Virus record (IMG/VR): IMGVR_UViG_3300032322_000568
Location: 1-55,822 of that record
DNA: 55,822 nt
From: a virus
Taxonomy: Duplodnaviria > Caudoviricetes
Direction: 5' to 3' (one strand)
Part shown: positions 1 through 55,822 of the stretch, in pieces
How positions within the stretch are numbered: position 1 is the first letter of the stretch
How the letters are laid out: every line of letters starts with the position of its first letter
Translations under genes and position numbers: made by a program
The notes under the pieces: model-generated
Databases searched by the model: none
What the model was told of the DNA's origin: nothing
What the model saw: the letters and a program-made list of their open reading frames with translations, nothing else

Positions 1-1002
1 ATAAGCACCTGTACCAAATCCAAACGCCGCATTGTTTGGTGCAGTCAGATAATTGCTATTGCTATCAAAATAATTCGACCAATTCGACCCATACGGCGTG
101 AATGTGCCTTGGGTCGTGTTGCCGTTGCGGGTGATCGTGAAGTTGTTGCTTGAGGAGTCTAGGAACGTATTGTTTTGACCACCGTTGGTGCCGTTGCCGT
201 GCAGCAAGAGCGTGGTGTTCTCAAAGTACGGATCAATCGCAGGCCAGAGGTTTTGCTGCTTTAACGATTGATACTGGCTCATGCTGAAGATGCCATTGCC
301 AGCACCTCCCTGTGCAGGGTTGGGTAGCGTCGTGAGCGGGAAAGGATTCTGGGTGCTGACCGTTGCGCTGTTATTCGTTATGGTAAACGGGCTGCTGCTG
401 TTATCAATAAACGTCGCAGACTGACAAGTAAGCAGTTTTGTGTTTGTGATGTTTTGCAAAGCACCAGTGGGTACTGTAATGCTGCTTCCTGAATAAATCC
501 CAGTCCCGTTTATTACACGAACATTAGAGATGTAGCCGGGGAAGTATCCTGTAGCACCTGATCCACCACTGCCCGTTCTTGCACCAATTGTGAAAGGGTC
601 TGCTGAATCAATGCGAGAAGGCATTGAAAACGTGTTAATTCTTACGCCATTTACATAACAACTTGCTGTGCCGCTTGTACAAGACATGGCAAGGTGATAC
701 CACTGCCCTGCGGCAATGGTTGTTGATACATTGCTAGAACTGTATACAAAATACAGTGTAGTGGTGTCAGAATAAAAATTAATTGCTTGGTTAGCAGCAC
801 TTGCTGGCCTGTGTTGGGCTAAAACATTAGCTTCTGATGATGAGGTGTTGTTCCAATACGCCCAGCACTCAACTGTGAAATCTCCCGTGAAGTACCAAGC
901 AGCATTATCCGGCGCACTTAAATAGCTACTTGACCCGTTAAAGTACCCTGAGTACCCGCCCGGAGGGTTGTAGATCAGTCCACCAATATACCTTTGAGTC
1001 AT
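1..1002 (-). CDS. LamG/concanavalin-like repeat tail fibre protein, N-terminal part (runs off window start)
   Basis: Not in ORF track. ATG at 1002 (MTQRYIGGLIYNPPGG). The portions I translated are open down to base 1 and contain GDFTVECW and TTLLLHGNGTNGGQNNTFLDSSSNNFTITRNG, paralogous to 1013..3109. Confidence 0.85.
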   Translation of the reverse strand, partial: MTQRYIGGLIYNPPGGYSGYFNGSSSYLSAPDNAAWYFTGDFTVECWAYWNNTSSSEANVLAQHRPASAANQAINFYSDTTTLYFVYSSSNVSTTIAAGQWYHLAMSCTSGTASCYVNGVRINTFSMPSRIDSADPFTIGARTGSGGSGATGYFPGYISNVRVINGTGIYSGSSITVPTGALQNITNTKLLTCQSATFIDNSSSPFTITNNSATVSTQNPFPLTTLPNPAQGGAGNGIFSMSQYQSLKQQNLWPAIDPYFENTTLLLHGNGTNGGQNNTFLDSSSNNFTITRNGNTTQGTFTPYGSNWSNYFDSNSNYLTAPNNAAFGFGTGAY

Positions 1003-1012
1003 TCTTGGTTCC

Positions 1013-3109
1013 TTATTGGTTTGGCATCCGAGCTATCGGTGGCGTGAAATTAGAGATGTAACGGGCCACGCCTTTAGTGATTCGCAGGTCATCGATGTAG
1101 CCATTTAATGGGGCGGCGTTATCAAAGCCGGACGCAATGGAAATCCTGCCGGGGCAAGTCATTGTTGTTGAGTAGGTAGCCGTTGCAGACTGCACACCAT
1201 TCATATAAATAGCAAGGGTACTACCTGATCTGGCTAAAACAACATGCGTCCAAGTGCTTGCACTTAATGCGGACCCTGCCGTTATTCGGTCAGCATTGCT
1301 TGTAAAAAGAGCCAGCTTGCTGGAAGAGTTGATATAAAAAGCCCATCCAGAATCTGTTCCTGATGACCTAGTATCGATTAACACAATGTTACCGGCTACC
1401 GAATTAGGATAAACCCACATCTCAACCGTAAAGTCGCCCGTGTTAAACGACAACAGGTCCGTTGTTCTTCCTACCAGATAATCTCCGCTGCCATCAAACG
1501 CCATCGACCCCGTGCCGTACTTCACCACGCTGGTGCTGACTTGAGCATTTCCGACCGTTTCCAGATCGTTCATCTGGGCGTTGTCAAAGATCCCTGCGTT
1601 GGTCATGTTGAGCAGTAGTTTGGTATTGGTGATATTTGTCGGCGGTGAAGTTGGAACAGTTATTGACGTATTGCTTACGCCATACACATCAGTGCCGTTT
1701 ACAATCCTTAACCCCGCCATGTACCCGTTAGCATTACTTCCGCCGGTTTGATTTGCAGCGGCATAAATAATATTTCTCGTACTAGGTGGTGTAGGCGTTG
1801 AAGTTGACGTCCCGATGCTTGAGCCATTTACCCAGACGCGGGTGGTAGTTCCATCTCTACCAACAGCAACATGCACCCATTGACTTATTGCTGGTGCCGT
1901 TACACCAATACTGACTAGACTCCCCCCGCCTATACTGAATTGCCACTTGAACGTGGAAGTCTCGATTATCGCTTGATACGCAATTCCATTTGTTGTGTTC
2001 CATGAGTCAACACCGCCACCTTTTGAAAAAAACCACATATCCCCTGTGGCGTTTCTATAAAACCAAAACTCAAAAGTAAAAGTGCCGGTAAGGTTTAACG
2101 CAGATTCCGCCGCTGTTTCAACCGTCAGATAATCCCCACTCCCATCAAAGTACCCACTACCGCCCAGTACGCTTGCACTCCATGTGGTTGGGCCGGGGAA
2201 AGGCTGAAAGGCTTGGACGGAAGGGGTGCCGTAAACCGTGAGGGTGAACGGCGAGGCCGAGTTATCAACAAACCTGTTTGATTGGCAAGTTAAGAGTTGA
2301 GTATTTGTGATTGCTGTAAGAGGTGTGGTGGGAATGGTTAGCGTTGAACTTGACGGCGAATAAACCGAAGAACCTTTTACGACACGCAAATTGCTCATGT
2401 ACCCATTTAGTGCGTTATCTGCGCTATATCTCGCCGCAATATATGAGGTTGTCGGTGATACGTTGTAATTTGTGCTATCCGTTCCTGTAGCAACTCTAGT
2501 GCCGTTTATAAAAATAGCATAGGTAGAACTAGACCTTGTATATACAATATGGGACCATGTATTTGCCGTTAAAGCCGCACCAGTAAACGCAGTGCTTCCT
2601 GTATACCAATCAAGTCGTGTTGGATCTGTACCGTTATTATTTGTTAAAAACGCCCAAGTGCCTGTTTGACTTGAATTTCTTGCGTCAACAAAATAAACAC
2701 TGCCGGGGTTTGCTGGGAATGAATTGATATAAACAAAACACTCAACCGTAAAGTCACCTGTGCCAAACGCAAATGCAGCGCCTGAAGCAAGCGTCAAATA
2801 ATCTCCCGTCCCATCAAAATAATTACTCCAGTACCCGCTCTGCTGAAACGGCGTGAAGGCCCCCTGTGTGGTGTTGCCGTTTCTCGTGATCGTGAAGTTG
2901 TTGCTTGAGGAGTCTTGGAACGTGTTGTTTTGCGCTCCGTTAGTCCCATCACCGTGAAGCAATAGCGTGGTGTAAGGCCAATACTGATCGTTTTGCCAGA
3001 CGTTTTGTGAGGCGTAAGGGATCGTCTGGGCTTGCGTCCAGACACCCGAAGGGTAAGCAGCATTAACCGGAGAGGTGGCAATCAAGCCACCGGGATAGCG
3101 CATCGCCAT
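1013..3109 (-). CDS. LamG-like jellyroll repeat tail fibre / receptor-binding protein (3 domains)
   Basis: Three repeats of FDG.GDYL...G[DT]FT[VF]E..., W.H[IV]...R, GY[MI]..LR[VI]. Start moved to MAMRY behind AAGGAG. Confidence 0.85.
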   Translation of the reverse strand: MAMRYPGGLIATSPVNAAYPSGVWTQAQTIPYASQNVWQNDQYWPYTTLLLHGDGTNGAQNNTFQDSSSNNFTITRNGNTTQGAFTPFQQSGYWSNYFDGTGDYLTLASGAAFAFGTGDFTVECFVYINSFPANPGSVYFVDARNSSQTGTWAFLTNNNGTDPTRLDWYTGSTAFTGAALTANTWSHIVYTRSSSTYAIFINGTRVATGTDSTNYNVSPTTSYIAARYSADNALNGYMSNLRVVKGSSVYSPSSSTLTIPTTPLTAITNTQLLTCQSNRFVDNSASPFTLTVYGTPSVQAFQPFPGPTTWSASVLGGSGYFDGSGDYLTVETAAESALNLTGTFTFEFWFYRNATGDMWFFSKGGGVDSWNTTNGIAYQAIIETSTFKWQFSIGGGSLVSIGVTAPAISQWVHVAVGRDGTTTRVWVNGSSIGTSTSTPTPPSTRNIIYAAANQTGGSNANGYMAGLRIVNGTDVYGVSNTSITVPTSPPTNITNTKLLLNMTNAGIFDNAQMNDLETVGNAQVSTSVVKYGTGSMAFDGSGDYLVGRTTDLLSFNTGDFTVEMWVYPNSVAGNIVLIDTRSSGTDSGWAFYINSSSKLALFTSNADRITAGSALSASTWTHVVLARSGSTLAIYMNGVQSATATYSTTMTCPGRISIASGFDNAAPLNGYIDDLRITKGVARYISNFTPPIARMPNQ

Positions 3110-3119
3110 GCCGCGCTCC

Positions 3120-3524
3120 TTAAGTGATCGCCTCAAACGTCGCTGTGTAAGTCAGGGCTGAAGCTGTCCCCGAAGTCACACCGACTGATTGGTTCTCCGT
3201 CACATAAAAGGAGGTGGTCTTGTCAGTCACAATCAGCGTGGTGTTGGCCGGTACGCTAATTTGATAGGCCATGTAAGACACCACCGTCGCTGATCCGAAC
3301 GTCGCGTTGTTGCCAATCGCCACCGTTGCCGTTGCTGCGCTTGAGGTGGTGTTAGAAACAACGATCTCGGTAACTCGGTTCACCGTGTTCGCTGCCGGAG
3401 TTAAGCCCGTCAGTGCAGTTGTGCCGTTATATGTCCAGTTTGTAGTGGCGGACGTTGTACTAGGAATCACATACGCAGTGTTTCCGTAAATACTCGTGAC
3501 GTTAACAATATTTGGATTTGCCAT
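3120..3524 (-). CDS. virion structural protein (beta-rich, fibre-associated)
   Basis: MANPNIVNVTSIYG start, T/A/V-rich, lies in the fibre cluster. Confidence 0.6.
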   Translation of the reverse strand: MANPNIVNVTSIYGNTAYVIPSTTSATTNWTYNGTTALTGLTPAANTVNRVTEIVVSNTTSSAATATVAIGNNATFGSATVVSYMAYQISVPANTTLIVTDKTTSFYVTENQSVGVTSGTASALTYTATFEAIT

Positions 3525-3533
3525 GATCTATCC

Positions 3534-4016
3534 CTAGAAGCCAAAAATCATCGCCATAGCGATACTTTTACCAGTGGAAATACCTGAAGTTGCCTGGAAG
3601 GTGGGTAATGCTCCAGCACCGTTTGATGTCAGCACATGCCCCGCAGTTCCCGGTCCTGCTGAAGCCTGGAAGTTACCCGTTGCCGTGGTTCCCGTAAACA
3701 CCACGCTATAAGCCGTTGTGGTGGCAAGTCCCGTACCACCGCCTGCCACACCCAACGTGCCAAAACTCAATGTGCCTGAGCCGTCCGTTCTAATGGGCTG
3801 CCCTGCTGAACCATCAGCCGTGGGGTATAGCAAGTTTGCCGGGTTGTTCATCAGCTTGATGACCGTGCCCGAATTGTTCTTGGCAAACAGGATCATCCCG
3901 CCATCGTTGTAGTTGATGGCAAGCTCGCCGGCATTTAAGTTGCCAGCCGAGGGTTGGGTGTTGGATGCCGTGTTAGTCCGGTACAGTTGTATCGGCGTGA
4001 AATTGGTTGCTGGCAT
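3534..4016 (-). CDS. short tail fibre/collar protein
   Basis: N-terminal IQLYR...P...L.AGELAIN motif typical of fibre attachment domains, GGTG repeats. Confidence 0.65.
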   Translation of the reverse strand: MPATNFTPIQLYRTNTASNTQPSAGNLNAGELAINYNDGGMILFAKNNSGTVIKLMNNPANLLYPTADGSAGQPIRTDGSGTLSFGTLGVAGGGTGLATTTAYSVVFTGTTATGNFQASAGPGTAGHVLTSNGAGALPTFQATSGISTGKSIAMAMIFGF

Positions 4017-6220
4017 TAGAAAGTACCTCCGTCAATCGTTGCCCATTCGGGGGCTGAAGCGCCGGCTCTCAGGACATAACCTCGTGTGCCCAATGCCAGA
4101 GTGGATGTCGTTGATGCGCCTGTTTGATATACCAGGGAGCCTGCAGCACCGCCAGCAACATTGGTTGCCGTTGTGGCCGAGCCAGCACTACCGCTGATGT
4201 TAATGGACCAGGTACCTGAAGCGCCAGTGCCATCAGCCTTGGGTGCGCCGACGGTACTGTAGTCAATCGTGCGCGCTACCGAGCCATTAAACGTCGTGCC
4301 AGGCGAAGCGCCACCCGTATTGGTAAAGGTTACCGAGTTGGTTACAGAGCCTGCAGTTGTGGCCGTGCCCACCGTAATCGTTGCCGGGTCAGTCCACTGG
4401 GGCGCTGTACCCGATGACGTCATGATGCGCGTGGATGCGCCAATACCGAGCTTTGACAGCGTCGTGGTGCCCGAGGCGTAAAGGATGTCGCCTGCTGTGT
4501 AGCTCGTGATGTTCGTGCCGCCCGAGGCTACTGGTACCGTGTTGAGCGAGATAACTGTGCCGCTGACTTGGATCGGTGATGAGCCGGTATAAACCTGGGA
4601 CGTGCTGAACTCAGCAAAGGTAATGGCCGTGGTACCAAAGACAATCGTGCCTGCTGTCGTGCAGACATACGATGTGCCCTTGTTTACCGTGCCATTCTGA
4701 ACGAAGAAGTAATCGTTCTCACTTAAGTCATTTGTGCCCGTGCCATAGCTGTCAGCATCAGTTGCACGCGTAAGGATCGTGCCGCCCGTAGCCCAAGTGT
4801 AAATACCGTTATGGGCTTGGTTTGATTCATCCTTAACAAGGATGCGATCGCCATTGACAAGGCTGTAACCATCAAGCGTTGTCAGGGCCACGCCAAGCGT
4901 TAGCGTTGCGCCAACACCCAAGGTGCCGTTGTTATACGTTACAGAGCCACCCGTTTGCGCGGCCAAGGATTGCGTCGTTGCAGCCTGAACGGGTTGATGG
5001 TAAATCAGGCCGGTTGATGCCAGGCCATCAACGTATTGCTTCGTGGCCAGTTGATAGGCGGTTGTGGGATCTTGCGTAACGGCTACCGATGTCAGCCCTG
5101 CCAGGGTGAGACTTGTAGCACCCAAGGCAATGGACGTTGATCCAATGGTGACTGACGTGTTAGTCAGCGAAATAGTCTTGGCAGCCGAGCCGTCATACGT
5201 TGTGCCCGAGTCAAGCTGCAAGCCTGTGCCAACCGTCAGCGCATTCGGGTTGGCCGCGGTAATCGTGCCTGAAGCCCCCAGGGCTACTGTCACGCCGTTG
5301 TAAGTTACCGAGCTATTCGTAAGGCTGGCATTGCTGATGTTGGTGAGCGTATTGCTCGAACCGCTGATGGTTTTGTTGGTCAGCGTTTGTGCATCGGTCA
5401 ACGTAGCAACAACCGTGTTATCGATCGCAATGGTGCCTGTCGAGGTGATTGTGCCGCCTGTAAGGCCCGTGCCTGCAGTGATTGACGTAACACCCGTGCC
5501 GGTTGTAATCGCGCCCCAGGCGCTGTTTGCATAGCCTTCAAACGTGCCTGTTTGCGAGTTGTAGCGCAAGGTTCCGTTTGTTGGTGAGCCAGGGCGATCG
5601 CCTGTAGCACCTGATGGCAGCACAATCCCTTCAAGCCCTGGCACCACCGGATTATCAGCAAGCCCCACCGTGGGATCTGCGCCATTGCCCGTACCATTGG
5701 CCACATCGATTTCGTTGGCCGTGCCTTGTAAGGTCACAATCCCAATGCTGTTGCCACTTGTGCGGGTTAGCAAACCAACGCCAGAGGACTGCGCCAGGTT
5801 CAGCACAATACCTGAAAGCGAGATCGTAGGATCGCCTGCAATGCCGTCGCCATCAGCAACGCTCAGACCTGCCGTTCCAGCCGCAATAGAGCGGCCTGTG
5901 AGCGTTGTTGCGCTGGTCTTGACCTGAATGCCCGTCCCAGCGGCTACGAGGCTTGCAGCGGCTCCTGAGAGGCTTAGAACGAGGGTTAAGCCAGCGCCGT
6001 TATCAGTAAGCGTTAAGCCGTTGCCTGATGTTGTCAGTTGACGTGACTGGCTCAGTGAGCCTTCACTGGTTGCCGTGACAAAGCTGTAGTTGGTGACTGG
6101 CGTTGCAGCAATATCTGCCACCGTCGTTTTGACCGTGCCACCGCCTTGCACGATGGGCACAAGCTCCGTGCCAGTCAGTGCTTGCGCGGTAGGTAGCTGG
6201 GTGATGGTTTGATTGGCCAT
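4016..6220 (-). CDS. tail fibre protein
   Basis: 734 aa G/T/A/S-rich, with QTLTNKTI, ATKQYVD, GDRILVKD..Q..NGIY and terminal IDGGTF fibre motifs. Confidence 0.85.
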   Translation of the reverse strand: MANQTITQLPTAQALTGTELVPIVQGGGTVKTTVADIAATPVTNYSFVTATSEGSLSQSRQLTTSGNGLTLTDNGAGLTLVLSLSGAAASLVAAGTGIQVKTSATTLTGRSIAAGTAGLSVADGDGIAGDPTISLSGIVLNLAQSSGVGLLTRTSGNSIGIVTLQGTANEIDVANGTGNGADPTVGLADNPVVPGLEGIVLPSGATGDRPGSPTNGTLRYNSQTGTFEGYANSAWGAITTGTGVTSITAGTGLTGGTITSTGTIAIDNTVVATLTDAQTLTNKTISGSSNTLTNISNASLTNSSVTYNGVTVALGASGTITAANPNALTVGTGLQLDSGTTYDGSAAKTISLTNTSVTIGSTSIALGATSLTLAGLTSVAVTQDPTTAYQLATKQYVDGLASTGLIYHQPVQAATTQSLAAQTGGSVTYNNGTLGVGATLTLGVALTTLDGYSLVNGDRILVKDESNQAHNGIYTWATGGTILTRATDADSYGTGTNDLSENDYFFVQNGTVNKGTSYVCTTAGTIVFGTTAITFAEFSTSQVYTGSSPIQVSGTVISLNTVPVASGGTNITSYTAGDILYASGTTTLSKLGIGASTRIMTSSGTAPQWTDPATITVGTATTAGSVTNSVTFTNTGGASPGTTFNGSVARTIDYSTVGAPKADGTGASGTWSINISGSAGSATTATNVAGGAAGSLVYQTGASTTSTLALGTRGYVLRAGASAPEWATIDGGTF

Positions 6221-6561
6221 TATGGTGACACCGCTATTCCATCAAGGTTCCCATTGTTCTCAGGCGTCTGGGTGTTGCCTTCCGTCGAGACAATGACATT
6301 TTGCTGATCCGTTGTCACCAGATTATCCTGGATTGCGGCCACCGATACATCAGGCCTTGGAAAGCGCAGGTTGATGCGCTCCGTTTGCCGGGCTGGCAGG
6401 CGATACGGATCTTTCTCGTCTCTGCAATTTTCTTCACACACCATCAGCCCTGGGAAGTTAATGTCAGGTCCCAGCGTGGCGTGAGGGCGCTTCATGCGGC
6501 AACGATCGCAAATACCAATTGCGATGTCGCTGTAGCCCTCCGTGTCAAGAAACATTGGCAT
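6220..6561 (-). CDS. conserved phage protein with CxxC...CxxxC zinc-binding motif
   Basis: CDRC and CEENC, coupled to both neighbours. Confidence 0.65.
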   Translation of the reverse strand: MPMFLDTEGYSDIAIGICDRCRMKRPHATLGPDINFPGLMVCEENCRDEKDPYRLPARQTERINLRFPRPDVSVAAIQDNLVTTDQQNVIVSTEGNTQTPENNGNLDGIAVSP

Positions 6562-7631
6562 TATTTTGTGTAAACCGAGATGTTGGGGGCAAAGTAAATC
6601 GGGCTGCGATCGCGCTCTTCAGCCTCAGCCAGTGCCAGGTACTTGCCAGCCTGATCCTCGAGGTATTTGATGCGCTCCATGGGCACAGCAGGTAATTCCA
6701 TGCTCAATTGGTGCGCCAACATGCCAATCGTGGCCAGATACCACCGCTGCGGAATCTGCAATTCATCGGTCAGATCGCCCACATCCATGATTTGCTTGGA
6801 ATACCAGACGGTCATTTGCACATACCACTCATTGGGCACCGGCCAGAGGTAAATTTCAGGCTGTGGGACCGTCCGATTGAACCAAAACTGGTAAGGCTGA
6901 TTGGCCGTAAAGTTTTTGTTGGGCAAATTGGTGTAATCATCACGATTAAGCCTTGCCATTTGGATTTCACGCGAGTTATTGCCCACATAAAACTCACGCA
7001 AGGCTAGTGTCGTGCCGCCAGAGGCCCTTACTCGGTAGTATTGGACGCTCTGACCGGGGTCAATGTCATACCAGGCCCACTTTTTGTCGGTTACAACCAC
7101 TGATCCGATGTCATACAAGGTGTTCCAGGTAATAGCATCGGTCGAATACTCGAGGGTGAGAGTCCATGTGGCACTTCCACCACCAGAAACATAGGGGAGC
7201 AGGCCGATTGACCCAGCATAAATCGGGTTGCTGGTGCCAAAATTGATCGCAATATTGCCATTCGTGCTTGTTTGCAGGCAGTAGGTATCAACATCATCAT
7301 CCCCGGCGTAGGCTGCATTGCCACCAGCGCTGCTCGAGTAGCTGCCAGCAGGCCGTGTCATGGTCCGGTAGAGCACATTCAGTGCGTCATTGGCGCCCAC
7401 TGGCAGGGTGTAAATGTACTTTTCTGGCGTAAGGCCGATGACTTCCTTCTTCACAGCCCAGTATTGGATACCGATGTTGATCAGGTTGGTCAGCGTAAAA
7501 CCCAGCGACTCGCGCGCGGTCAGCAATTGCTCGCTGGTTAGCTCTTCAGCAAGCTTGCCACAGCGTCTTGCCGCGTGGTCAATCAGCGTTTGGACGTTAA
7601 AAACCTGACCGTAGGTATCGGAATAAGACAT
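6561..7631 (-). CDS. head-tail adaptor (tail tubular protein A-like) with inserted discoidin-like beta domain
   Basis: LI..A.RRCG N-terminus, IYLWPVP and IPQRWY adaptor motifs, central LEYSTD..TW...YYRVR insert. Confidence 0.65.
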   Translation of the reverse strand: MSYSDTYGQVFNVQTLIDHAARRCGKLAEELTSEQLLTARESLGFTLTNLINIGIQYWAVKKEVIGLTPEKYIYTLPVGANDALNVLYRTMTRPAGSYSSSAGGNAAYAGDDDVDTYCLQTSTNGNIAINFGTSNPIYAGSIGLLPYVSGGGSATWTLTLEYSTDAITWNTLYDIGSVVVTDKKWAWYDIDPGQSVQYYRVRASGGTTLALREFYVGNNSREIQMARLNRDDYTNLPNKNFTANQPYQFWFNRTVPQPEIYLWPVPNEWYVQMTVWYSKQIMDVGDLTDELQIPQRWYLATIGMLAHQLSMELPAVPMERIKYLEDQAGKYLALAEAEERDRSPIYFAPNISVYTK

Positions 7632-7632
7632 C

Positions 7633-8037
7633 TCACCACCCTGGGCAATTCCAGCGCTTCATTGAAGCCCTGGCTCGAGATCCACGCTCAGACTTGCGAG
7701 CCACTGGACCCATGCGTGCGCAAAATGAATCACGCCTTGGACCTCCTTGGGGCTGTGGAGCCTTCAGGTTTGATCCTGTTTCTCGGTTGTACTTCGCTCT
7801 ACCCTTGGCGGTAAGACCCGCGCCCTGATCTGCCGGAAGCTTCTCACCGCGGCCAATCGCAAGGCTCGGACCGCCGTCTTTAAGCCGTTCAGGAAGTTTT
7901 GCATACGATTTCCCTTTCACGTTGGACTGCGTAAACTCTGCAGCCACATCAGGTCGAATGCCTACTTTCTTGGCAAACTTGGGATTGTTCTCAGCCGCTT
8001 TCATCAGCCGGAACTGCGCTTTAGTCTTGGCAGGCAT
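7633..8037 (-). CDS. basic two-module protein (MPAK..AQ.RLM module + GLTAKGR...SFCARM module)
   Basis: Two recognisable small phage modules joined by an LKDGG linker. Confidence 0.65.
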   Translation of the reverse strand: MPAKTKAQFRLMKAAENNPKFAKKVGIRPDVAAEFTQSNVKGKSYAKLPERLKDGGPSLAIGRGEKLPADQGAGLTAKGRAKYNRETGSNLKAPQPQGGPRRDSFCARMGPVARKSERGSRARASMKRWNCPGW

Positions 8038-8622
8038 TTAAGCTATCTGCCCCATGGTAACAATCAACGAAGGGATGGCCGGGTACGCAGGCGTCACACT
8101 TGATGGCAGTGCCTCAAGCGTTACATCCGTTGATTCAGGCAGCCAAAACAACTGCACATAGTTAGTGGCGTTCAAATCTAAGTAAAAGTTCCAGGCGGCC
8201 ACCGCAAAACCAAAGATGCCTGCATTCTTACGCGCCGGCACCGTAACTTGCGTCGATGAGTTGGCAAGATCTGAACCGTTGACCTTCATCCAAATCGTGA
8301 CAATGTGCTGCTCGTTAGCGACATTCTTGAATTGGGCGCTGAACTGAAAGTTATAAATGCCGTCATTGGGCACCGTAAAACGGCTACTGCTAACCAGGGT
8401 AATGCCATCGGCAATATCCGTAGTGTTGCAAGTCATGGCCGTGCCAGCGGTGGTGCTTCCCGTCTGATCTAGGGTGCTGCTAAAGCCGCCATAAGCTGCG
8501 CCAAAAGCTCTCAAAGAGCTAATGGTTGATCGCACATTCGCGCCACTTTGCACTAACGGCACAAGCTCTGCGCCCGTCAGCGTTGCGGCTGCTGGCATTG
8601 CGCTAATTTTCTGGTCGGCCAT
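8038..8622 (-). CDS. virion structural protein (C1q/TNF-like beta C-terminus)
   Basis: N-terminus KISAMPAA..LTGAELVPLVQ shared with the 4016..6220 fibre, FTVPNDGIYNFQFSAQ motif. Confidence 0.6.
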   Translation of the reverse strand: MADQKISAMPAAATLTGAELVPLVQSGANVRSTISSLRAFGAAYGGFSSTLDQTGSTTAGTAMTCNTTDIADGITLVSSSRFTVPNDGIYNFQFSAQFKNVANEQHIVTIWMKVNGSDLANSSTQVTVPARKNAGIFGFAVAAWNFYLDLNATNYVQLFWLPESTDVTLEALPSSVTPAYPAIPSLIVTMGQIA

Positions 8623-8861
8623 TATGATTGCTCCAAAACAATTTTGCTGCTGTCTTCTTGCAGCACATACCCTGGCGTTGTCTCATCCAGGATATAAAAC
8701 GTGGTTGGCGGAATAGTGCCGTAAGTATCAACTACACCATCATCGCCAACATCAAGGCCGTAGTCAGTGCCTCCGATGACATTTTGGGCACCAACGCCTA
8801 ATGCAAAGCCATCCGAGGTATTGGCTTGGTTGGCAACGCTTGAGTAGCCAACAGGTGCCAT
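8622..8861 (-). CDS. small acidic virion protein
   Basis: Overlapping start/stop coupling, YVLQEDSSKIVLE C-terminus. Confidence 0.5.
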   Translation of the reverse strand: MAPVGYSSVANQANTSDGFALGVGAQNVIGGTDYGLDVGDDGVVDTYGTIPPTTFYILDETTPGYVLQEDSSKIVLEQS

Positions 8862-9163
8862 CAAATACCTGCTTGAACGAGCTTAAGCGTTGCAGTGCCA
8901 GAGCCTGAGTTGACTAGCAGCTTGATGGCCGTCACCGGAAATGCATAGTTGCCATCAGCAGCGGCCACTTCGCCAGCCACCGTGGGATGACTAAACCAGT
9001 TGGAAATGGTGCCTGCAGGGTCGTCAAATGAGTGCTGGACGGTGTAATCAACCGTGCCTGATACCGTGACACCAAAGCCCACATTGAATGGGCTGATGTT
9101 GGTATTCATGACCACGGTGCTACTTGAGCCTGTACCAGTCTTGGATACGGTCACTACCTTCAT
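8861..9163 (-). CDS. small beta-sandwich virion protein
   Basis: RBS GAAGGA, beta-rich composition, head module context. Confidence 0.6.
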   Translation of the reverse strand: MKVVTVSKTGTGSSSTVVMNTNISPFNVGFGVTVSGTVDYTVQHSFDDPAGTISNWFSHPTVAGEVAAADGNYAFPVTAIKLLVNSGSGTATLKLVQAGI

Positions 9164-9185
9164 GATTGTCCTTCAATGTGATGCA

Positions 9186-9200
9186 GGGGCCGAAGCCCCC
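9186..9200 (-). promoter_or_regulatory. GC-rich cUUCGg hairpin without U-tract
   Basis: GGGGGCTTCGGCCCC a few nt after the stop of the 349-aa gene. Confidence 0.6.
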
Positions 9201-9205
9201 GCAAT

Positions 9206-10255
9206 CTAGCACGCGCCGCCTGCTTTGCGCCTTGCTTGGGGTGGTGTTACTGTGACCGATTCTTTGGTCTCAGTGACTGATCCCTTACCGCGGATCTTGT
9301 CCATTAACTTGCCACCAAGCTCTTTGACCATGCTTACGGGATTCAAGGCATCCTCAAGCTCACGCTTGGCTTTCGCCGCGGTGGCCTCGGGATCAGCAAC
9401 AGGTTTGGATACGTCCACTTTACCGCCCGTGTCGTATTTGACCTTGCCGCCCTTCTTGAACGTGCCCGATTGAATGGTGTTAGCTACAGGCTTGGATACT
9501 GGGTGCTTGGGGTAGGCTACGGGTTTGCCTGAATCAACAAGCCCCCCCGTAGCGTAGTGCTTTTTTAAGGCACCACCTTTCTTGAAGCCGCCAGCATTGC
9601 CCTTCTTGACTTCGCCTGTGGTGGTATTGCTTACACCAGGCTTGGACGTTGAGACATTACCCTCAACGCCGCCACCCTTGGCATAAGCAGAGCCGCCACG
9701 CTTGTAGCCACCAGGCTTGCCCATGGACACTTCACCCGTCTTTTTAGGCGTGTGATGCTCACCTTCAGCCGTGTCCATCTTGGTTTTGTCATAGCCCTTG
9801 GCGCCCTTCTCGGATGCTGCTACTTTGATGATGCCGCCATCTTTGTAGCCACCCTGGCCCATTACCACACCGCCGGTTGCAAGGCCTTTGTGGGCCTTCG
9901 ATGCTGGCATGGAAGCGTGCTTTTTAAGCTTAGCCTCAGTGCCTGCCATCTTCTTCATTTCGGCTGCGTGTTCCGCCTTGGACTCGCCACCTTCCTTCAT
10001 CATGGGGCGCGCCATCTTGCGACGCATGGCCAATGATGGACGTGCAGGTGCGCGGCCAGGTAACGTACCCTGACCCATCTGCATGCGGCTTGGAGCCGGG
10101 CCTTCAGCAAGTCCAGCCATCACGCCGCCGTTCATCATTTTGTGGCCATCCGACTTGCCACCATGCTTCATGGAAACATGACCGCCTTTTTTGAGCTTCA
10201 GAATGACTGAAGGCTCAGTGGTCATCATTTTGACCATCGGCTTGAATTGGCCCAT
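9206..10255 (-). CDS. K/G/M-rich low-complexity protein with about 13 xxGG repeats (putative internal head protein)
   Basis: LKKGG, MKHGG, MMNGG, MKEGG, LATGG, YKDGG, YKRGG, YAKGG, FKKGG, YATGG, FKKGG, YDTGG, RKAGG. Confidence 0.7.
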   Translation of the reverse strand: MGQFKPMVKMMTTEPSVILKLKKGGHVSMKHGGKSDGHKMMNGGVMAGLAEGPAPSRMQMGQGTLPGRAPARPSLAMRRKMARPMMKEGGESKAEHAAEMKKMAGTEAKLKKHASMPASKAHKGLATGGVVMGQGGYKDGGIIKVAASEKGAKGYDKTKMDTAEGEHHTPKKTGEVSMGKPGGYKRGGSAYAKGGGVEGNVSTSKPGVSNTTTGEVKKGNAGGFKKGGALKKHYATGGLVDSGKPVAYPKHPVSKPVANTIQSGTFKKGGKVKYDTGGKVDVSKPVADPEATAAKAKRELEDALNPVSMVKELGGKLMDKIRGKGSVTETKESVTVTPPQARRKAGGAC

Positions 10256-10257
10256 GA

Positions 10258-10938
10258 TTACCGCTCCTTGGCTACATAAACGTAGTCCACCGTCATGGTT
10301 CTTGCCACGGCGTTACCGTTTTGAAGTGCAAACGATACCGTCAAGTCCTCATCATCCACCAAATTTGTGGTTGCTGAGGTGGCAACATAAGTGCCATTCA
10401 CAAAAGCTTGAATGGACGAGTTGCCATCGTAGTAAAAGCCAAGGCGGATGTAGGTGTCATCTGCCAGCGTACCAACAGATGTCGTGGTCGCGGTGCCATT
10501 TTTCTCTACAAGCAAACTGATCGTTGTTGACCCGTCACTCTTTAAGAAAAACACGCCATCACTAACATCAAGCGGGGTAGCGTCAGTAATTTGAAGGCCC
10601 ATAACAACGTCAGACTCTGTTGCATTGCTGACCTTGAAGCGACCCTCAAAAAACAGTTTCTTGCCCGAAGCAAAACGGTACGATTCACCAACCTTTTGAA
10701 GTGCTACCAGGTCGTTGTCTGCAGCCGTGTTGGTCAACAGCAATAAGCCACCATCGCCATCAGTAAGCGCTTGGGTTGCGCCTGCTTGCGTCTCTGTAAC
10801 GGTCCAGTTAGCCGCGGTGTAATAGTCGAAGTCTTCAAAGTAGGTGTGGAAGTTCGTAGCTGCTGGCTGCCCTAATTCGGCAAACAGCGACTGCTCACCC
10901 ACATTGGTGACCCCATTAGGAAACCGAGTCGTAGTCAT
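10258..10938 (-). CDS. virion structural protein (lectin-like fold, likely capsid decoration)
   Basis: Directly downstream of the MCP with RBS AGGAG, YFEDFD and final VDYVYVAKER motifs. Confidence 0.65.
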   Translation of the reverse strand: MTTTRFPNGVTNVGEQSLFAELGQPAATNFHTYFEDFDYYTAANWTVTETQAGATQALTDGDGGLLLLTNTAADNDLVALQKVGESYRFASGKKLFFEGRFKVSNATESDVVMGLQITDATPLDVSDGVFFLKSDGSTTISLLVEKNGTATTTSVGTLADDTYIRLGFYYDGNSSIQAFVNGTYVATSATTNLVDDEDLTVSFALQNGNAVARTMTVDYVYVAKER

Positions 10939-10957
10939 GCTTTAACTCCTATAAGAC

Positions 10958-10973
10958 GGGGGCCGAAGCCCCC
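10958..10973 (-). promoter_or_regulatory. cUUCGg hairpin after major capsid gene
   Basis: GGGGGCTTCGGCCCCC, same as the hairpin at 9186. Confidence 0.65.
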
Positions 10974-10981
10974 TGGTTTCC

Positions 10982-11899
10982 TTAGACGCCGGGCGTACCG
11001 TACATGGCACGGGGATCAGTGAAGCCAACGTCATAACGCTCAGTTGCCTTGTAGCGCATGGTGTCGGTTTCAAAGTCACCTTCCATGGTCTTCTCAAGGC
11101 CGCGGCGCATCATGAGCTTCATGCCCTCGGGCGCATCGGTCTGGACCCACCATGCAGTGCTCGAGGTCAAACGTGACAGGACCGCAGCGCCTTCATCGAG
11201 CAAGCCGATGGATTTGACTGGGTTGATGTCATTGTTTGCCTGGCCGGCACGCAAGACGGACTTCAGCAGGACCTCAGCCTGGAAGATGTTGCCAGGAGCA
11301 ACGACAAGCTGTCGTGGCACGAGACGGATCTTCTTGCCGTTGTTGTCCACTGCCTGACGGATCTGAATGAGCATTTGCTCAAGCGAGGTCTGGCTGAGAA
11401 CAGCAGCATTGGTCAGCAGGTTGCTGAAAGTGCCATTCACGATGGGGTGCGAAGCACTGTTAAGTGCCACGCCGTCGCCACCAGCATACTGACCGCCAGT
11501 AAAGGCGTTGTTCAGCACGTTGGCGCACAGGGTTTCCTTGGTTTCAACCAGGGACTGTGCCAAGTGACGGGCATAGACCGAGCCGATGCGGATGTGATCG
11601 CCATCCTCAACAAGCACTTTGGTCAGTGCGAAGGCCAGGCCATACACACTGTAAACATAGCGCTTGAGGAAGAGTACGCCGCCCTGCTGGTAAGTGACTG
11701 GGCTGCCGTCAGGAAGCAACGGTGCCAAGCCAAAACCGTAGAGCACAGGCTCTTCGTGGTAGTTACGGGGAATGCCTTGTTGCTCGCGGAAAACACGCGA
11801 CCACTCGTCGGCACGCTGATCATAGACTCCGTCAAAACACTCGTTGAGGATTGGCTCAACAATCGAACGAAAGTCGGTACTGCGCATTGGGGCTGCCAT
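10982..11899 (-). CDS. major capsid protein (HK97 fold, Mu gpT-related)
   Basis: 305 aa with GDGVALNSASHP, PRQLVVAP, DFETDTMRYKATERY..GFTDPRAMYGTPG; strong RBS; biased codons. Confidence 0.9.
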   Translation of the reverse strand: MAAPMRSTDFRSIVEPILNECFDGVYDQRADEWSRVFREQQGIPRNYHEEPVLYGFGLAPLLPDGSPVTYQQGGVLFLKRYVYSVYGLAFALTKVLVEDGDHIRIGSVYARHLAQSLVETKETLCANVLNNAFTGGQYAGGDGVALNSASHPIVNGTFSNLLTNAAVLSQTSLEQMLIQIRQAVDNNGKKIRLVPRQLVVAPGNIFQAEVLLKSVLRAGQANNDINPVKSIGLLDEGAAVLSRLTSSTAWWVQTDAPEGMKLMMRRGLEKTMEGDFETDTMRYKATERYDVGFTDPRAMYGTPGV

Positions 11900-11913
11900 G
11901 ATCTAGCCCTCCT

Positions 11914-12528
11914 TTAAGCGATGGTCACGGGGTATGCAACCGCCGCACCTTCGTAAATACCAGCGTACTGGAACTCAGCGATTTGGACACGAACGATCGT
12001 GTACGCATCGCCCCATGCGTTGCCCGGATACGGTGCCAGGTCGATAACGCGCAAAGTCTTGGTTGCGTTAGCGCTCGCAGCAGTCGTGCCCATCGTGGCT
12101 TGAGATAGACCCACCAGCGTCGGATCACCCGTGGTCGGGTTGTACGGGTTGGTGATGTCAAACTCTTGGCCAAGCGCGGTTTGCGCAATCGAACCTTCAG
12201 CCTGAATCTCATAAACCACTTGAGGATCAGTCCAAATGTAAGCGATCAGCGAACCAGTCTGATAGGCGGTACCAGAGGGCCAGCAGTTAGAAACGCGGCG
12301 GCGGCCAGTCGTGTCAGTCCACTCGACGCCATCAAAGACGCCATAAATGGGATCGCCACTTGCAGCACGAACCACATAGCCGGTTGTTGGATCAAGTTTT
12401 ACAGCCTGACCCTTGAGAATGTTTTGAGCGTAGGTGCTCTGAATGACATTCGCAAGGCCCTGTGCGCGGTCAAGACCGCTGGGGTGGTAGGCAGGCCGCA
12501 AACCAAAGGGTGCTAAGGTTGCAGACAT
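11914..12528 (-). CDS. capsid cement/decoration protein
   Basis: APFGLRP start, DP.VVYEIQA motif, immediately upstream of the MCP. Confidence 0.7.
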   Translation of the reverse strand: MSATLAPFGLRPAYHPSGLDRAQGLANVIQSTYAQNILKGQAVKLDPTTGYVVRAASGDPIYGVFDGVEWTDTTGRRRVSNCWPSGTAYQTGSLIAYIWTDPQVVYEIQAEGSIAQTALGQEFDITNPYNPTTGDPTLVGLSQATMGTTAASANATKTLRVIDLAPYPGNAWGDAYTIVRVQIAEFQYAGIYEGAAVAYPVTIA

Positions 12529-12542
12529 TTTAGAACTCCAGG

Positions 12543-13091
12543 TTAACCCTCGAATACCGGGGGTCGGTTAACGGATGATTTTGCAACATTGCCAAAACCT
12601 TCGCCTTCCGTTTTCAGGAGCCTATGCCCTGAACTATCAACACCCTGCTGAAGCTCTTCCATACGCTCCATGATCGCTTGAGTTGCTTCCATTGGTTTTT
12701 GGTAATGGAAGTGCGTCATGACGCGTTGATAGAGATCCATTGGGATCTTGAACAGCAACATCTCGTTACACGCGATGTGACCCACATGCTCGCCAGCTTT
12801 TACGCGATAGTTCTCATACCCAGGTAGCTCATCTGCAAGCACAGGCGTGTACCCAAGTCGAATACGCTTATCAATGGTGTCGTAGCTGTTTGTGGTGGAA
12901 AGCCAGCAAAGATGGAACCCAGGAATGTCTGGGACCTTTGGCAAGGCGCTTTGTGTCCACTCGTCACTCCACATTTGGTCAATGTCCTGTGTACTAGCGA
13001 ACTGGTCCTCTGCTGGAAGGCGCGAGTGATCTTCGCTTGCGCGAGTATGACGGCCACCTGCAGTGATCGATTTTTTGAGTCGAGATTCCAT
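12543..13091 (-). CDS. conserved head-module protein
   Basis: P.IPG.H..W...GY..V...LLFKIP pattern, located between scaffold and decoration genes. Confidence 0.6.
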   Translation of the reverse strand: MESRLKKSITAGGRHTRASEDHSRLPAEDQFASTQDIDQMWSDEWTQSALPKVPDIPGFHLCWLSTTNSYDTIDKRIRLGYTPVLADELPGYENYRVKAGEHVGHIACNEMLLFKIPMDLYQRVMTHFHYQKPMEATQAIMERMEELQQGVDSSGHRLLKTEGEGFGNVAKSSVNRPPVFEG

Positions 13092-13094
13092 GGC

Positions 13095-14051
13095 TTACCC
13101 TTTCAGTCTCTGTTGTGCTTGTGCTGCGTAACGCTTGATCATGCTGAGTCGTTTCTTGGGGTCGTCCCAAAACCCAGCATCTTTCATTGCTTTCACCTGG
13201 TCAGGCTCAAGCTGAAAGGATTGACGCCCACCTGCGGACGCTGCGTTCTCACGGCCAGAACTAGTCACTGGACTCCTCGGTTTTCGCCTAGAGGAACTTT
13301 CCTCATAGTCATCATTGTATCGGTGTGGGATGTACTTCCGCAAGCGGTTATCCATCTCCTGCCAATAGTCTGATGTTCCTGGGTCCCAACCCTCAGCATG
13401 CAACTGCTCATCGACCTGTTTAGCGATCTTGCTGTCCAGGTCTTTGCGCTCAGGGTCGAACCACGAATTGCGCTCCATCCAAGCCGCGATCTGGCGTTGC
13501 ACACCAGCGTCAGGGATGTTTGCTTTTTGCTGCGGCTGAACGGCTCGTTGCTTGAAGTTTTTCAAGGACTCAAGCTTTTGGCGCTCATCAAGCAGCATCT
13601 CATTGGCTTGGGCTGCAGCTTCACCATCTTGGGCTTGCACTGCTTCAGCCAGTTTCATCTTGGCATAGCGGACGCGAAGCTCGCCATCTTGCATGGCCTT
13701 GTCAATCTGGGCCAGGTCGTTAGCGTGCGTGCGGTGCTCGATGACTGAGAGCCGCTCCTCCAACTCTTGATTGCGGCGCTGCAACAATGCCAGGCGCTCA
13801 TCCTTCTCAGCCTGGGTCTTGCGGACTAAATCCTTTTTCGCACGCCGACGCTCGCGCCGGGCAGCCCGTAAGGAATCGAGTTCGTCATCGCTAGGGGGAT
13901 CATCATCGCCAGGAACATCATCGCCTTCAGCTTTGTTCTCGGGCGGCGTGTCGTCCGACTGCGCAATTTGAATCGAGTCAGGAAGGTCAACGGTGACCGA
14001 GCCGTCCGCTTGCTCCTTGATCGTAACTTGATCTTCATTTTCAGTACTCAT
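13095..14051 (-). CDS. capsid scaffolding protein
   Basis: Acidic N-terminus, long coiled coil, W.ERN.WF motif, position between portal and MCP. Confidence 0.75.
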   Translation of the reverse strand: MSTENEDQVTIKEQADGSVTVDLPDSIQIAQSDDTPPENKAEGDDVPGDDDPPSDDELDSLRAARRERRRAKKDLVRKTQAEKDERLALLQRRNQELEERLSVIEHRTHANDLAQIDKAMQDGELRVRYAKMKLAEAVQAQDGEAAAQANEMLLDERQKLESLKNFKQRAVQPQQKANIPDAGVQRQIAAWMERNSWFDPERKDLDSKIAKQVDEQLHAEGWDPGTSDYWQEMDNRLRKYIPHRYNDDYEESSSRRKPRSPVTSSGRENAASAGGRQSFQLEPDQVKAMKDAGFWDDPKKRLSMIKRYAAQAQQRLKG

Positions 14052-14491
14052 AGGAATGCCCTCGTGTCGAGCGGATTACCCGTGATTTTTGCGATGACTT
14101 CATGGTCATTGATGATCATGAAAAGCGCTGGATCTTCGTTTTGATCCTCACCGGGTACTTTGACTTCCCAGCGATCGCCGCCCCACTTAGGTACGCGGAT
14201 GTAATCACCCACCACGCACCAAGAGCCTTCCGGCCAGGGTTTCATGGTGTCACGATGGCAAAACGCGAGCGGTCCAATCTCAATAACCTTGGCCACTTGC
14301 GTGTTCCACTTCTCCGTCTCTTTGGTCTCTTCGACCAGCACAATACCGCCCTTGGTGGTTTTCTTCTTGGACCGACGGATCTGTACCATCACACGGCCAC
14401 CAAGAGGTTTTGCACCAGGATCTACGCTCGGAAATGCCCAAGCCATCTCAGCGTCGTTAGACGCTACTGGTTCATTCATATTCATCTTCAT
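14048..14491 (-). CDS. groES: GroES/Cpn10-like co-chaperonin
   Basis: KPLGGRVMV, TKGGIVL mobile loop, VIEIGP, VGD, IINDHEVIAKI. Confidence 0.9.
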   Translation of the reverse strand: MKMNMNEPVASNDAEMAWAFPSVDPGAKPLGGRVMVQIRRSKKKTTKGGIVLVEETKETEKWNTQVAKVIEIGPLAFCHRDTMKPWPEGSWCVVGDYIRVPKWGGDRWEVKVPGEDQNEDPALFMIINDHEVIAKITGNPLDTRAFL

Positions 14492-14657
14492 CTCTCAAAA
14501 TTGAGTCAATCATCTGGAGCGTTTGTTCAAACGCCAGATACATCCCGACCGTGCGCTGATACGTTTCCCAATTCGCAGCATTGCCTGCTGCCAAGGACTG
14601 GCTTATTTCAGCCTGGCGTATCTTGATGTCACGGACCAGGTCCGCTATAGGGTTCAC
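14472..14657 (-). CDS. small conserved helical phage protein
   Basis: L..G.A..WE.Y...VG pattern, coupled to neighbours. Confidence 0.65.
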   Translation of the reverse strand: MNPIADLVRDIKIRQAEISQSLAAGNAANWETYQRTVGMYLAFEQTLQMIDSILRDEDEYE

Positions 14658-14815
14658 TTTTTCTTAGCCGGCAGTGCGCCTCCTTTGGTCTTGGGTTGCT
14701 GGGTTTGGCCTTTGGATTGCAGGCTGGTGCCGTCAAGGTTTGCACCCATCGCAATGCGCTTGTGATAAGGCACGGCCTCGAGGTCTTTGATGTCTTTACT
14801 GGATGGTTGGGCCAC
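14654..14815 (-). CDS. 53-aa basic protein (not in ORF track)
   Basis: AGGAG RBS + GTG, MAQPSSKDIKDLEAVPYHKRIAMG...KTKGGALPAKKK, fills the gap after the portal gene. Confidence 0.65.
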   Translation of the reverse strand: MAQPSSKDIKDLEAVPYHKRIAMGANLDGTSLQSKGQTQQPKTKGGALPAKKK

Positions 14816-17363
14816 GATTAGCTCCTAAGTTGCGTTGTGCTTCGTTTTGAAGCCGGATAGCAGTCTCATACTGCTCTGCCTGCAATTGCTCATCCTTCTG
14901 GGTGAGTTGTGCAGTTGCTATGCGCTCCTTGGTGAGGTTGTTTGTAGCGTTAAGCGCCACATCCAACTGATCACGCTCGGCTGCGCGTTGTTGATCGCCT
15001 TGCAGTCGTGCCATGTCAATCTGGCCACGTTGCTGCATGTCGGCACCTTTGAGTTGCATCTCAGCCTGATCGCGCTGTGCGCGGCGCTGGGTTTCTGCCA
15101 GGCTGGTTTCCTTGAGCACTTGCGCTTCAGGCGGCAGTTGCGGCTGGGGCGTAAGTTGCTGCATGGCTTGCATGAGTTGCTGCAGCTTGGGCACCATTTG
15201 CTGGAAGGCTGCGTTGGTGTCTTGCATGACATGCTGCGATGCAATAGCAAAGGTCTTGTCGATTTCCGAGGTCAGCATCTTGTTCTCGTAATCGCTCTCT
15301 GCCATGGGCTTGCCACGGGCCTTGTTTACATAGCCATTCATGCGACCTAAGTACCATAAGACCATGTGCTGCTTGATGTGCTCAAGCACCCGCGGCAGGT
15401 AGAACGATGCCATGATGGGATTGCCACCAAAAGCAGGATTAAGCGCGAAGTCCAGGTGCGTTTGGATGTGCGATAACTGGTCCTGGTGCGGGTAGGCGTA
15501 GGCATTCTGACCCAGTGCCATGGCCACATTCTCATCAGATGCTGGGCGCTCCTCGGGAACCGGGGTGCCTTTGAGCAATTCGTTGATGCCAGGGATCTTT
15601 AGCTGCTTGAGCAGGCGCTCTTCAACCGCACGGCGGTCATACAGGTCAGGTGCCTTGTCTGATCGTGCCAAAACCGCCTGAATCTGCGCCATGCGCTGGG
15701 TTTCAGAAAAGATATTGGGGTCTGAGACGGGTACCACATCTCCCATGCGCTCAAAATCGCCGGGTTGGACCTCCAGATCGACCACATCCTCACCGCGGCG
15801 CATGTCTTCGATGTACCAGCGGTTAAGGCGCTGCAAAATCTTCAGTACGCGGCCCTGTGACTTGTGCAATCGAGCATGAATAGCCGAAAACACGGCGGCA
15901 CCCTGCTCAATCAGTGCTTGTGTCGTGCCAACAGGAGCCTGGGAATTGATGTCAGCGATCTTTTCCTCGGCGGTGGTCACTACACCCTTGGCAGCCTTGT
16001 CTAAGTAGCCCAAAAGCTCAAATAACACGGGGCTTGGCGGGTTAAACGGCATGGGCATTGCAATCTTGCGGATGTCATCCACGCCTGGTGCAGCTTCAAT
16101 CTCGACCACCTGCGTCACATCGGCCTGAACGGACTGGCCTGAGACCTTGGCACCCTTCAATTTGAGCGTGGCAGGGGCGTTATTGATGTGCGCGGCATCT
16201 AAAAGCGCCCGTAAGCTTCCAGTAAGTGCTGCTGCCAGGCCACCAATGAGGTGGGGCATCCCAATAGCGTAGGCACCGCGCCAGGGAATGAACTTGTACT
16301 CGACCACCCAGTCGAGTTTTTCCATGGTTTCATCACCTTCTTCCCAGTTTCGGTACAAGCCGACCACTTCACGGTCGATTTCATCCACCATCAGGATGTA
16401 AGGCGCCATTTCACCCTTGGAATAAGTGTCATCTTCAAGCTCGAGGTAGGTGTAAATGTGAAAAACACGGCGCATACCGTCGATGTTTTCCTCTGCTTTA
16501 CGTCCTTCGATCTTGTTGTTGGCTTTTTCTGGCCGAGTTGGCTCAGGTTCCAGGCTTACGCGAGTCAAACTGATGTCACGGTACAAGCCTGAGTCAATTC
16601 GTTGGTTGAATTCAAACTCAGTGATGTCATGAATCTCTGCAGCACGCTGTGCGGTGTAAAAATTCGTGGCTGCAAACGGGATCAGGACCTTGTCAATCGG
16701 CAAAAACTCAGCCACCGGGCGCAGTTTTTTGTCATCCCAGTACAGTTTTAGGTACTGCGAGCCGCCAAGGGGCAGTTGCGTGAGCAGTTGCTCTTGCTCA
16801 TCGCGGAATTCTTCGATCTGCTCGGTTAGCTGCCAGTTCATCCAGTCGCGTTTGCGCTCTGCACGCTTGGTTTTTTCCTCATCAGTCTCACCAAGGATCT
16901 TGGTTTTGACCGGGCCATCAGGTGGGAATAGCTCCTTGATGGTCCTTGATGCGAAATCCACGCAAGCTTCAGCAATAACCGGGTGTACTACCTTGCTGGC
17001 ACCGAAGAACGTAGCGCCACCAGGGGCGTCTTTGCCCATGCCCGTGCGCTTGATGCCCTCTTCGTACTGCTTATCGCGGTCTTCGCGCGCTGTCTGGTCC
17101 TTTTTCAGCAGGTCCAAGTAGCGCATGGCCATCGAATCCAAATCCATGGGATCGATAACATCGGCCAGGTTCTCGTAAAAGTCAGGATCTTCAAGCGGCC
17201 CTTTGGTGCTTGGCATGTGAACTACTGCCGAGCCGTCAGGAAGCTCCTCAATCTCAGCAGTTTCATCGGGCAACTCGGCTGACATATCAGCAACGGGCAC
17301 CTCATCATCGGCCATACCGCTAATGAAGCGGCCATAGTCCTGCTCAATAGGCATCTCAGGCAT
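14796..17363 (-). CDS. portal protein (P22-like)
   Basis: HPVIAEAC.DF...ELFP..GPVK, GTT.ALIEQG...SAIH.RLH, Q-rich coiled-coil barrel. Start MPEMP behind GAGGA. Confidence 0.9.
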   Translation of the reverse strand: MPEMPIEQDYGRFISGMADDEVPVADMSAELPDETAEIEELPDGSAVVHMPSTKGPLEDPDFYENLADVIDPMDLDSMAMRYLDLLKKDQTAREDRDKQYEEGIKRTGMGKDAPGGATFFGASKVVHPVIAEACVDFASRTIKELFPPDGPVKTKILGETDEEKTKRAERKRDWMNWQLTEQIEEFRDEQEQLLTQLPLGGSQYLKLYWDDKKLRPVAEFLPIDKVLIPFAATNFYTAQRAAEIHDITEFEFNQRIDSGLYRDISLTRVSLEPEPTRPEKANNKIEGRKAEENIDGMRRVFHIYTYLELEDDTYSKGEMAPYILMVDEIDREVVGLYRNWEEGDETMEKLDWVVEYKFIPWRGAYAIGMPHLIGGLAAALTGSLRALLDAAHINNAPATLKLKGAKVSGQSVQADVTQVVEIEAAPGVDDIRKIAMPMPFNPPSPVLFELLGYLDKAAKGVVTTAEEKIADINSQAPVGTTQALIEQGAAVFSAIHARLHKSQGRVLKILQRLNRWYIEDMRRGEDVVDLEVQPGDFERMGDVVPVSDPNIFSETQRMAQIQAVLARSDKAPDLYDRRAVEERLLKQLKIPGINELLKGTPVPEERPASDENVAMALGQNAYAYPHQDQLSHIQTHLDFALNPAFGGNPIMASFYLPRVLEHIKQHMVLWYLGRMNGYVNKARGKPMAESDYENKMLTSEIDKTFAIASQHVMQDTNAAFQQMVPKLQQLMQAMQQLTPQPQLPPEAQVLKETSLAETQRRAQRDQAEMQLKGADMQQRGQIDMARLQGDQQRAAERDQLDVALNATNNLTKERIATAQLTQKDEQLQAEQYETAIRLQNEAQRNLGANRGPTIQ

Positions 17364-20300
17364 GTTTGTATCCTCGTTTAACGCTATCAAGCGCTGACTT
17401 CTTCACGGCGCCGCCCTTCTTTTTCTCGGTGCGGACATCGGGCAACGGCACTTTTTTGCTGTAGTAAGGCATCAAGACACCTTCGCCCGTTTCAATCATG
17501 TCAAGCAAGTAGTTGCGCACATTGCGTGGCGTGGGCTTCACGCCCATGCCGTTAAGCGTATAAGCGGCTTGGCGCTCAAGTAAATCTAATGCGTCACCGC
17601 GGGGCGATACTAACCCGGTCAATTCGCCACCACCAAACCAGCGGCCAGCTTGTGCCGTGCCGCCAGGCAGGCCTAAGCCCTTAGCGATGTCCAGCATTTG
17701 CTGTTCTGCAGCGCCATACTCAGTTGAGCCAAATCCACCCTGCTTAGTAAAGTAAGGGTGAAAGCGGCTTGCTTGTGTTTCGCCCGATGCCTCATGCACA
17801 TCAAGCACCACTGACTTGCCAAAGTCACCGGCCTTTTGCGTGCCATAAGTTGGGATTTTGTAATTGACTGGTATGTCTGCTTTTGACAACTCGCGCAGGT
17901 CAAGATTGCCTTCAAGGACATTTCTCACGCCTTCACGATGTACGGGCATCAATGGCAGACCAGTGCCGTACTTTTGCTTGAATGCTTCCATCTCGCGCTT
18001 GACGGTTTCCTCATCAAGCGGCAAGCCTCGCGCATTCATATCGCGCAGGAATTGGCCGACTGCCATTTCATTTAGGATGGAGTTGCGCGCCGATGCCGGA
18101 GCAGTGCTGTAGATAAACTGATTAAATTTTTCCTCGGGTATGCCGCGCTCAAGTGCCGCCATCTTCATGGGATAAAGCGAGGGGTAAAAAGTTTCACCGC
18201 CCAGGGGCAGCCCGCGTTTGATCTGCATCTCAATGAGCGCTCGATTGCGCGGGTCTTGGTAAATCTCGTCGATGTAACCAATGTTGGCCCTTGGGGGCGA
18301 GTAGCGCGGGAATGCTGTTTGTTCAATGCCAGGAAAGCCTTCCATGGCGTCTTTGATGAGCGATCGATCAAATGCCTGCAGTTCAGCACGCGGCGGCTGC
18401 CAAGGCTCGGTGGGTTGCGCGAGGAACTCTTCGGCCTTTTGGGCGCGTCGTTCAACAGCCTCGGGCACATTCTGTAAGCGATCGCCTATTGATGCGGAGG
18501 CGGGTGCATCAATCAATTTGCCAAATTTCTTTTCAAGGGCCGGTTTTTGTTGCTTGGTCCAAGTAAGGTTTTTCTCGGCAATTGCAGCGGCGCGCTTTTG
18601 CACATCTTCCGGCGCCATGTTGGGATCTTCTTTAGCGATGGCCTTGGCCACCTTGTTGGCTTCATTCCTTAGCTCACGCGCTGTATAAGCCACAGCTTTA
18701 GATGCTTTGGCAATCTTTTCAAGCTTACCGCCGCCAGCCATGCGCACAGCACCGCCCATGGCTAACTCAAGCGCCATGGTGTCAGGGTTGTCAGATATGT
18801 GAACTCGCCTCATGGGACCACCCTGCTTGTAAGGGGTTACTGGCACTTTGCCAAACATCACGGCGCTCGGCTTCGTTGACTGTGGATTGATGTAACCGGC
18901 ATATCCATAGTCGCGGATTAATCGCTCGAGCGCATTGGTTGCCTCAGTAGGCTGCGCCAATCCTTTGTTAGAGCTTGCCGTCATCGGGATGCGCGTGGTT
19001 TCTTTGGCCAGCATGTTAAGCATGAGAGGGTCAGCCGCCAGGTCATAAAGATTTTCACCCATGGCACGATAACGATGGGGTCCTAAGCCAGGCTCAGGTG
19101 TCACGCTTTCATCGGTGTAGAAGTAAGTCCTGGGTCTGACCGAGCCAGTGCCACCTAAACGCGCGGCCTCCTCGCCCTTGATGCCCGTGCCGTAAAACGC
19201 CGGATCTGTTTCAGTCAACCCTGCCTGCTTGCTGAAGTGCATCATGGGCATGTTGACGAAGGTGCCTTCCTCGGGCTTGATCAGTCCTCGCAAGTAATCA
19301 GGCATCTCGCCTTCGTACTTTGTGCTTAAAAACTCGGGTGGCAAAAGCACTGGCTTTTGTGGGGCAAACTGAAAACCATTCCATGCTTCTTTCAACTGTG
19401 AATCAATCTCTTTGACTAGTTCAGTTTTGCCGCGACGATTGGCCTCGTAGCGCTGCATGTTCAGTTCATTGATGGTGCGCTTGAGTGCGGCATTCAGTGG
19501 GGTGTAGTTAACCGTACTGTTTTGGCCTCGTGTCTCAGTGCTCATAGCCAAGCGTGCAAGGGGCGAGTACATCTGACTGTGGGCTGCCCAAGCAGTCTCC
19601 TCGCCCTTGGGACCAAACTCGTTGCCGTGAATTGCATGGCCAAAGAAGTCATGCACAGCACGAAACTTTTCATTCTCATTCAATCCTGTTTCAGGATCGA
19701 CAGCTTTTAAGTAGGGATGCTCATCGCCACCCTGGAAGACATACAGGTGCTTGTTGCCATAAACATCTTGCAGCATTTGCTTGCTGTTGCGATAGTTTCC
19801 TTCGCCTGCTCGATGATACGAAAGGCTGATCGGAAGACGCTTAAATTGCTCATTGGTTTCCTTAGCCATCTGTCGGTAGGAAGCGGCCACCAACTCGTCA
19901 TAATTTTTTGCGCCTGATTGCTTAATGACTTCAGGCATTTGCCTGGCATATTCATTGAAGATGGTTTGTTTATATGTCGGGTCTTCAGTGGTCGCAAGCA
20001 TGAAGGCGCGGCCAATGGGCGCCTGCTTGAAGATGGAGCTTTCAGAAATCTCTGGCAGTTCATAAGGCCTGCCGAAGGCCTCTTGCACATAAGTGTCTGC
20101 TGACTGACGAACAAAGTTCGCCGGGTCAGCCATTACTTGCTGTACTGCTTCATTCGTAATTGGTTGCGGAACATCGCTTCCAGTTCCTCCTGCGGGACGC
20201 TGTCCGGCTTCAGTCCCATCGCTTTCGAGCGTGCCTCGACGCTGGCCTGCAGGCGCTTGAGAGACGCTAGGACGGACGCGGTAGAACGGTCCTTCTGTGG

Positions 20301-21612
20301 CTGTTTCATATGTCACTCCTTGGACAGGAATTGTCGCAGCCTTTGGTGCTGAGACTTCAGGAATATTTGCTTTTGTTGCTGTTTTTGCCACACCTTTAAT
20401 TGCTCCCACTGCGCCAGGCATGGCTGCGGAAGTCCACATTTGGGGAAGGATGGGCGGCAGCTTAGACTCGCGTATCAGGCGCTCTAAGCCCTCGGCGGTG
20501 CTCTCAAGGTACTCAGGGCCAAGCTCCGTCTGCATGGGCCTCATATCGCCTGTAATGAAGTCCTGAGAGGCTTCTATGGCGCGCTGTAATGGCCCTGTGT
20601 CTGAAGGGTCGCCGCTCTTGATTGCTTCTTTGATAAAGGTGCCGGCAGTGACGGCAGGTGATACCAAGGTGCGACCAACAATCGGCAGGCCCGTAAGTGC
20701 TGCATCAATACCGCCAGCGAAACGCGGGGCCACTGACTCGATGTCTTGCAAAATGTTGCCTTGGCCATAGCCTGGCAATGAGGACACACCGCGCTTGGGC
20801 GTCTTGCCCATGAAGCGGTCAGTGGGATCGCCACCGTCTTGCATGTGGACTACGCCGCCAGTGCGGTATTCCTGCTGGCCTTTATCACCAAACCTAGCCT
20901 GGAGTAAAGGCGTCAAACCCTGGTAGCTTGATCCAAGCTCCTCGTCTTCAGGCTGCTTCGTTAAGGGCTGAATGTCAGCGGGAGCGCCTAATAAATCCTC
21001 TTTCCATTTTGGGAATGCCTCATTCCAAATCTCTGCTTTTATATCTCTTGGCTGATCAACCGCCGATTCGGTCATCGTGTAAGCCAGCGGGTTTTGCAGC
21101 ACATTCACAAAGGTTGAGGCCAGCGCAGGATTCTCATAAACCTGCCATGCAGCCTCGTCAATCTCTTGGCGATTAAGCTTATCTAATGGGTCCGAGCCAT
21201 GGTACTTGGGCACTGAGTCAAAGCTGTTAGGCCCCGTAGGCTGCGTTTGACTAATCAAATCCGAAAGACCACTTGTTAAAGCGTCCACATATTCAGGATC
21301 AAGATCCTTGATGCGACCAAGCAACTCTGCTGGCGACTGGACATCTGCGATGTACTCGCCAATTTTCGGTGTGTAAATGCGATCCAGACCCTTCAATAAA
21401 TTCCACGCGTCTTCTTCAGGAAGGATTGTTAAGTCATCCTTTACTTGATCGAGCGGCGTACCACCACCTTGCAAACCAACTGCACCGCCACTAGCGTATT
21501 CGAAGTCCTCGGGATTGCCGCGGATGGGCTTCTTGCCCAGCACGACGGCAGGCTTGGGCGCACCGTACAGCATCTCGAGTACCTTCTTCGCGTCTGTTGG
21601 CTTGGGCATCAT
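17356..21612 (-). CDS. 1418-aa multidomain (polyvalent-type) protein, putative virion-delivered effector
   Basis: Between terL and portal. Segments are bounded by xxGG motifs and carry an HDFFGH domain, an ART-like domain and a glycosylase-like helical domain (motif inference). Confidence 0.7.
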   Translation of the reverse strand: MMPKPTDAKKVLEMLYGAPKPAVVLGKKPIRGNPEDFEYASGGAVGLQGGGTPLDQVKDDLTILPEEDAWNLLKGLDRIYTPKIGEYIADVQSPAELLGRIKDLDPEYVDALTSGLSDLISQTQPTGPNSFDSVPKYHGSDPLDKLNRQEIDEAAWQVYENPALASTFVNVLQNPLAYTMTESAVDQPRDIKAEIWNEAFPKWKEDLLGAPADIQPLTKQPEDEELGSSYQGLTPLLQARFGDKGQQEYRTGGVVHMQDGGDPTDRFMGKTPKRGVSSLPGYGQGNILQDIESVAPRFAGGIDAALTGLPIVGRTLVSPAVTAGTFIKEAIKSGDPSDTGPLQRAIEASQDFITGDMRPMQTELGPEYLESTAEGLERLIRESKLPPILPQMWTSAAMPGAVGAIKGVAKTATKANIPEVSAPKAATIPVQGVTYETATEGPFYRVRPSVSQAPAGQRRGTLESDGTEAGQRPAGGTGSDVPQPITNEAVQQVMADPANFVRQSADTYVQEAFGRPYELPEISESSIFKQAPIGRAFMLATTEDPTYKQTIFNEYARQMPEVIKQSGAKNYDELVAASYRQMAKETNEQFKRLPISLSYHRAGEGNYRNSKQMLQDVYGNKHLYVFQGGDEHPYLKAVDPETGLNENEKFRAVHDFFGHAIHGNEFGPKGEETAWAAHSQMYSPLARLAMSTETRGQNSTVNYTPLNAALKRTINELNMQRYEANRRGKTELVKEIDSQLKEAWNGFQFAPQKPVLLPPEFLSTKYEGEMPDYLRGLIKPEEGTFVNMPMMHFSKQAGLTETDPAFYGTGIKGEEAARLGGTGSVRPRTYFYTDESVTPEPGLGPHRYRAMGENLYDLAADPLMLNMLAKETTRIPMTASSNKGLAQPTEATNALERLIRDYGYAGYINPQSTKPSAVMFGKVPVTPYKQGGPMRRVHISDNPDTMALELAMGGAVRMAGGGKLEKIAKASKAVAYTARELRNEANKVAKAIAKEDPNMAPEDVQKRAAAIAEKNLTWTKQQKPALEKKFGKLIDAPASASIGDRLQNVPEAVERRAQKAEEFLAQPTEPWQPPRAELQAFDRSLIKDAMEGFPGIEQTAFPRYSPPRANIGYIDEIYQDPRNRALIEMQIKRGLPLGGETFYPSLYPMKMAALERGIPEEKFNQFIYSTAPASARNSILNEMAVGQFLRDMNARGLPLDEETVKREMEAFKQKYGTGLPLMPVHREGVRNVLEGNLDLRELSKADIPVNYKIPTYGTQKAGDFGKSVVLDVHEASGETQASRFHPYFTKQGGFGSTEYGAAEQQMLDIAKGLGLPGGTAQAGRWFGGGELTGLVSPRGDALDLLERQAAYTLNGMGVKPTPRNVRNYLLDMIETGEGVLMPYYSKKVPLPDVRTEKKKGGAVKKSALDSVKRGYKHA

Positions 21613-21648
21613 CGGCCTCCGTTTGCGCGGGATGATAACTCTTTGCGG

Positions 21649-23079
21649 TTAGCTTGCATACGGATTGGTCCTCGTAATGCCTGCGTCCACATAATCCTCG
21701 GGATCGTAATCATCAGGCGGTAGCGGGTCGATGTTGAGCCAGCTTGCATCTCTGAGGTATCTGAGTGCCTGGCTGAAGGCATCGCAAAAGTCATCGTGGT
21801 CGGTATTCGGGAAGCTGCAGATCTGCGTGACCATGGCCTCAGCCCAGTCGCGGACATAGCCCGGCCTGTTGCTCGACTCGGGCACATACACCCTTCCTGC
21901 CTTCACGATGTTGGCCACAATGCTCAGGCGCTGGATCTTGTCAGCCCTGCCGGGGTTGTAGGCCCTCACGGGGATGTGTGCGCGCTGCAAGTCCTGGATC
22001 AGCACGATGCCGGCAGCCTTGTCCTCGACCAGGACGAGGTCCACCTTCTTGGCGGTCTTGCCCTCACCGAAGATGATCTCGAACTCGTCAATGACCTTGG
22101 GCTTCAGGTCAGGGTACTGCAGCCTGTCCTGCCAGGCGTCGATGATCAGTACGCACATGCCACCGTCAGTAGGTTTGAAGACACCGAAAGTGATGCTTGC
22201 AGTGGGATCGTTGACCGTCTTCTCCGTGTAGGCGCAGTCATAGGACTGGACCACATACTCGAGCTTGGGTATGGGTTTGTCAGCAGGCCAAAGCTTGAAC
22301 CAATCCCGTTGGACTATACCTCCTTCCTCGGGGTCGATGATCTCAGCGTAGATCTCCTGCCTTCCAAGCTTGGTGCCCTCGTACTGCAGGATCTGGCGCT
22401 TGAAGTTCTCACTCAGATTATCCAGGTTTGAGTAAGTGCTTGCCGTGGTAAGCACTACATCATCGCCCTCGCGGCTGATCAGATCGATGATCAGGTCCTT
22501 GGGCTTGGGTGTTGTCGTGCAGATCAGCCTGGTCTTCATGTCAGGCAGCTTCAAGCGCATACCAAACTGGATCTGGTCCCAGGCTTCCTGGATGTACTCC
22601 CAGGCGGCTAACTCATCGAGCCAGCCACCGTGGAACTGTGGACCGCGGAAGCGCTCAGGCTCCGAGGCGGGTATGCCCTTGATCAGCGAGCCGTTGGTAA
22701 GCTTGATCTCATGCAAGGCCTTGTTGTAATCAGCGATCAGGACCGCAGGAATCACGCTCAGGAGGCCCGAATCGCCCTCGAAGCATGTACCCCTTACGTC
22801 ACTGCTCGTTGGGGCCGCCACGAGCCATCTGGTGGCTTTGTAGGACTGTGCCCACCAGCCAATCTGCTCGGCTGCAGTTCGAGTCTTGCCGGCACCGCGG
22901 CCTGCCAGCATGAGCCATATGGACCACCAATCCCCGTGCGGTAGGATCTGGTGCTTGAGTGCTCGAGTGAGCCACATCATGCGCCAGGCCCAGGCAGCAG
23001 CCGCCTGTGGCTCTAGCCTGGTGTACTGCTCGCGGATCTGTGGATCTTTGAGCAGGGCCTCAAGGTCACTTGTCCCCAA
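21649..23079 (-). CDS. terL: terminase large subunit
   Basis: Walker A AGRGAGKT, Walker B GWLDE, TTTP coupling motif, nuclease HDDFCDA. Confidence 0.97.
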   Translation of the reverse strand: MGTSDLEALLKDPQIREQYTRLEPQAAAAWAWRMMWLTRALKHQILPHGDWWSIWLMLAGRGAGKTRTAAEQIGWWAQSYKATRWLVAAPTSSDVRGTCFEGDSGLLSVIPAVLIADYNKALHEIKLTNGSLIKGIPASEPERFRGPQFHGGWLDELAAWEYIQEAWDQIQFGMRLKLPDMKTRLICTTTPKPKDLIIDLISREGDDVVLTTASTYSNLDNLSENFKRQILQYEGTKLGRQEIYAEIIDPEEGGIVQRDWFKLWPADKPIPKLEYVVQSYDCAYTEKTVNDPTASITFGVFKPTDGGMCVLIIDAWQDRLQYPDLKPKVIDEFEIIFGEGKTAKKVDLVLVEDKAAGIVLIQDLQRAHIPVRAYNPGRADKIQRLSIVANIVKAGRVYVPESSNRPGYVRDWAEAMVTQICSFPNTDHDDFCDAFSQALRYLRDASWLNIDPLPPDDYDPEDYVDAGITRTNPYAS

Positions 23080-23608
23080 GCTGTCTCTTAGCCTCGAGGT
23101 TCTTGAGCATGGCGTCGAAGATACTAATGTCAGCCTGCACGGCTACGGGATTGTCAGCATCGCCAGCGTGAGTCAATCTCTCACCGTACTTTTTGGGGTT
23201 CCACTTGGCCAGCAGCTTGAGCCGTGTCTCGATCTGCAGCTTGCGGTGGCCAAGCATGTCCTCCCTGGTGACTATGATGCCGCCTTCAGTCTCGACCTGC
23301 TTGGTACCCCACTTGGGCGTGTCGGCTAGCTCGAGGCACTCCTCGGCCATCTTGTCGTAGCCGATCTCCCGTGCGCGTGCGATCGCTCTGGAAAGACCGA
23401 CGCCCTCCGCACCCAAAGCATCATCCCGATACATCCAGTCATATATCGTTTGCCATGCTGGCATACCTTCATCTCGGCATATCTGTCTCAGTGGCTCAGC
23501 GTTGCTTAAGCGCTCCACGATCTCTTGTGCGATCTCGGGGGTGTATTTGCTGGGGCGGCCAGTTTTCTTGGGCGCGGCCTGGGCTTTGGGTTTGGCGGTT
23601 TTGGGCAT
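23066..23608 (-). CDS. terS: terminase small subunit
   Basis: GRPSKYTPEIA.EI.ERL....LRQIC....MP...TIY.W and R..LLAKW.PKKYG, directly upstream of terL. Confidence 0.9.
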   Translation of the reverse strand: MPKTAKPKAQAAPKKTGRPSKYTPEIAQEIVERLSNAEPLRQICRDEGMPAWQTIYDWMYRDDALGAEGVGLSRAIARAREIGYDKMAEECLELADTPKWGTKQVETEGGIIVTREDMLGHRKLQIETRLKLLAKWNPKKYGERLTHAGDADNPVAVQADISIFDAMLKNLEAKRQLGDK

Positions 23609-23637
23609 CACATCTTCCAGTGACATAAGATCCGCAG

Positions 23638-23666
23638 ATGATAGGGTTTTGGTGGGCTGGTGGCAA
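23638..23666 (-). promoter_or_regulatory. sigma70-like promoter for the late operon
   Basis: TTGCCA-17 bp-TATCAT about 30 nt upstream of terS. Confidence 0.6.
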
Positions 23667-23715
23667 TTGCTTGCGCAAGGCAAGGTCTAACTGATTGATT
23701 TTACTACAGCTTTAC

Positions 23716-23743
23716 CAAAAAAAGAACCCCCAGGGCGGGGGTG
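23716..23743 (-). terminator. intrinsic terminator ending leftward early transcription
   Basis: ACCCCC-GCCCT-GGGGGT followed by TCTTTTTTT. Confidence 0.8.
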
Positions 23744-23806
23744 TAACTCTGTTGGGAAGTACAGAGGATCTCAGGGAAAGTCGTCACATGGACTGCCAAG
23801 CTCAGT

Positions 23807-24013
23807 TTATGCGCTCTCTGCTGTGTTGGCAACCTCATGCATGGCAAGGAATTGGTTAAGGGCATCACGCAATTCAATGACTTGATCGCGGGTTAGGTTC
23901 GCTGAGCAGTGGCTGCCAATCTTCCACACTGACAGCCAAAGGTTGTCATCGTAGTCACTGAGCTTGATGCTCTCGTAGTCTTCAGTCTGAACGGTTATGT
24001 CGAATTTGCTCAT
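23807..24013 (-). CDS. hypothetical protein
   Basis: GGAGCAAAC leader, LTRDQVIELRDAL helix. Confidence 0.7.
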   Translation of the reverse strand: MSKFDITVQTEDYESIKLSDYDDNLWLSVWKIGSHCSANLTRDQVIELRDALNQFLAMHEVANTAESA

Positions 24014-24055
24014 GGTGTTTGCTCCAGGTGGTGGGGCCGTAGCCCCGGGGTTTAA

Positions 24056-24340
24056 TTAGCTAAGTTCTGCTGCTGAAGGGATGTAGTCGTAAGCCTCATC
24101 ATCATCTTCGGTGCCTTTGATCCATGCACCCGTGTCACGCTTTACGGCTGCTTCGAGCACTTCAGTGCTCACCCAATCGCAGATCTGCACAGGCCTCCAG
24201 CCATTCTTTTGCTGGCGGCCACGGCTTGTGCTTGCAAGGTGACAGAAGGTATTGCCATCGCGCTGTGCGCCTGCTCCGAGGACTACCCATCTATCGTCGT
24301 CGTGGAAGATGATCTGATCAATAAACTTTTGCTTGTCCAT
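24056..24340 (-). CDS. hypothetical protein
   Basis: AGGAGCAAAC leader. Confidence 0.7.
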   Translation of the reverse strand: MDKQKFIDQIIFHDDDRWVVLGAGAQRDGNTFCHLASTSRGRQQKNGWRPVQICDWVSTEVLEAAVKRDTGAWIKGTEDDDEAYDYIPSAAELS

Positions 24341-24384
24341 GCTGTTTGCTCCTGGTTTGCTGAGGGGCCGAGGCCCCGGTTTGA

Positions 24385-24882
24385 TTAGATTGCTGCGAAC
24401 TTTGATGCGGGGGTGAACTTGCCATCGACATAAATGCGGCTTGGGTACTGGTTGAACAGCGTACCCTTTGATGAGCAGTTGATGATTTGCTGTTGGTCGA
24501 TACGGACACCGCGGCCATTCTTGGTGCCGGTAATCACGAAGTTGGCTGAACCTGCGTACACAACATTGGGATCGGTCAACTCACCAACTTTTGCATCGAC
24601 CTTACCAAGAACCTCGGTGGCCCACTGGTCTGCCAGCGCTGCTGCAAACTTTGCAAGACGCTGCTCGCAAAGCACGAAAGGCTCATCCCTACGAGTGCCT
24701 GTCCCTGTTCTTACAACGCAAAATTGCACAGTGTTTCGCCACACGCTAGCGCTGCGAGAGTTGTACACACCGCTGACTGTGGGTCCAAACTGCTCAACGA
24801 GGTAGTTAAAGGTGCTGGTCACGCTACGGGTGATTTGTGCGGTGAACTCTTTGACCAATTCAGCTTTGAGGTTTGCGTTCAT
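24385..24882 (-). CDS. hypothetical protein
   Basis: Start reassigned to MNANLK behind AGGAGCAAAC. Confidence 0.75.
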   Translation of the reverse strand: MNANLKAELVKEFTAQITRSVTSTFNYLVEQFGPTVSGVYNSRSASVWRNTVQFCVVRTGTGTRRDEPFVLCEQRLAKFAAALADQWATEVLGKVDAKVGELTDPNVVYAGSANFVITGTKNGRGVRIDQQQIINCSSKGTLFNQYPSRIYVDGKFTPASKFAAI

Positions 24883-24940
24883 GTTGTTTGCTCCTGAGTT
24901 TGCTATAAAAGTTAAATGTTGTTTGCTACTGAGACTCAAC

Positions 24941-24969
24941 TGTACTCTCATTTAATCCACTTGTGTAGA
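24941..24969 (-). promoter_or_regulatory. putative early promoter
   Basis: TACACA-AGTGGATTAAATGAGAG-TACAGT, spacer shared with the promoter at 33258. Confidence 0.55.
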
Positions 24970-25278
24970 CACACGCCATCCGTCCGACAAGTGGTCATGA
25001 TACGCAACTAAACGGCGTGTCACATGCAGCAATTCAGCCTCATCCACCTGGTAATGCTTGGTAAACCCTTTGATGCCCATGCCGTGAATGCCCGTCTTAC
25101 CGCGGTGATGCTCAGGGCATAGCGGGATTGCGTCATAGTGAGATGCGCGCTGGGCCATGCCGGTGCCCTTCCTGGGGTGATGGATCTCTGCTGGCGTACC
25201 TGGTGTGCCCTGCAAGTGACACAGTACGCAGCCAATGGCGGCCACCTTACTCAGGTGCTTTTTCTCTTCCTGGTTCAT
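24952..25278 (-). CDS. ref: Ref-family (RecA-dependent) HNH nuclease
   Basis: GCVLC...AEIHH.R.G.GM.QRASH..AIPLCPEHHR. Confidence 0.85.
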   Translation of the reverse strand: MNQEEKKHLSKVAAIGCVLCHLQGTPGTPAEIHHPRKGTGMAQRASHYDAIPLCPEHHRGKTGIHGMGIKGFTKHYQVDEAELLHVTRRLVAYHDHLSDGWRVSTQVD

Positions 25279-25459
25279 CGATCGTCTCCACGCCAACTAA
25301 ACAATTGAGCACCTTGGTATCACCCGTGACAGCCCGGCAACTGATGTAACGGTAGTCATCCTTCATGGGACCGAGCTTTTGCAGCACCTCGCCCGATCGG
25401 ATCAAAATGAACCAACTTCCCTGCTTGAGATTACAAAGCTTTTCGTATCTGCTCGGCAT
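25247..25459 (-). CDS. hypothetical protein
   Basis: Overlapping operon context. Confidence 0.5.
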   Translation of the reverse strand: MPSRYEKLCNLKQGSWFILIRSGEVLQKLGPMKDDYRYISCRAVTGDTKVLNCLVGVETIDEPGREKAPE

Positions 25460-25649
25460 GTTCTATCCCCCAACCCCTGCCCTGTGATTGCGCAATCTTT
25501 GCGGCATATGCCAGGCCCGATCTGAAGCCAGCGCTCCAGCCCTCGGAATAAACTTCCTCAGTCCAGCCCTTGTCATCCTCGAAAGCCACAGCGCCGATGA
25601 AGTCAGCCAGGTCTGCAAGCATTTGCTTGTGGCGGCCATCGTTGCTCAT
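25431..25649 (-). CDS. hypothetical protein
   Basis: Start MSNDG coupled to the upstream stop, YSEGWSAGFRSG motif. Confidence 0.55.
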   Translation of the reverse strand: MSNDGRHKQMLADLADFIGAVAFEDDKGWTEEVYSEGWSAGFRSGLAYAAKIAQSQGRGWGIEHAEQIRKAL

Positions 25650-25975
25650 CAGATCGTGGCCTTGCCCTCGAGGCGCAGGTTGGCTTGTTCCGTTCTCCAG
25701 ATGTCCACTCTGGCTTGTGCTGCGATCAGATCCCATCTCAATTTCTCCTCAATTGCGACGGCCTCCTTGAGGCCTTTAAGCAGTTCAACGTACTCAGCGT
25801 GAGCATAAGCGTCACGTTCTTGTGCGCCAAGGGCGCCTTCAATGGATTGCTTCATCAGCAACGCCTTCTTGCTCTTGCGAAACTCTTCAAGGTAAACGCG
25901 CTGCGCTTTGGCGTCAGCAAATTGTTTTGCGTGCTTGATGATGTAATCGACTGCGTCATGCGGATCATGCTTCAT
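25649..25975 (-). CDS. conserved helical phage protein (UvsY-like)
   Basis: AKA.R.YLEEFRKSKKA...QER.AYA..EY...IWRT..AN pattern. Confidence 0.6.
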   Translation of the reverse strand: MKHDPHDAVDYIIKHAKQFADAKAQRVYLEEFRKSKKALLMKQSIEGALGAQERDAYAHAEYVELLKGLKEAVAIEEKLRWDLIAAQARVDIWRTEQANLRLEGKATI

Positions 25976-26186
25976 GGTTTTTCTCATTCAAGATGCGTGA
26001 AATTTCCCGGTCGATGTACCACCGGGCCTTGCGTAAGTCCTCGACTTGCTCACCCTTCAGTCCGGCGCGCCAGCAATATTTCACAGCGTTACCGATGTTG
26101 AAGTTGAAGTGCTCAGTAATCTCGATGCACTCCACGCCTGATGGGTGTGAGTTGTAATGTCTTGGGTGATTGACGTTGTCATTCAT
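25965..26186 (-). CDS. DUF3310 family protein
   Basis: DNVNHPRHY...ECIE...F..GNA.KY.WRAG.K...EDL.KA.WY. Confidence 0.9.
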   Translation of the reverse strand: MNDNVNHPRHYNSHPSGVECIEITEHFNFNIGNAVKYCWRAGLKGEQVEDLRKARWYIDREISRILNEKNHEA

Positions 26187-26391
26187 GAATGGCCCTCCAA
26201 GGTCCACTATAAGCGCTAGAAATCCAAAATCCTGCTGGGTTGATACTCATCCCCATACTCTCCATTTCATCGCGTGTTTTGCATCTGCGGCTCACCCCAA
26301 AATCGCCTGTGCGGTGTTTATCAAAGGCGAAGGTTGAGTTGAAGTAGTTTTTGCAGGCCTGGCACTGGTTGCGATCACCCGTTAATTTCAT
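26179..26391 (-). CDS. FDxHR zinc-binding phage protein
   Basis: CQAC...F.S..AFDKHR.G...C. Confidence 0.75.
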   Translation of the reverse strand: MKLTGDRNQCQACKNYFNSTFAFDKHRTGDFGVSRRCKTRDEMESMGMSINPAGFWISSAYSGPWRAIHE

Positions 26392-26755
26392 ACACCCTCA
26401 CTTTCACGATGCCGGCGATTTGCTTATTCCTGAAGATCCTCAGATCCGAAATCTGGTTGTCGTCCTTCCACACTTGCGCGTGGGTCAGACTGTCCAGCAG
26501 GGACTTGAGCAGATTGTCGATGTCCCGCTTGCGTTTGTCCGGTGGGAACACTTCGATCTCGACTCGCAGGTCCCCCTCGAGTTCGTAAGTCTTCACCCCA
26601 TGTTCCATAAGACATAAGTTCACTGCTTTGCGGTAGGCCTGGCCCTCCTGCGAAACGTATACGGTGGCGAGCTTGCCAATGACCCTGTGCCGCCAGTAAG
26701 TGTTTACGGTGGGTGGCCATGGCAATGTGGCCTCAAAAACTAATGGGAGTTCCAT
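26375..26755 (-). CDS. rusA: RusA-family Holliday junction resolvase
   Basis: LPWPPTVNTYWR, RDIDNLLKSLLDSL, DDNQI. Confidence 0.95.
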   Translation of the reverse strand: MELPLVFEATLPWPPTVNTYWRHRVIGKLATVYVSQEGQAYRKAVNLCLMEHGVKTYELEGDLRVEIEVFPPDKRKRDIDNLLKSLLDSLTHAQVWKDDNQISDLRIFRNKQIAGIVKVRVYEING

Positions 26756-27632
26756 AGGCTTGCTCAGTAAATTGCTGTGAGTTTTTGTCGAACCAAAGTC
26801 TGATGACGCCCTCGTATTCACCGTTGCGCTGCTTCTCGATGGCCAGGTAAGCGTCAGGGATTGACTGGTCAACGACGTTTCCTGCTTCAACCTCACGCTC
26901 CTTCTTTTTGTTGCGGTGCATCAGGATCACGTTATCAACCTGGTCGGCCACCGAGCCTGAGCCTTTAAGGTCCATCTTCGTGGGTGGGTTCTCATCGTTT
27001 TGTTGCTTGCGGATGTGATGCACCAGGTGAATGTGCGTGTCGTAATCTCGAGCCAAGGTGCAGAGTTGGTCCACAAAGTTTTTCTGCCCGTTGTAGTCGT
27101 CCTCATCACGCAGGCATTTCATCAGCGAGTCGATCAGGTAGTGCTTGCAGTTGAGATTGGCTGCAGCATAACTGCCAACCCCTAAAACCTGCCCAGGGCT
27201 TACCGTCCCCTGCTGGTCATAAAACCACATCTTGTCTCCCACCCAGTCCTTGAAGGCCTCGTAATCGGCTACAGCAGGGTCTCTGCGACGGGACCATTGC
27301 CTGACCATCCTTTGCAGGGTGCGCAAGGGCTTCATCTCAAAGCTTGCAATCACAACACGCTGGCCTTGAGCAATCAGACTCAGGGCAATCATGCCGGTCA
27401 GCATGGACTTGCCAGATCCGTTGGTGCCGGCAAAGACCGTGACTTCAGCAGGCCGGAACTCGAAGAGGCCCAGCGTCTTGGACCAGGGCATCGTGATGGG
27501 TTTGGTTGTGACCGGGTTCTTAACCTGGTCGATCAGTTGGTCCATGCAGTCAGCCGCGGATCTAACGCGGACCTGGGCTTCCATGGAGTCATACCAGGCT
27601 TGGAAATCGATTTCTTGAGGAATGGTGTTCAT
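26733..27632 (-). CDS. DnaB-like (SF4) replicative helicase, motor domain only
   Basis: AGTNGSGKS, LIDSL, HLVHH, DLKGSG...DQVDNVI, KQRNG. Confidence 0.92.
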   Translation of the reverse strand: MNTIPQEIDFQAWYDSMEAQVRVRSAADCMDQLIDQVKNPVTTKPITMPWSKTLGLFEFRPAEVTVFAGTNGSGKSMLTGMIALSLIAQGQRVVIASFEMKPLRTLQRMVRQWSRRRDPAVADYEAFKDWVGDKMWFYDQQGTVSPGQVLGVGSYAAANLNCKHYLIDSLMKCLRDEDDYNGQKNFVDQLCTLARDYDTHIHLVHHIRKQQNDENPPTKMDLKGSGSVADQVDNVILMHRNKKKEREVEAGNVVDQSIPDAYLAIEKQRNGEYEGVIRLWFDKNSQQFTEQAYGTPISF

Positions 27633-27925
27633 GCGTCAACCTTTGAGTCCCATAAGATGGGAAAGCGTGATTCGGTGTAATGAGCAAAGACTCGAGCAGC
27701 ACCGCAGCGGAGCAGTTCCTTGGTGGCGCGCGCTACTGCATCGGAGTCAGGGCCTGTAACGTGAGCAACCAGGCCTTTGGCCCAGCGGTAGTCAAAATCC
27801 CATTTGCTGACCACTACAACCGGGACTGCGGCGTAGGCATCAGGCTTGCCATCAAACTCAATGAAGATGGCGCGGGGCACCTCATTTTTAGCCAGCAGGT
27901 CCATAACGAAGTCGTGCCCCTTCAT
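27629..27925 (-). CDS. hypothetical protein between initiator and helicase
   Basis: ATGA-coupled on both sides. Confidence 0.65.
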   Translation of the reverse strand: MKGHDFVMDLLAKNEVPRAIFIEFDGKPDAYAAVPVVVVSKWDFDYRWAKGLVAHVTGPDSDAVARATKELLRCGAARVFAHYTESRFPILWDSKVDA

Positions 27926-28602
27926 ACGCCACCCCGGCTTGCGAAGGGATCTTGGCTTACAGGCTTCGCCTTGCCTTCTTTCTCAGCAAGTACCCAGTTT
28001 TGGAAGGTCTTGTCCCAATCCAGCTTGGTAGCGTCCTTTCCTGACTTGGCTTGCCAGTAATTGCAAAACTTCATGATGGTATGGCTTGGGTTCAGATCAG
28101 GACGTTCCTTCCGCATGAAAGCAATCAACTGATCGGACGGTTCCCAGTCTGGGGGCAAGCGCGTAGCGCGGCTCTCTCTGGTTCTTGGTTCTTGGTTCTT
28201 GGTTGCTATTGGGGTAGCATTGCCCTCCCTTATGCCCTCCCCATTACCCTCCCCATTGGGTAGGCTATCCCCACCCTCTAGCTTGGCTTTATCCCACCTA
28301 ATGCGCGCCCCTTTGGCCCCGCCAACTTTTTGCTTAGTAAACGAAGCAATTTCCTTGTCGCAGCGCTTATTGGTATAGACGTCATCCTGCAAAACAAAAA
28401 ACTCCTTTAGCAGGCCGTCAATTTCCGTTACTGCTCCAGGCATGCGAATGAGCCTGGCAATCCTGGCTGGATCGTTGGGCAGCGGTTTTTGGTTTAAGTA
28501 ATACAGGTCGAGCATGCGCCTGTATGCAAGGTCCTCGATGTCAGTGAGGTGGCTGGTGTGGGCTTGATAATCCCCCACATGGAACGGATAAAAACGCATC
28601 AT
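27922..28602 (-). CDS. YdaU/DUF1376-family replication initiator
   Basis: FYPFHVGDY...T.HL...EDLAYRRMLDLYY, N.RCD.EI, C-terminal TRLP.DW.P...F..YW...K.DW..T..NW. Confidence 0.88.
   Translation of the reverse strand: MMRFYPFHVGDYQAHTSHLTDIEDLAYRRMLDLYYLNQKPLPNDPARIARLIRMPGAVTEIDGLLKEFFVLQDDVYTNKRCDKEIASFTKQKVGGAKGARIRWDKAKLEGGDSLPNGEGNGEGIREGNATPIATKNQEPRTRESRATRLPPDWEPSDQLIAFMRKERPDLNPSHTIMKFCNYWQAKSGKDATKLDWDKTFQNWVLAEKEGKAKPVSQDPFASRGGV
28179..28256. repeat. iteron-like tandem repeats inside initiator gene (candidate ori)
   Basis: TGGTTCT x3 plus a partial copy, then three 12-bp units T[GA]CCCTCCC.. Confidence 0.55.
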
Positions 28603-28635
28603 AACCCTCGTCAAAGGCTTATCGTCACTGAGGTT

Positions 28636-28691
28636 GGGCGTTGGCAGGGGGGTGACGAATCCCCTTTTCGGTAGCTAACCTAGCCATGCCC
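28636..28691 (-). ncRNA. C4 / P4-CI-like structured regulatory RNA
   Basis: Three-way junction: GGGCATGGC/GCCAACGCCC closing stem, GGT-TAGCT-ACC and AGGGG-ATTCGTCAC-CCCCT hairpins. Loop is complementary to two downstream TGACGA sites. Confidence 0.6.
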
Positions 28692-28703
28692 TGTGGACTT
28701 TAC

Positions 28704-28970
28704 TTAATGTTTTGTTGGTTCGCAAGCAAAAGTTTTGACCATCTCACGCATCTTGCTATCAACGTCTGACCAATAGCTTTCAAATGCAGCGTGGCCATTT
28801 TGCTCACAAAGCGCGATGCAGATCTTGGTTATCAACGTGAGAGCGACGCCGTTGTAAACCTGGTCAGCAAATTCTTCATCGTGCTTTTCGTAAAGCTTAT
28901 CAATTTCATGGTTGATAATTTTAACCATCTCAAAAGCAGTCTTGGCTATCTTAAGATCATTCTTAGTCAT
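28704..28970 (-). CDS. hypothetical protein
   Basis: Start MTKNDL, overlap with upstream gene. Confidence 0.6.
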   Translation of the reverse strand: MTKNDLKIAKTAFEMVKIINHEIDKLYEKHDEEFADQVYNGVALTLITKICIALCEQNGHAAFESYWSDVDSKMREMVKTFACEPTKH

Positions 28971-29214
28971 GGCTGCCCCTTGCTCGTATGGCGGTAACGC
29001 AGGCTTGCGTCCAAGCCATCTCATTGTGGTCAACTTTGCCTGTTTTGTATTCGGCGTCGATCATGTCGCAGCACACGGACGCACACGCCTCACGCTCTGC
29101 TGCGGCAACAAGGGCGGCGAATGCTTCAAGCTGCCCTTCCCAACAAGTCCACCCAAGGCCATACTTTGCGATCCCCGCCTTCCGCGCCATCTTGACTATG
29201 TCTTCTTGGGCCAT
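28963..29214 (-). CDS. small phage protein, AEREACA family
   Basis: DIVKMARKAG...FAALVAAAEREACA...AIRARG. Confidence 0.7.
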   Translation of the reverse strand: MAQEDIVKMARKAGIAKYGLGWTCWEGQLEAFAALVAAAEREACASVCCDMIDAEYKTGKVDHNEMAWTQACVTAIRARGSHD

Positions 29215-29216
29215 GC

Positions 29217-29483
29217 TCACCTCATTCCTCGTATGGCGGTGGCGCTGTAGTCGGGACGAACCCAATCGCCTTTTGCTATGGCGATGCAGTCGTCCGAATC
29301 CAGCATGTAATCGCCTTCAGTGACGCAGTAATCGTCTTCCTCTTTGATCGCCTTGCAGATGCGATCACGCTCATGATCGGCAACAAGGGCAGCAAAACGT
29401 GTTACAGAATTTAATGGCTTTTCGTCAGATCCGTAAGCCAATCCGGCCTCCCGTGCCATGCGGATGATGTCCTCGCGGTTCAT
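29217..29483 (-). CDS. small phage protein, AEREACA family paralogue
   Basis: DIIRMAREAG...FAALVADHER. Confidence 0.7.
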   Translation of the reverse strand: MNREDIIRMAREAGLAYGSDEKPLNSVTRFAALVADHERDRICKAIKEEDDYCVTEGDYMLDSDDCIAIAKGDWVRPDYSATAIRGMR

Positions 29484-29785
29484 GTATTTCCCCTTGCGCG
29501 GATGGCGGATGCCAAGTGGCTGCAGGTATTGGCATGTTCCATCACGATGCCGTCCTCGTCATTGACTTGCAACGATATGCTCGTGAAATTTTCAACCGCA
29601 GCATCAAGCAGCGCTGCACAAGCCTCACGCTCTGCAGCCACAGCATCTGCAATCAACTTATCAATCCGCGAGGCTTTGCGCAGCCGGCTTACATGGCCTT
29701 TGTCGTAGCCGGTTTGCTTAACGATGTCTTTGATCCTCAAGGACTCGTCCTTGACCAGCATCCTGACTTCAAAGTATCGGTGCAT
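29480..29785 (-). CDS. HTH + AEREACA module protein
   Basis: Start MHRYF, IKDIVKQTGYDKGHVSRLR helix-turn-helix then AEREACA...AIRARG. Confidence 0.6.
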   Translation of the reverse strand: MHRYFEVRMLVKDESLRIKDIVKQTGYDKGHVSRLRKASRIDKLIADAVAAEREACAALLDAAVENFTSISLQVNDEDGIVMEHANTCSHLASAIRARGNT

Positions 29786-29952
29786 CAAAACACTCCAAAC
29801 CAGACGCCTGTGCCATGCACGCAGCCCACCGGGAATATGATGCAGCCTGCAATCAGCAGCAGCCACTTGGCACTCTGAATCGATACGATGACATGGGTGA
29901 GCCAGGCCAGTAGCACCCAGGCTGATAATGCAAATCCAAGCATGCTGTTCAT
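29785..29952 (-). CDS. 55-aa two-TM membrane protein (not in ORF track)
   Basis: MNSMLGFALSAWVLLAWLTHVIVSIQSAKWLLLIAGCIIFPVGCVHGTGVWFGVF, coupled at both ends. Confidence 0.75.
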   Translation of the reverse strand: MNSMLGFALSAWVLLAWLTHVIVSIQSAKWLLLIAGCIIFPVGCVHGTGVWFGVF

Positions 29953-30230
29953 CTTTCTGTCTTTTTTGAAAATAGTTCAGGCTTGTAAACCCGCACGCTT
30001 GCGTCATGCAGGTAAATCACGCGGATCATGTCGTCCACCACGGTCCAGCAAAACTCAAACATCCTGCCATTGGACCCGTAGCTGTAACCGTCCACCAGGC
30101 TTTTGCCAAACTCCTTGCACTTGTGCTGACGCAAGGTCAGTACGATTTCACCGCCGCCCTCATTGTTGGCAGACCAAGTCTGTGCTGAGACGGCTACTGG
30201 CAATGCCAGCAAGAGCGCGGCAAGTCTCAT
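29949..30230 (-). CDS. exported protein with signal peptide
   Basis: MRLAALLLALPVAVSA, two Cys. Confidence 0.7.
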   Translation of the reverse strand: MRLAALLLALPVAVSAQTWSANNEGGGEIVLTLRQHKCKEFGKSLVDGYSYGSNGRMFEFCWTVVDDMIRVIYLHDASVRVYKPELFSKKTER

Positions 30231-30442
30231 AGCTGCACAAAAAGGCGCTCGATGCCCTTTTCCTTCACGAATTTAGTGAAGTCCAAAGGCTTGTTGGCCA
30301 GCACAGCAAACGTCAGCATGTGGCACAACTGAGCAGCTTCATAGCCCGTGCAATTTTGCGGGATCGTGATGCGATGCATAGCACCATCAATCTCAACATC
30401 AATGGGGCCAATGGGTTCAGCGGATATGGGGGTGTCGGTCAA
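30227..30442 (-). CDS. hypothetical protein
   Basis: AAGGAG RBS + TTG, ATGA overlap downstream. Confidence 0.6.
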   Translation of the reverse strand: MTDTPISAEPIGPIDVEIDGAMHRITIPQNCTGYEAAQLCHMLTFAVLANKPLDFTKFVKEKGIERLFVQL

Positions 30443-30644
30443 TTACATACTCCTTCATGATTTTTTGATGGGAAATCTTGCCCCGGTTGTCGATCACGCT
30501 CATCAAGAGCAGTAACCGCCAAAAGGGCATGCGATCGTGTTTGCAGTAGTAATGGACCGTTGAAGGCGCAACCCCTAACACCCTGGCTGCAGCCCTGATC
30601 CCGCCGACTGCTTCAATAAGGTCTCGTGTGTTCATGGTGTTCAT
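30417..30644 (-). CDS. Cro-like HTH regulator
   Basis: LIEAVGGIRAAARVLGVAPSTVHYY, first gene of the leftward operon. Confidence 0.85.
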   Translation of the reverse strand: MNTMNTRDLIEAVGGIRAAARVLGVAPSTVHYYCKHDRMPFWRLLLLMSVIDNRGKISHQKIMKEYVIDRHPHIR

Positions 30645-30650
30645 GGTGTT

Positions 30651-30679
30651 AGAGTAATCGAACGGTAACCATTATGCAA
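30651..30679 (-). promoter_or_regulatory. leftward promoter (predicts leaderless mRNA)
   Basis: TTGCAT-17 bp-TACTCT, 6 nt before ATG 30644. Confidence 0.65.
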
Positions 30680-30820
30680 CCCAGGACGTACAGGGGCGTA
30701 CAGGGGCGTACACCTGTAACCCAGGGTTGCACGATGGTTGCGGGTTTTCATAGGAGAAATGGACGTAACCCAGGGTTACACAAGGGGTGAACAGGGCGTA
30801 CACCCGTAACCCAGGGTTGC
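30676..30820. repeat. palindromic GTAACCCAGGGTT[AG]C repeats plus 10-bp tandem repeats
   Basis: Copies at 30716, 30765, 30806 and a partial copy at 30676; CAGGGGCGTA tandem at 30691-30710. Confidence 0.9.
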
Positions 30821-30828
30821 GATATTGG

Positions 30829-30857
30829 TTGACACAGTGTTCGATACATGAAACACT
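30829..30857 (+). promoter_or_regulatory. rightward promoter
   Basis: TTGACA-17 bp-AACACT (weak -10). Confidence 0.5.
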
Positions 30858-30887
30858 TTAGATTCAGCAAACCCTGGAGCAAACCTT

Positions 30888-31055
30888 ATGGAAAAAAACG
30901 ATGAATGGCAGTTGATGATGCAAGAGCGCGAGCAAATGACCGAGGAAGCTTTTACCCGTGCCCGGTTGGGCATGGCCACTGAAAACGATTGGAAATGGCT
31001 TGCAAACGAACTTGGATTAGATCTTTACAAAAGGAAAGCAAATGTTGATTTCTGA
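30888..31055 (+). CDS. 55-aa hypothetical protein (not in ORF track)
   Basis: GGAGCAAAC leader, MEKNDEWQLMMQERE...ELGLDLYKRKANVDF. Confidence 0.7.
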   Translation: MEKNDEWQLMMQEREQMTEEAFTRARLGMATENDWKWLANELGLDLYKRKANVDF

Positions 31056-31662
31056 AAGCAGTACCGAACGCTCATACAAGCTTGTGCCAGCAGGCACTCA
31101 CATGGCCATCTGTTATGGCATCGTTGATCTTGGTACCCAGGCCTATTCCTACCAAGGCGAGCAAAAGCAAGAGCGCCAATGCCGTGTTTTGTGGGAGTTG
31201 CATGGCGAGGATGCCGATGGCAATCCCTTGACCCTGGAAGACGGCAGGCCCTTGTCATTGAGCCAGCGCTACACCTTATCGCTTGCCGAGAAGGCCAAGC
31301 TTCGCAAGACGCTGATTAGCTGGCGCGGCAGGGAGTTCACTGCTGCAGAACTTCGTGGCTTTGATTTACGCACCATCATCGGCGCACCTTGCATGCTGAC
31401 CGTGACGCATGCGGTCAAGGGTGACAAGACCTTTGCCAACGTGGACACCGTTACCGCGGTGCCTGCAGCGTTGAAAAAGCTTGGCCTGCCGGAGTTGGTC
31501 AATAAAAAAACCTACTTCAGCTTTGGCTACTTCAACCAGGACGAGTTTGATGCGCTTACGGAAGGCTTAAAGCGCGTCATCATTCAGTCGCCCGAGTGGC
31601 ACGCTGTGTCCCATGCCAAGCCAACGTCACTTGCTGACGCTGATGATGACATCCCCTTCTGA
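31042..31662 (+). CDS. ssDNA-binding-like replication/recombination protein
   Basis: P.G.H.A.C..IVDLGTQ, YTLSL.EKA.LR..L.SWRG, acidic SSB-type tail DDDIPF. Confidence 0.75.
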   Translation: MLISESSTERSYKLVPAGTHMAICYGIVDLGTQAYSYQGEQKQERQCRVLWELHGEDADGNPLTLEDGRPLSLSQRYTLSLAEKAKLRKTLISWRGREFTAAELRGFDLRTIIGAPCMLTVTHAVKGDKTFANVDTVTAVPAALKKLGLPELVNKKTYFSFGYFNQDEFDALTEGLKRVIIQSPEWHAVSHAKPTSLADADDDIPF

Positions 31663-31663
31663 C

Positions 31664-31888
31664 ATGGCTAAACAATTAACCCAAAAAGCAGCAGTTGCGG
31701 TTGTCAACAAGCTTGCTGAACGGGATTGGGTTCCCATCTGGTATGTCAATGGCGTCATGCTGGTGCCGCACTACACAAAGCAGCATGTGTGGGTGTGGCC
31801 TGGCGGCCAGTTCTTCACGCCTGCCGAACTTGTTGACATGGGCGGCAAGGAGTCCACCACATTACTTTGGCCGAGGCATTGGACATGA
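31664..31888 (+). CDS. hypothetical protein
   Basis: Start MAKQL directly after the upstream stop. Confidence 0.6.
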   Translation: MAKQLTQKAAVAVVNKLAERDWVPIWYVNGVMLVPHYTKQHVWVWPGGQFFTPAELVDMGGKESTTLLWPRHWT

Positions 31889-32460
31889 CGCAAAGCCTAG
31901 AATCCGTTAACGCTTACTCAAAAGCTCAATCTGATCTTTTTTTGAAGAGCAGAAAAAAGTCAAGATTTTTAGACAATGACGCCTGGAATGATGTAGTGCG
32001 CGCTTTGTTTTCAGGCCAACACGTTCTTAACATTGCTATAAAACATGGCATTAGTGACAAGACCGTTTACAAGTGGCGCAAGAATGTGATCGATGGAGAC
32101 ATTCCTCCCAGGTACCGCATGACTCAAGAAACTCAAGTTGTTGTCAATCAATCCAACATTAACTTCCGTGATGAGGGCACCTTAAAGCCTTGGGTACCCA
32201 ACAAATTTTCATTGAGTGAGGATAAAAAAATGGCTACTGACGAATCTTTTCTGGACCGTTTACGTCAATTTACGAGTGACAAAAAGCCAGCCGTGCAAGA
32301 TGTTGTCGAGCAGGTGGCAACCAATCCATCAGAGCACAGCACCTTGCTGGAGGCGCCTTCCGGCGATCGGTTCCTGACGGAAGTTAATGACCTGCAACTG
32401 ATGACTTTTTTGAAGCTTCAGGGTTTTACTTTGTACCAAGTCAATCTCAAAAAGATTTGA
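31885..32460 (+). CDS. HTH-containing protein, possible internal start at 32230
   Basis: IAIKHGISDKTVYKWRK. Confidence 0.65.
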   Translation: MTQSLESVNAYSKAQSDLFLKSRKKSRFLDNDAWNDVVRALFSGQHVLNIAIKHGISDKTVYKWRKNVIDGDIPPRYRMTQETQVVVNQSNINFRDEGTLKPWVPNKFSLSEDKKMATDESFLDRLRQFTSDKKPAVQDVVEQVATNPSEHSTLLEAPSGDRFLTEVNDLQLMTFLKLQGFTLYQVNLKKI

Positions 32461-32461
32461 T

Positions 32462-33205
32462 ATGGAAGTCAAAGCACAACCCAGTGAGGCTGGCCACTGG
32501 TACACGAGGACCGGTGAACCGATGTACCAGGTCAAATCCAATGCCGGCCACCTGCGCAATACAACGCTCAGGGACGCTCGCAAGTATGACCTAGTACCTT
32601 CGGTCACCACCATCCTAAATTGCGCCGCTAAGCCCGGTCTGGAGGCCTGGAAACAGCAACAGATCTTGCTTGCATCGCTAACCCTTCCAAAGCGTGATGA
32701 TGAGAGCCTAGACGCCTACGCTGACCGGGTCCTGAAGGACAGCAAAGAGCAGGCTTCAGAAGCTAGGGATTTGGGCACTGCTATCCATGCCAAGGTTCAA
32801 TCAGCCTTTGAAGGTGGGCCACCGAATGAAAGCTACCTGGCCGTCAAGCAGGTCCTCGACAAAGCGTATGGCAAGCAAGAGTGGATCAGTGAACGGTCCT
32901 TTAGCCACCCGCAAGGCTTTGGTGGCAAGTGCGATCTGCACTGCAAGGTGGCGGTCATTGACATCAAGACCAAGGCCTTTGGTCCGCAAGATGATCCGCA
33001 AGGGTTTGATGAACACCTGATGCAACTGGCAGCCTACCGATCAGGGCTGATCCTGCCTGATGCAGCTTGTGCCAATGTTTTTGTGAGCACAACTCACTCA
33101 GGACTTGTATCGCTCTATGAATGGACCAAGGCTGATGTCGAGCGCGGCTGGCTCATGTTTGAATCGCTTTTGAAGTATTGGCAGGCCAAAAATAATTATC
33201 AGTAG
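32462..33205 (+). CDS. PD-(D/E)XK exonuclease (Cas4/RecB-like)
   Basis: PSVTTIL, GTAIH, E...GKCDL, IDIKTK, QLAAY. Confidence 0.9.
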   Translation: MEVKAQPSEAGHWYTRTGEPMYQVKSNAGHLRNTTLRDARKYDLVPSVTTILNCAAKPGLEAWKQQQILLASLTLPKRDDESLDAYADRVLKDSKEQASEARDLGTAIHAKVQSAFEGGPPNESYLAVKQVLDKAYGKQEWISERSFSHPQGFGGKCDLHCKVAVIDIKTKAFGPQDDPQGFDEHLMQLAAYRSGLILPDAACANVFVSTTHSGLVSLYEWTKADVERGWLMFESLLKYWQAKNNYQ

Positions 33206-33257
33206 GTTGGGCGGTCGTTTTCTGGCGCATGAACGGTAGGGATCTTGATGAAACTGT

Positions 33258-33286
33258 TTGACAAGTGGATTAAAGATCCCTAACAT
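33258..33286 (+). promoter_or_regulatory. sigma70-like early promoter
   Basis: TTGACA-AGTGGATTAAAGATCCC-TAACAT. Confidence 0.75.
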
Positions 33287-33332
33287 TCTCCTTACAGCAA
33301 CTTCGCTGTGAAGCAAACCAGGAGCAAACCAA

Positions 33333-33626
33333 ATGCAAAACGACATCGCAAACATCACCGCAGCATCAGTTGACCAACTCGGCGCATTGCTCGCCCAGAT
33401 CGCAGACCTGACCAAGCAGGCTGACGCAATCAAAGACGCCATCAAGGACAGCGCTAGCAACGGCGGTGCCAAGTCTGTTGAAGGCTCACTCTTCAAAGCC
33501 ACTTACGTTGAGACCAACCGCTCGACGTTTGACAAGGACGCCTTCATCAAGGCTTTCGGTGCCGAGGCTTACGCCAAGTTCCAGAAGACCACCGCAGTCT
33601 TCTCAGTCAAAGTTACCAGCCGCTAA
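33333..33626 (+). CDS. conserved phage protein
   Basis: AGGAGCAAAC leader, VD.LG.L.AQIA.L motif, strong codon bias. Confidence 0.8.
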   Translation: MQNDIANITAASVDQLGALLAQIADLTKQADAIKDAIKDSASNGGAKSVEGSLFKATYVETNRSTFDKDAFIKAFGAEAYAKFQKTTAVFSVKVTSR

Positions 33627-33658
33627 TCAACTGGGGGCCTAGCCCCCTCGGAGGACAC

Positions 33659-34018
33659 ATGTACAAGCTAATTGAATCTGACAAGTATGACCTGCGTATG
33701 CAGGTGTGCAATGTGGTCGAGAAGGCCAACAACCTGAACCGCACGCTAGCAAGTGAGTGGCCAGATCTTGATGGCTATCAACTTAATGCCTTCGACAACC
33801 TGGTCGGTGAAATGGAAGAGCTTGTGTCGATGATCGAGCACATCAAAAGCAGGAGGAAAGCAGCACGAGAATCATCATTGATCGCCCCATGCAGGGGTAT
33901 TACGTTGCATCTGAGGAGGACTGGGATCTTGGCTGGCCTACGGGCCTTGGCAAGACGCAGGAAGAAGCAATTGCTGACCTGCTGTGCCAGCGTGACCTTG
34001 ACCCCCAAACAACATTAG
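33659..34018 (+). CDS. helical protein; ancestral stop probably at 33866-33868, now read through
   Basis: GGAGG RBS, C-terminal 50 aa overlap a better frame. Confidence 0.6.
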   Translation: MYKLIESDKYDLRMQVCNVVEKANNLNRTLASEWPDLDGYQLNAFDNLVGEMEELVSMIEHIKSRRKAARESSLIAPCRGITLHLRRTGILAGLRALARRRKKQLLTCCASVTLTPKQH

Positions 34019-34032
34019 TGGAGGTGGTATGA
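33865..34032 (+). pseudogene. 55-codon ORF with ACG in place of ATG
   Basis: AGGAGG RBS, (T)RIIIDRPMQGYYVASEEDWDLGWPTGLGKTQEEAIADLL..., ends in ATGA overlap with the next gene. Confidence 0.65.
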
Positions 34033-34250
34033 AAACAGGTGGACCAGCGTTTCCATTACACACACACGATTGGCACAAAGAAGTCAGTGATACAGGGTAT
34101 ATCGATCATGACTTCACCATGGGCATGACCTTGCGCGATTACTTTGCAGCCAAGGCGATGCAAGCACTGGCGCAGGGGAATTATTTTGATGCAACCGCGA
34201 GGCAGGCTTACATGATTGCAGACGCCATGCTGAAAGCGAGGGAACAATGA
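34029..34250 (+). CDS. conserved phage protein (GGPAFP...GMTLRDYFAAKAMQ family)
   Basis: Recognisable motif, GGAGGT RBS. Confidence 0.85.
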   Translation: MKTGGPAFPLHTHDWHKEVSDTGYIDHDFTMGMTLRDYFAAKAMQALAQGNYFDATARQAYMIADAMLKAREQ

Positions 34251-34447
34251 TCCCTGGCACACGCGTGAAGACACCTCGAGGGCTTGGCATCCTCGAGCAC
34301 ATCCAACCCGACGGGACCTGCGCAGTCCGATTGATCAATGACCGTGAGTGGCCATTTCCTGAGTGGATTTACCTGCAACGCAATCAAGTCAAGCTGGCGT
34401 TCAAACCCAAGTTAGACCTGTCAACTTTTGAGGAGGCACCGTTCTAA
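34247..34447 (+). CDS. hypothetical SH3-like protein
   Basis: PGTRVKTPRGLG, ATGA coupling. Confidence 0.65.
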   Translation: MIPGTRVKTPRGLGILEHIQPDGTCAVRLINDREWPFPEWIYLQRNQVKLAFKPKLDLSTFEEAPF

Positions 34448-34741
34448 ATGGAACAAGTTTACTTACAGCACCTGGGCACTTGCCCCATCTCGAAGTTTGA
34501 GACGAGCAAGCTTAAACCCGTAACTAAGCGGCCCTACAAGTTTGGCGTGAGTGCTTGCCACTCACCTGCCCCCAGGAACTTCTACAGCCACGATCAGGAC
34601 TGGGTTTATGACCTGATGGTACTTGATCGCACGCCCTACCAAATGATTCGTTACAAGGGCCTCCAGTGGCTTCTGTACGCGCTTTTTGCCGGCGCTGTTA
34701 TCTACTTCAGCAATGGTGTCGCACAGTGGGCGGTGCGGTGA
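34448..34741 (+). CDS. hypothetical protein with C-terminal TM segment
   Basis: GAGGAGG RBS, WLLYALFAGAVIYF. Confidence 0.65.
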   Translation: MEQVYLQHLGTCPISKFETSKLKPVTKRPYKFGVSACHSPAPRNFYSHDQDWVYDLMVLDRTPYQMIRYKGLQWLLYALFAGAVIYFSNGVAQWAVR

Positions 34742-34848
34742 TGGCTGACCTAATGGACTGGCTTATCACGATGTTTGGCGTTGGCTCGATCGGGCTGACA
34801 GTGTTTTTAATTTATGTCTTATGGAGCATGCCTTATGGTGAGGAATGA
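34741..34848 (+). CDS. 35-aa single-TM peptide
   Basis: TGATG coupling, hydrophobic core. Confidence 0.5.
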   Translation: MADLMDWLITMFGVGSIGLTVFLIYVLWSMPYGEE

Positions 34849-35044
34849 TTATCGATTAACGATGATTGCTGCAGCGCTGAACGGGATCTTGTCCCGCGGC
34901 GTTGAGCATTACAAGGATGGACCTTACTCACTGGATACGCCAGAGCGCATTGCGACGCTGGCTATCCGTATTGCAGACGCAACCCTGGAGATTAGCAATG
35001 AGAGATTACCAAGACCCAGAAGTACAGATTCAAGTGCTGGTTGA
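34835..35044 (+). CDS. small phage protein related to 34029..34250
   Basis: AAALNGILS...LAIRIADATL. Confidence 0.65.
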   Translation: MVRNDYRLTMIAAALNGILSRGVEHYKDGPYSLDTPERIATLAIRIADATLEISNERLPRPRSTDSSAG

Positions 35045-35171
35045 GTACATGCAAGTCATGATCGCTCGCAGAGACTGGCACGGTGTGAGTGATGCAGCCA
35101 ATGACATCAGAGAACTCGAGGCCGAGCAGGACGGTCCAAGCTTCTTACGGAGGAACCAGGAACATGCTTAG
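34998..35171 (+). CDS. small conserved phage protein
   Basis: GGAG RBS, DWHGVSDAANDIRELEA. Confidence 0.7.
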   Translation: MRDYQDPEVQIQVLVEYMQVMIARRDWHGVSDAANDIRELEAEQDGPSFLRRNQEHA

Positions 35172-35325
35172 CGATGCTGACATCAGGGCCTGCGCTGACA
35201 GTGTCCCTGACTCATTGACGGCTGATCATTGGTTTTATGCCTTTGCTCGTGCCATTGAAGCCATGGTCTTGCGTAAGCGAGCCTGTACCGATGACTGGCG
35301 TGACAGCGCAGGAGATGCAGCATGA
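35164..35325 (+). CDS. small phage protein
   Basis: LSDADI...FARAIEA motif. Confidence 0.6.
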   Translation: MLSDADIRACADSVPDSLTADHWFYAFARAIEAMVLRKRACTDDWRDSAGDAA

Positions 35326-35807
35326 ATCTACTCGAACTGCTAGATGAAGTTGCTACCGAGACCAAAAAGGAAGACCTGCAGGAGGCTTGGGATCGGTGTC
35401 TGTTAAGAAACCACTTGAGCAATGCCAACATGGGCAAATTGATAAGTTGGTTTTGCACAGAACACGATTTGAACTGGGTGCAGTTCAATGAACTTAAACG
35501 TGTTCCTAAGTACGAGTACCAGGTTTTTTGCCACACATCACGTTATCTCGCGGCCTACCTTCCTAAGATCTGGGAATTGCTCATGGCCGGCAAAACAAAT
35601 GAGGAGATCCTTGCTTATCTCAAACGGTTCAATGTTCGCACGTTGGACAAACCCATCGACTTGAAAAAGGCGGCTAAGGAAGCCAAAGAACGGCAGCAAG
35701 ACACGTTGAAAGACAAGCGCAATGTGCTTGAGAAAAAGTCGCGCATCGGTCAACGGCTGCGTGCCAGCAAAGCCAATTGGAACACGGTCAAAGCAGTCCG
35801 ATCATGA
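35322..35807 (+). CDS. hypothetical protein
   Basis: AGGAG RBS, ATGA coupling. Confidence 0.7.
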   Translation: MNLLELLDEVATETKKEDLQEAWDRCLLRNHLSNANMGKLISWFCTEHDLNWVQFNELKRVPKYEYQVFCHTSRYLAAYLPKIWELLMAGKTNEEILAYLKRFNVRTLDKPIDLKKAAKEAKERQQDTLKDKRNVLEKKSRIGQRLRASKANWNTVKAVRS

Positions 35808-36136
35808 TCAAGATGAATGAACTGCTGTACGCACGGATGATCAAGATGCTGATGGAGGGCTGCACTGCGTACAACATCTGCGATGAGACGGGCCTGCATG
35901 TCGTCACGGTCCAGTCTTATCTCAGAGCCTTACACAAGGAAGGCGTGACTCACATCACGGGCTGGGTGAAGAACTCCCGCGGTGTGGATGCCACGCACAT
36001 TTACAAGCTTGGTATCGGTGAGGACAAGCCACGGTCGAAGATGACACGGGCTGAGATTGCTAAACGGTATCGATTCAGACAACGGTTACGCGCACGCATG
36101 GAGCGTGAGCGGATTGCTTTAGGGGTAAGACTATGA
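35804..36136 (+). CDS. winged-helix DNA-binding protein
   Basis: TAYNICDETGLHVVTVQSYLRALH...HI.GW. Confidence 0.75.
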   Translation: MIKMNELLYARMIKMLMEGCTAYNICDETGLHVVTVQSYLRALHKEGVTHITGWVKNSRGVDATHIYKLGIGEDKPRSKMTRAEIAKRYRFRQRLRARMERERIALGVRL

Positions 36137-36399
36137 GCGGTGATCACAATCAATTTCAAAAGGGCAAGTCATATCTTGATGAGCCAGTAGCCTGGATGCA
36201 CACAACTGGAACAGGCCATGTGTACTTCCGAAAAAAGCCACAGGACAAGGTTTTTAATCCACAGCCTGTGTACACCTCACCAAAGCGTGAATGGGTTGGG
36301 CTGACACTAAATGAAGCAGAAGATTTTTACGACAAATACACTGACAGAGCGGAGCTTATAAACGCCATAGACAAGTTCCTTGAGGAGAAGAACACATGA
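36133..36399 (+). CDS. EPVAW / WVGLT mosaic family protein
   Basis: EPVAW...PVYT.P..WVGLT...EKNT. Confidence 0.75.
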   Translation: MSGDHNQFQKGKSYLDEPVAWMHTTGTGHVYFRKKPQDKVFNPQPVYTSPKREWVGLTLNEAEDFYDKYTDRAELINAIDKFLEEKNT

Positions 36400-36656
36400 A
36401 CACACAACCCGAAGCCTTGCGACTAGCTGATGCGCTGGACGCTGAGTTTGTGCAAGGACGAATAAGCAATAGCACGGGCAGGGAATCAGCCGTCGAACTG
36501 CGCCGATTGGCACTGAAGCAGTGGGTTGGCCTGACGGATGATGAGATTTATGACTGTGAAGAAGAAGTCGGAATGCCTCAGTACGAAATCTCATCGGCTG
36601 ATTTGTATGCGTTCGCCCGTGCCATCGAAGCCAAGCTAAAGGAGAAGAACACATGA
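36396..36656 (+). CDS. WVGLT mosaic family protein
   Basis: QPEALRLAD.L, WVGLTDDEI, FARAIEAKLKEKNT. Confidence 0.75.
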   Translation: MNTQPEALRLADALDAEFVQGRISNSTGRESAVELRRLALKQWVGLTDDEIYDCEEEVGMPQYEISSADLYAFARAIEAKLKEKNT

Positions 36657-37027
36657 GCAGAGAAGCTATGCAGATGGCGCTTGAAGCGCTGGAGAGTGAT
36701 CCAACAAGTCTTGCTTGGCTTATTAGCAAAAAGCAAGCCATCACCGCACTGCGCCAAACACTAGAGGAAAAGCAAGAGCCGGTGGCGTGGCGTTATGCAC
36801 TTGACGCCAGTGTTGAGGGCCCTCGTTGGATTTATATAGACAAAGACCCACATCAGTGGCTTAAAGGCCCTTCACTTGGTCATGCTCTGATCGAACCCCT
36901 CTACACCGCACCGCCAAAGCAATGGGTTGGGCTGACGGATGAGGACATGGAAGCACTTTTCTTGAATGAGGACGGTGTGAGGTTTGCCCGATACATCGAA
37001 GCCAAGCTAAAGGAGCGCAACACATGA
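36653..37027 (+). CDS. EPVAW / WVGLT mosaic family protein
   Basis: MSREAMQMALEALE, QEPVAW, PLYTAPP, WVGLTDED, IEAKLKERNT. Confidence 0.75.
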   Translation: MSREAMQMALEALESDPTSLAWLISKKQAITALRQTLEEKQEPVAWRYALDASVEGPRWIYIDKDPHQWLKGPSLGHALIEPLYTAPPKQWVGLTDEDMEALFLNEDGVRFARYIEAKLKERNT

Positions 37028-37386
37028 CGGACGAAGAACTGTTGAGGTATGCCGCGAAAGCGATGGGATATGTTGAGCCAACCATGTATAGGCCAAAAAC
37101 CAACTGTCTTTTGTGGGTAGGCAAGGAGTCCGGCGCATCTACTTGGAGTCCATTCCGCGATGACAAAGACGCTTTTAATCTGATGGTTGCACTGGATATT
37201 GGCGTTCATCATGGCTGGACGTATGCAGATGAGAAGGAGCCGTATGCAAATGTGTGCGCTCAACATATCCCGTCGATGATTGAGGTCGGGGAGATAAAGG
37301 GTGATGACCCGAAGGCTGCAACTCGCCGCGCAATCGTCAGAGCCGCCGCTGAGATTGGCAAAAACATGGAGAAGAATCGTGGCTAA
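37024..37386 (+). CDS. NinX-like conserved phage protein
   Basis: W.P..DD.DAF.L.V.L...ATRRAIVRAAAEIG. Confidence 0.7.
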   Translation: MTDEELLRYAAKAMGYVEPTMYRPKTNCLLWVGKESGASTWSPFRDDKDAFNLMVALDIGVHHGWTYADEKEPYANVCAQHIPSMIEVGEIKGDDPKAATRRAIVRAAAEIGKNMEKNRG

Positions 37387-37579
37387 GTTACCTTACACCT
37401 GGACCATCTGCCCTGATGAGCCGGCACCAAAACAATTCACAGCACTTACTCCCAGGCTGCTTCATGCCATGCGTAGTGGTGGCATGGACTTCACGATTGA
37501 CCATCGGGTTCTTGCATGGCCAGCATCAAAAGCAGGCAAAACGATTGTCAATAACCACCTGAAAAAAAAGCATGAATGA
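37379..37579 (+). CDS. hypothetical protein
   Basis: GGAG RBS + GTG. Confidence 0.5.
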   Translation: MAKLPYTWTICPDEPAPKQFTALTPRLLHAMRSGGMDFTIDHRVLAWPASKAGKTIVNNHLKKKHE

Positions 37580-37644
37580 TGCCCTGCGCTATCGCATGCT
37601 CAGGCAGTTGGTTGACTACCCCGATCAAATGGATGCTGACCTAG

Positions 37645-37848
37645 ATGAGCTTATACGAGAAGCAATTGAAAATTATCGAGCGACTGCACAACCAGGCGCA
37701 AAACCAAATGAAAACCGATCCAGCATTGGCCGATCAATACTTGCACGATCTGGCCTGGAATGTGTTGGAACTAAGGAAGAAATTACACGATGCAATGCCC
37801 ATACTGTCGCAACGAGTCAGGACGGTCCTTCAAGACAACCGTCCTTGA
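37645..37848 (+). CDS. hypothetical helical protein (overlaps alternative ORF 37572..37892)
   Basis: Amphipathic helical pattern, frame choice ambiguous. Confidence 0.4.
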   Translation: MSLYEKQLKIIERLHNQAQNQMKTDPALADQYLHDLAWNVLELRKKLHDAMPILSQRVRTVLQDNRP

Positions 37849-38002
37849 TACCCGGTCCTACTGGGAACCCAACAAGCTTAGATTTTATTTAGAGCGCCGA
37901 CGCGAATGCAAAAAATGTCAAACACGATTCCTAACCAGAGAGTTCTCACCATCGGTTCCACCACCCTCACGCTCCGTGAGTGGGCAAAGCGCGGAAAGCT
38001 AA
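37790..38002 (+). CDS. NrdR N-terminal-like zinc-ribbon protein
   Basis: MQCPYC...T.VLDTR...RRRECKKC..RF.T.E, no ATP-cone. Confidence 0.8.
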   Translation: MQCPYCRNESGRSFKTTVLDTRSYWEPNKLRFYLERRRECKKCQTRFLTREFSPSVPPPSRSVSGQSAES

Positions 38003-38202
38003 GTTATTACACCCTGAAGTGGCGTGTGGATCAGGGATGGCCCTCAGACCGTTTATTTGAGCGCAGGAACGCCGTAAAGGACGGCAGGAAGGTTTGCTCT
38101 AAGTGCCAGGACACAAAGCCCGTAGAGGCCTTTTATGAGCGTTCTAGGGGCGGGTGGCTGGCAGAGTGCAAAGTCTGCTTTAAGTCTCGGTATAAACGCT
38201 AG
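37906..38202 (+). CDS. HTH + C4 zinc-finger protein
   Basis: TLREWA...TLKWR...GW, KVCSKC..TKP...FY...CKVC. Confidence 0.7.
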   Translation: MQKMSNTIPNQRVLTIGSTTLTLREWAKRGKLSYYTLKWRVDQGWPSDRLFERRNAVKDGRKVCSKCQDTKPVEAFYERSRGGWLAECKVCFKSRYKR

Positions 38203-39470
38203 CGTTGGTATCTTGCGTAAACCGCTGGCAGTGGCATGCTGCCAGTTTGCCTGCTGCGCATTTTGTCGTAAAGGTACAGGGCCAAGGGTGATGCTGTAGC
38301 GGCCACCGTGCCTGCAATCCTGGCCGGTGGGAAGGGTGTCATAGCCCCGGCACTGCCAACTGTACCCAAGCCTGCAAGCAAGGCACCAAGCATGTCGTCT
38401 TCTTGCAAGCGTTTGTTTGTTTCCCTTGCGCCTTCAGCCATACCAAGACCACCAAGAGCGCCCAGGGCACTTGTTTTGCCAATTGGAAATGCTTGACGCA
38501 AGCCTGCCTGAATCCGTGGTAAGACACCAGGACCTTTAGGCTGCGGTGGTGGTGGGCGGTTTGCAGCAACTTCAGGTGGCAGCATCAATTGATTAGGACC
38601 TGAGCCACTTAACTGGAAGTTCCCAGCACCCATGCCGCGGATCTTTTGCATATTGGCAATGTCACGATCAATGATGGCCTGGCCACCTCGAGGATCGGTT
38701 TTGCGCATGGACTCAGCAGACTCGGCAAGCACATCAGGGATGTTTTGACCCATGGCACGGGTCCAATTGGCTGGACCGGATGAGCCTGGCACATTACGCG
38801 TTACAGGCGATGGGGCTGCTGGAGCCGCTCCAGGCGTCGTTGGCAATGCACCACCCATAACACCGGGAACATTTGATGGGACGCCTTGGTAGCCCTGCAA
38901 AAAGCTTTGAACCTTAGCAGGAGTCTTAGCGCCTGCATATGCGGCAGCAACATCACCGGCCACGCGATAAGGGTCTGCTTCCATGGCCATGCGCATGAGT
39001 TCGCCAGCCTGGTCTGAGAAGGAGACCGGCTCTTTTTTAAGGCCCGTGGTCTCTAGCTCAAAATGCTTTGGCGTGTCTTGTTCACTGCGACGCATTTCTT
39101 CTTGCTTTGGCTCAGTACCACTTTCAAAGCGATAAATAACGTCAGCAATTCTTGGCGCTGCACCCTTGGGAAACGGGTCATTGGTGGATTTAAGGCCTAA
39201 TGATGCAGCCAGCTTGATCTTGTAATTCTCACGCGCATCATCAGAATTTTCCTCGCCAGCAGGCGCGTACCGATCAATAAATTTTTCAGGCGTATCAAGT
39301 CCGCGGTTGATCTTGATATTGATGTCATTGACAAGTGCTCGCTGGCCAAAACTTTTGTTTTCAAAGATGGCAAACCCGCGATCATCCACGCCGATCTGGC
39401 CTTCGTACTTAACGCCCTTTGGCGGTTTGAGATTGCCAGGGTTGTTGTTGTAGTCAGCAAGGTTATCCAT
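38199..39470 (-). CDS. internal virion/ejection protein with N-terminal lysozyme-like domain
   Basis: NNNPGNL...FAIF....G.RAL...I.RYAP..EN...ESG, Gly/Ala-rich hydrophobic C-terminus. Confidence 0.65.
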   Translation of the reverse strand: MDNLADYNNNPGNLKPPKGVKYEGQIGVDDRGFAIFENKSFGQRALVNDINIKINRGLDTPEKFIDRYAPAGEENSDDARENYKIKLAASLGLKSTNDPFPKGAAPRIADVIYRFESGTEPKQEEMRRSEQDTPKHFELETTGLKKEPVSFSDQAGELMRMAMEADPYRVAGDVAAAYAGAKTPAKVQSFLQGYQGVPSNVPGVMGGALPTTPGAAPAAPSPVTRNVPGSSGPANWTRAMGQNIPDVLAESAESMRKTDPRGGQAIIDRDIANMQKIRGMGAGNFQLSGSGPNQLMLPPEVAANRPPPPQPKGPGVLPRIQAGLRQAFPIGKTSALGALGGLGMAEGARETNKRLQEDDMLGALLAGLGTVGSAGAMTPFPPARIAGTVAATASPLALYLYDKMRSRQTGSMPLPAVYARYQR

Positions 39471-39472
39471 GA

Positions 39473-41059
39473 CTACTCCTTTAATTTATAACTGCCATCA
39501 GGCTGGCGTACATAGGTCTTGCCATCAATCTTGCGCTCTTGACCTGCCCTTGGCGCAGCGGGTTTGTTAGGCTGAATGAGTTCGCCACGCGGTGTTTCTG
39601 GCTGGCCAGCCTTTTTGACATTGGCTTCTTGACGCACCTTGTAAGCATCAAACATTTTTGTAAATTCAGGCGTCTCTTCAAAGTCATCAAACTGCATGCC
39701 CGGTGATTTCTTGCGAGCCTCTTTGAGTGCTGATCCTATTTCCTGACGGAACCTGGCCTGCTCACGCAAGAAAGCCAACTTAGCCTTTGCTGATGCGGCA
39801 GTATCCATCATGGACAATCCCATTTGATTGACCATGAGTTGTTCAAAGTTGGATACGGATGTGCCTGAGCCTAAGCCTTTACGCGCATCAAAATTAAGCT
39901 GGGCAAAAGCGCTTGTTAGCTCCATAGCCCTATCAATTAAATTCTGCGGTGTGCCAGCGTTGGTTAGGACCTTACGGATTGTTGGGATGCCAATGCTGTA
40001 ATTGCCAACTCGGATGGCCTCTTCAACCAACGATCCAATTTGTGCAAGCGCACCATTTCTTTCAAGCACACCCATCACCGTATCAATACCAGGTTCCTTA
40101 AGGATGGTTTCAATACGAGCATAAGTTGGATCGGTTTGTCTTGCAGCACTAGCTTGCTCAAACACTTGCGAAGTGCGCCCAGCAGCGGTTTCAGCAAGCT
40201 TCTTCTCGGCTGCAGTCCTGGTCTCGAGTTGCGCCTTCTCTTCTTCCCTCCGGCGCTCGCGCTCTTGAACCGTTATTGCAGGCTTTGCTGTAGAGCCTTC
40301 TGCTGCAACTGCTCCAGGGGTTGGTTCCCCAGGTACTGTCTCTGGTAACGGCTGCGTCAAGCGATTGATGATTTGTCTGACTGCTTTTCCGTCGCCTTTT
40401 CTGCGCGCTTCGCTTAACTCCACTTGATCCTGGCGCGTCATCGGAATGTCGCCACCATACTCTGGAACATAAACATTGACAGGGGCACCGCCAGGCGTTG
40501 GCGTAAATTGGCCAGTGCGAACATTGTAAGCACCTTCTGCTGTTACCTTAACTTCATCTCGCATGGCCTGCAAAAATTTATTGGCAAGCTCACCAAGAGC
40601 GGCGTCATACATACCAATTTGCGCTGCTCTTTGAGGTGTCATGCCAGCAAATTCTGCTGGGTATTGCTGGCCACCGACCGTGATGGTCTCACCTGGCTTA
40701 CCGGGCTGCATGGCACCTGTAAACGCTTTGAGCGCCTCGCCCTTTTGTGCTGCGCCATATTGATTGGCAGCAAGCTCTGCGCGGATCTGAGCCATCTCAA
40801 TGTTGCGCTTGCGCTCGGCCTCTGCTGCAGGGCCGACTTGCGCAGCAACATTTGAAATACTTTCACCGAATGATCCTGTTTTGGTTGGCGCTAAGAACCC
40901 TTGAGCCATAGCCAAAAGCACGGGATCAAAAAGTTGATTGCGTGACTCGAGCGCCTCGAGCATCTTTTTCTGAGCGTCAATGTAAGTCTGACGCGCCTCA
41001 GTCATGCCAGAGGATTCACCAGGCATTTCAACAAGTGCTAGAGGTGATTGTTTTGCCAT
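39473..41059 (-). CDS. ejection (DNA transfer) protein
   Basis: A/Q/E-rich helical, LAMAQGFL.P..TG.FGES, G.G..VSNFE motif. Confidence 0.65.
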   Translation of the reverse strand: MAKQSPLALVEMPGESSGMTEARQTYIDAQKKMLEALESRNQLFDPVLLAMAQGFLAPTKTGSFGESISNVAAQVGPAAEAERKRNIEMAQIRAELAANQYGAAQKGEALKAFTGAMQPGKPGETITVGGQQYPAEFAGMTPQRAAQIGMYDAALGELANKFLQAMRDEVKVTAEGAYNVRTGQFTPTPGGAPVNVYVPEYGGDIPMTRQDQVELSEARRKGDGKAVRQIINRLTQPLPETVPGEPTPGAVAAEGSTAKPAITVQERERRREEEKAQLETRTAAEKKLAETAAGRTSQVFEQASAARQTDPTYARIETILKEPGIDTVMGVLERNGALAQIGSLVEEAIRVGNYSIGIPTIRKVLTNAGTPQNLIDRAMELTSAFAQLNFDARKGLGSGTSVSNFEQLMVNQMGLSMMDTAASAKAKLAFLREQARFRQEIGSALKEARKKSPGMQFDDFEETPEFTKMFDAYKVRQEANVKKAGQPETPRGELIQPNKPAAPRAGQERKIDGKTYVRQPDGSYKLKE

Positions 41060-41062
41060 GAT

Positions 41063-42085
41063 TTAAGTCCCGAAGTCGCCCATCAGACCAGTTTCTGTGC
41101 CACCGCCGGTGAGAGATCCTAGTGAATCCCCGGCGCCACTGAATGCTTTGCCAAGTAAGGCGCCAAGACCGCCGATGTTGCCGGCCTTATCTACCGGGAA
41201 GGCTGCACCGACCAGAGTTCCCAGACCAGCAATTTGCGATAAGGCTGACGGTCCATAAGCACTTGCAGGACCCTTGTACGTTTCAGTGGTTGTCGTTGGG
41301 AACTGGTAATTACGCAGCAACTGAGCCACATTAGCAGCCCTGGTAAGCGGTGCTTCAAGCTTTAATTGATCGTAAGCAGTTTGTTGTGCGCCAAGCTCTG
41401 CAAGTCCTTTGGCTTCACCTAAGCCTGCTTGCGCTTCAATATTGCCAAGGCTACTTAATGCGCTTGCAGCACCTGTTTGCTGACCCTGCTCGCGTAGCGC
41501 AGCATCAAGTGCTGCTTTGTACATATTCTGCTGGGCTGCAATCTTTTGGCCTTCAAGCTGTGATGCAAAGTCTGCTAAGGCCTGTCCTGATACCGTGCCA
41601 ATCCGGCTACCGCCCATGGTCCCAGCGCCGCCAGAAACACCTAGTGCTTTCAGTGCTGGCATGACATTGCGCATCAAGGCTTGCTGACCCTGCTTTTCAA
41701 TCTGATTGATTACATCAGTCTTGAACGGATCATAAAACTTTGAAATGTCTGTTGCGCCGACGTCCATGGCAGACTTGCCAGCCGTTAGCGCCTGATCAAG
41801 TGCGGTCGAATACCGACCTAGAAGTTCAGGTGCCTGCGTGTAAGCAGACTGCTGCAGCGTTGACATTGGCGCGATCAATTGATCTTTGCCAAACGGTGTG
41901 AATGATGCTGGCGTTGTGATGTTGCCTTCAGCATCTTTAACCGCTGGCGTGGTTGTGCCTAATGCACTGGTGCCAGCTTGAGCCAGGTTGGTCAGGTACT
42001 CGGTGAGATACCCAGGCGCTTGCTGCGCCGTGGTGCGGGTAGTCTCAACATTGGGTGGCGCTGTGCCTTCAAATAATCCGGCCAT
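41063..42085 (-). CDS. ejection (pilot) protein
   Basis: A/G/Q-rich, glycine-zipper C-terminus. Confidence 0.65.
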   Translation of the reverse strand: MAGLFEGTAPPNVETTRTTAQQAPGYLTEYLTNLAQAGTSALGTTTPAVKDAEGNITTPASFTPFGKDQLIAPMSTLQQSAYTQAPELLGRYSTALDQALTAGKSAMDVGATDISKFYDPFKTDVINQIEKQGQQALMRNVMPALKALGVSGGAGTMGGSRIGTVSGQALADFASQLEGQKIAAQQNMYKAALDAALREQGQQTGAASALSSLGNIEAQAGLGEAKGLAELGAQQTAYDQLKLEAPLTRAANVAQLLRNYQFPTTTTETYKGPASAYGPSALSQIAGLGTLVGAAFPVDKAGNIGGLGALLGKAFSGAGDSLGSLTGGGTETGLMGDFGT

Positions 42086-42087
42086 GA

Positions 42088-45000
42088 TTACTTACCTTTC
42101 TTGAGGTAGTCGAGCGGAGACTTATGTGCTGGGGGCGGCAGATCCTTTTCCTTGGTCGATCTGGCCCTTGCGCGGATCTCATGCATCATCTTGTAGAGTT
42201 TATCGGTTCCTGCCTTGGTTGAGCCATTACCGAGTGCTGAAACCACATCAGCAGGGAAAACAAACTCGCCATCAGCAAGCCATGCTGGGATGTCATCGGA
42301 CTGACCGTCGCCATCACCGGCAACATGCTTGCCATGACGGAAGTCTTCTCGAGTTCCTAGGCCGCCAGCACGATACATGAACTGAGGATTCATGGCACCA
42401 CCAGCAGCACGCAAGGGTTCAACAAAACCGCCTTGAGCGTAGAGTGGCTCCTCTTCAGGCTCTTCCTTCTTGCCCATGCCCAGGATGTCATCAATCGATG
42501 TTTCCTGCCCGTAGGTGTAAGCAGGCATCTGTTGCTTGGGTGGCTCCACACCGAGACGCTGTGCAATGACGGCGGCAAGGGCCGGATCAATGGCGTTCAT
42601 ATCTTCAATCCTTTGCTTCATGGCGGCCAGAGGGTCAACCTGCTCTCCAGCAGGGCCGGATTTAAGCATTTCACCTTTAAGGCGTCCAAGTTCACTGCCC
42701 ATAACCATCCCTGGAATTGCCGACGCAGCCATTGCTGACTTTGACGGTGTCGTGGTTGGCTTGGTTTCTTTCGGGGTTTCAGGTTTGACTTCTGGTTTAA
42801 CAGGCTCAAGAGGCGCAACAACATCAACCTTGGGAGGATCGCCAACATCAAGATCATCAAAAACAGTTTCTTGACCGTCACGGTCCCTAAAAGTACACCT
42901 GACCTCTCCATCAGGTTTCCACTCTACAGTCACTTTGGTGTTTGTGGCTGTATCTGTAACAACCTGAGTCGTGACGTTTGTGGTGGTGTCAACCGTAACA
43001 TCTGTTGAGCGAGTGCCATCAACCGTCGTTTGAGTGGTCACACCCGTGCTTGTATCGCTTGTGACTGTAGTGGTCGTGCTGCCAACCGTCGTTACTTGTG
43101 AGGTGATGTTGTTATTGGTTGTGATGGTCGTTGACGCGCCAGAGCTATTGTCAACTACGGTCTGACTCGTTACACCCGTCGTCGCATCCGTTGCGGTTGT
43201 GGATGTGACATTGTTGTTTGTTGTGCTGTTTGCCGTGATGTTTGAGTTCGCACCCGTGACTGCCGCAATAGCCGTGTTGGTATCCGTGCCAGCAGTGATC
43301 GCAGCCGTAATCGATGATGCTGAAGCAGTTGAAGCATTAGCCCCTGCTTGGGTGGCCGAGTCAACAGCAGAGCTAATAGCAGTGCTTGCATCAACGCCGC
43401 TTGCGATTGCTGTTGATACTGCCGTGCTCGTTGAGCCTGCAACAACTGCCGTCGAATTGGCACCGCTTTGCGTAGCTGTCGAGACGGCTGCTGTCACCGA
43501 GGATGAAATAACACTTGAGGCGTCTGCCCCGGCGTTTAAGCCTGATGTCACTGCAGAACTCACTGCGCCCGTAACAACCGTTGATGCACTCGCACCATTA
43601 TTCAAAGCAGTTGATACGGCTGAATTGACTGAACTAGTAACCACGGCTGATGCATCGACACCGTTTGCAATGCCTGTTTTAACGGAAGACCCAACAGTCG
43701 AATCAATGGCTGTCGTGACATCAACGCCACTGGAAAGCGATGATGTGATTGATCCTGAAACTATAGTGGTTACCGCTTCAGACGTGTCCACACCACTGCT
43801 TAAAGCAGCGGAAAGGCCGGTATCAATTGATGAACTGATAACGGCTGACATATCACCGCCAGATTGCGCGGCTGTGTTGATGACTGATGAAACTGCTGCG
43901 CCAGGGTCAAGGCCATTATTGATTGCAGTCGTAACAGAACCCGATGAGGCTTGGGCTATGTCACCAGTTTGCGCAAGCGTGTTATTGAATGAGGCTTGAA
44001 CGCCTGAGCCAATCGATGTTGATGCGGCTTGATCAAGCGTATCAAGCTTCGTGCCTTGTATGGACCCTGCCGTAACGCCACCATACAAAGCACCGCCCGT
44101 CATGTTGGTGAGCGCGTTTACAGCATCGACAGGCCTGCCCAAGGCCAGATCGATCGACCCGGCAATGCTGCCTTCCTCGAGCACTTCCTGTGCTGACTCT
44201 TTCAGCGTGGTCTTGCCAACTTGAGATACGCCACTTGCTGCCTCATCAGCCTGGCTGCCAAAGACTTTGCCGGCCACCTTGCCTAAGCCAGCAGCACCGC
44301 CTGCCAGGGCTACGGTGACGCCAGCAGCCGTGCCGGCAGCTTTCTGAGCGGCTAAGTGCGCATCTTCCTTGGAAGCGCCTTTGGCAATCTGTGACTCATA
44401 TTCCGTGTTGTAAGCAGCACCGCCATTTTCTAGGGCCGAGGCAACGGTCTCTTTGACAAGGAAGCTGCCAGGGAACTTAAGTGTGGCAAGTTGCAATACT
44501 TCTTCAACAACCTCACTGCCAACAGTAGCGCCAAATGCTTTTGGATTATTAAAAGCTGTTGATACTAAGTTGCCGACATTGGTAGCAAAGTCTCTGATTC
44601 CAGAGGAGCTACCAACTTTTTGGATGGCAGCATCGATGTCCCTCTTGCCTTGCGTGATGTCAGCGCCTTCTGCTGCAGTGGCAGCAACAGCAATTTGATT
44701 GGCCTTATCAAGCACGGTTCTACCCGCATCTGTAAAGCCTAGTGCGCTTAATGCGCCAGCGATGGAGTTGGCTCCGAAACTTGCTACGCCTTGCGCAGCA
44801 ACACTGCCAAGCACTGAGTCAACCCTGGGCTTTTCCATCGTGACCGGGCCTGTGGTCGGAGGAAGGTCCTTGCCAGCACTATTGACTGATGCTGGCGTAA
44901 TGAGGGTTCCTGACTTGCCTTCGCTGATTAGCGCGTTAACGGCATTGACGTACTTGGCATAGTCCGCATCACTTGTACCGCCACCGGCCTGGATAAAGGC

Positions 45001-47580
45001 TGCGCGGTTATGCATACCGTTGGGTGCGACATACGGGACTTCAGTGGATGGCTTGCTTGTTGCACCTGATAGGTCAGGCCTTTCTGCTGCCGTGGCAGTG
45101 CTATAAGTTTTGCCTTGCCAGGTAAACGTGGCATCAGCGCCAAGCTTTTCACGCGCTAAAGCGTAGGCTTCATTGAAATTGCTCTTGCCTGCAATCTCGC
45201 CCCTGATGTCGGGTAATTGTGATGCGCGCTCTTGTGCTTGCTCGCCGCCTGTAAGCTGGCTGCCTGCAATAACACCGCGACCACGCGTGACAAGTTCGTT
45301 GATCTGCGCGTCGTTATAGCCAGCAGAGGTTAAAGCACTGCGTAGCTGGTCTTCAGAGCCTTTGCCTTGCGTGAAGTTTTGATATGCAGATTGAACGCTT
45401 AGCCGGTTTTCAAGCTTGATCGCATTTTGCGCATCAATACCGTTCAATATTTCATTGGCTCGATCTGATGTGAAGCCAGCCGCCACAAGTTCTTGTATGG
45501 CCGTATCTCGATCAAGCTGAGGCATTCCAAATTCTGGATCAATCTTTGAGTAGCGATTCATCACATCAGCGCCGACGCGGCTCATATTGATGCGCTGATC
45601 TGCCTGTTTTGCATAACCTTCAGCTTGATCTGCCGTAAAGCCAAAGCTTTGTAGCTGGCTTACAAGCCCTTCACGGCTGAGATCATTGCCAGGCCCAGCA
45701 TAATCAGCGATGGCCTGGTTTGCTTTGGTAACGCGCTGCTGTATAGCGATCTGCTCATCTTCAGCAGTGATCGGGGATAGTGCTCCAGCGCCTTGCAGGG
45801 AAGCGTTAGCATCAAGAAACGCGGCGCGATCTTGCGGTGACTGTGCGCTTACGCCAGTGCCTGCTAGGCCCGATTGAATACCGGCCTGAGCCAATGATGT
45901 CAATGCGGCTAATTCGTTGCCTTGGAAGGCCTGCAAGCCTGCTGTAACAAGCTTCCCAGCGGTGGCTTTGTCCATGCCGGTTTCTGCTGCCAAAGCGTCT
46001 GTGGCGAAGCTTGTGCCAACACTTGTTGCTAACGCAGCCGGATCAAGTTTGCCCGTTGTTACAAGTTGCGTAATGACGTTTTTGCCAATGCCTGCAACTT
46101 CAGTGGGTAGCATTGAGCTAACCTGGCTGCCGAGATAGCCACCCGCCGAGCTTAATACCGCACCTTTTAATGCTTGTAAAGGATCAGCCCCCATGGCTAG
46201 TTGGGTGCCAAAACTTAATACGCCTGATCCTAAAGCGCTAGCGGCGGCACCCGTTGCGCCTAATGCGCTGCCAATGGCAGTACCGAGGCCTGGTATAAAT
46301 GAAAGTCCAATAGGCAGTGCAATCTTTGCAAAATCCATGATCGCTTGATCTGGATGCTCGCCTTTGTAAAAGCTTGGATCTCCAACAGGCACCAACTTGT
46401 CGCCTTTGGATTGATACAACTGCGCCATGCGCTGGCGATCTGGTCCGCCTGTGGCGCCACCAATGTAAAAGTAAACGCTGTTAGATGCGATGTCTTGTGG
46501 CGTGATGTCCGCATCAGTTACTTCTTGCAGTTGGCCATTGATTACTTTATAAGGCCTAACAAATGTTGATGCATGACCCAATGCAGCGGCGATGTTTGGA
46601 TTTGATGAGAGTATTGAAGCGACCCCATCATCGAAATTTGTGACGCCTACTAGTGGATTGTCTAATGTATTTCCAGGCCTGAATAATTTTGCATTTGCAG
46701 CGGCGATACGCTCTTGTTCAGCACGGTATTCAACAGCCTCTGGCGTGTTTGCGACTTGTAAATACGCTTCACGATCTAACGCTTCTCCAGTTTGAGGGTT
46801 TATGTAAACTAATCCCCCGCCGCCTTTTGGTTTGTTAAATGTATCAATTGTTCCATAATCGCTGGCGCTCTCAATAACCCATTGTTGCTTCAAGACTGGA
46901 TCATAAAACCTGTCGAGCGCACTAATTCCTACGTTTGATGTGCCCCCTGCTGGTGCCGCACTTGCAGCCTGCTGTGCTGACAACCATTCTTGACCTTTTT
47001 GTGCAGCCCAATCGTTTACTTGTTGAACCGAACCTAAACTTGAAACTTCTGCTTTTTCTGCGTCAGACAATTGCCTGCCAAACGCTGTTTGAGCAGCGTC
47101 TAGTTTCTGTTGTTGAAGATTTGTCCAGTCAAGGCCTTTTTGTGCGGCCCAGTCGTTTGCTTGCTGCACAGTGCCAAAGCCATAAAGCTGAGCCTTTTCT
47201 GCATCCGTCAAGGATCTTCCGAAGGCCTGCCGCCCTGCAAAATCAAGTGCCGTCCGACGAAACACATCTCGCTCTTCCGGGCTAATTTCAGCGCCAAACT
47301 GCTGTCGCCAGTAATTAAGACCTTCAGCGTCCGGTGCTCGACCGGCAATGTCTTGATACATCTGGTTGTAGGGGTCTGGCTGATAGCTGATGCCAGCAGG
47401 CTTAAAGTAAGACTGAATCTGCTCTGTTGTGATGTCAGGGTTGAAGGTTTGCGCTGCCTTGGCCACATCTTCAACGCCGAGGCCCAGCTTGCCAGCCTGC
47501 TGCACCAGTTGCGTCGGATCTGACAGGTATGGTGCCAGTTGCTGTGCAAATCCCAGGTACTGATCTTGCGTGTAAGCCAT
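42088..47580 (-). CDS. giant internal virion protein with S/T/A/V repeats and C-terminal GDGQSDDIPA.L.DGEFV domain
   Basis: Start MAYTQ coupled to the upstream stop, glycine-zipper segments, C-terminal domain resembling tape-measure C-termini. Confidence 0.75.
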   Translation of the reverse strand: MAYTQDQYLGFAQQLAPYLSDPTQLVQQAGKLGLGVEDVAKAAQTFNPDITTEQIQSYFKPAGISYQPDPYNQMYQDIAGRAPDAEGLNYWRQQFGAEISPEERDVFRRTALDFAGRQAFGRSLTDAEKAQLYGFGTVQQANDWAAQKGLDWTNLQQQKLDAAQTAFGRQLSDAEKAEVSSLGSVQQVNDWAAQKGQEWLSAQQAASAAPAGGTSNVGISALDRFYDPVLKQQWVIESASDYGTIDTFNKPKGGGGLVYINPQTGEALDREAYLQVANTPEAVEYRAEQERIAAANAKLFRPGNTLDNPLVGVTNFDDGVASILSSNPNIAAALGHASTFVRPYKVINGQLQEVTDADITPQDIASNSVYFYIGGATGGPDRQRMAQLYQSKGDKLVPVGDPSFYKGEHPDQAIMDFAKIALPIGLSFIPGLGTAIGSALGATGAAASALGSGVLSFGTQLAMGADPLQALKGAVLSSAGGYLGSQVSSMLPTEVAGIGKNVITQLVTTGKLDPAALATSVGTSFATDALAAETGMDKATAGKLVTAGLQAFQGNELAALTSLAQAGIQSGLAGTGVSAQSPQDRAAFLDANASLQGAGALSPITAEDEQIAIQQRVTKANQAIADYAGPGNDLSREGLVSQLQSFGFTADQAEGYAKQADQRINMSRVGADVMNRYSKIDPEFGMPQLDRDTAIQELVAAGFTSDRANEILNGIDAQNAIKLENRLSVQSAYQNFTQGKGSEDQLRSALTSAGYNDAQINELVTRGRGVIAGSQLTGGEQAQERASQLPDIRGEIAGKSNFNEAYALAREKLGADATFTWQGKTYSTATAAERPDLSGATSKPSTEVPYVAPNGMHNRAAFIQAGGGTSDADYAKYVNAVNALISEGKSGTLITPASVNSAGKDLPPTTGPVTMEKPRVDSVLGSVAAQGVASFGANSIAGALSALGFTDAGRTVLDKANQIAVAATAAEGADITQGKRDIDAAIQKVGSSSGIRDFATNVGNLVSTAFNNPKAFGATVGSEVVEEVLQLATLKFPGSFLVKETVASALENGGAAYNTEYESQIAKGASKEDAHLAAQKAAGTAAGVTVALAGGAAGLGKVAGKVFGSQADEAASGVSQVGKTTLKESAQEVLEEGSIAGSIDLALGRPVDAVNALTNMTGGALYGGVTAGSIQGTKLDTLDQAASTSIGSGVQASFNNTLAQTGDIAQASSGSVTTAINNGLDPGAAVSSVINTAAQSGGDMSAVISSSIDTGLSAALSSGVDTSEAVTTIVSGSITSSLSSGVDVTTAIDSTVGSSVKTGIANGVDASAVVTSSVNSAVSTALNNGASASTVVTGAVSSAVTSGLNAGADASSVISSSVTAAVSTATQSGANSTAVVAGSTSTAVSTAIASGVDASTAISSAVDSATQAGANASTASASSITAAITAGTDTNTAIAAVTGANSNITANSTTNNNVTSTTATDATTGVTSQTVVDNSSGASTTITTNNNITSQVTTVGSTTTTVTSDTSTGVTTQTTVDGTRSTDVTVDTTTNVTTQVVTDTATNTKVTVEWKPDGEVRCTFRDRDGQETVFDDLDVGDPPKVDVVAPLEPVKPEVKPETPKETKPTTTPSKSAMAASAIPGMVMGSELGRLKGEMLKSGPAGEQVDPLAAMKQRIEDMNAIDPALAAVIAQRLGVEPPKQQMPAYTYGQETSIDDILGMGKKEEPEEEPLYAQGGFVEPLRAAGGAMNPQFMYRAGGLGTREDFRHGKHVAGDGDGQSDDIPAWLADGEFVFPADVVSALGNGSTKAGTDKLYKMMHEIRARARSTKEKDLPPPAHKSPLDYLKKGK

Positions 47581-47828
47581 CAGATTGCCCTCGAGTTCAC
47601 AGCGCCGACCACGGCAGCAGCCCACTCTTGCCAGTCATCAAAATTGTATGGCTCAGGGATTGCTTCATTGGCAAATATGTCGATCGCTTTCAGGCCAGCA
47701 CCCCAAGACTTCCAATCCACATCAGCCAGGGGTACTTGCAGGTTTTGTGCGGCATAAGCCTCGCACATGAGCGCAGCCCAAGACTCAAAGGTGTGATACC
47801 GCGGATCATAAACCAGGGCAAAGGTCAT
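47580..47828 (-). CDS. small Trp-rich conserved protein
   Basis: W..WA / P.P..F.DW.EWA pattern, coupled. Confidence 0.7.
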   Translation of the reverse strand: MTFALVYDPRYHTFESWAALMCEAYAAQNLQVPLADVDWKSWGAGLKAIDIFANEAIPEPYNFDDWQEWAAAVVGAVNSRAI

Positions 47829-50125
47829 GTTGAATAGCCTCGCACGTCGCCGGTATCAGCATCCACAATGATCTTACCCGTCTGATAGTCGCCACCGGCC
47901 ACATTGGATACGAACTTTAACCGCAGCATCCTGCGCTGCTCTTTCATGTCAATTTTGCCTGTGCCAGGCGCAAATGTGTAAGGTCCTGTGATCTGATCTG
48001 GCTGATCAGGGTACGGTCTTCCGATGATGTAAAGCTCCATGTCACCGGTTTGGATAAAGTTGGGTTCCAACCGCTCGATGCGCGTCCACTTGTTTTCACC
48101 AACAGGTGAGAAGGTTGCAGGACCGCCAGCAATTACACCAAGATCTGACGTGACAAAGTAGCTCTCAATGGCCAGCACATTAGTGCCTTGAACAACATCC
48201 TTGCCAATCTCATGCTCCCACAAGGAGACTTGCTGCATGAGTGAGTCCACGGTGATTTGAAAGTCCGAACCAACACCGTCCAGGGTTGCGGTTAGCTCAT
48301 CATTCACTGCATAGCCACTGCCACGGTTATTGATCGTGACACTGACCACTGACCCATTGATGACAACGATCGTGGCCGTAGCGCCCGTTCCAGTGCCTCC
48401 TGTGAGGGTTTGGTATTGGTAGGTGTCGTCAGCGTAGCCCGTGCCAGCATTAAAGATCGTGAAACCGTTGATTGCATTGGCCGTGTTGACCTGGTAGCCG
48501 GCTTGCACAGGGAAACGAAACACCTGTGAGAAGTAGCCTGCAGAGCGTTGTGCTCCCAAAGCTTCGCCGGTGTCATACCAGACATTGTCGCGGACGTTAT
48601 AAATCACAGCATCTGTGCATTCAGTGGCATCACCTCGAGGGTAGAACCACCACACCTCACCAAAGCGTGGGACCTTGGTTGCCCACACCTTCTGACGCTG
48701 GTTGTAATTCAGATTGTCAAAGAAATGGTTTTGGTTAAATGTATTGGGAATCTCTTTGGTCACGCCGTTATAGAGCATGAATCGATCGACGCCCGTCCAA
48801 AAGTAAATGCCGTCATACTCAATCACACCCGATGACGACAAGAACGATGACTGTGAAGTGATGATGTCATAACGCCAGTAAGTGGTAGCGGCAAAATTTG
48901 CCGTGCCTGCTACGCCTAAGCTTTGCGGTGCATAAGACACGCGCACAAGGCTATCCAAGGACCAAAATAAGCCGCTAGGCGCGTTGGAACCGCCTCGGAC
49001 AGGTAATCCTTGCAAGATCTTGCCCGTGGCCGCATTGACCCGATTAGCGTCTGCTGAGACCCAGTCATCAATATCGCCTGCTGAGCAGTTCCAAATCAGG
49101 CCGTCATTGCCATAAACAAAGACGTAAGGGTGCAAGGCCACCACGCCGCCTGAGATGGATACTTGATTGTCAAATGTCAGTGTCGTTGTGCTCGAGGCTG
49201 TAGCGTTAGCACTCAATGTAACTGTCGTGCCGACGACAGAGGACACCGTAGTACCGGCAGGGATGCCATAGCCTTTAACAACCTGGCCGGCTGCAATCTT
49301 AGGATCAAGTGCTGACAGGGTTACAGTAGCCGAGCCGCTGGTAACTGTGCAACTATCCACCGCAAACAGGCCTGCAGCCCATAACGTCGTGCCCGTCAAA
49401 GGGCCACACAAAAGCCTGGTATTGACCTCGGCATCAATGCTCTCAAGATCCTGCGAGGGATGTGCCAATAACAGGTTGGTTTGATAGCCAACCGTGTCAG
49501 TAAAGGTATCAAACTGCCAGGAGTTGAAGTCCGATGCAACGAAGGGCGAATCAATCGTTGCAACTTGGATTAATACGCCTGAGCCGGCACCACCAAGATC
49601 AGCGGCTGCAATCGTAAGGAAGGCGCCCTCCAAAAATCGGATGCCACCGCTGGTAAGCGTGACTGACGTGACAACGCCTGCAGTGACGACAACCGTAGCT
49701 CTGGCGCCTGTACCGCTTCCCGTGCTCAAAGCATCGTAAATCAGCGGCACATTGGTATAAGTTGCGCTGGTATAGCCTGACCCACCATCAATGAGCGTTG
49801 TGGTCAGGATGGGACCGGCAAATTGATAGTCCACGATACCGCCACCGGCACCGTTGTTATTGATGGGGACAACCTGCAGGCCATCGTTATAGCCGCTATA
49901 CACGTTGTTGTAGAGGTTTCTGACCACCACAAACACACCGCGCGATGGTCCTGCTAGACCATTAACGATTTCACGGTAACCGCCCATTTTTCTGGGCCGT
50001 GAGCGATCGCCACCAAACTTTTGGAAGCGTACCCAGCGCCCATCGGTGTAGAACTCCTTGTCAAAAAGTGTTCCGTCCCGTTGAATTCCCGCCTGCGTAT
50101 CAAGCGCGAAGACCTTTTTGGTCAT
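47825..50125 (-). CDS. tail nozzle / head-stabilisation protein (P22 gp10-like) with inserted fibre-type repeats
   Basis: W.RF..PRKMGG, F.EVWWFYP, VIYN....W propeller motifs, GSGY and IP.GTTV inserts. Confidence 0.75.
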   Translation of the reverse strand: MTKKVFALDTQAGIQRDGTLFDKEFYTDGRWVRFQKFGGDRSRPRKMGGYREIVNGLAGPSRGVFVVVRNLYNNVYSGYNDGLQVVPINNNGAGGGIVDYQFAGPILTTTLIDGGSGYTSATYTNVPLIYDALSTGSGTGARATVVVTAGVVTSVTLTSGGIRFLEGAFLTIAAADLGGAGSGVLIQVATIDSPFVASDFNSWQFDTFTDTVGYQTNLLLAHPSQDLESIDAEVNTRLLCGPLTGTTLWAAGLFAVDSCTVTSGSATVTLSALDPKIAAGQVVKGYGIPAGTTVSSVVGTTVTLSANATASSTTTLTFDNQVSISGGVVALHPYVFVYGNDGLIWNCSAGDIDDWVSADANRVNAATGKILQGLPVRGGSNAPSGLFWSLDSLVRVSYAPQSLGVAGTANFAATTYWRYDIITSQSSFLSSSGVIEYDGIYFWTGVDRFMLYNGVTKEIPNTFNQNHFFDNLNYNQRQKVWATKVPRFGEVWWFYPRGDATECTDAVIYNVRDNVWYDTGEALGAQRSAGYFSQVFRFPVQAGYQVNTANAINGFTIFNAGTGYADDTYQYQTLTGGTGTGATATIVVINGSVVSVTINNRGSGYAVNDELTATLDGVGSDFQITVDSLMQQVSLWEHEIGKDVVQGTNVLAIESYFVTSDLGVIAGGPATFSPVGENKWTRIERLEPNFIQTGDMELYIIGRPYPDQPDQITGPYTFAPGTGKIDMKEQRRMLRLKFVSNVAGGDYQTGKIIVDADTGDVRGYST

Positions 50126-51384
50126 TAGAAGGTGCCCCCGCTGATGCCACCTTGAAAGTTACCCGTGCCCGTAGCTTGCACATTACCTGTAATCGTCAAT
50201 CCTGTTGCGCTTAAATTAAACCGCTGCGTGCCAAGGATTGAAATGCCAAAGTTGCCAGCGCCAGGCCTGTAAATGCCGGTGTTGGTCTCTGAGCCGAAGT
50301 TCAGTGATGGGCTACCAGCCGTGCCGTTAACCAGGCTAAAGGCTGTGCCGCCAGCCTGTGTGGTATTGGCATTCAGTAGGTTCGTGCCGTCGCAAATAAG
50401 CGATGCCTGGCCGCCTGCAGGGACCGTGGCCGTGCTTGCACCAACAGCACCTGTCTCAATCGTCAGTGTAAAACCGCCTGCCGTGGTCTGATTGCTGATA
50501 ACGTAAAAGTTAACCACGGGCGGCACAACAACAGTGACGTTACCTGTCAGGGTGCCGTTATAGATTTGAATGGTATTAGCCGCTTCACTGGCTGTCAGCG
50601 TATAAGTGCCCGTTGTAACGGTCTTGGTCAGTACGCCATACTCAAACTGCGTGCTGACACCATAGCCGATCGTGACAAACGTCGTGCCCGTGCAAACGAT
50701 GAAGGCCGACTCACTAGGAGCAAATGCTTTGGATGTTGCGCCATCAATGAATTCACCGCCCGAGCCATTAACCGTTAAGGTGCCCGTGCCAGCGTTTTTG
50801 ATCAGGAAGAACCAGTTATTGCCAACCGCACTTGAAAGTGGCAAGGTGACCGAATTAACCCCACCTGTCCACACATAAGTCTTGGCGCGATCCGCGTTGA
50901 CAAAGGCTTGGCTTGCAGTAATCGATGAGACAGGATGGCTTTGATTGAGCGTGGCTCCGACGGCTAAGAGACCTGCGCCTGCAAGGGTTGCAGCATCTGC
51001 TGAAGAGGTCCCTGCGCCAAATTCGACGTTGGCCCAAGTGCCAAACTCATCGCCGTTATCAGTCAGGTAAATGTACTTGGCAACGCCCGGATCAATTGAA
51101 ATGATCGTGCTGTCACCGTCATAAGTTGTAACGGTGAATGCGTTGCTGCCAATGTTTCGGATGAGCGCATCTTGGCCTACTGAGACCTGGCTGGCAGGTG
51201 GCATGCGAAGCTCGAGACTTCCTGCCGTAGCATCCACATCCATGATGCGTGCGGCTGGCGTTTCCGTGCTGAGGTTACCGTTGATGGGCCACACCAACTG
51301 CAAGTCAGCACTAAGCGTAATCTCAATGTACGAAACATCAGTTGGCTGAACAACGTCGCCAGTAAAGGGGCTTACATAGCTCAT
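50125..51384 (-). CDS. tail fibre/baseplate-proximal protein
   Basis: TLP....G....IKN repeats, G....PSL.F..ET.TGIY. Confidence 0.7.
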   Translation of the reverse strand: MSYVSPFTGDVVQPTDVSYIEITLSADLQLVWPINGNLSTETPAARIMDVDATAGSLELRMPPASQVSVGQDALIRNIGSNAFTVTTYDGDSTIISIDPGVAKYIYLTDNGDEFGTWANVEFGAGTSSADAATLAGAGLLAVGATLNQSHPVSSITASQAFVNADRAKTYVWTGGVNSVTLPLSSAVGNNWFFLIKNAGTGTLTVNGSGGEFIDGATSKAFAPSESAFIVCTGTTFVTIGYGVSTQFEYGVLTKTVTTGTYTLTASEAANTIQIYNGTLTGNVTVVVPPVVNFYVISNQTTAGGFTLTIETGAVGASTATVPAGGQASLICDGTNLLNANTTQAGGTAFSLVNGTAGSPSLNFGSETNTGIYRPGAGNFGISILGTQRFNLSATGLTITGNVQATGTGNFQGGISGGTF

Positions 51385-51386
51385 GA

Positions 51387-52019
51387 TTAACTGTCCGCAG
51401 CGATGGCCTGGCGATCAGCGATCCGCAGCTTATCCTCGGCCATTAGGGTTTGCATGATGGCGTCATACTGCGCTTGCCACACGGGAGTGCGCTCATCGTT
51501 TTTAAGGAATGGCATGGCCTGCAGCAGGGTCCCGTAAAGCAGGGCTTGAGGTGCATAGACCGTGAACCAGTTGGTTTGGTTTTCAGTGCTTAAGGGTTGC
51601 ACCCTCTCGTAGTAAAGCACCTCAAAGTTATACGCAAGAGTCGGCGTTGGAGCCACAAACCAGTGCGTGTAATCGTAATCACAATAAAACTTGGGAATGT
51701 CAGTCTGCGTGGGATCAGGCCAGTATTCACGAAGGTACTCGTACTTTCGCAGCAGGACCGGATAGCGCTTGCCTGCTACCGTGATGTTCATGGAGACTGT
51801 TTTGTGCCACCGAGCAGGCTTGTCAATGACCGGGTTGGCCACGTTCATCTGCGCGGTTTGGACGGTCAGGTTGCCAAGGAATTTGATCTGGCTGGCGATG
51901 ACTTGCTCGGCCAAACCAATGAAGGTGGGAATACGATCGACTGTGGCTGCGTCGGTGCGCTCCAGGTACTGCTGTACGTCCAGTACCAGGTTGTCATAGG
52001 TCATTGCATATGCTGGCAT
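51387..52019 (-). CDS. head-tail adaptor protein
   Basis: MTY..L...Q.YLER.D...IP.FI.LAE, P.P...Y..E..YY, TNW....P..LLYG.L..A..FLK.DER. Confidence 0.8.
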   Translation of the reverse strand: MPAYAMTYDNLVLDVQQYLERTDAATVDRIPTFIGLAEQVIASQIKFLGNLTVQTAQMNVANPVIDKPARWHKTVSMNITVAGKRYPVLLRKYEYLREYWPDPTQTDIPKFYCDYDYTHWFVAPTPTLAYNFEVLYYERVQPLSTENQTNWFTVYAPQALLYGTLLQAMPFLKNDERTPVWQAQYDAIMQTLMAEDKLRIADRQAIAADS

Positions 52020-52411
52020 CACCACACCTTCTTCTTGATCGATTCGGGCTGGGGCACGAATTGCTTGCCTTGCCTCATGCCTTCACGCTTGGCTCGAGTT
52101 GTTGCCGCGTATTCAGAAGGTGTGAGCTTCTCTCGTGCTGCCTTGGGCAAGTAACGCTCGCCGGTTGCCTTGGGTCCTTGAGTGCTGGGTTTGCCACTGC
52201 GCGTACCCCAGTCCTCTTTGGTCCACTTTGAGAGCGAATTATCCGCTTTTTTAGGCCCTTTGTAACCCCCGCCTGACTGCTTGTATTTCTGGGTGGCTAA
52301 CTGCGCTTTTCGGGCGCTCCACTGGCCTGGGTTACCCCCTTTGCCGGAAGCTTTCACGGATGCAACGATGCGCTTCCATTTGGCCGGATCTGACTTGGTT
52401 GCTGATGTCAT
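52019..52411 (-). CDS. basic conserved phage protein
   Basis: GQWSARKAQL....YK..GGGY.G, SL.KWT.E.W, ERYLP. Confidence 0.75.
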   Translation of the reverse strand: MTSATKSDPAKWKRIVASVKASGKGGNPGQWSARKAQLATQKYKQSGGGYKGPKKADNSLSKWTKEDWGTRSGKPSTQGPKATGERYLPKAAREKLTPSEYAATTRAKREGMRQGKQFVPQPESIKKKVW

Positions 52412-52920
52412 CAATCACCTCTCAGGTAAAGCGATTTTTCAGCGTTACGGCGACGAACCAGGCCTGGCAATACCTTGCCACCACCCATGGTCCATGCCAT
52501 GAAAGCCTCGGCAGCACCGCTAAAGTCGGCACGGTTGTTTTTCATTCTTATCGTAGACCGCTGGTAATTCCCGACTCCAGCGTTGAACGCAAAACTGACC
52601 ACAGCGTCGAAGCTTGACTGACGGCCAGCAAGATTAGGAGACATTCGCAGTACACCGCGCTCAAAACGGACGAGATCATCCTCAAAAAGGCGATCAATCT
52701 CCTCCTGCGACCAAGTGCGATTATCCTGGGCTGCGAGCGGGTAGTCCTTGCGAAGGATGCCGGTATAGCCATCTTTCCTTAATACGGGTAGTTTGATCTG
52801 ATCTTGATACAAAACATGGCCATAACCGATGGTCCAAATGTGAGCAGGGCATAAGTAAGGCTTAAGACTCTTACCCTCAAAGCGGTGCATCAAGTCAATG
52901 CCAGCCTGCCCTGTTTTCAT
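52411..52920 (-). CDS. endolysin, GH24 lysozyme
   Basis: FEG...Y.CPA..WTIGYGH, FDA.VSF.FN.G, LPGL.RRR.AE. Confidence 0.95.
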   Translation of the reverse strand: MKTGQAGIDLMHRFEGKSLKPYLCPAHIWTIGYGHVLYQDQIKLPVLRKDGYTGILRKDYPLAAQDNRTWSQEEIDRLFEDDLVRFERGVLRMSPNLAGRQSSFDAVVSFAFNAGVGNYQRSTIRMKNNRADFSGAAEAFMAWTMGGGKVLPGLVRRRNAEKSLYLRGD

Positions 52921-53420
52921 TTTTTCTGCCAGCTACGCGATCCAAACCAAAAGCCAATGATGCCGCCAAGCATCGCCATTTCATCATCAGAAAAGATGAT
53001 CGTACTGACTCGAACCAGGTCATCAATGTTTTGCACAAGATGCGGGTGCTGCCAGACATAATAAGCAAGCACACCGTTGATTGCGATCAGTTCTAAGATG
53101 AGCAAGTAAGTGACGTTAGGCCGCACCGTGCCAATGTAATTCACTACCCACTTGCTGGATTTCTCGATGATCTGCTTGTCATGGTCCAACGCCGCCACAG
53201 TCATCTGAGCATCTGTCTGCATGGCAATCTGATCAGTGCGAATCTCTTCCACGCGCTGCTGGGCAATGTAGCCCTCTTTGGCCAGTGCAAGCTCACGCTC
53301 TGACTGCATCCTGGCAAGCTCAAGCTCATGAGCCTGATCAGCCTTGTTTTGAAAGTAATCAAGCAGTTTGGGCAGGCCAGAGATCAGCAGGCCGCCAAGT
53401 GTTGAGAGGAGTGAAAGCAT
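52917..53420 (-). CDS. putative holin
   Basis: N-terminal hydrophobic segment, VRP..TY, IIGFWFGSR, adjacent to endolysin. Confidence 0.7.
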   Translation of the reverse strand: MLSLLSTLGGLLISGLPKLLDYFQNKADQAHELELARMQSERELALAKEGYIAQQRVEEIRTDQIAMQTDAQMTVAALDHDKQIIEKSSKWVVNYIGTVRPNVTYLLILELIAINGVLAYYVWQHPHLVQNIDDLVRVSTIIFSDDEMAMLGGIIGFWFGSRSWQKK

Positions 53421-53422
53421 GA

Positions 53423-53842
53423 TTACCCCTTCGCCGTTACGATGTCGGCACCCTTCTTGACTGTGACTTTGGAGCCTTCAACATCCACTTGCATGGGTGG
53501 CTCGGCACGGTCAAGCTTGTCCAACCGAGTGATGAGATCCTTGATGACTTCAAATTCAGGCTTTTCCTGCTTGGGCGCAGTGCCTGCAATGCCATTCAGC
53601 ATTTGAATAAGTGCAGTAAGTGAAGCGCCCAAAAGACCCATAACAGCAGCAATTTTTTCGCCTTCTAGGAATAAGGACGCACCAACGCCCACGAGCACAA
53701 TCAAGAAAATGTAAAGCAGTCCATCTTCGCCAATCGCTTTACCAGCTACTTCTTTGGCAGAGTCTTGGGCTTTTAGCTCCTCAAGCCTGATCTTGGCTTG
53801 CGCCTTCAGGACTGCTAGCTCATGGGTTTTGTCATCCATCAT
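53423..53842 (-). CDS. two-TM membrane protein of the lysis cluster
   Basis: LLYIFLIVLVGVGASLFL and IAAVMGLLGASLTALI. Confidence 0.65.
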   Translation of the reverse strand: MMDDKTHELAVLKAQAKIRLEELKAQDSAKEVAGKAIGEDGLLYIFLIVLVGVGASLFLEGEKIAAVMGLLGASLTALIQMLNGIAGTAPKQEKPEFEVIKDLITRLDKLDRAEPPMQVDVEGSKVTVKKGADIVTAKG

Positions 53843-54051
53843 ATCCCCAGCAGCTTCTTAACGAACATGGCCGCAACGCCTGGCCCAAGCAAGACAGCGG
53901 CGATCGTGATGTAAAGCAAGTGCTCAATGCGCTGCATCCGTTTTGAGCCGTCGGCAAAACGCTTTTCGATATTTTCGTATCGTTGTGCGCAAACTTGCTC
54001 GTGGCTTGTCAAACGCGCTTCCACTTCCGGGATAACCTTTATATCGTGCAT
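53839..54051 (-). CDS. coiled-coil + TM protein (HE..CA.RY family)
   Basis: RLTSHEQVCAQRYE.I..R...M.RIE plus C-terminal TM. Confidence 0.75.
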   Translation of the reverse strand: MHDIKVIPEVEARLTSHEQVCAQRYENIEKRFADGSKRMQRIEHLLYITIAAVLLGPGVAAMFVKKLLGI

Positions 54052-54554
54052 GTTAAGTGATACCTTCTTTTTGCCTGCAAGTACACCTGATGCGCTTCGT
54101 GAGGGGTGTCGAAATAACCAAGGTGCTTTTTCTTGCCATCAACCTGAATGTACGAACTGAACCGATTGGTGCCCTTAAAGAATGACACGCCCATAAAACC
54201 CGTGGAATTGTGCCTTGGCGGCCTTATATGATTGTGAATATTTTGCTGGTGGGTAACTTCTCGCAGGTTTGATAACCTGTTGTCAAGCCCGTTGCCATTT
54301 ATATGATCGATCTCTTTGGGCATGTAGCCATGGACGAAAAGCCATGCAAGTCGATGAGCGCGATCTCGATAACCGCCAAAACCAATCTGGATGTAACGCC
54401 CATTAATCACGCCGACCCTGGACCCTGGCTTTTTAGTGCCAGACGCCTTAATTCTCTGAAACTCGCCGGTCAAAGGGTCGTACGTCAAGTGCTGCATTAA
54501 CGCTTGACGCTTCGCTTCATGGACCGACAAGCGCTTATCCAAGTCGTCGCTCAT
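54039..54554 (-). CDS. HNH-AP2 homing endonuclease
   Basis: L.YDP.TG.F, AHRLAW, IDHINGNGLDNRLSNLR, STG..GV, HLGYF.T..EA...Y. Confidence 0.93.
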   Translation of the reverse strand: MSDDLDKRLSVHEAKRQALMQHLTYDPLTGEFQRIKASGTKKPGSRVGVINGRYIQIGFGGYRDRAHRLAWLFVHGYMPKEIDHINGNGLDNRLSNLREVTHQQNIHNHIRPPRHNSTGFMGVSFFKGTNRFSSYIQVDGKKKHLGYFDTPHEAHQVYLQAKRRYHLTCTI

Positions 54555-54556
54555 GA

Positions 54557-54874
54557 TTAGACACCTGAAGCAGTAAAGCCACTTAAGGAGACGCCTGCTG
54601 TACCAACATCAAGCGTAATGGTTTGCAGGGGTTCAGCAGTGGGGTCGATGATGGGTGCTTCAGACTTGACCCACGCCTCACTGGACTGAGACCAGTTCCA
54701 CACAAAGCCAGCCTCATCCGCAGGCTTCACAGGGCGAACAACCCATCCCGGTGGGAACCACCAAACAACTTCCTGACCGTCTGCTGCCGTGGGTGGCTCA
54801 GGCACTTCAATCCAACCATCAGTGTTATCCGTTTGCGGCTTGGGTATTGATCCGTTTTTGGAGTAAAGCATCAT
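54557..54874 (-). CDS. Trp/Pro-rich fibre-associated (chaperone-like) protein
   Basis: AAGGA RBS, GW.EV..PP and W.W....W pattern. Confidence 0.65.
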   Translation of the reverse strand: MMLYSKNGSIPKPQTDNTDGWIEVPEPPTAADGQEVVWWFPPGWVVRPVKPADEAGFVWNWSQSSEAWVKSEAPIIDPTAEPLQTITLDVGTAGVSLSGFTASGV

Positions 54875-54902
54875 TGATTCCTTGTTGCGTTATACTTTTC
54901 TA

Positions 54903-54948
54903 CCACGGCTGATGAGTCATTGTGACGAAACGCTTTTGCGTCCCGTGG
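54903..54948 (+). ncRNA. type I hammerhead ribozyme
   Basis: CCACGG-CTGATGA-GTCA ttg TGAC-GAA-ACGC tttt GCGT-C-CCGTGG: complete core and three stems, GUC cleavage after 54942. Confidence 0.93.
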
Positions 54949-55088
54949 AGTTTCCCGTGCGGGGGAATAACTGGAAGCCTGCCTGATCCAGCCTAAGCAC
55001 CTTCTCGTTGAGGGTTTTTAGGCCGTGGGTGTGCAACGGATCAGGTCCAGCACACATCTTGCCCTGCTGACAGATCGGAAAGACGGTC
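54943..55088 (+). ncRNA. structured RNA 3' of the hammerhead, unknown family
   Basis: Nested stems CCTGATCC/GGATCAGG, GCCTAA/TTAGGC, ACCTTC/GAGGGT, terminal GATCG-GAAAGA-CGGTC; G-U pairs favour the + strand. Confidence 0.65.
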
Positions 55089-55089
55089 A

Positions 55090-55822
55090 TCATTGATCCT
55101 GCCATTGAGATGTTTGTGGCGTGAAGTTTGCGGTGTATCGGGCAATGCCTTTAGTGATGCGGAAATCGTCAAGATAACCATAGTAAGCATAAATAGAACT
55201 TTGAGTATCAACAAAACCGCTTATTCGCAGGTTTGAATCAGACCAGTTTGTTGAGTTTGAAAGTGTTCCTTGAGAAACACCATTTACATAAATAGTAATC
55301 GTTGATCCAGAGCGAACTACCGCTATATGTTGCCACTGATTATTAACCCTTCCGCCTACGGTAAGTAGTGTGTAAGGGGACAGTCCGTAACCAAAAGCAA
55401 AACTAGATGTTCCGCTATTTGCAAAGAACATACCGTTGCCGCTTGTGTTGCTTGATCTTGTATCAAAAATGTTTCTTGAATTACTTGAAGTATCTAAGCA
55501 ATACGCCCAAAACTCAACGGTAAAGTTACCCGTCCCAAAAGCTACTGATTGATTGTTTGGAGCGGTTAATGAATCGCCGTCCCCATCAAAGTACATCGAA
55601 GCCCCACCAAACTTTGACTGCGTGGTACTGATCTGCGCGTTTGCCACCGTTTCAAGGTCGTTCATCATCGCGTTGTCAATGATGCCGCCATTGGTGTAGG
55701 AGCAGAGCAACTCAACATCGCCCGAAGTTGCACCTTGAGAAGATGTGGTCAGTGGCGCACTTGTCGGGGTAAATATTGATGTGCCATTAGTCGTGCTACT
55801 GGTTTGATAACTTGTTGGGATC
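55090..55822 (-). CDS. LamG repeat tail fibre protein, C-terminal part (enters from window end)
   Basis: Frame stays open upstream of 55710 to the window end; DNAMMNDLETV, G[ND]FTVEFW, GYLDDFRITKG.ARY. Confidence 0.85.
   Translation of the reverse strand, partial: IPTSYQTSSTTNGTSIFTPTSAPLTTSSQGATSGDVELLCSYTNGGIIDNAMMNDLETVANAQISTTQSKFGGASMYFDGDGDSLTAPNNQSVAFGTGNFTVEFWAYCLDTSSNSRNIFDTRSSNTSGNGMFFANSGTSSFAFGYGLSPYTLLTVGGRVNNQWQHIAVVRSGSTITIYVNGVSQGTLSNSTNWSDSNLRISGFVDTQSSIYAYYGYLDDFRITKGIARYTANFTPQTSQWQDQ

Follow-up and report, generated by a model that had tools for sequence, protein, structure and literature searches.

The hammerhead ribozyme motif (HH) in the window, by which we mean the whole 55,822-nt stretch of viral DNA that was analysed, is, by comparison with its relatives, the leading part of a more extensive and widespread phage RNA gene, whose predicted product is a tightly folded, double-pseudoknotted RNA of about 125 nt (the ncRNA). 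We consider it likely that the HH is a built-in 5’-end maturation module of this conserved, trans-acting phage ncRNA gene. A phage hammerhead would then have an assignable job, with the ribozyme at a fixed junction with one conserved RNA whose 5’ end forms stem I, and, if true, use of a HH as a dedicated 5’-end maturase of a bacterial or phage ncRNA would be a first. Of greater interest than the HH is the conserved family of ncRNAs that it caps; this family looks to be undescribed and is experimentally accessible in E. coli, and copies in cultured systems (E. coli lambdoid prophages, Enterobacter phage SDFMU_EhYP, and Pectobacterium phages Pappous and Taid) allow direct tests.

The hammerhead motif and its cassette in the window

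As read from the sequence, a complete type I HH occupies positions 54903-54948 of the + strand (Table 1), letter for letter as the first-pass annotation had described it. All conserved core positions of a type I hammerhead are present (C3 U4 G5 A6 N7 G8 A9, G12 A13 A14, A15.1-U16.1, and an H17 that is not G), and three helices, supported by covariation, surround the core with stem I open. The cleavage triplet is GUC, and the cut is predicted between 54942 and 54943 because the hammerhead rule puts cleavage after H17. A descriptor made of the core, with minimum lengths of 4 bp for stem I and 3 bp for both stem II and stem III, matched once on the two strands of the window, with stems I, II and III of 6, 4 and 4 bp, and gave no match in 300 dinucleotide-preserving shuffles. 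RNAfold reproduced the three-stem fold, at a folding energy that is not exceptional (z-scores of -0.68 and -1.55).

A search against the Rfam hammerhead models, which had been proposed as a check, gave matches below the gathering score only. At the gathering score the window HH was not called, while in E-value mode the sole hammerhead match in the window was RF00008 at 21.1 bits (E = 0.06; gathering score 48.5), aligned in a type III register, unlike our type I reading. Relatives scored 24.7-30.9 bits, below the gathering score as well (for RF00163, 28.7 and 24.7 bits against 34). By sequence and structure the window motif is a genuine type I member of the hammerhead family, under selection, that scores below the Rfam cut-off.

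Table 1. Features of the cassette and its borders in the window (positions counted from the first nucleotide of the window).
Feature	Position	Strand	Basis
Left copy of 10-bp direct repeat CATCATTGAT	54869-54878		sequence; RNA-library contig
Leader upstream of HH, holding TATACT (54891-54896)	54879-54902	+	sequence
HH enzyme part, stem I 5’ strand through C17	54903-54942	+	sequence, covariation, descriptor
HH stem I 5’ strand, CCACGG	54903-54908	+	sequence; stems covary
HH core, CUGAUGA	54909-54915	+	sequence
HH stem II hairpin, GUCA-UUG-UGAC	54916-54926	+	sequence; stems covary
HH GAA	54927-54929	+	sequence
HH stem III hairpin, ACGC-UUUU-GCGU	54930-54941	+	sequence; stems covary
HH C17	54942	+	sequence
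HH stem I 3’ strand, CCGUGG	54943-54948	+	sequence; also conserved 5’ end of ncRNA
ncRNA half 1	54943-54989	+	alignment, covariation, helix counts
ncRNA 5’ end, CCGUGGAG, directly after predicted cut (HH stem I 3’ strand)	from 54943	+	
Helix A	54950-54955 with 54973-54978	+	alignment, covariation
Helix B 5’ strand, GCGGGG, inside loop of helix A	54959-54964	+	covariation
AAUAACU, invariant, after helix B 5’ strand	half 1	+	
Helix C 5’ strand, CCUGAUCC	54982-54989	+	covariation
Linker hairpin E joining the halves; type A order only, sequence variable	54991-55023	+	covariation
ncRNA half 2, beginning CGUGGG	55024-55067	+	covariation, helix counts
Helix D	55029-55034 with 55050-55055	+	covariation
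Helix C 3’ strand, GGAUCAGG, inside loop of helix D	55038-55045	+	covariation
CAUCUU between helix D and helix B 3’ strand	half 2	+	
Helix B 3’ strand, CCCUGC	55062-55067	+	covariation
Accessory hairpin GAUCGGAAAGACGGUC, cassette 3’ edge	55073-55088	+	sequence; covarying stems in other contexts
Right copy of direct repeat CATCATTGAT	55088-55097		sequence; RNA-library contig
62-aa ORF antisense to ncRNA, probably not a gene	54917-55105	-	starts just upstream of duplicated ATGATG, read in frame

The window record is a whole virus genome, 99% complete and circularly permuted, and the HH with its ncRNA forms a discrete cassette of about 210 bp (54879-55088) in it, antisense between two minus-strand genes. 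The annotated antisense placement of the HH thereby stood: the cassette lies between the stop of a tail-fibre-like gene with a Laminin_G_3 domain (minus strand, 1002 across the record ends to 55090, that is 1-1002 plus 55090-55822) and the gene at 54557-54874. The 10-bp direct repeat at its ends carries, on the minus strand, the ATGATG start of the latter gene in the left copy and the TGA stop (55090-55092) of the former in the right copy. Both flanking genes are intact because the repeat is, on that strand, their overlapping stop/start junction in duplicate, and the same duplication explains the 62-aa ORF opposite the ncRNA. Pfam held no family for the two small ORFs that flank or overlap the cassette, the 62-aa ORF included. 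Stop-free frames had a median of 82 codons opposite the element and 53 on the sense strand in 65 contexts, these being raw medians. A coding role misfits the element because of its two gene orders, its variable insert lengths and its compensatory G-U pairs, and seems excluded by permutations and covariation. On the minus strand, a free-standing HNH endonuclease with an AP2-like domain (54039-54554) is encoded two genes downstream of the cassette.

RNA evidence came from four RNA-library runs as assembled, unstranded contigs that hold no end or expression-level information. In one contig (X19) position 54868 is followed directly by 55088, so that 219 nt are missing, and 10 letters at the join fit both sides; a second (X18) has 35 other letters in place of 54879-55132; and a third (X17, 389 nt) covers the whole cassette uninterrupted across the cut site, and, being strandless, could come from DNA or minus-strand mRNA. 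Relatives with and without the cassette therefore both exist. Within the clade of the window the cassette is 98.1-100% identical in seven relatives, the gene upstream of it 86.5-95.2% (six relatives) and the end of the downstream tail-fibre gene 60.9-67.5% (seven relatives). The 46-nt HH has no change in eight relatives of this clade, and the two clade changes that fall inside helices both turn a G-U into a Watson-Crick pair.

The proposal that TATACT is the -10 box of a promoter, with a +1 set accordingly, was not borne out. There is no clear -35 visible upstream of it, a promoter scan of 54500-55400 called no sigma-70-like site, and the motif upstream of the HH has no second copy elsewhere in the window genome. 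In a second, more distant antisense lineage (L136) we saw by eye a TTGACA-15 nt-TATACT about 110 nt upstream of the element and a hairpin with a T-run downstream, which would suit a stand-alone gene, though neither was called by the scan tool. In 7 of 70 contexts among the matches listed, the element adjoins a further small hairpin, whose stems covary and whose GGAAAGAC loop is conserved; it was seen at 55073-55088 in the window, in L136, on both sides in L145, and in L012.

Fold, distribution and gene orders of the ncRNA

A distant blastn search of 54400-55400 against 50,697 phage records returned four matches (Pectobacterium phages Pappous and Taid, Dickeya phage Setonix and Enterobacter phage SDFMU_EhYP), which cover 54906-55064, a span that takes in the HH and some 120 nt on its downstream side, and not the HH alone. 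Alignment revealed compensatory changes in all three HH stems and an even better conserved downstream part with covarying hairpins. Further copies were recovered by pattern scans built from invariant stretches: in IMG/VR at least 118 stretches with the first pattern, 71 with a stricter one and at least 119 with a looser one, and in a one-genome-per-species collection 13 stretches, of which five were chance matches in coding sequence and eight were true elements; these eight all lay in MAGs, whose labels, taken as given, come from several phyla. Confirmation by nhmmer covered 33 loci among the matches listed, 30 of them from the first IMG/VR pattern and three from named phages (L001-L003). The family numbers at least in the hundreds. 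Blastn of one element of the second gene order described below (L005) found no match in the phage records, and tblastn of the 528-aa window protein found no relative among the same 50,697.

The ncRNA spans 54943-55067 of the + strand, and its first segment, CCGUGG, doubles as the 3’ strand of HH stem I. Helix B is a pseudoknot between the loop of helix A and the 3’ end of the RNA, and helix C is a second pseudoknot. By eye the two halves are alike, with CGUGG followed in each by a hairpin, then by (C)UAG, and last by a tail whose pairing partner is the loop of the other hairpin; since the halves resemble each other, we read the fold as pseudo-symmetric. The single-stranded motifs are near-invariant among relatives.

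Covariation of the four ncRNA helices is strong across more than 120 distinct relatives in phage contigs among the matches listed. When helices were counted in the 77 contexts that could be parsed (out of 79, among the matches listed), helix A had all six of its pairs in 75 contexts (10 distinct helix sequences), helix B was fully paired in 73 (23 sequences), helix C kept at least six contiguous pairs in 76 (48 sequences) and helix D was fully paired in 71 (34 sequences). In 21 type A sequences the whole structure had 91.9% of cells paired against 80.8% in shuffles, a value reached by none of 500 shuffles, and slid controls gave 32-47%; 20 pairs across the structure had changed on both sides. 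In the same set, HH stems I, II and III were paired in 88.1%, 97.6% and 100% of cells, with 2, 3 and 2 pairs showing double changes, and linker hairpin E (helix 7) in 97.4%, with four such pairs. Folding-energy z-scores were uninformative. The + strand is the strand of the functional RNA, because the G-U pairs of the helices would be mismatches on the reverse strand; the tRNAs near the element, described below, agree with this strand.

The element comes in two gene orders. Type A, to which the window belongs, runs HH, half 1, hairpin E, half 2, and type B runs half 2, spacer, HH, half 1, a circular permutation of type A; in type B, cleavage by the HH would split the RNA into two pieces, which helices B and C would keep joined. 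Among the matches listed, 123 of 135 distinct contexts could be assigned an order, with 11 unresolved and one chance match. All 34 type A elements have a canonical HH core, with neither a 2-3 nt loop in its place nor a variant, decayed or different insert in any of them; the 89 type B elements divide into 72 with a canonical core, eight with a 2-3 nt loop instead and nine with a variant, decayed or different insert, so that the core is canonical in 106 of the 123 overall. An earlier, stricter set gave CUGANGA...GAAA...U-H in 68 of 71 distinct upstream strings among the matches listed, with C (43), A (23) or U (2) and never G at H17.

Relatives with uncompensated core changes, which the first-pass annotation had named as evidence against its reading, do exist, with different incidence in the two orders: 17 of 89 type B members, together with one Acinetobacter locus, and none of 34 type A members among the matches listed. 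The core-changed relatives are a minority, none of them with the gene order of the window among these matches. The ncRNA part has counterparts at 72.3% identity in eleven Acinetobacter plasmid records, and in the one locus that we read (L180, an Acinetobacter pittii plasmid, 2660-2905) a divergent element lies directly after a tRNA and HH position 12 is A, which suggests that the ribozyme is probably weakened there and the ncRNA retained. Judging from the type B members that have no canonical HH, cleavage would not be indispensable to the family. CGYGGAG is kept even in members without the HH; therefore the ribozyme borrows a segment that the ncRNA itself needs.

Proposed maturation of the ncRNA and competing explanations

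In the mechanism that we favour, + strand transcription through the cassette would make the ribozyme first, and its CCACGG would pair with the conserved 5’ CCGUGG of the ncRNA to form stem I. Self-cleavage after C54942 would remove the leader and leave 5’-HO-CCGUGGAG, and the released RNA of about 125 nt would fold into the pseudo-symmetric double pseudoknot, made of helices A to D and linker hairpin E, to act in trans as a stable structured RNA. For the window phage we infer each of these elements, namely + strand transcription, cleavage, the importance of the 5’-OH end and a function of the ncRNA. Maturation fits the intact cores of all 34 type A elements among the matches listed, because the type A 5’ end must be made, and it fits the loss of the core in some type B members, because the junction there is internal. 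The first-pass annotation had imagined a dedicated transcript trimming itself to an RNA with a 5’-OH; making a defined 5’-OH end remains the most likely job of the HH, and in place of an arbitrary transcript the RNA would be the conserved ncRNA. That the 5’-OH would protect it from 5’-monophosphate-dependent decay is plausible but speculative.

HH stem I could instead have a chiefly structural role in the ncRNA, as the equivalent of the terminal CGUGG/CCACG helix of type B members, with cleavage incidental, reversible or regulatory, for example as a switch between two CGUGG segments, rather than a step in maturation. The pseudo-symmetry of the RNA would suit such a helix, as would the retention of CGYGGAG in HH-less members and several type B 3’ trailers that by eye are complementary to the first CGUGG segment (for example in L168, L104 and L171). 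A purely structural helix, however, needs neither an intact catalytic core, found in 106 of 123 elements, nor an H17 that is never G (both among the matches listed), and it is type A, the order in which a 5’ end is required, that keeps the core without exception among these matches. We regard this explanation as unlikely.

It is rather improbable, in our estimate, that the HH serves the spread of a small selfish cassette, RNA-mediated or otherwise mobile, rather than a phage function, although several observations would suit it. The cassette is polymorphic for presence and absence, with the 10-bp direct repeat at its ends, and is far more conserved than its flanks. An EhYP-type copy at 96-98% identity occurs in 15 of 5426 complete E. 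coli genomes, so that a T7-like Enterobacter phage and E. coli prophages of the lambdoid kind carry nearly the same cassette. In the one such locus examined, in a lambdoid prophage of E. coli strain A35 (L179), its place is between Q and the holin gene, directly behind a sequence that we take to be pR’, the 6S leader and tR’. The flanking stem (CAACAGGUAAGAGCAUUG ... CAGUGCUCUUUCCGUUG) is present in lambda too, just after tR’, and there its loop has 37 nt in the position that a 171-nt HH-ncRNA takes in the prophage, and phage phiKDA1 has a 41-nt loop in the stem position where EhYP holds the HH-ncRNA, so that a cassette replaces a loop of 37-41 nt. This conserved stem of about 20 bp is common to lambda, the E. 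coli lambdoid prophage and two KP34-like Enterobacter phages (about 283-372 in lambda J02459, L181; 560-655 in phiKDA1, L178; 3990-4200 in L179; 2440-2700 in L002) and folds well (z = -4.09 in lambda). It looks like a common processing hairpin used as an insertion site, and may be an RNase III-type site. In the literature as searched here we found no description of a HH in lambdoid prophages. Against a selfish cassette, no reverse transcriptase, transposase or other gene accompanies it, terminal inverted repeats were not seen by eye, and with one ribozyme per unit a unit-length RNA could not be excised by self-cleavage alone; the strong structural constraint over about 125 nt points instead to a function of the RNA itself.

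The + strand RNA might also be an antisense regulator of the minus-strand operon, acting at the junction of the tail-fibre-like gene and the gene at 54557-54874, with the HH only shaping it. In the window the cassette is indeed antisense and sits exactly at the overlapping stop/start junction, and this orientation is kept in the clade of the window and in L136. Elsewhere the picture differs, and we consider the regulator highly improbable: the whole cassette is found across many unrelated phages, usually on the strand of the genes or tRNAs beside it, and its sole complementary target would be its own reverse strand. Among the matches listed, the surrounding ORFs of 68 contexts were co-oriented with the element in 40, mixed in 14 and antisense in 14, and tRNAs lay within 2 kb of the element in 17 of 75 contexts (five of the 75 being chance matches), all 79 tRNAs found within that distance being on the same strand as the element.

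In Pappous a tRNA-Met follows the element directly. The same phage has a ‘hypothetical protein’, CDS0014, annotated over the ncRNA (L001, 2533-2649), which is probably a misannotation. In three RNA-rich loci (L137, L145 and L158) we noticed a repeated motif resembling CAGCCGTGTTGG beside tRNA ends, both upstream and downstream of the element.

That the HH is a chance motif or a decaying, functionless relic, as its scores below the Rfam gathering thresholds and the lack of a promoter called in the scan might suggest, has a negligible probability and is already contradicted by the empty result in 300 shuffles, the covariation of all stems, the canonical core in 106 of 123 relatives among the matches listed and a HH that is unchanged in a clade whose flanks differ by 5-39%.

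Relation to known RNAs and possible activity

No Rfam 15 family matched the ncRNA, either at the gathering score on the window or in E-value mode on the window region and nine loci from relatives, and the contiguous forms without a HH (L104 and L175) had no Rfam match. In the E-value search, twister, twister-sister, pistol and hatchet gave no match over the same region and loci. The sole non-hammerhead match over the element was CRISPR-DR58 (15.7 bits against 38, E = 3.8), which we rejected, as covariation supports the long-range helix B and not a local repeat hairpin. A tmRNA or tRNA was rejected as well, with no gene called by ARAGORN in the window, and so was Drum RNA, which is described differently in the portion of PMC5737381 covered here and had no Rfam match. 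We found no published description of the ncRNA in the literature searched, and its gene seems not to have been described before, though motif lists in the supplements to PMC5737381 and PMC10085705 could bear on this.

Type I hammerheads in intergenic regions of phages and prophages, mostly of unknown function, were reported by Perreault et al. (2011; PMC3088659), where, in the parts considered here, processing of long phage transcripts is suggested as their role. The HH described here is like those, as far as that text presents them, in its catalytic core, three-helix junction, open stem I and phage context. Unlike them, it builds stem I from the conserved 5’ end of a specific ncRNA, is fixed in an RNA gene in both gene orders rather than flanking protein genes, has no evident loop-loop or pseudoknot contact and scores below the Rfam gathering threshold. 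Another of the closest analogies, a ribozyme that defines a 5’ end as is predicted here, comes from the same source: the HHphage of haloviruses HF1 and HF2, whose cleavage site lies at most three nucleotides from a mapped phage transcript 5’ end (PMC3088659). There the product is a helicase-operon mRNA and the ribozyme a variant needing high salt, whereas here the product would be a structured ncRNA and the core is canonical.

The twister ribozyme is a small double-pseudoknotted RNA that is found near hammerheads in phage-like regions, and the ncRNA is like it in its small size, its double pseudoknot and its natural circular permutations, although no self-cleavage is predicted for the ncRNA itself. 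The phi29 packaging RNA is likewise phage-encoded, about 120 nt long, dependent on covarying loop pairings and tolerant of circular permutation; the likeness is one of description only, and we know of no packaging RNA in the lambdoid, T7-like and many unclassified phages that carry the ncRNA. Circularly permuted, two-piece tmRNA genes offer another close parallel, a structured RNA in permuted order whose transcript is cut into two cooperating pieces, comparable to type B after the predicted HH cleavage; to our knowledge no ribozyme within the tmRNA gene produces those pieces, and unlike tmRNA the ncRNA has, by eye, no T-arm or acceptor features. These tmRNA genes are mentioned by Eckert et al. 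(2023; PMC10085705), in the portion of that article considered here, which also states natural circular permutations of the twister ribozyme and lists such permutations for only a few RNA classes.

Carriers of the ncRNA include lambdoid and T7-like phages, many phages that are unclassified, and MAGs whose labels, taken as given, come from many phyla, and a neighbourhood search for a conserved partner protein found clade-specific clusters only. Our best guess, made from comparative data, is that the ncRNA has a host-independent activity, either binding of a universal ligand or partner or catalysis, because its single-stranded motifs hardly vary, the phages and MAGs that carry it bear labels from many phyla, and there is no linked protein gene. 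Strict conservation, two pseudoknots and permutation are traits usual in ribozymes and ligand-binding RNAs, and make it a candidate new RNA class. We see about an even chance that it is a new, widespread class of phage ncRNA defined by a pseudo-symmetric double pseudoknot, near-invariant motifs, two permutations, a self-cleaving ribozyme housed in one of its helices and giving a one- or two-piece RNA, and a self-contained activity, be it as a new ribozyme or as an aptamer that sequesters some universal small molecule, for instance a nucleotide immune signal.

As for the ribozyme itself, loop II is short and free to vary in sequence and length, and no conserved tertiary partner for it was seen among relatives. 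The window HH thus looks minimal, with no sign of the contact between stem I and loop II that gives fast cleavage at low Mg2+, and at the Mg2+ levels of a cell it may be slow. The neighbour of stem I in the ncRNA is helix A, which directly adjoins it and could perhaps stand in for such a contact. In many type B HHs (for example L069, L080, L106, L151, L171 and L173) the first pair of stem II is non-Watson-Crick (U-U or A-A), and the stem II loop of type B HHs has a recurrent UGNNAU closed by C-G, which may be a tertiary-contact motif.

Follow-up and report, generated by a model that had tools for sequence, protein, structure and literature searches.

The window, that is, the whole stretch of 55,822 nucleotides of phage DNA analyzed here, carries on its + strand a structured RNA domain of about 125 nt (54943-55067) belonging to a widely conserved RNA family that is absent from Rfam and is passed among unrelated phages on a small cassette. 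The domain folds into five helices, two of which are pseudoknots, and it is coupled to a type I hammerhead ribozyme located directly 5' of it. In the window alone, the finding is not separable from chance: single-sequence folding of the 148 nt was not significant (MFE z = -1.35 for the + strand and -0.96 for the - strand), and the bare hammerhead core pattern occurred at chance level, with 2 occurrences in the window versus 1.49 expected. The support is comparative. We consider it probable that the element is a compact structured RNA gene, carried on a cassette that inserts in unrelated phages, whose processed product acts in trans and binds a conserved partner.

Covarying fold of the domain and its hammerhead

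For the comparative analysis, 26 sequences were aligned to build a covariance model from the nested helices only, and all full-length matches were realigned. Among the 44 distinct homologues, compensatory changes were detected at 33 of the 40 pairs, and 95.0% of the cells were paired; sliding the partners by 1-3 columns in the same 44 homologues left 39-43% of the cells paired. None of the 500 shuffles equaled the observed values of pairing and covariation. A plain MAFFT alignment gave compensatory changes at 22 of the 40 pairs, with 91.4% of the cells paired.

All coordinates of the fold refer to the + strand. Helix A (54950-55 with 54973-78) covaries at five of six pairs and encloses the 5' strand of helix B together with the invariant GAAUAACU (54965-72). 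Pseudoknot helix B joins GCGGGG (54959-64) to CCCUGC (55062-67), with covariation at three of six pairs. Helix C (54981-89 with 55038-46), which the original prediction had drawn as the long stem CCTGATCC/GGATCAGG, is backed by covariation at eight of nine pairs, and in the permuted forms it is made by both RNA ends. The capping hairpin of helices D/E (54991-55003 with 55011-23), drawn earlier as GCCTAA/TTAGGC and ACCTTC/GAGGGT, covaries at all 13 pairs; it is dispensable, being missing from one variant (L172) and opened in the permuted forms. Pseudoknot helix F pairs GUGUGC (55029-34) with GCACAC (55050-55), as had been proposed for GTGTGC (55029) and GCACAC (55050), and covaries at four of six pairs. 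Although the covariance model did not include helices B and F, these were 98.9% and 100% paired, respectively, with up to five pair types at variable positions. Together, the helices form two H-type pseudoknots, A with B and C with F.

About 30 unpaired bases are near-invariant, comprising CGYGGA, GAAUAACU, CGUGG, AA, and AUCUNG. In the homologue alignment, CGUGG (55024-28) is invariant, and AUCUUG (55056..55061) is a conserved single strand. A core of about 95 nt, made of helices A, B, C, and F plus the invariant strands, recurs everywhere. Beyond it, UGACA and the 3' hairpin GAUCG-GAAAGA-CGGUC (55068..55088) constitute an accessory module of one subclade; the hairpin (55073-88) was found as eight distinct sequences with four different stems around a constant GAAAGA loop, so that the terminal hairpin noticed earlier does recur. 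In the window lineage, represented by six close variants of the window copy, all seven changes in paired columns preserve the pair, and several pass via G-U, which is workable on the + strand only; the earlier argument from G-U wobbles for this strand is thereby borne out. Two drawn pairings had to be abandoned. The sides of the proposed TTCCC/GGGAA hairpin belong to the covarying helices A (54950-55/54973-78) and B (54959-64/55062-67), and the CTGGA/TCCAG pair is peculiar to the window, with no homologue support.

The type I hammerhead (54903..54942, +) was read from the core sequence and from homologue covariation. It consists of CCACGG as the 5' strand of stem I (54903-08), CUGAUGA (54909-15), a 4-bp stem II (54916-26), GAAA (54927-30), and a 4-bp stem III with a UUUU loop (54930-41), followed by GUC, with predicted cleavage after C54942; the window thus contains both CUGANGA ... 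GAAA and an NUH cleavage triplet. Judged from the sequence, cleavage at this position would give a 5' end beginning CCGUGG and bearing a 5'-hydroxyl. The resulting 5' tail CCGUGGA (54943..54949, +) is at the same time the 3' strand of hammerhead stem I, and it is kept as CGYGGA in hammerhead-free forms too. When 25 of the 27 distinct hammerhead sequences were aligned, the core columns were invariant, the site was GUC or GUA, and the stems showed compensatory changes at 7 of 14 pairs, with 93.7% of the cells paired against 17-52% in the slid controls. At the Rfam gathering threshold, the hammerhead had no match in the window or in 10 loci. The best Rfam hammerhead score, 24.7 bits against a threshold of 34 bits, came from the E. 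coli copy, and the window copy yielded just a misregistered, sub-threshold type III match of 21.1 bits.

Upstream of the hammerhead by 6 nt lies TATACT (54891..54896, +), which might be a -10 element, although this is only a guess. The geometry resembles that of another locus (L160), in which TTGACA-17-TAGAGT ends 7 nt upstream of the hammerhead. A sigma-70 consensus scan around the element found no promoter in the window for the + strand.

Distribution, circular permutations, and genomic settings

In the first search, sensitive blastn against 50,697 phage records returned four matches with 69-71% identity, in Pectobacterium phages Pappous and Taid, Dickeya phage Setonix, and the T7-like Enterobacter phage SDFMU_EhYP. 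The two annotated records examined, Pappous and SDFMU_EhYP, have the element co-oriented with its neighbors; it is intergenic in SDFMU_EhYP and overlapped by an annotated 38-aa hypothetical ORF in Pappous. Three motif scans of the viral collection, each with a different part left unconstrained, resulted in 34, 44 (10 new), and 32 (2 new) loci, and a metagenome motif scan resulted in 54 loci. The loci recovered solely via the 3' half contain AAYAACU, and both loci recovered by the scan that did not demand CGUGGGU contain it. A genome motif scan produced 38 pattern matches, six of which were real by model score and by eye; the matches L052, L053, L058, and L075 look like chance matches in coding sequence and were rejected.

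The hosts from the genome scan include Bordetella trematum, a Mycobacterium assembly, two Clostridia assemblies, and an Armatimonadetes assembly. As a whole, the carriers are phages and prophages assigned to Proteobacteria, Clostridia, and Mycobacterium, plus an Armatimonadetes assembly. The elements of a lambdoid prophage and of the T7-like phage are 95.4% identical. SDFMU_Pec, a relative of the T7-like phage, is without the element, and phiKDA1 has the same outer stem, but around a different 41-nt insert.

The 149 pattern matches corresponded to 115 distinct units, which were classified by the order of their parts. Thirty-nine units have the window's order, with the hammerhead directly 5'; 19 are circularly permuted, with the hammerhead between the 3' strand of helix B and CGYGGA; 11 are circularly permuted with no recognizable hammerhead; and one (L192) represents a third permutation. 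The remaining units were cut by contig ends (11) or unclassified (34). Three of the unclassified units (L018, L172, and L202) are real variants by eye, and the others, almost all from the genome scan, lack every other part. The permuted units start with CGUGGGU and end with the 5' strand of helix C. In 10 of the 11 permuted units that were parsed, helices F and B pair at six of six positions, helix A has 4-5 bp, and helix C forms 8-10 bp between both ends, with sequences that differ from unit to unit. In L192, the hammerhead is of type III, and its stem I is capped by the whole domain. All forms share one circular order and differ in where it is opened: the link joining helix B to stem I, the D/E loop, or the loop of stem III. 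Three units (L040, L197, and L209) have a decayed hammerhead and an intact domain.

These arrangements bear on the claim that the RNA is released by the hammerhead. It suits the window's arrangement, in which the hammerhead is directly 5' of the domain in 39 of 40 distinct units. It does not extend to the permuted forms, in 19 of which the hammerhead nick falls inside the fold; simple end-trimming is no explanation for this internal nick.

Same-strand tRNAs within 400 nt were found for 9 of 39 type 1 units with a hammerhead, 1 of 19 permuted units with a hammerhead, and 6 of 11 permuted units without one. The latter six are also the six, out of eight hammerhead-free permuted units with a 5-8-nt linker, that abut same-strand tRNAs, and some hammerhead-free units begin 2 nt past a tRNA end. 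In another setting (L197), the RNA has a TTGACA-17-TAGAAT promoter in front of it and, as read by eye, a hairpin and U run resembling a terminator behind it. In lambdoid prophages, the element sits between a Q-like antiterminator and the holin gene. The order in E. coli CFSAN061763 is a PR'-like promoter (11 of 12 positions), a terminator-like hairpin with a U run, the element, and holin; this hairpin was read by eye, and the terminator scan listed none. An 18-bp stem encloses the hammerhead and the domain in CFSAN061763, in a region that carries no annotation. The flanks in the window form a closing stem of only -9.7 kcal/mol, with no counterpart of the enterobacterial 18-bp stem.

The element proper was present in 15 of 5426 complete E. 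coli genomes. A count of 282 E. coli genomes was rejected as a prevalence, as it was an artefact of the flanking lambdoid stretch in the query. In the T7-like phage, the element is located between a capsid-region terminator and a tail tubular gene. In most loci, the element runs in the same direction as the flanking genes, and among 20 neighbors of 15 loci, no neighbor family recurred save the Q-like antiterminators in lambdoid settings. In four RNA libraries, from three studies, the element is represented in assembled contigs; these record presence only, carrying no strand, ends, or level, and stretches without coverage are uninformative.

Insertion in the window and the minus-strand frame

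The element in the window is a mobile insertion, with filled sites, precise empty sites, and a duplicated target. The inserted cassette of 219 bp (54870..55088, +) comprises the leader, the hammerhead, the RNA domain, and the 3' hairpin, is delimited by empty sites in relatives, and is bounded by an imperfect 12-nt repeat. The left target copy, ATCATTGATTCC (54870..54881, +), holds on the minus strand the ribosome-binding site and ATG of a 105-aa gene, and the right target copy, ATCATTGATCCT (55089..55100, +), holds on the minus strand a ribosome-binding site and the ATGATG that heads a 62-aa ORF. The uninterrupted junction CAATGGCAGGATCAATGATGCTTTACTCC, in which the stop of the tail-fibre gene overlaps the next ATG, is identical in the 10 related contigs shown. 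One metatranscriptome contig is also of the empty form, joining 54868 to 55088 and skipping 219 bases. Relatives of the 105-aa gene are encoded at 70 viral loci, of which eight are filled (seven whole and one cut by a contig end); the other 62 include a few with upstream sequence too short to judge.

The 219 bp encode no mobility enzyme. At a distance of two genes there is an HNH_3 gene, and the flanks vary between lineages. The nearby ORFs of the window are all on the minus strand, and all eight within 2.5 kb are antisense to the element. Three neighbors had Pfam matches, a Laminin_G_3 tail-fibre-like gene (ending at 55090), an HNH_3 endonuclease, and a phage lysozyme; the Pfam search gave none for the 105-aa ORF or for three further ORFs in between.

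We also considered whether the signal could come from a small protein gene of 58-62 aa on the minus strand, or whether the whole pattern could be due to chance. A minus-strand ORF (54917..55105) does begin with a ribosome-binding site and ATGATG, and antisense stop-free frames are common among homologues, with stretches of at least 53 codons in 10 of 17 representative elements. However, the start of this 62-aa ORF, with its ribosome-binding site and ATG, belongs to the duplicated insertion target, and the ORF is therefore regarded as a by-product of the insertion. It matched no Pfam family, and in most loci it would be antisense to the flanking genes. Indels fall in all three classes modulo 3; the spacing of landmarks modulo 3 was distributed as 23/15/6 of 44, with no consistent period-3 signal and no conserved minus-strand frame, whereas the sequence changes are compensatory for RNA pairing. 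The contest that the original prediction had set between a conserved frame and conserved pairing was thus decided for pairing. The ORF was rejected as a gene, and a coding or chance origin of the pattern is hardly credible.

Possible roles and comparison with known systems

As to mechanism, we propose that the + strand is transcribed, also in the window phage, and that the type I hammerhead would cut after C54942, leaving a 5'-hydroxyl on CCGUGGA. Downstream of the cut, a stretch of about 125 bases would then adopt a fold of two interlocked H-type pseudoknots (A/B and C/F) with the D/E cap, gathering the approximately 30 conserved unpaired bases in the core. The ends of the RNA appear to be set in three interchangeable ways, by the cis hammerhead, by tRNA-processing enzymes, or by a promoter and a terminator. 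The mature RNA may act in trans late in infection by binding a protein or a small molecule conserved across bacterial phyla. The product would probably be a compact RNA that is free and stable and is synthesized late in large amounts; its retention in phages from distant phyla makes a universal binding partner probable. Counting against this proposal are the blank promoter scan for the + strand in the window, with all eight ORFs within 2.5 kb opposite, and the 19 permuted units with the nick inside the fold.

Other roles would place the function in the domain's own chemistry or in its effect on adjoining RNA. The domain itself might be catalytic, representing a new class of RNA that accompanies the hammerhead and cleaves itself, ligates, or carries out some other reaction. 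It has hallmarks of small ribozymes: the double pseudoknot is compact, some 30 junction bases are invariant, the capping hairpin is optional, and three circular permutations exist. Two reports describe self-cleaving ribozymes as associating with one another in phage-like regions (PMC5737381, PMC6765202). However, no cleavage site can be inferred in the domain, the Rfam ribozyme models all went unmatched, and in the tRNA-array forms the processing of the flanking tRNAs already fixes both ends, which makes this explanation unlikely. The element could instead be a cis-acting 5' end module, in which the hammerhead strips off the leader with its triphosphate, and the knot, now starting with a 5'-hydroxyl, shields a downstream late message or tRNA precursor from 5'-end-dependent decay. 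Its position as the first element past the late-leader terminator in E. coli prophages, and just upstream of a tail gene in the T7-like phage or of a tRNA in Pappous, fits such a shield; nevertheless, nothing co-oriented lies downstream in the window, RNase P would cut the element off from downstream RNA in tRNA arrays, and L197 ends at a terminator. We regard a protective role in cis as rather improbable.

The hammerhead and the domain could also form one regulated ribozyme, in which the domain senses a ligand or a protein and controls stem I, so that the nick is conditional. The conserved CGYGGA belongs both to stem I, as its 3' strand, and to the domain core, the circular order of the parts is the same in all three permutations, and in L192 the domain is the stem I loop. 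The 11 units without a hammerhead, and the decayed hammerheads beside intact domains in L040, L197, and L209, are difficult to reconcile with such control, which we judge very unlikely. A new ribozyme and a controlled nick were both kept under consideration because the nick is internal in the permuted forms and because CGYGGA serves in both stem I and the core. In broader terms, the domain may represent a new functional RNA class with its own chemistry or sensing. It would act as a new ribozyme, or else respond to a ligand or protein and thereby govern whether the hammerhead nicks; we hold this possibility tentatively and as a minority view. The three conserved UGG-containing strands would then be the active or binding site, and the CCA end of tRNA would be a candidate target because of the element's tRNA settings. 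What phages pass around as a mobile cassette would, on this view, be an RNA with catalytic or sensing activity.

It has long been an open question what bacterial and phage hammerheads do biologically. Whichever function the processed, trans-acting RNA that we favor may have, the hammerhead is tied here to one specific, elaborately folded partner RNA, which gives it a concrete and testable cargo. This partner is conserved in phages or prophages assigned to at least three bacterial phyla, and an assembly of a fourth contains it too. The E. coli prophage copies, directly behind a late promoter, make laboratory genetics, RNA mapping, and structure probing applicable. Additionally, the density of invariant unpaired bases resembles that of ribozymes and riboswitch aptamers, which makes the domain a strong candidate source of new RNA biochemistry or of a new RNA-based move in the conflict between phage and host.

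The domain was compared with known families by several searches. At Rfam 15 gathering scores, nothing was reported on the domain in the window or in 10 diverse loci, and permissive scans of three copies with E up to 10 gave scattered unrelated matches, with E of about 4 or more, none of which recurred between loci. ARAGORN detected no tRNA or tmRNA in the window and none on the element in 27 loci. The cargo is thus neither a tRNA nor a known ribozyme, as had been supposed. Overall, the core of the original prediction, a hammerhead-matured + strand phage noncoding RNA with a novel cargo, is upheld by the 39 of 40 units, the covariation, and these blank searches, and part of the fold drawn for it is not. 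No description of the domain turned up in the full-text literature searched, although an earlier unnamed sighting in a motif list, such as that of the RAGATH candidates, is possible. A CRISPR-repeat-like hairpin at 54949-54978 was rejected, as Rfam CRISPR-DR58 matched with E = 4.5 only and covariation gives it no support.

Compared with the type I hammerhead of Rfam (RF00163), the ribozyme described here is alike in having the full core (CUGANGA, GAAA), an NUH site (GUC or GUA), and three covarying stems. It differs in that the 3' strand of stem I is a conserved piece of a second RNA and in that a type III form also occurs, with the partner RNA as the stem I loop. A hammerhead has reportedly been published for phage PaP3, against which the covariance model gave no match. 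The twister ribozyme has a double pseudoknot, natural circular permutations, and a neighborhood shared with hammerheads. The domain has these three features in common with twister, whereas its conserved bases differ, it has no evident cleavage site, and the Rfam twister models were unmatched with E up to 10. The T4 RNAs rnaC and rnaD are likewise small non-tRNA RNAs in a phage tRNA array, matured with the array according to the T4 annotation; they were rejected as homologues, as the best covariance-model score in the T4 region, 7.1 bits, fell off rnaC and rnaD.

The drum, skipping-rope, DUF3800-I, and FuFi-1 motifs are highly conserved, pseudoknotted orphan motifs, often phage-linked and unlikely to be riboswitches, which PMC5737381 describes with 3' terminators and, for all but FuFi-1, with an associated protein gene. 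The domain resembles them in its high conservation, its pseudoknots, and its frequent phage linkage, and it differs from them in its hammerhead and tRNA setting and in that their Rfam models do not match it; a linkage of the drum motif to hammerheads, which was also considered, is not so according to PMC5737381. A parallel in arrangement is offered by the HDV-like theta ribozymes, which are reported to flank phage tRNAs (PMC10879173). Both systems place a small self-cleaving ribozyme beside a stable RNA, often in phage tRNA regions; in the family described here, however, the cargo is not a tRNA, and the ribozyme is a hammerhead that lies 5' of its cargo or within it.

Sequences flanking the hammerhead and the RNA domain

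In the enterobacterial copies, the hammerhead and the double-pseudoknot domain are surrounded by an 18-bp outer stem (ACAACAGGTAAGAGCAYTG / CAGTGCTCTTTCCGTTGT). The same 18-bp stem was found in phage phiKDA1 (locus L163, about 460-560), where, in comparison with the L002 copy (2460-2680), it holds a different insert, 41 nt in length. The outer stem may serve for processing of the RNase III type, with cargo that can be exchanged. Two contigs, L001 (2440-2490) and L024 (about 980-1030), have roughly 25 nt in common (CCGGA..CGTAACC.GCAC..AATTA) immediately 5' of the hammerhead; this sequence may be a phage-polymerase promoter.

Repeated modules, circular order and the permuted form

On the minus strand of locus L027, the accessory hairpin CCCCG-GAAAGA-CGGGG and its UGACA lead flank the hammerhead-RNA unit on either side, at 7847 and 8036; a tandem-array remnant would look like this pair. 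Four loci (L023, L034, L171, and L191) have in common the motif CCAACAAC(U/C)A, located upstream of the hammerhead and ahead of stem I, and other copies have a similar CAACUAAC after helix B. The presence of related motifs before stem I and after helix B agrees with a circular order of the parts.

Ten circularly permuted units were parsed, and six of the eight that bear a hammerhead (L041, L042, L044, L067, L071, and L076) have the stem II loop AGUAACGC in common. In the arrangement of the window, with the hammerhead directly 5' of the domain, the stem II loop is freely variable. The shared loop may represent a tertiary contact particular to the permuted form.

Neighboring RNAs and genes, and a further family member

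In locus L021, ARAGORN predicted a permuted tmRNA (6387-6770, minus strand) on the same strand as the element and about 165 nt downstream of it. In locus L022, the phage contig that carries the element also has, at a distance of about 2 kb, a Betaproteobacteria-1 sRNA (RF02932, 102.7 bits; 5089-5209, minus strand). In the window, an HNH_3 endonuclease gene (54039-54554, minus strand) has the lysis genes on one side and the tail-fibre region on the other, and is two genes away from the insertion.

Contig 7 of run X16, a 1390-nt contig from a marine metatranscriptome, matches the window at 54926-54980 only and contains a different family member; its loose ends resemble an L023-type hammerhead and helix C.
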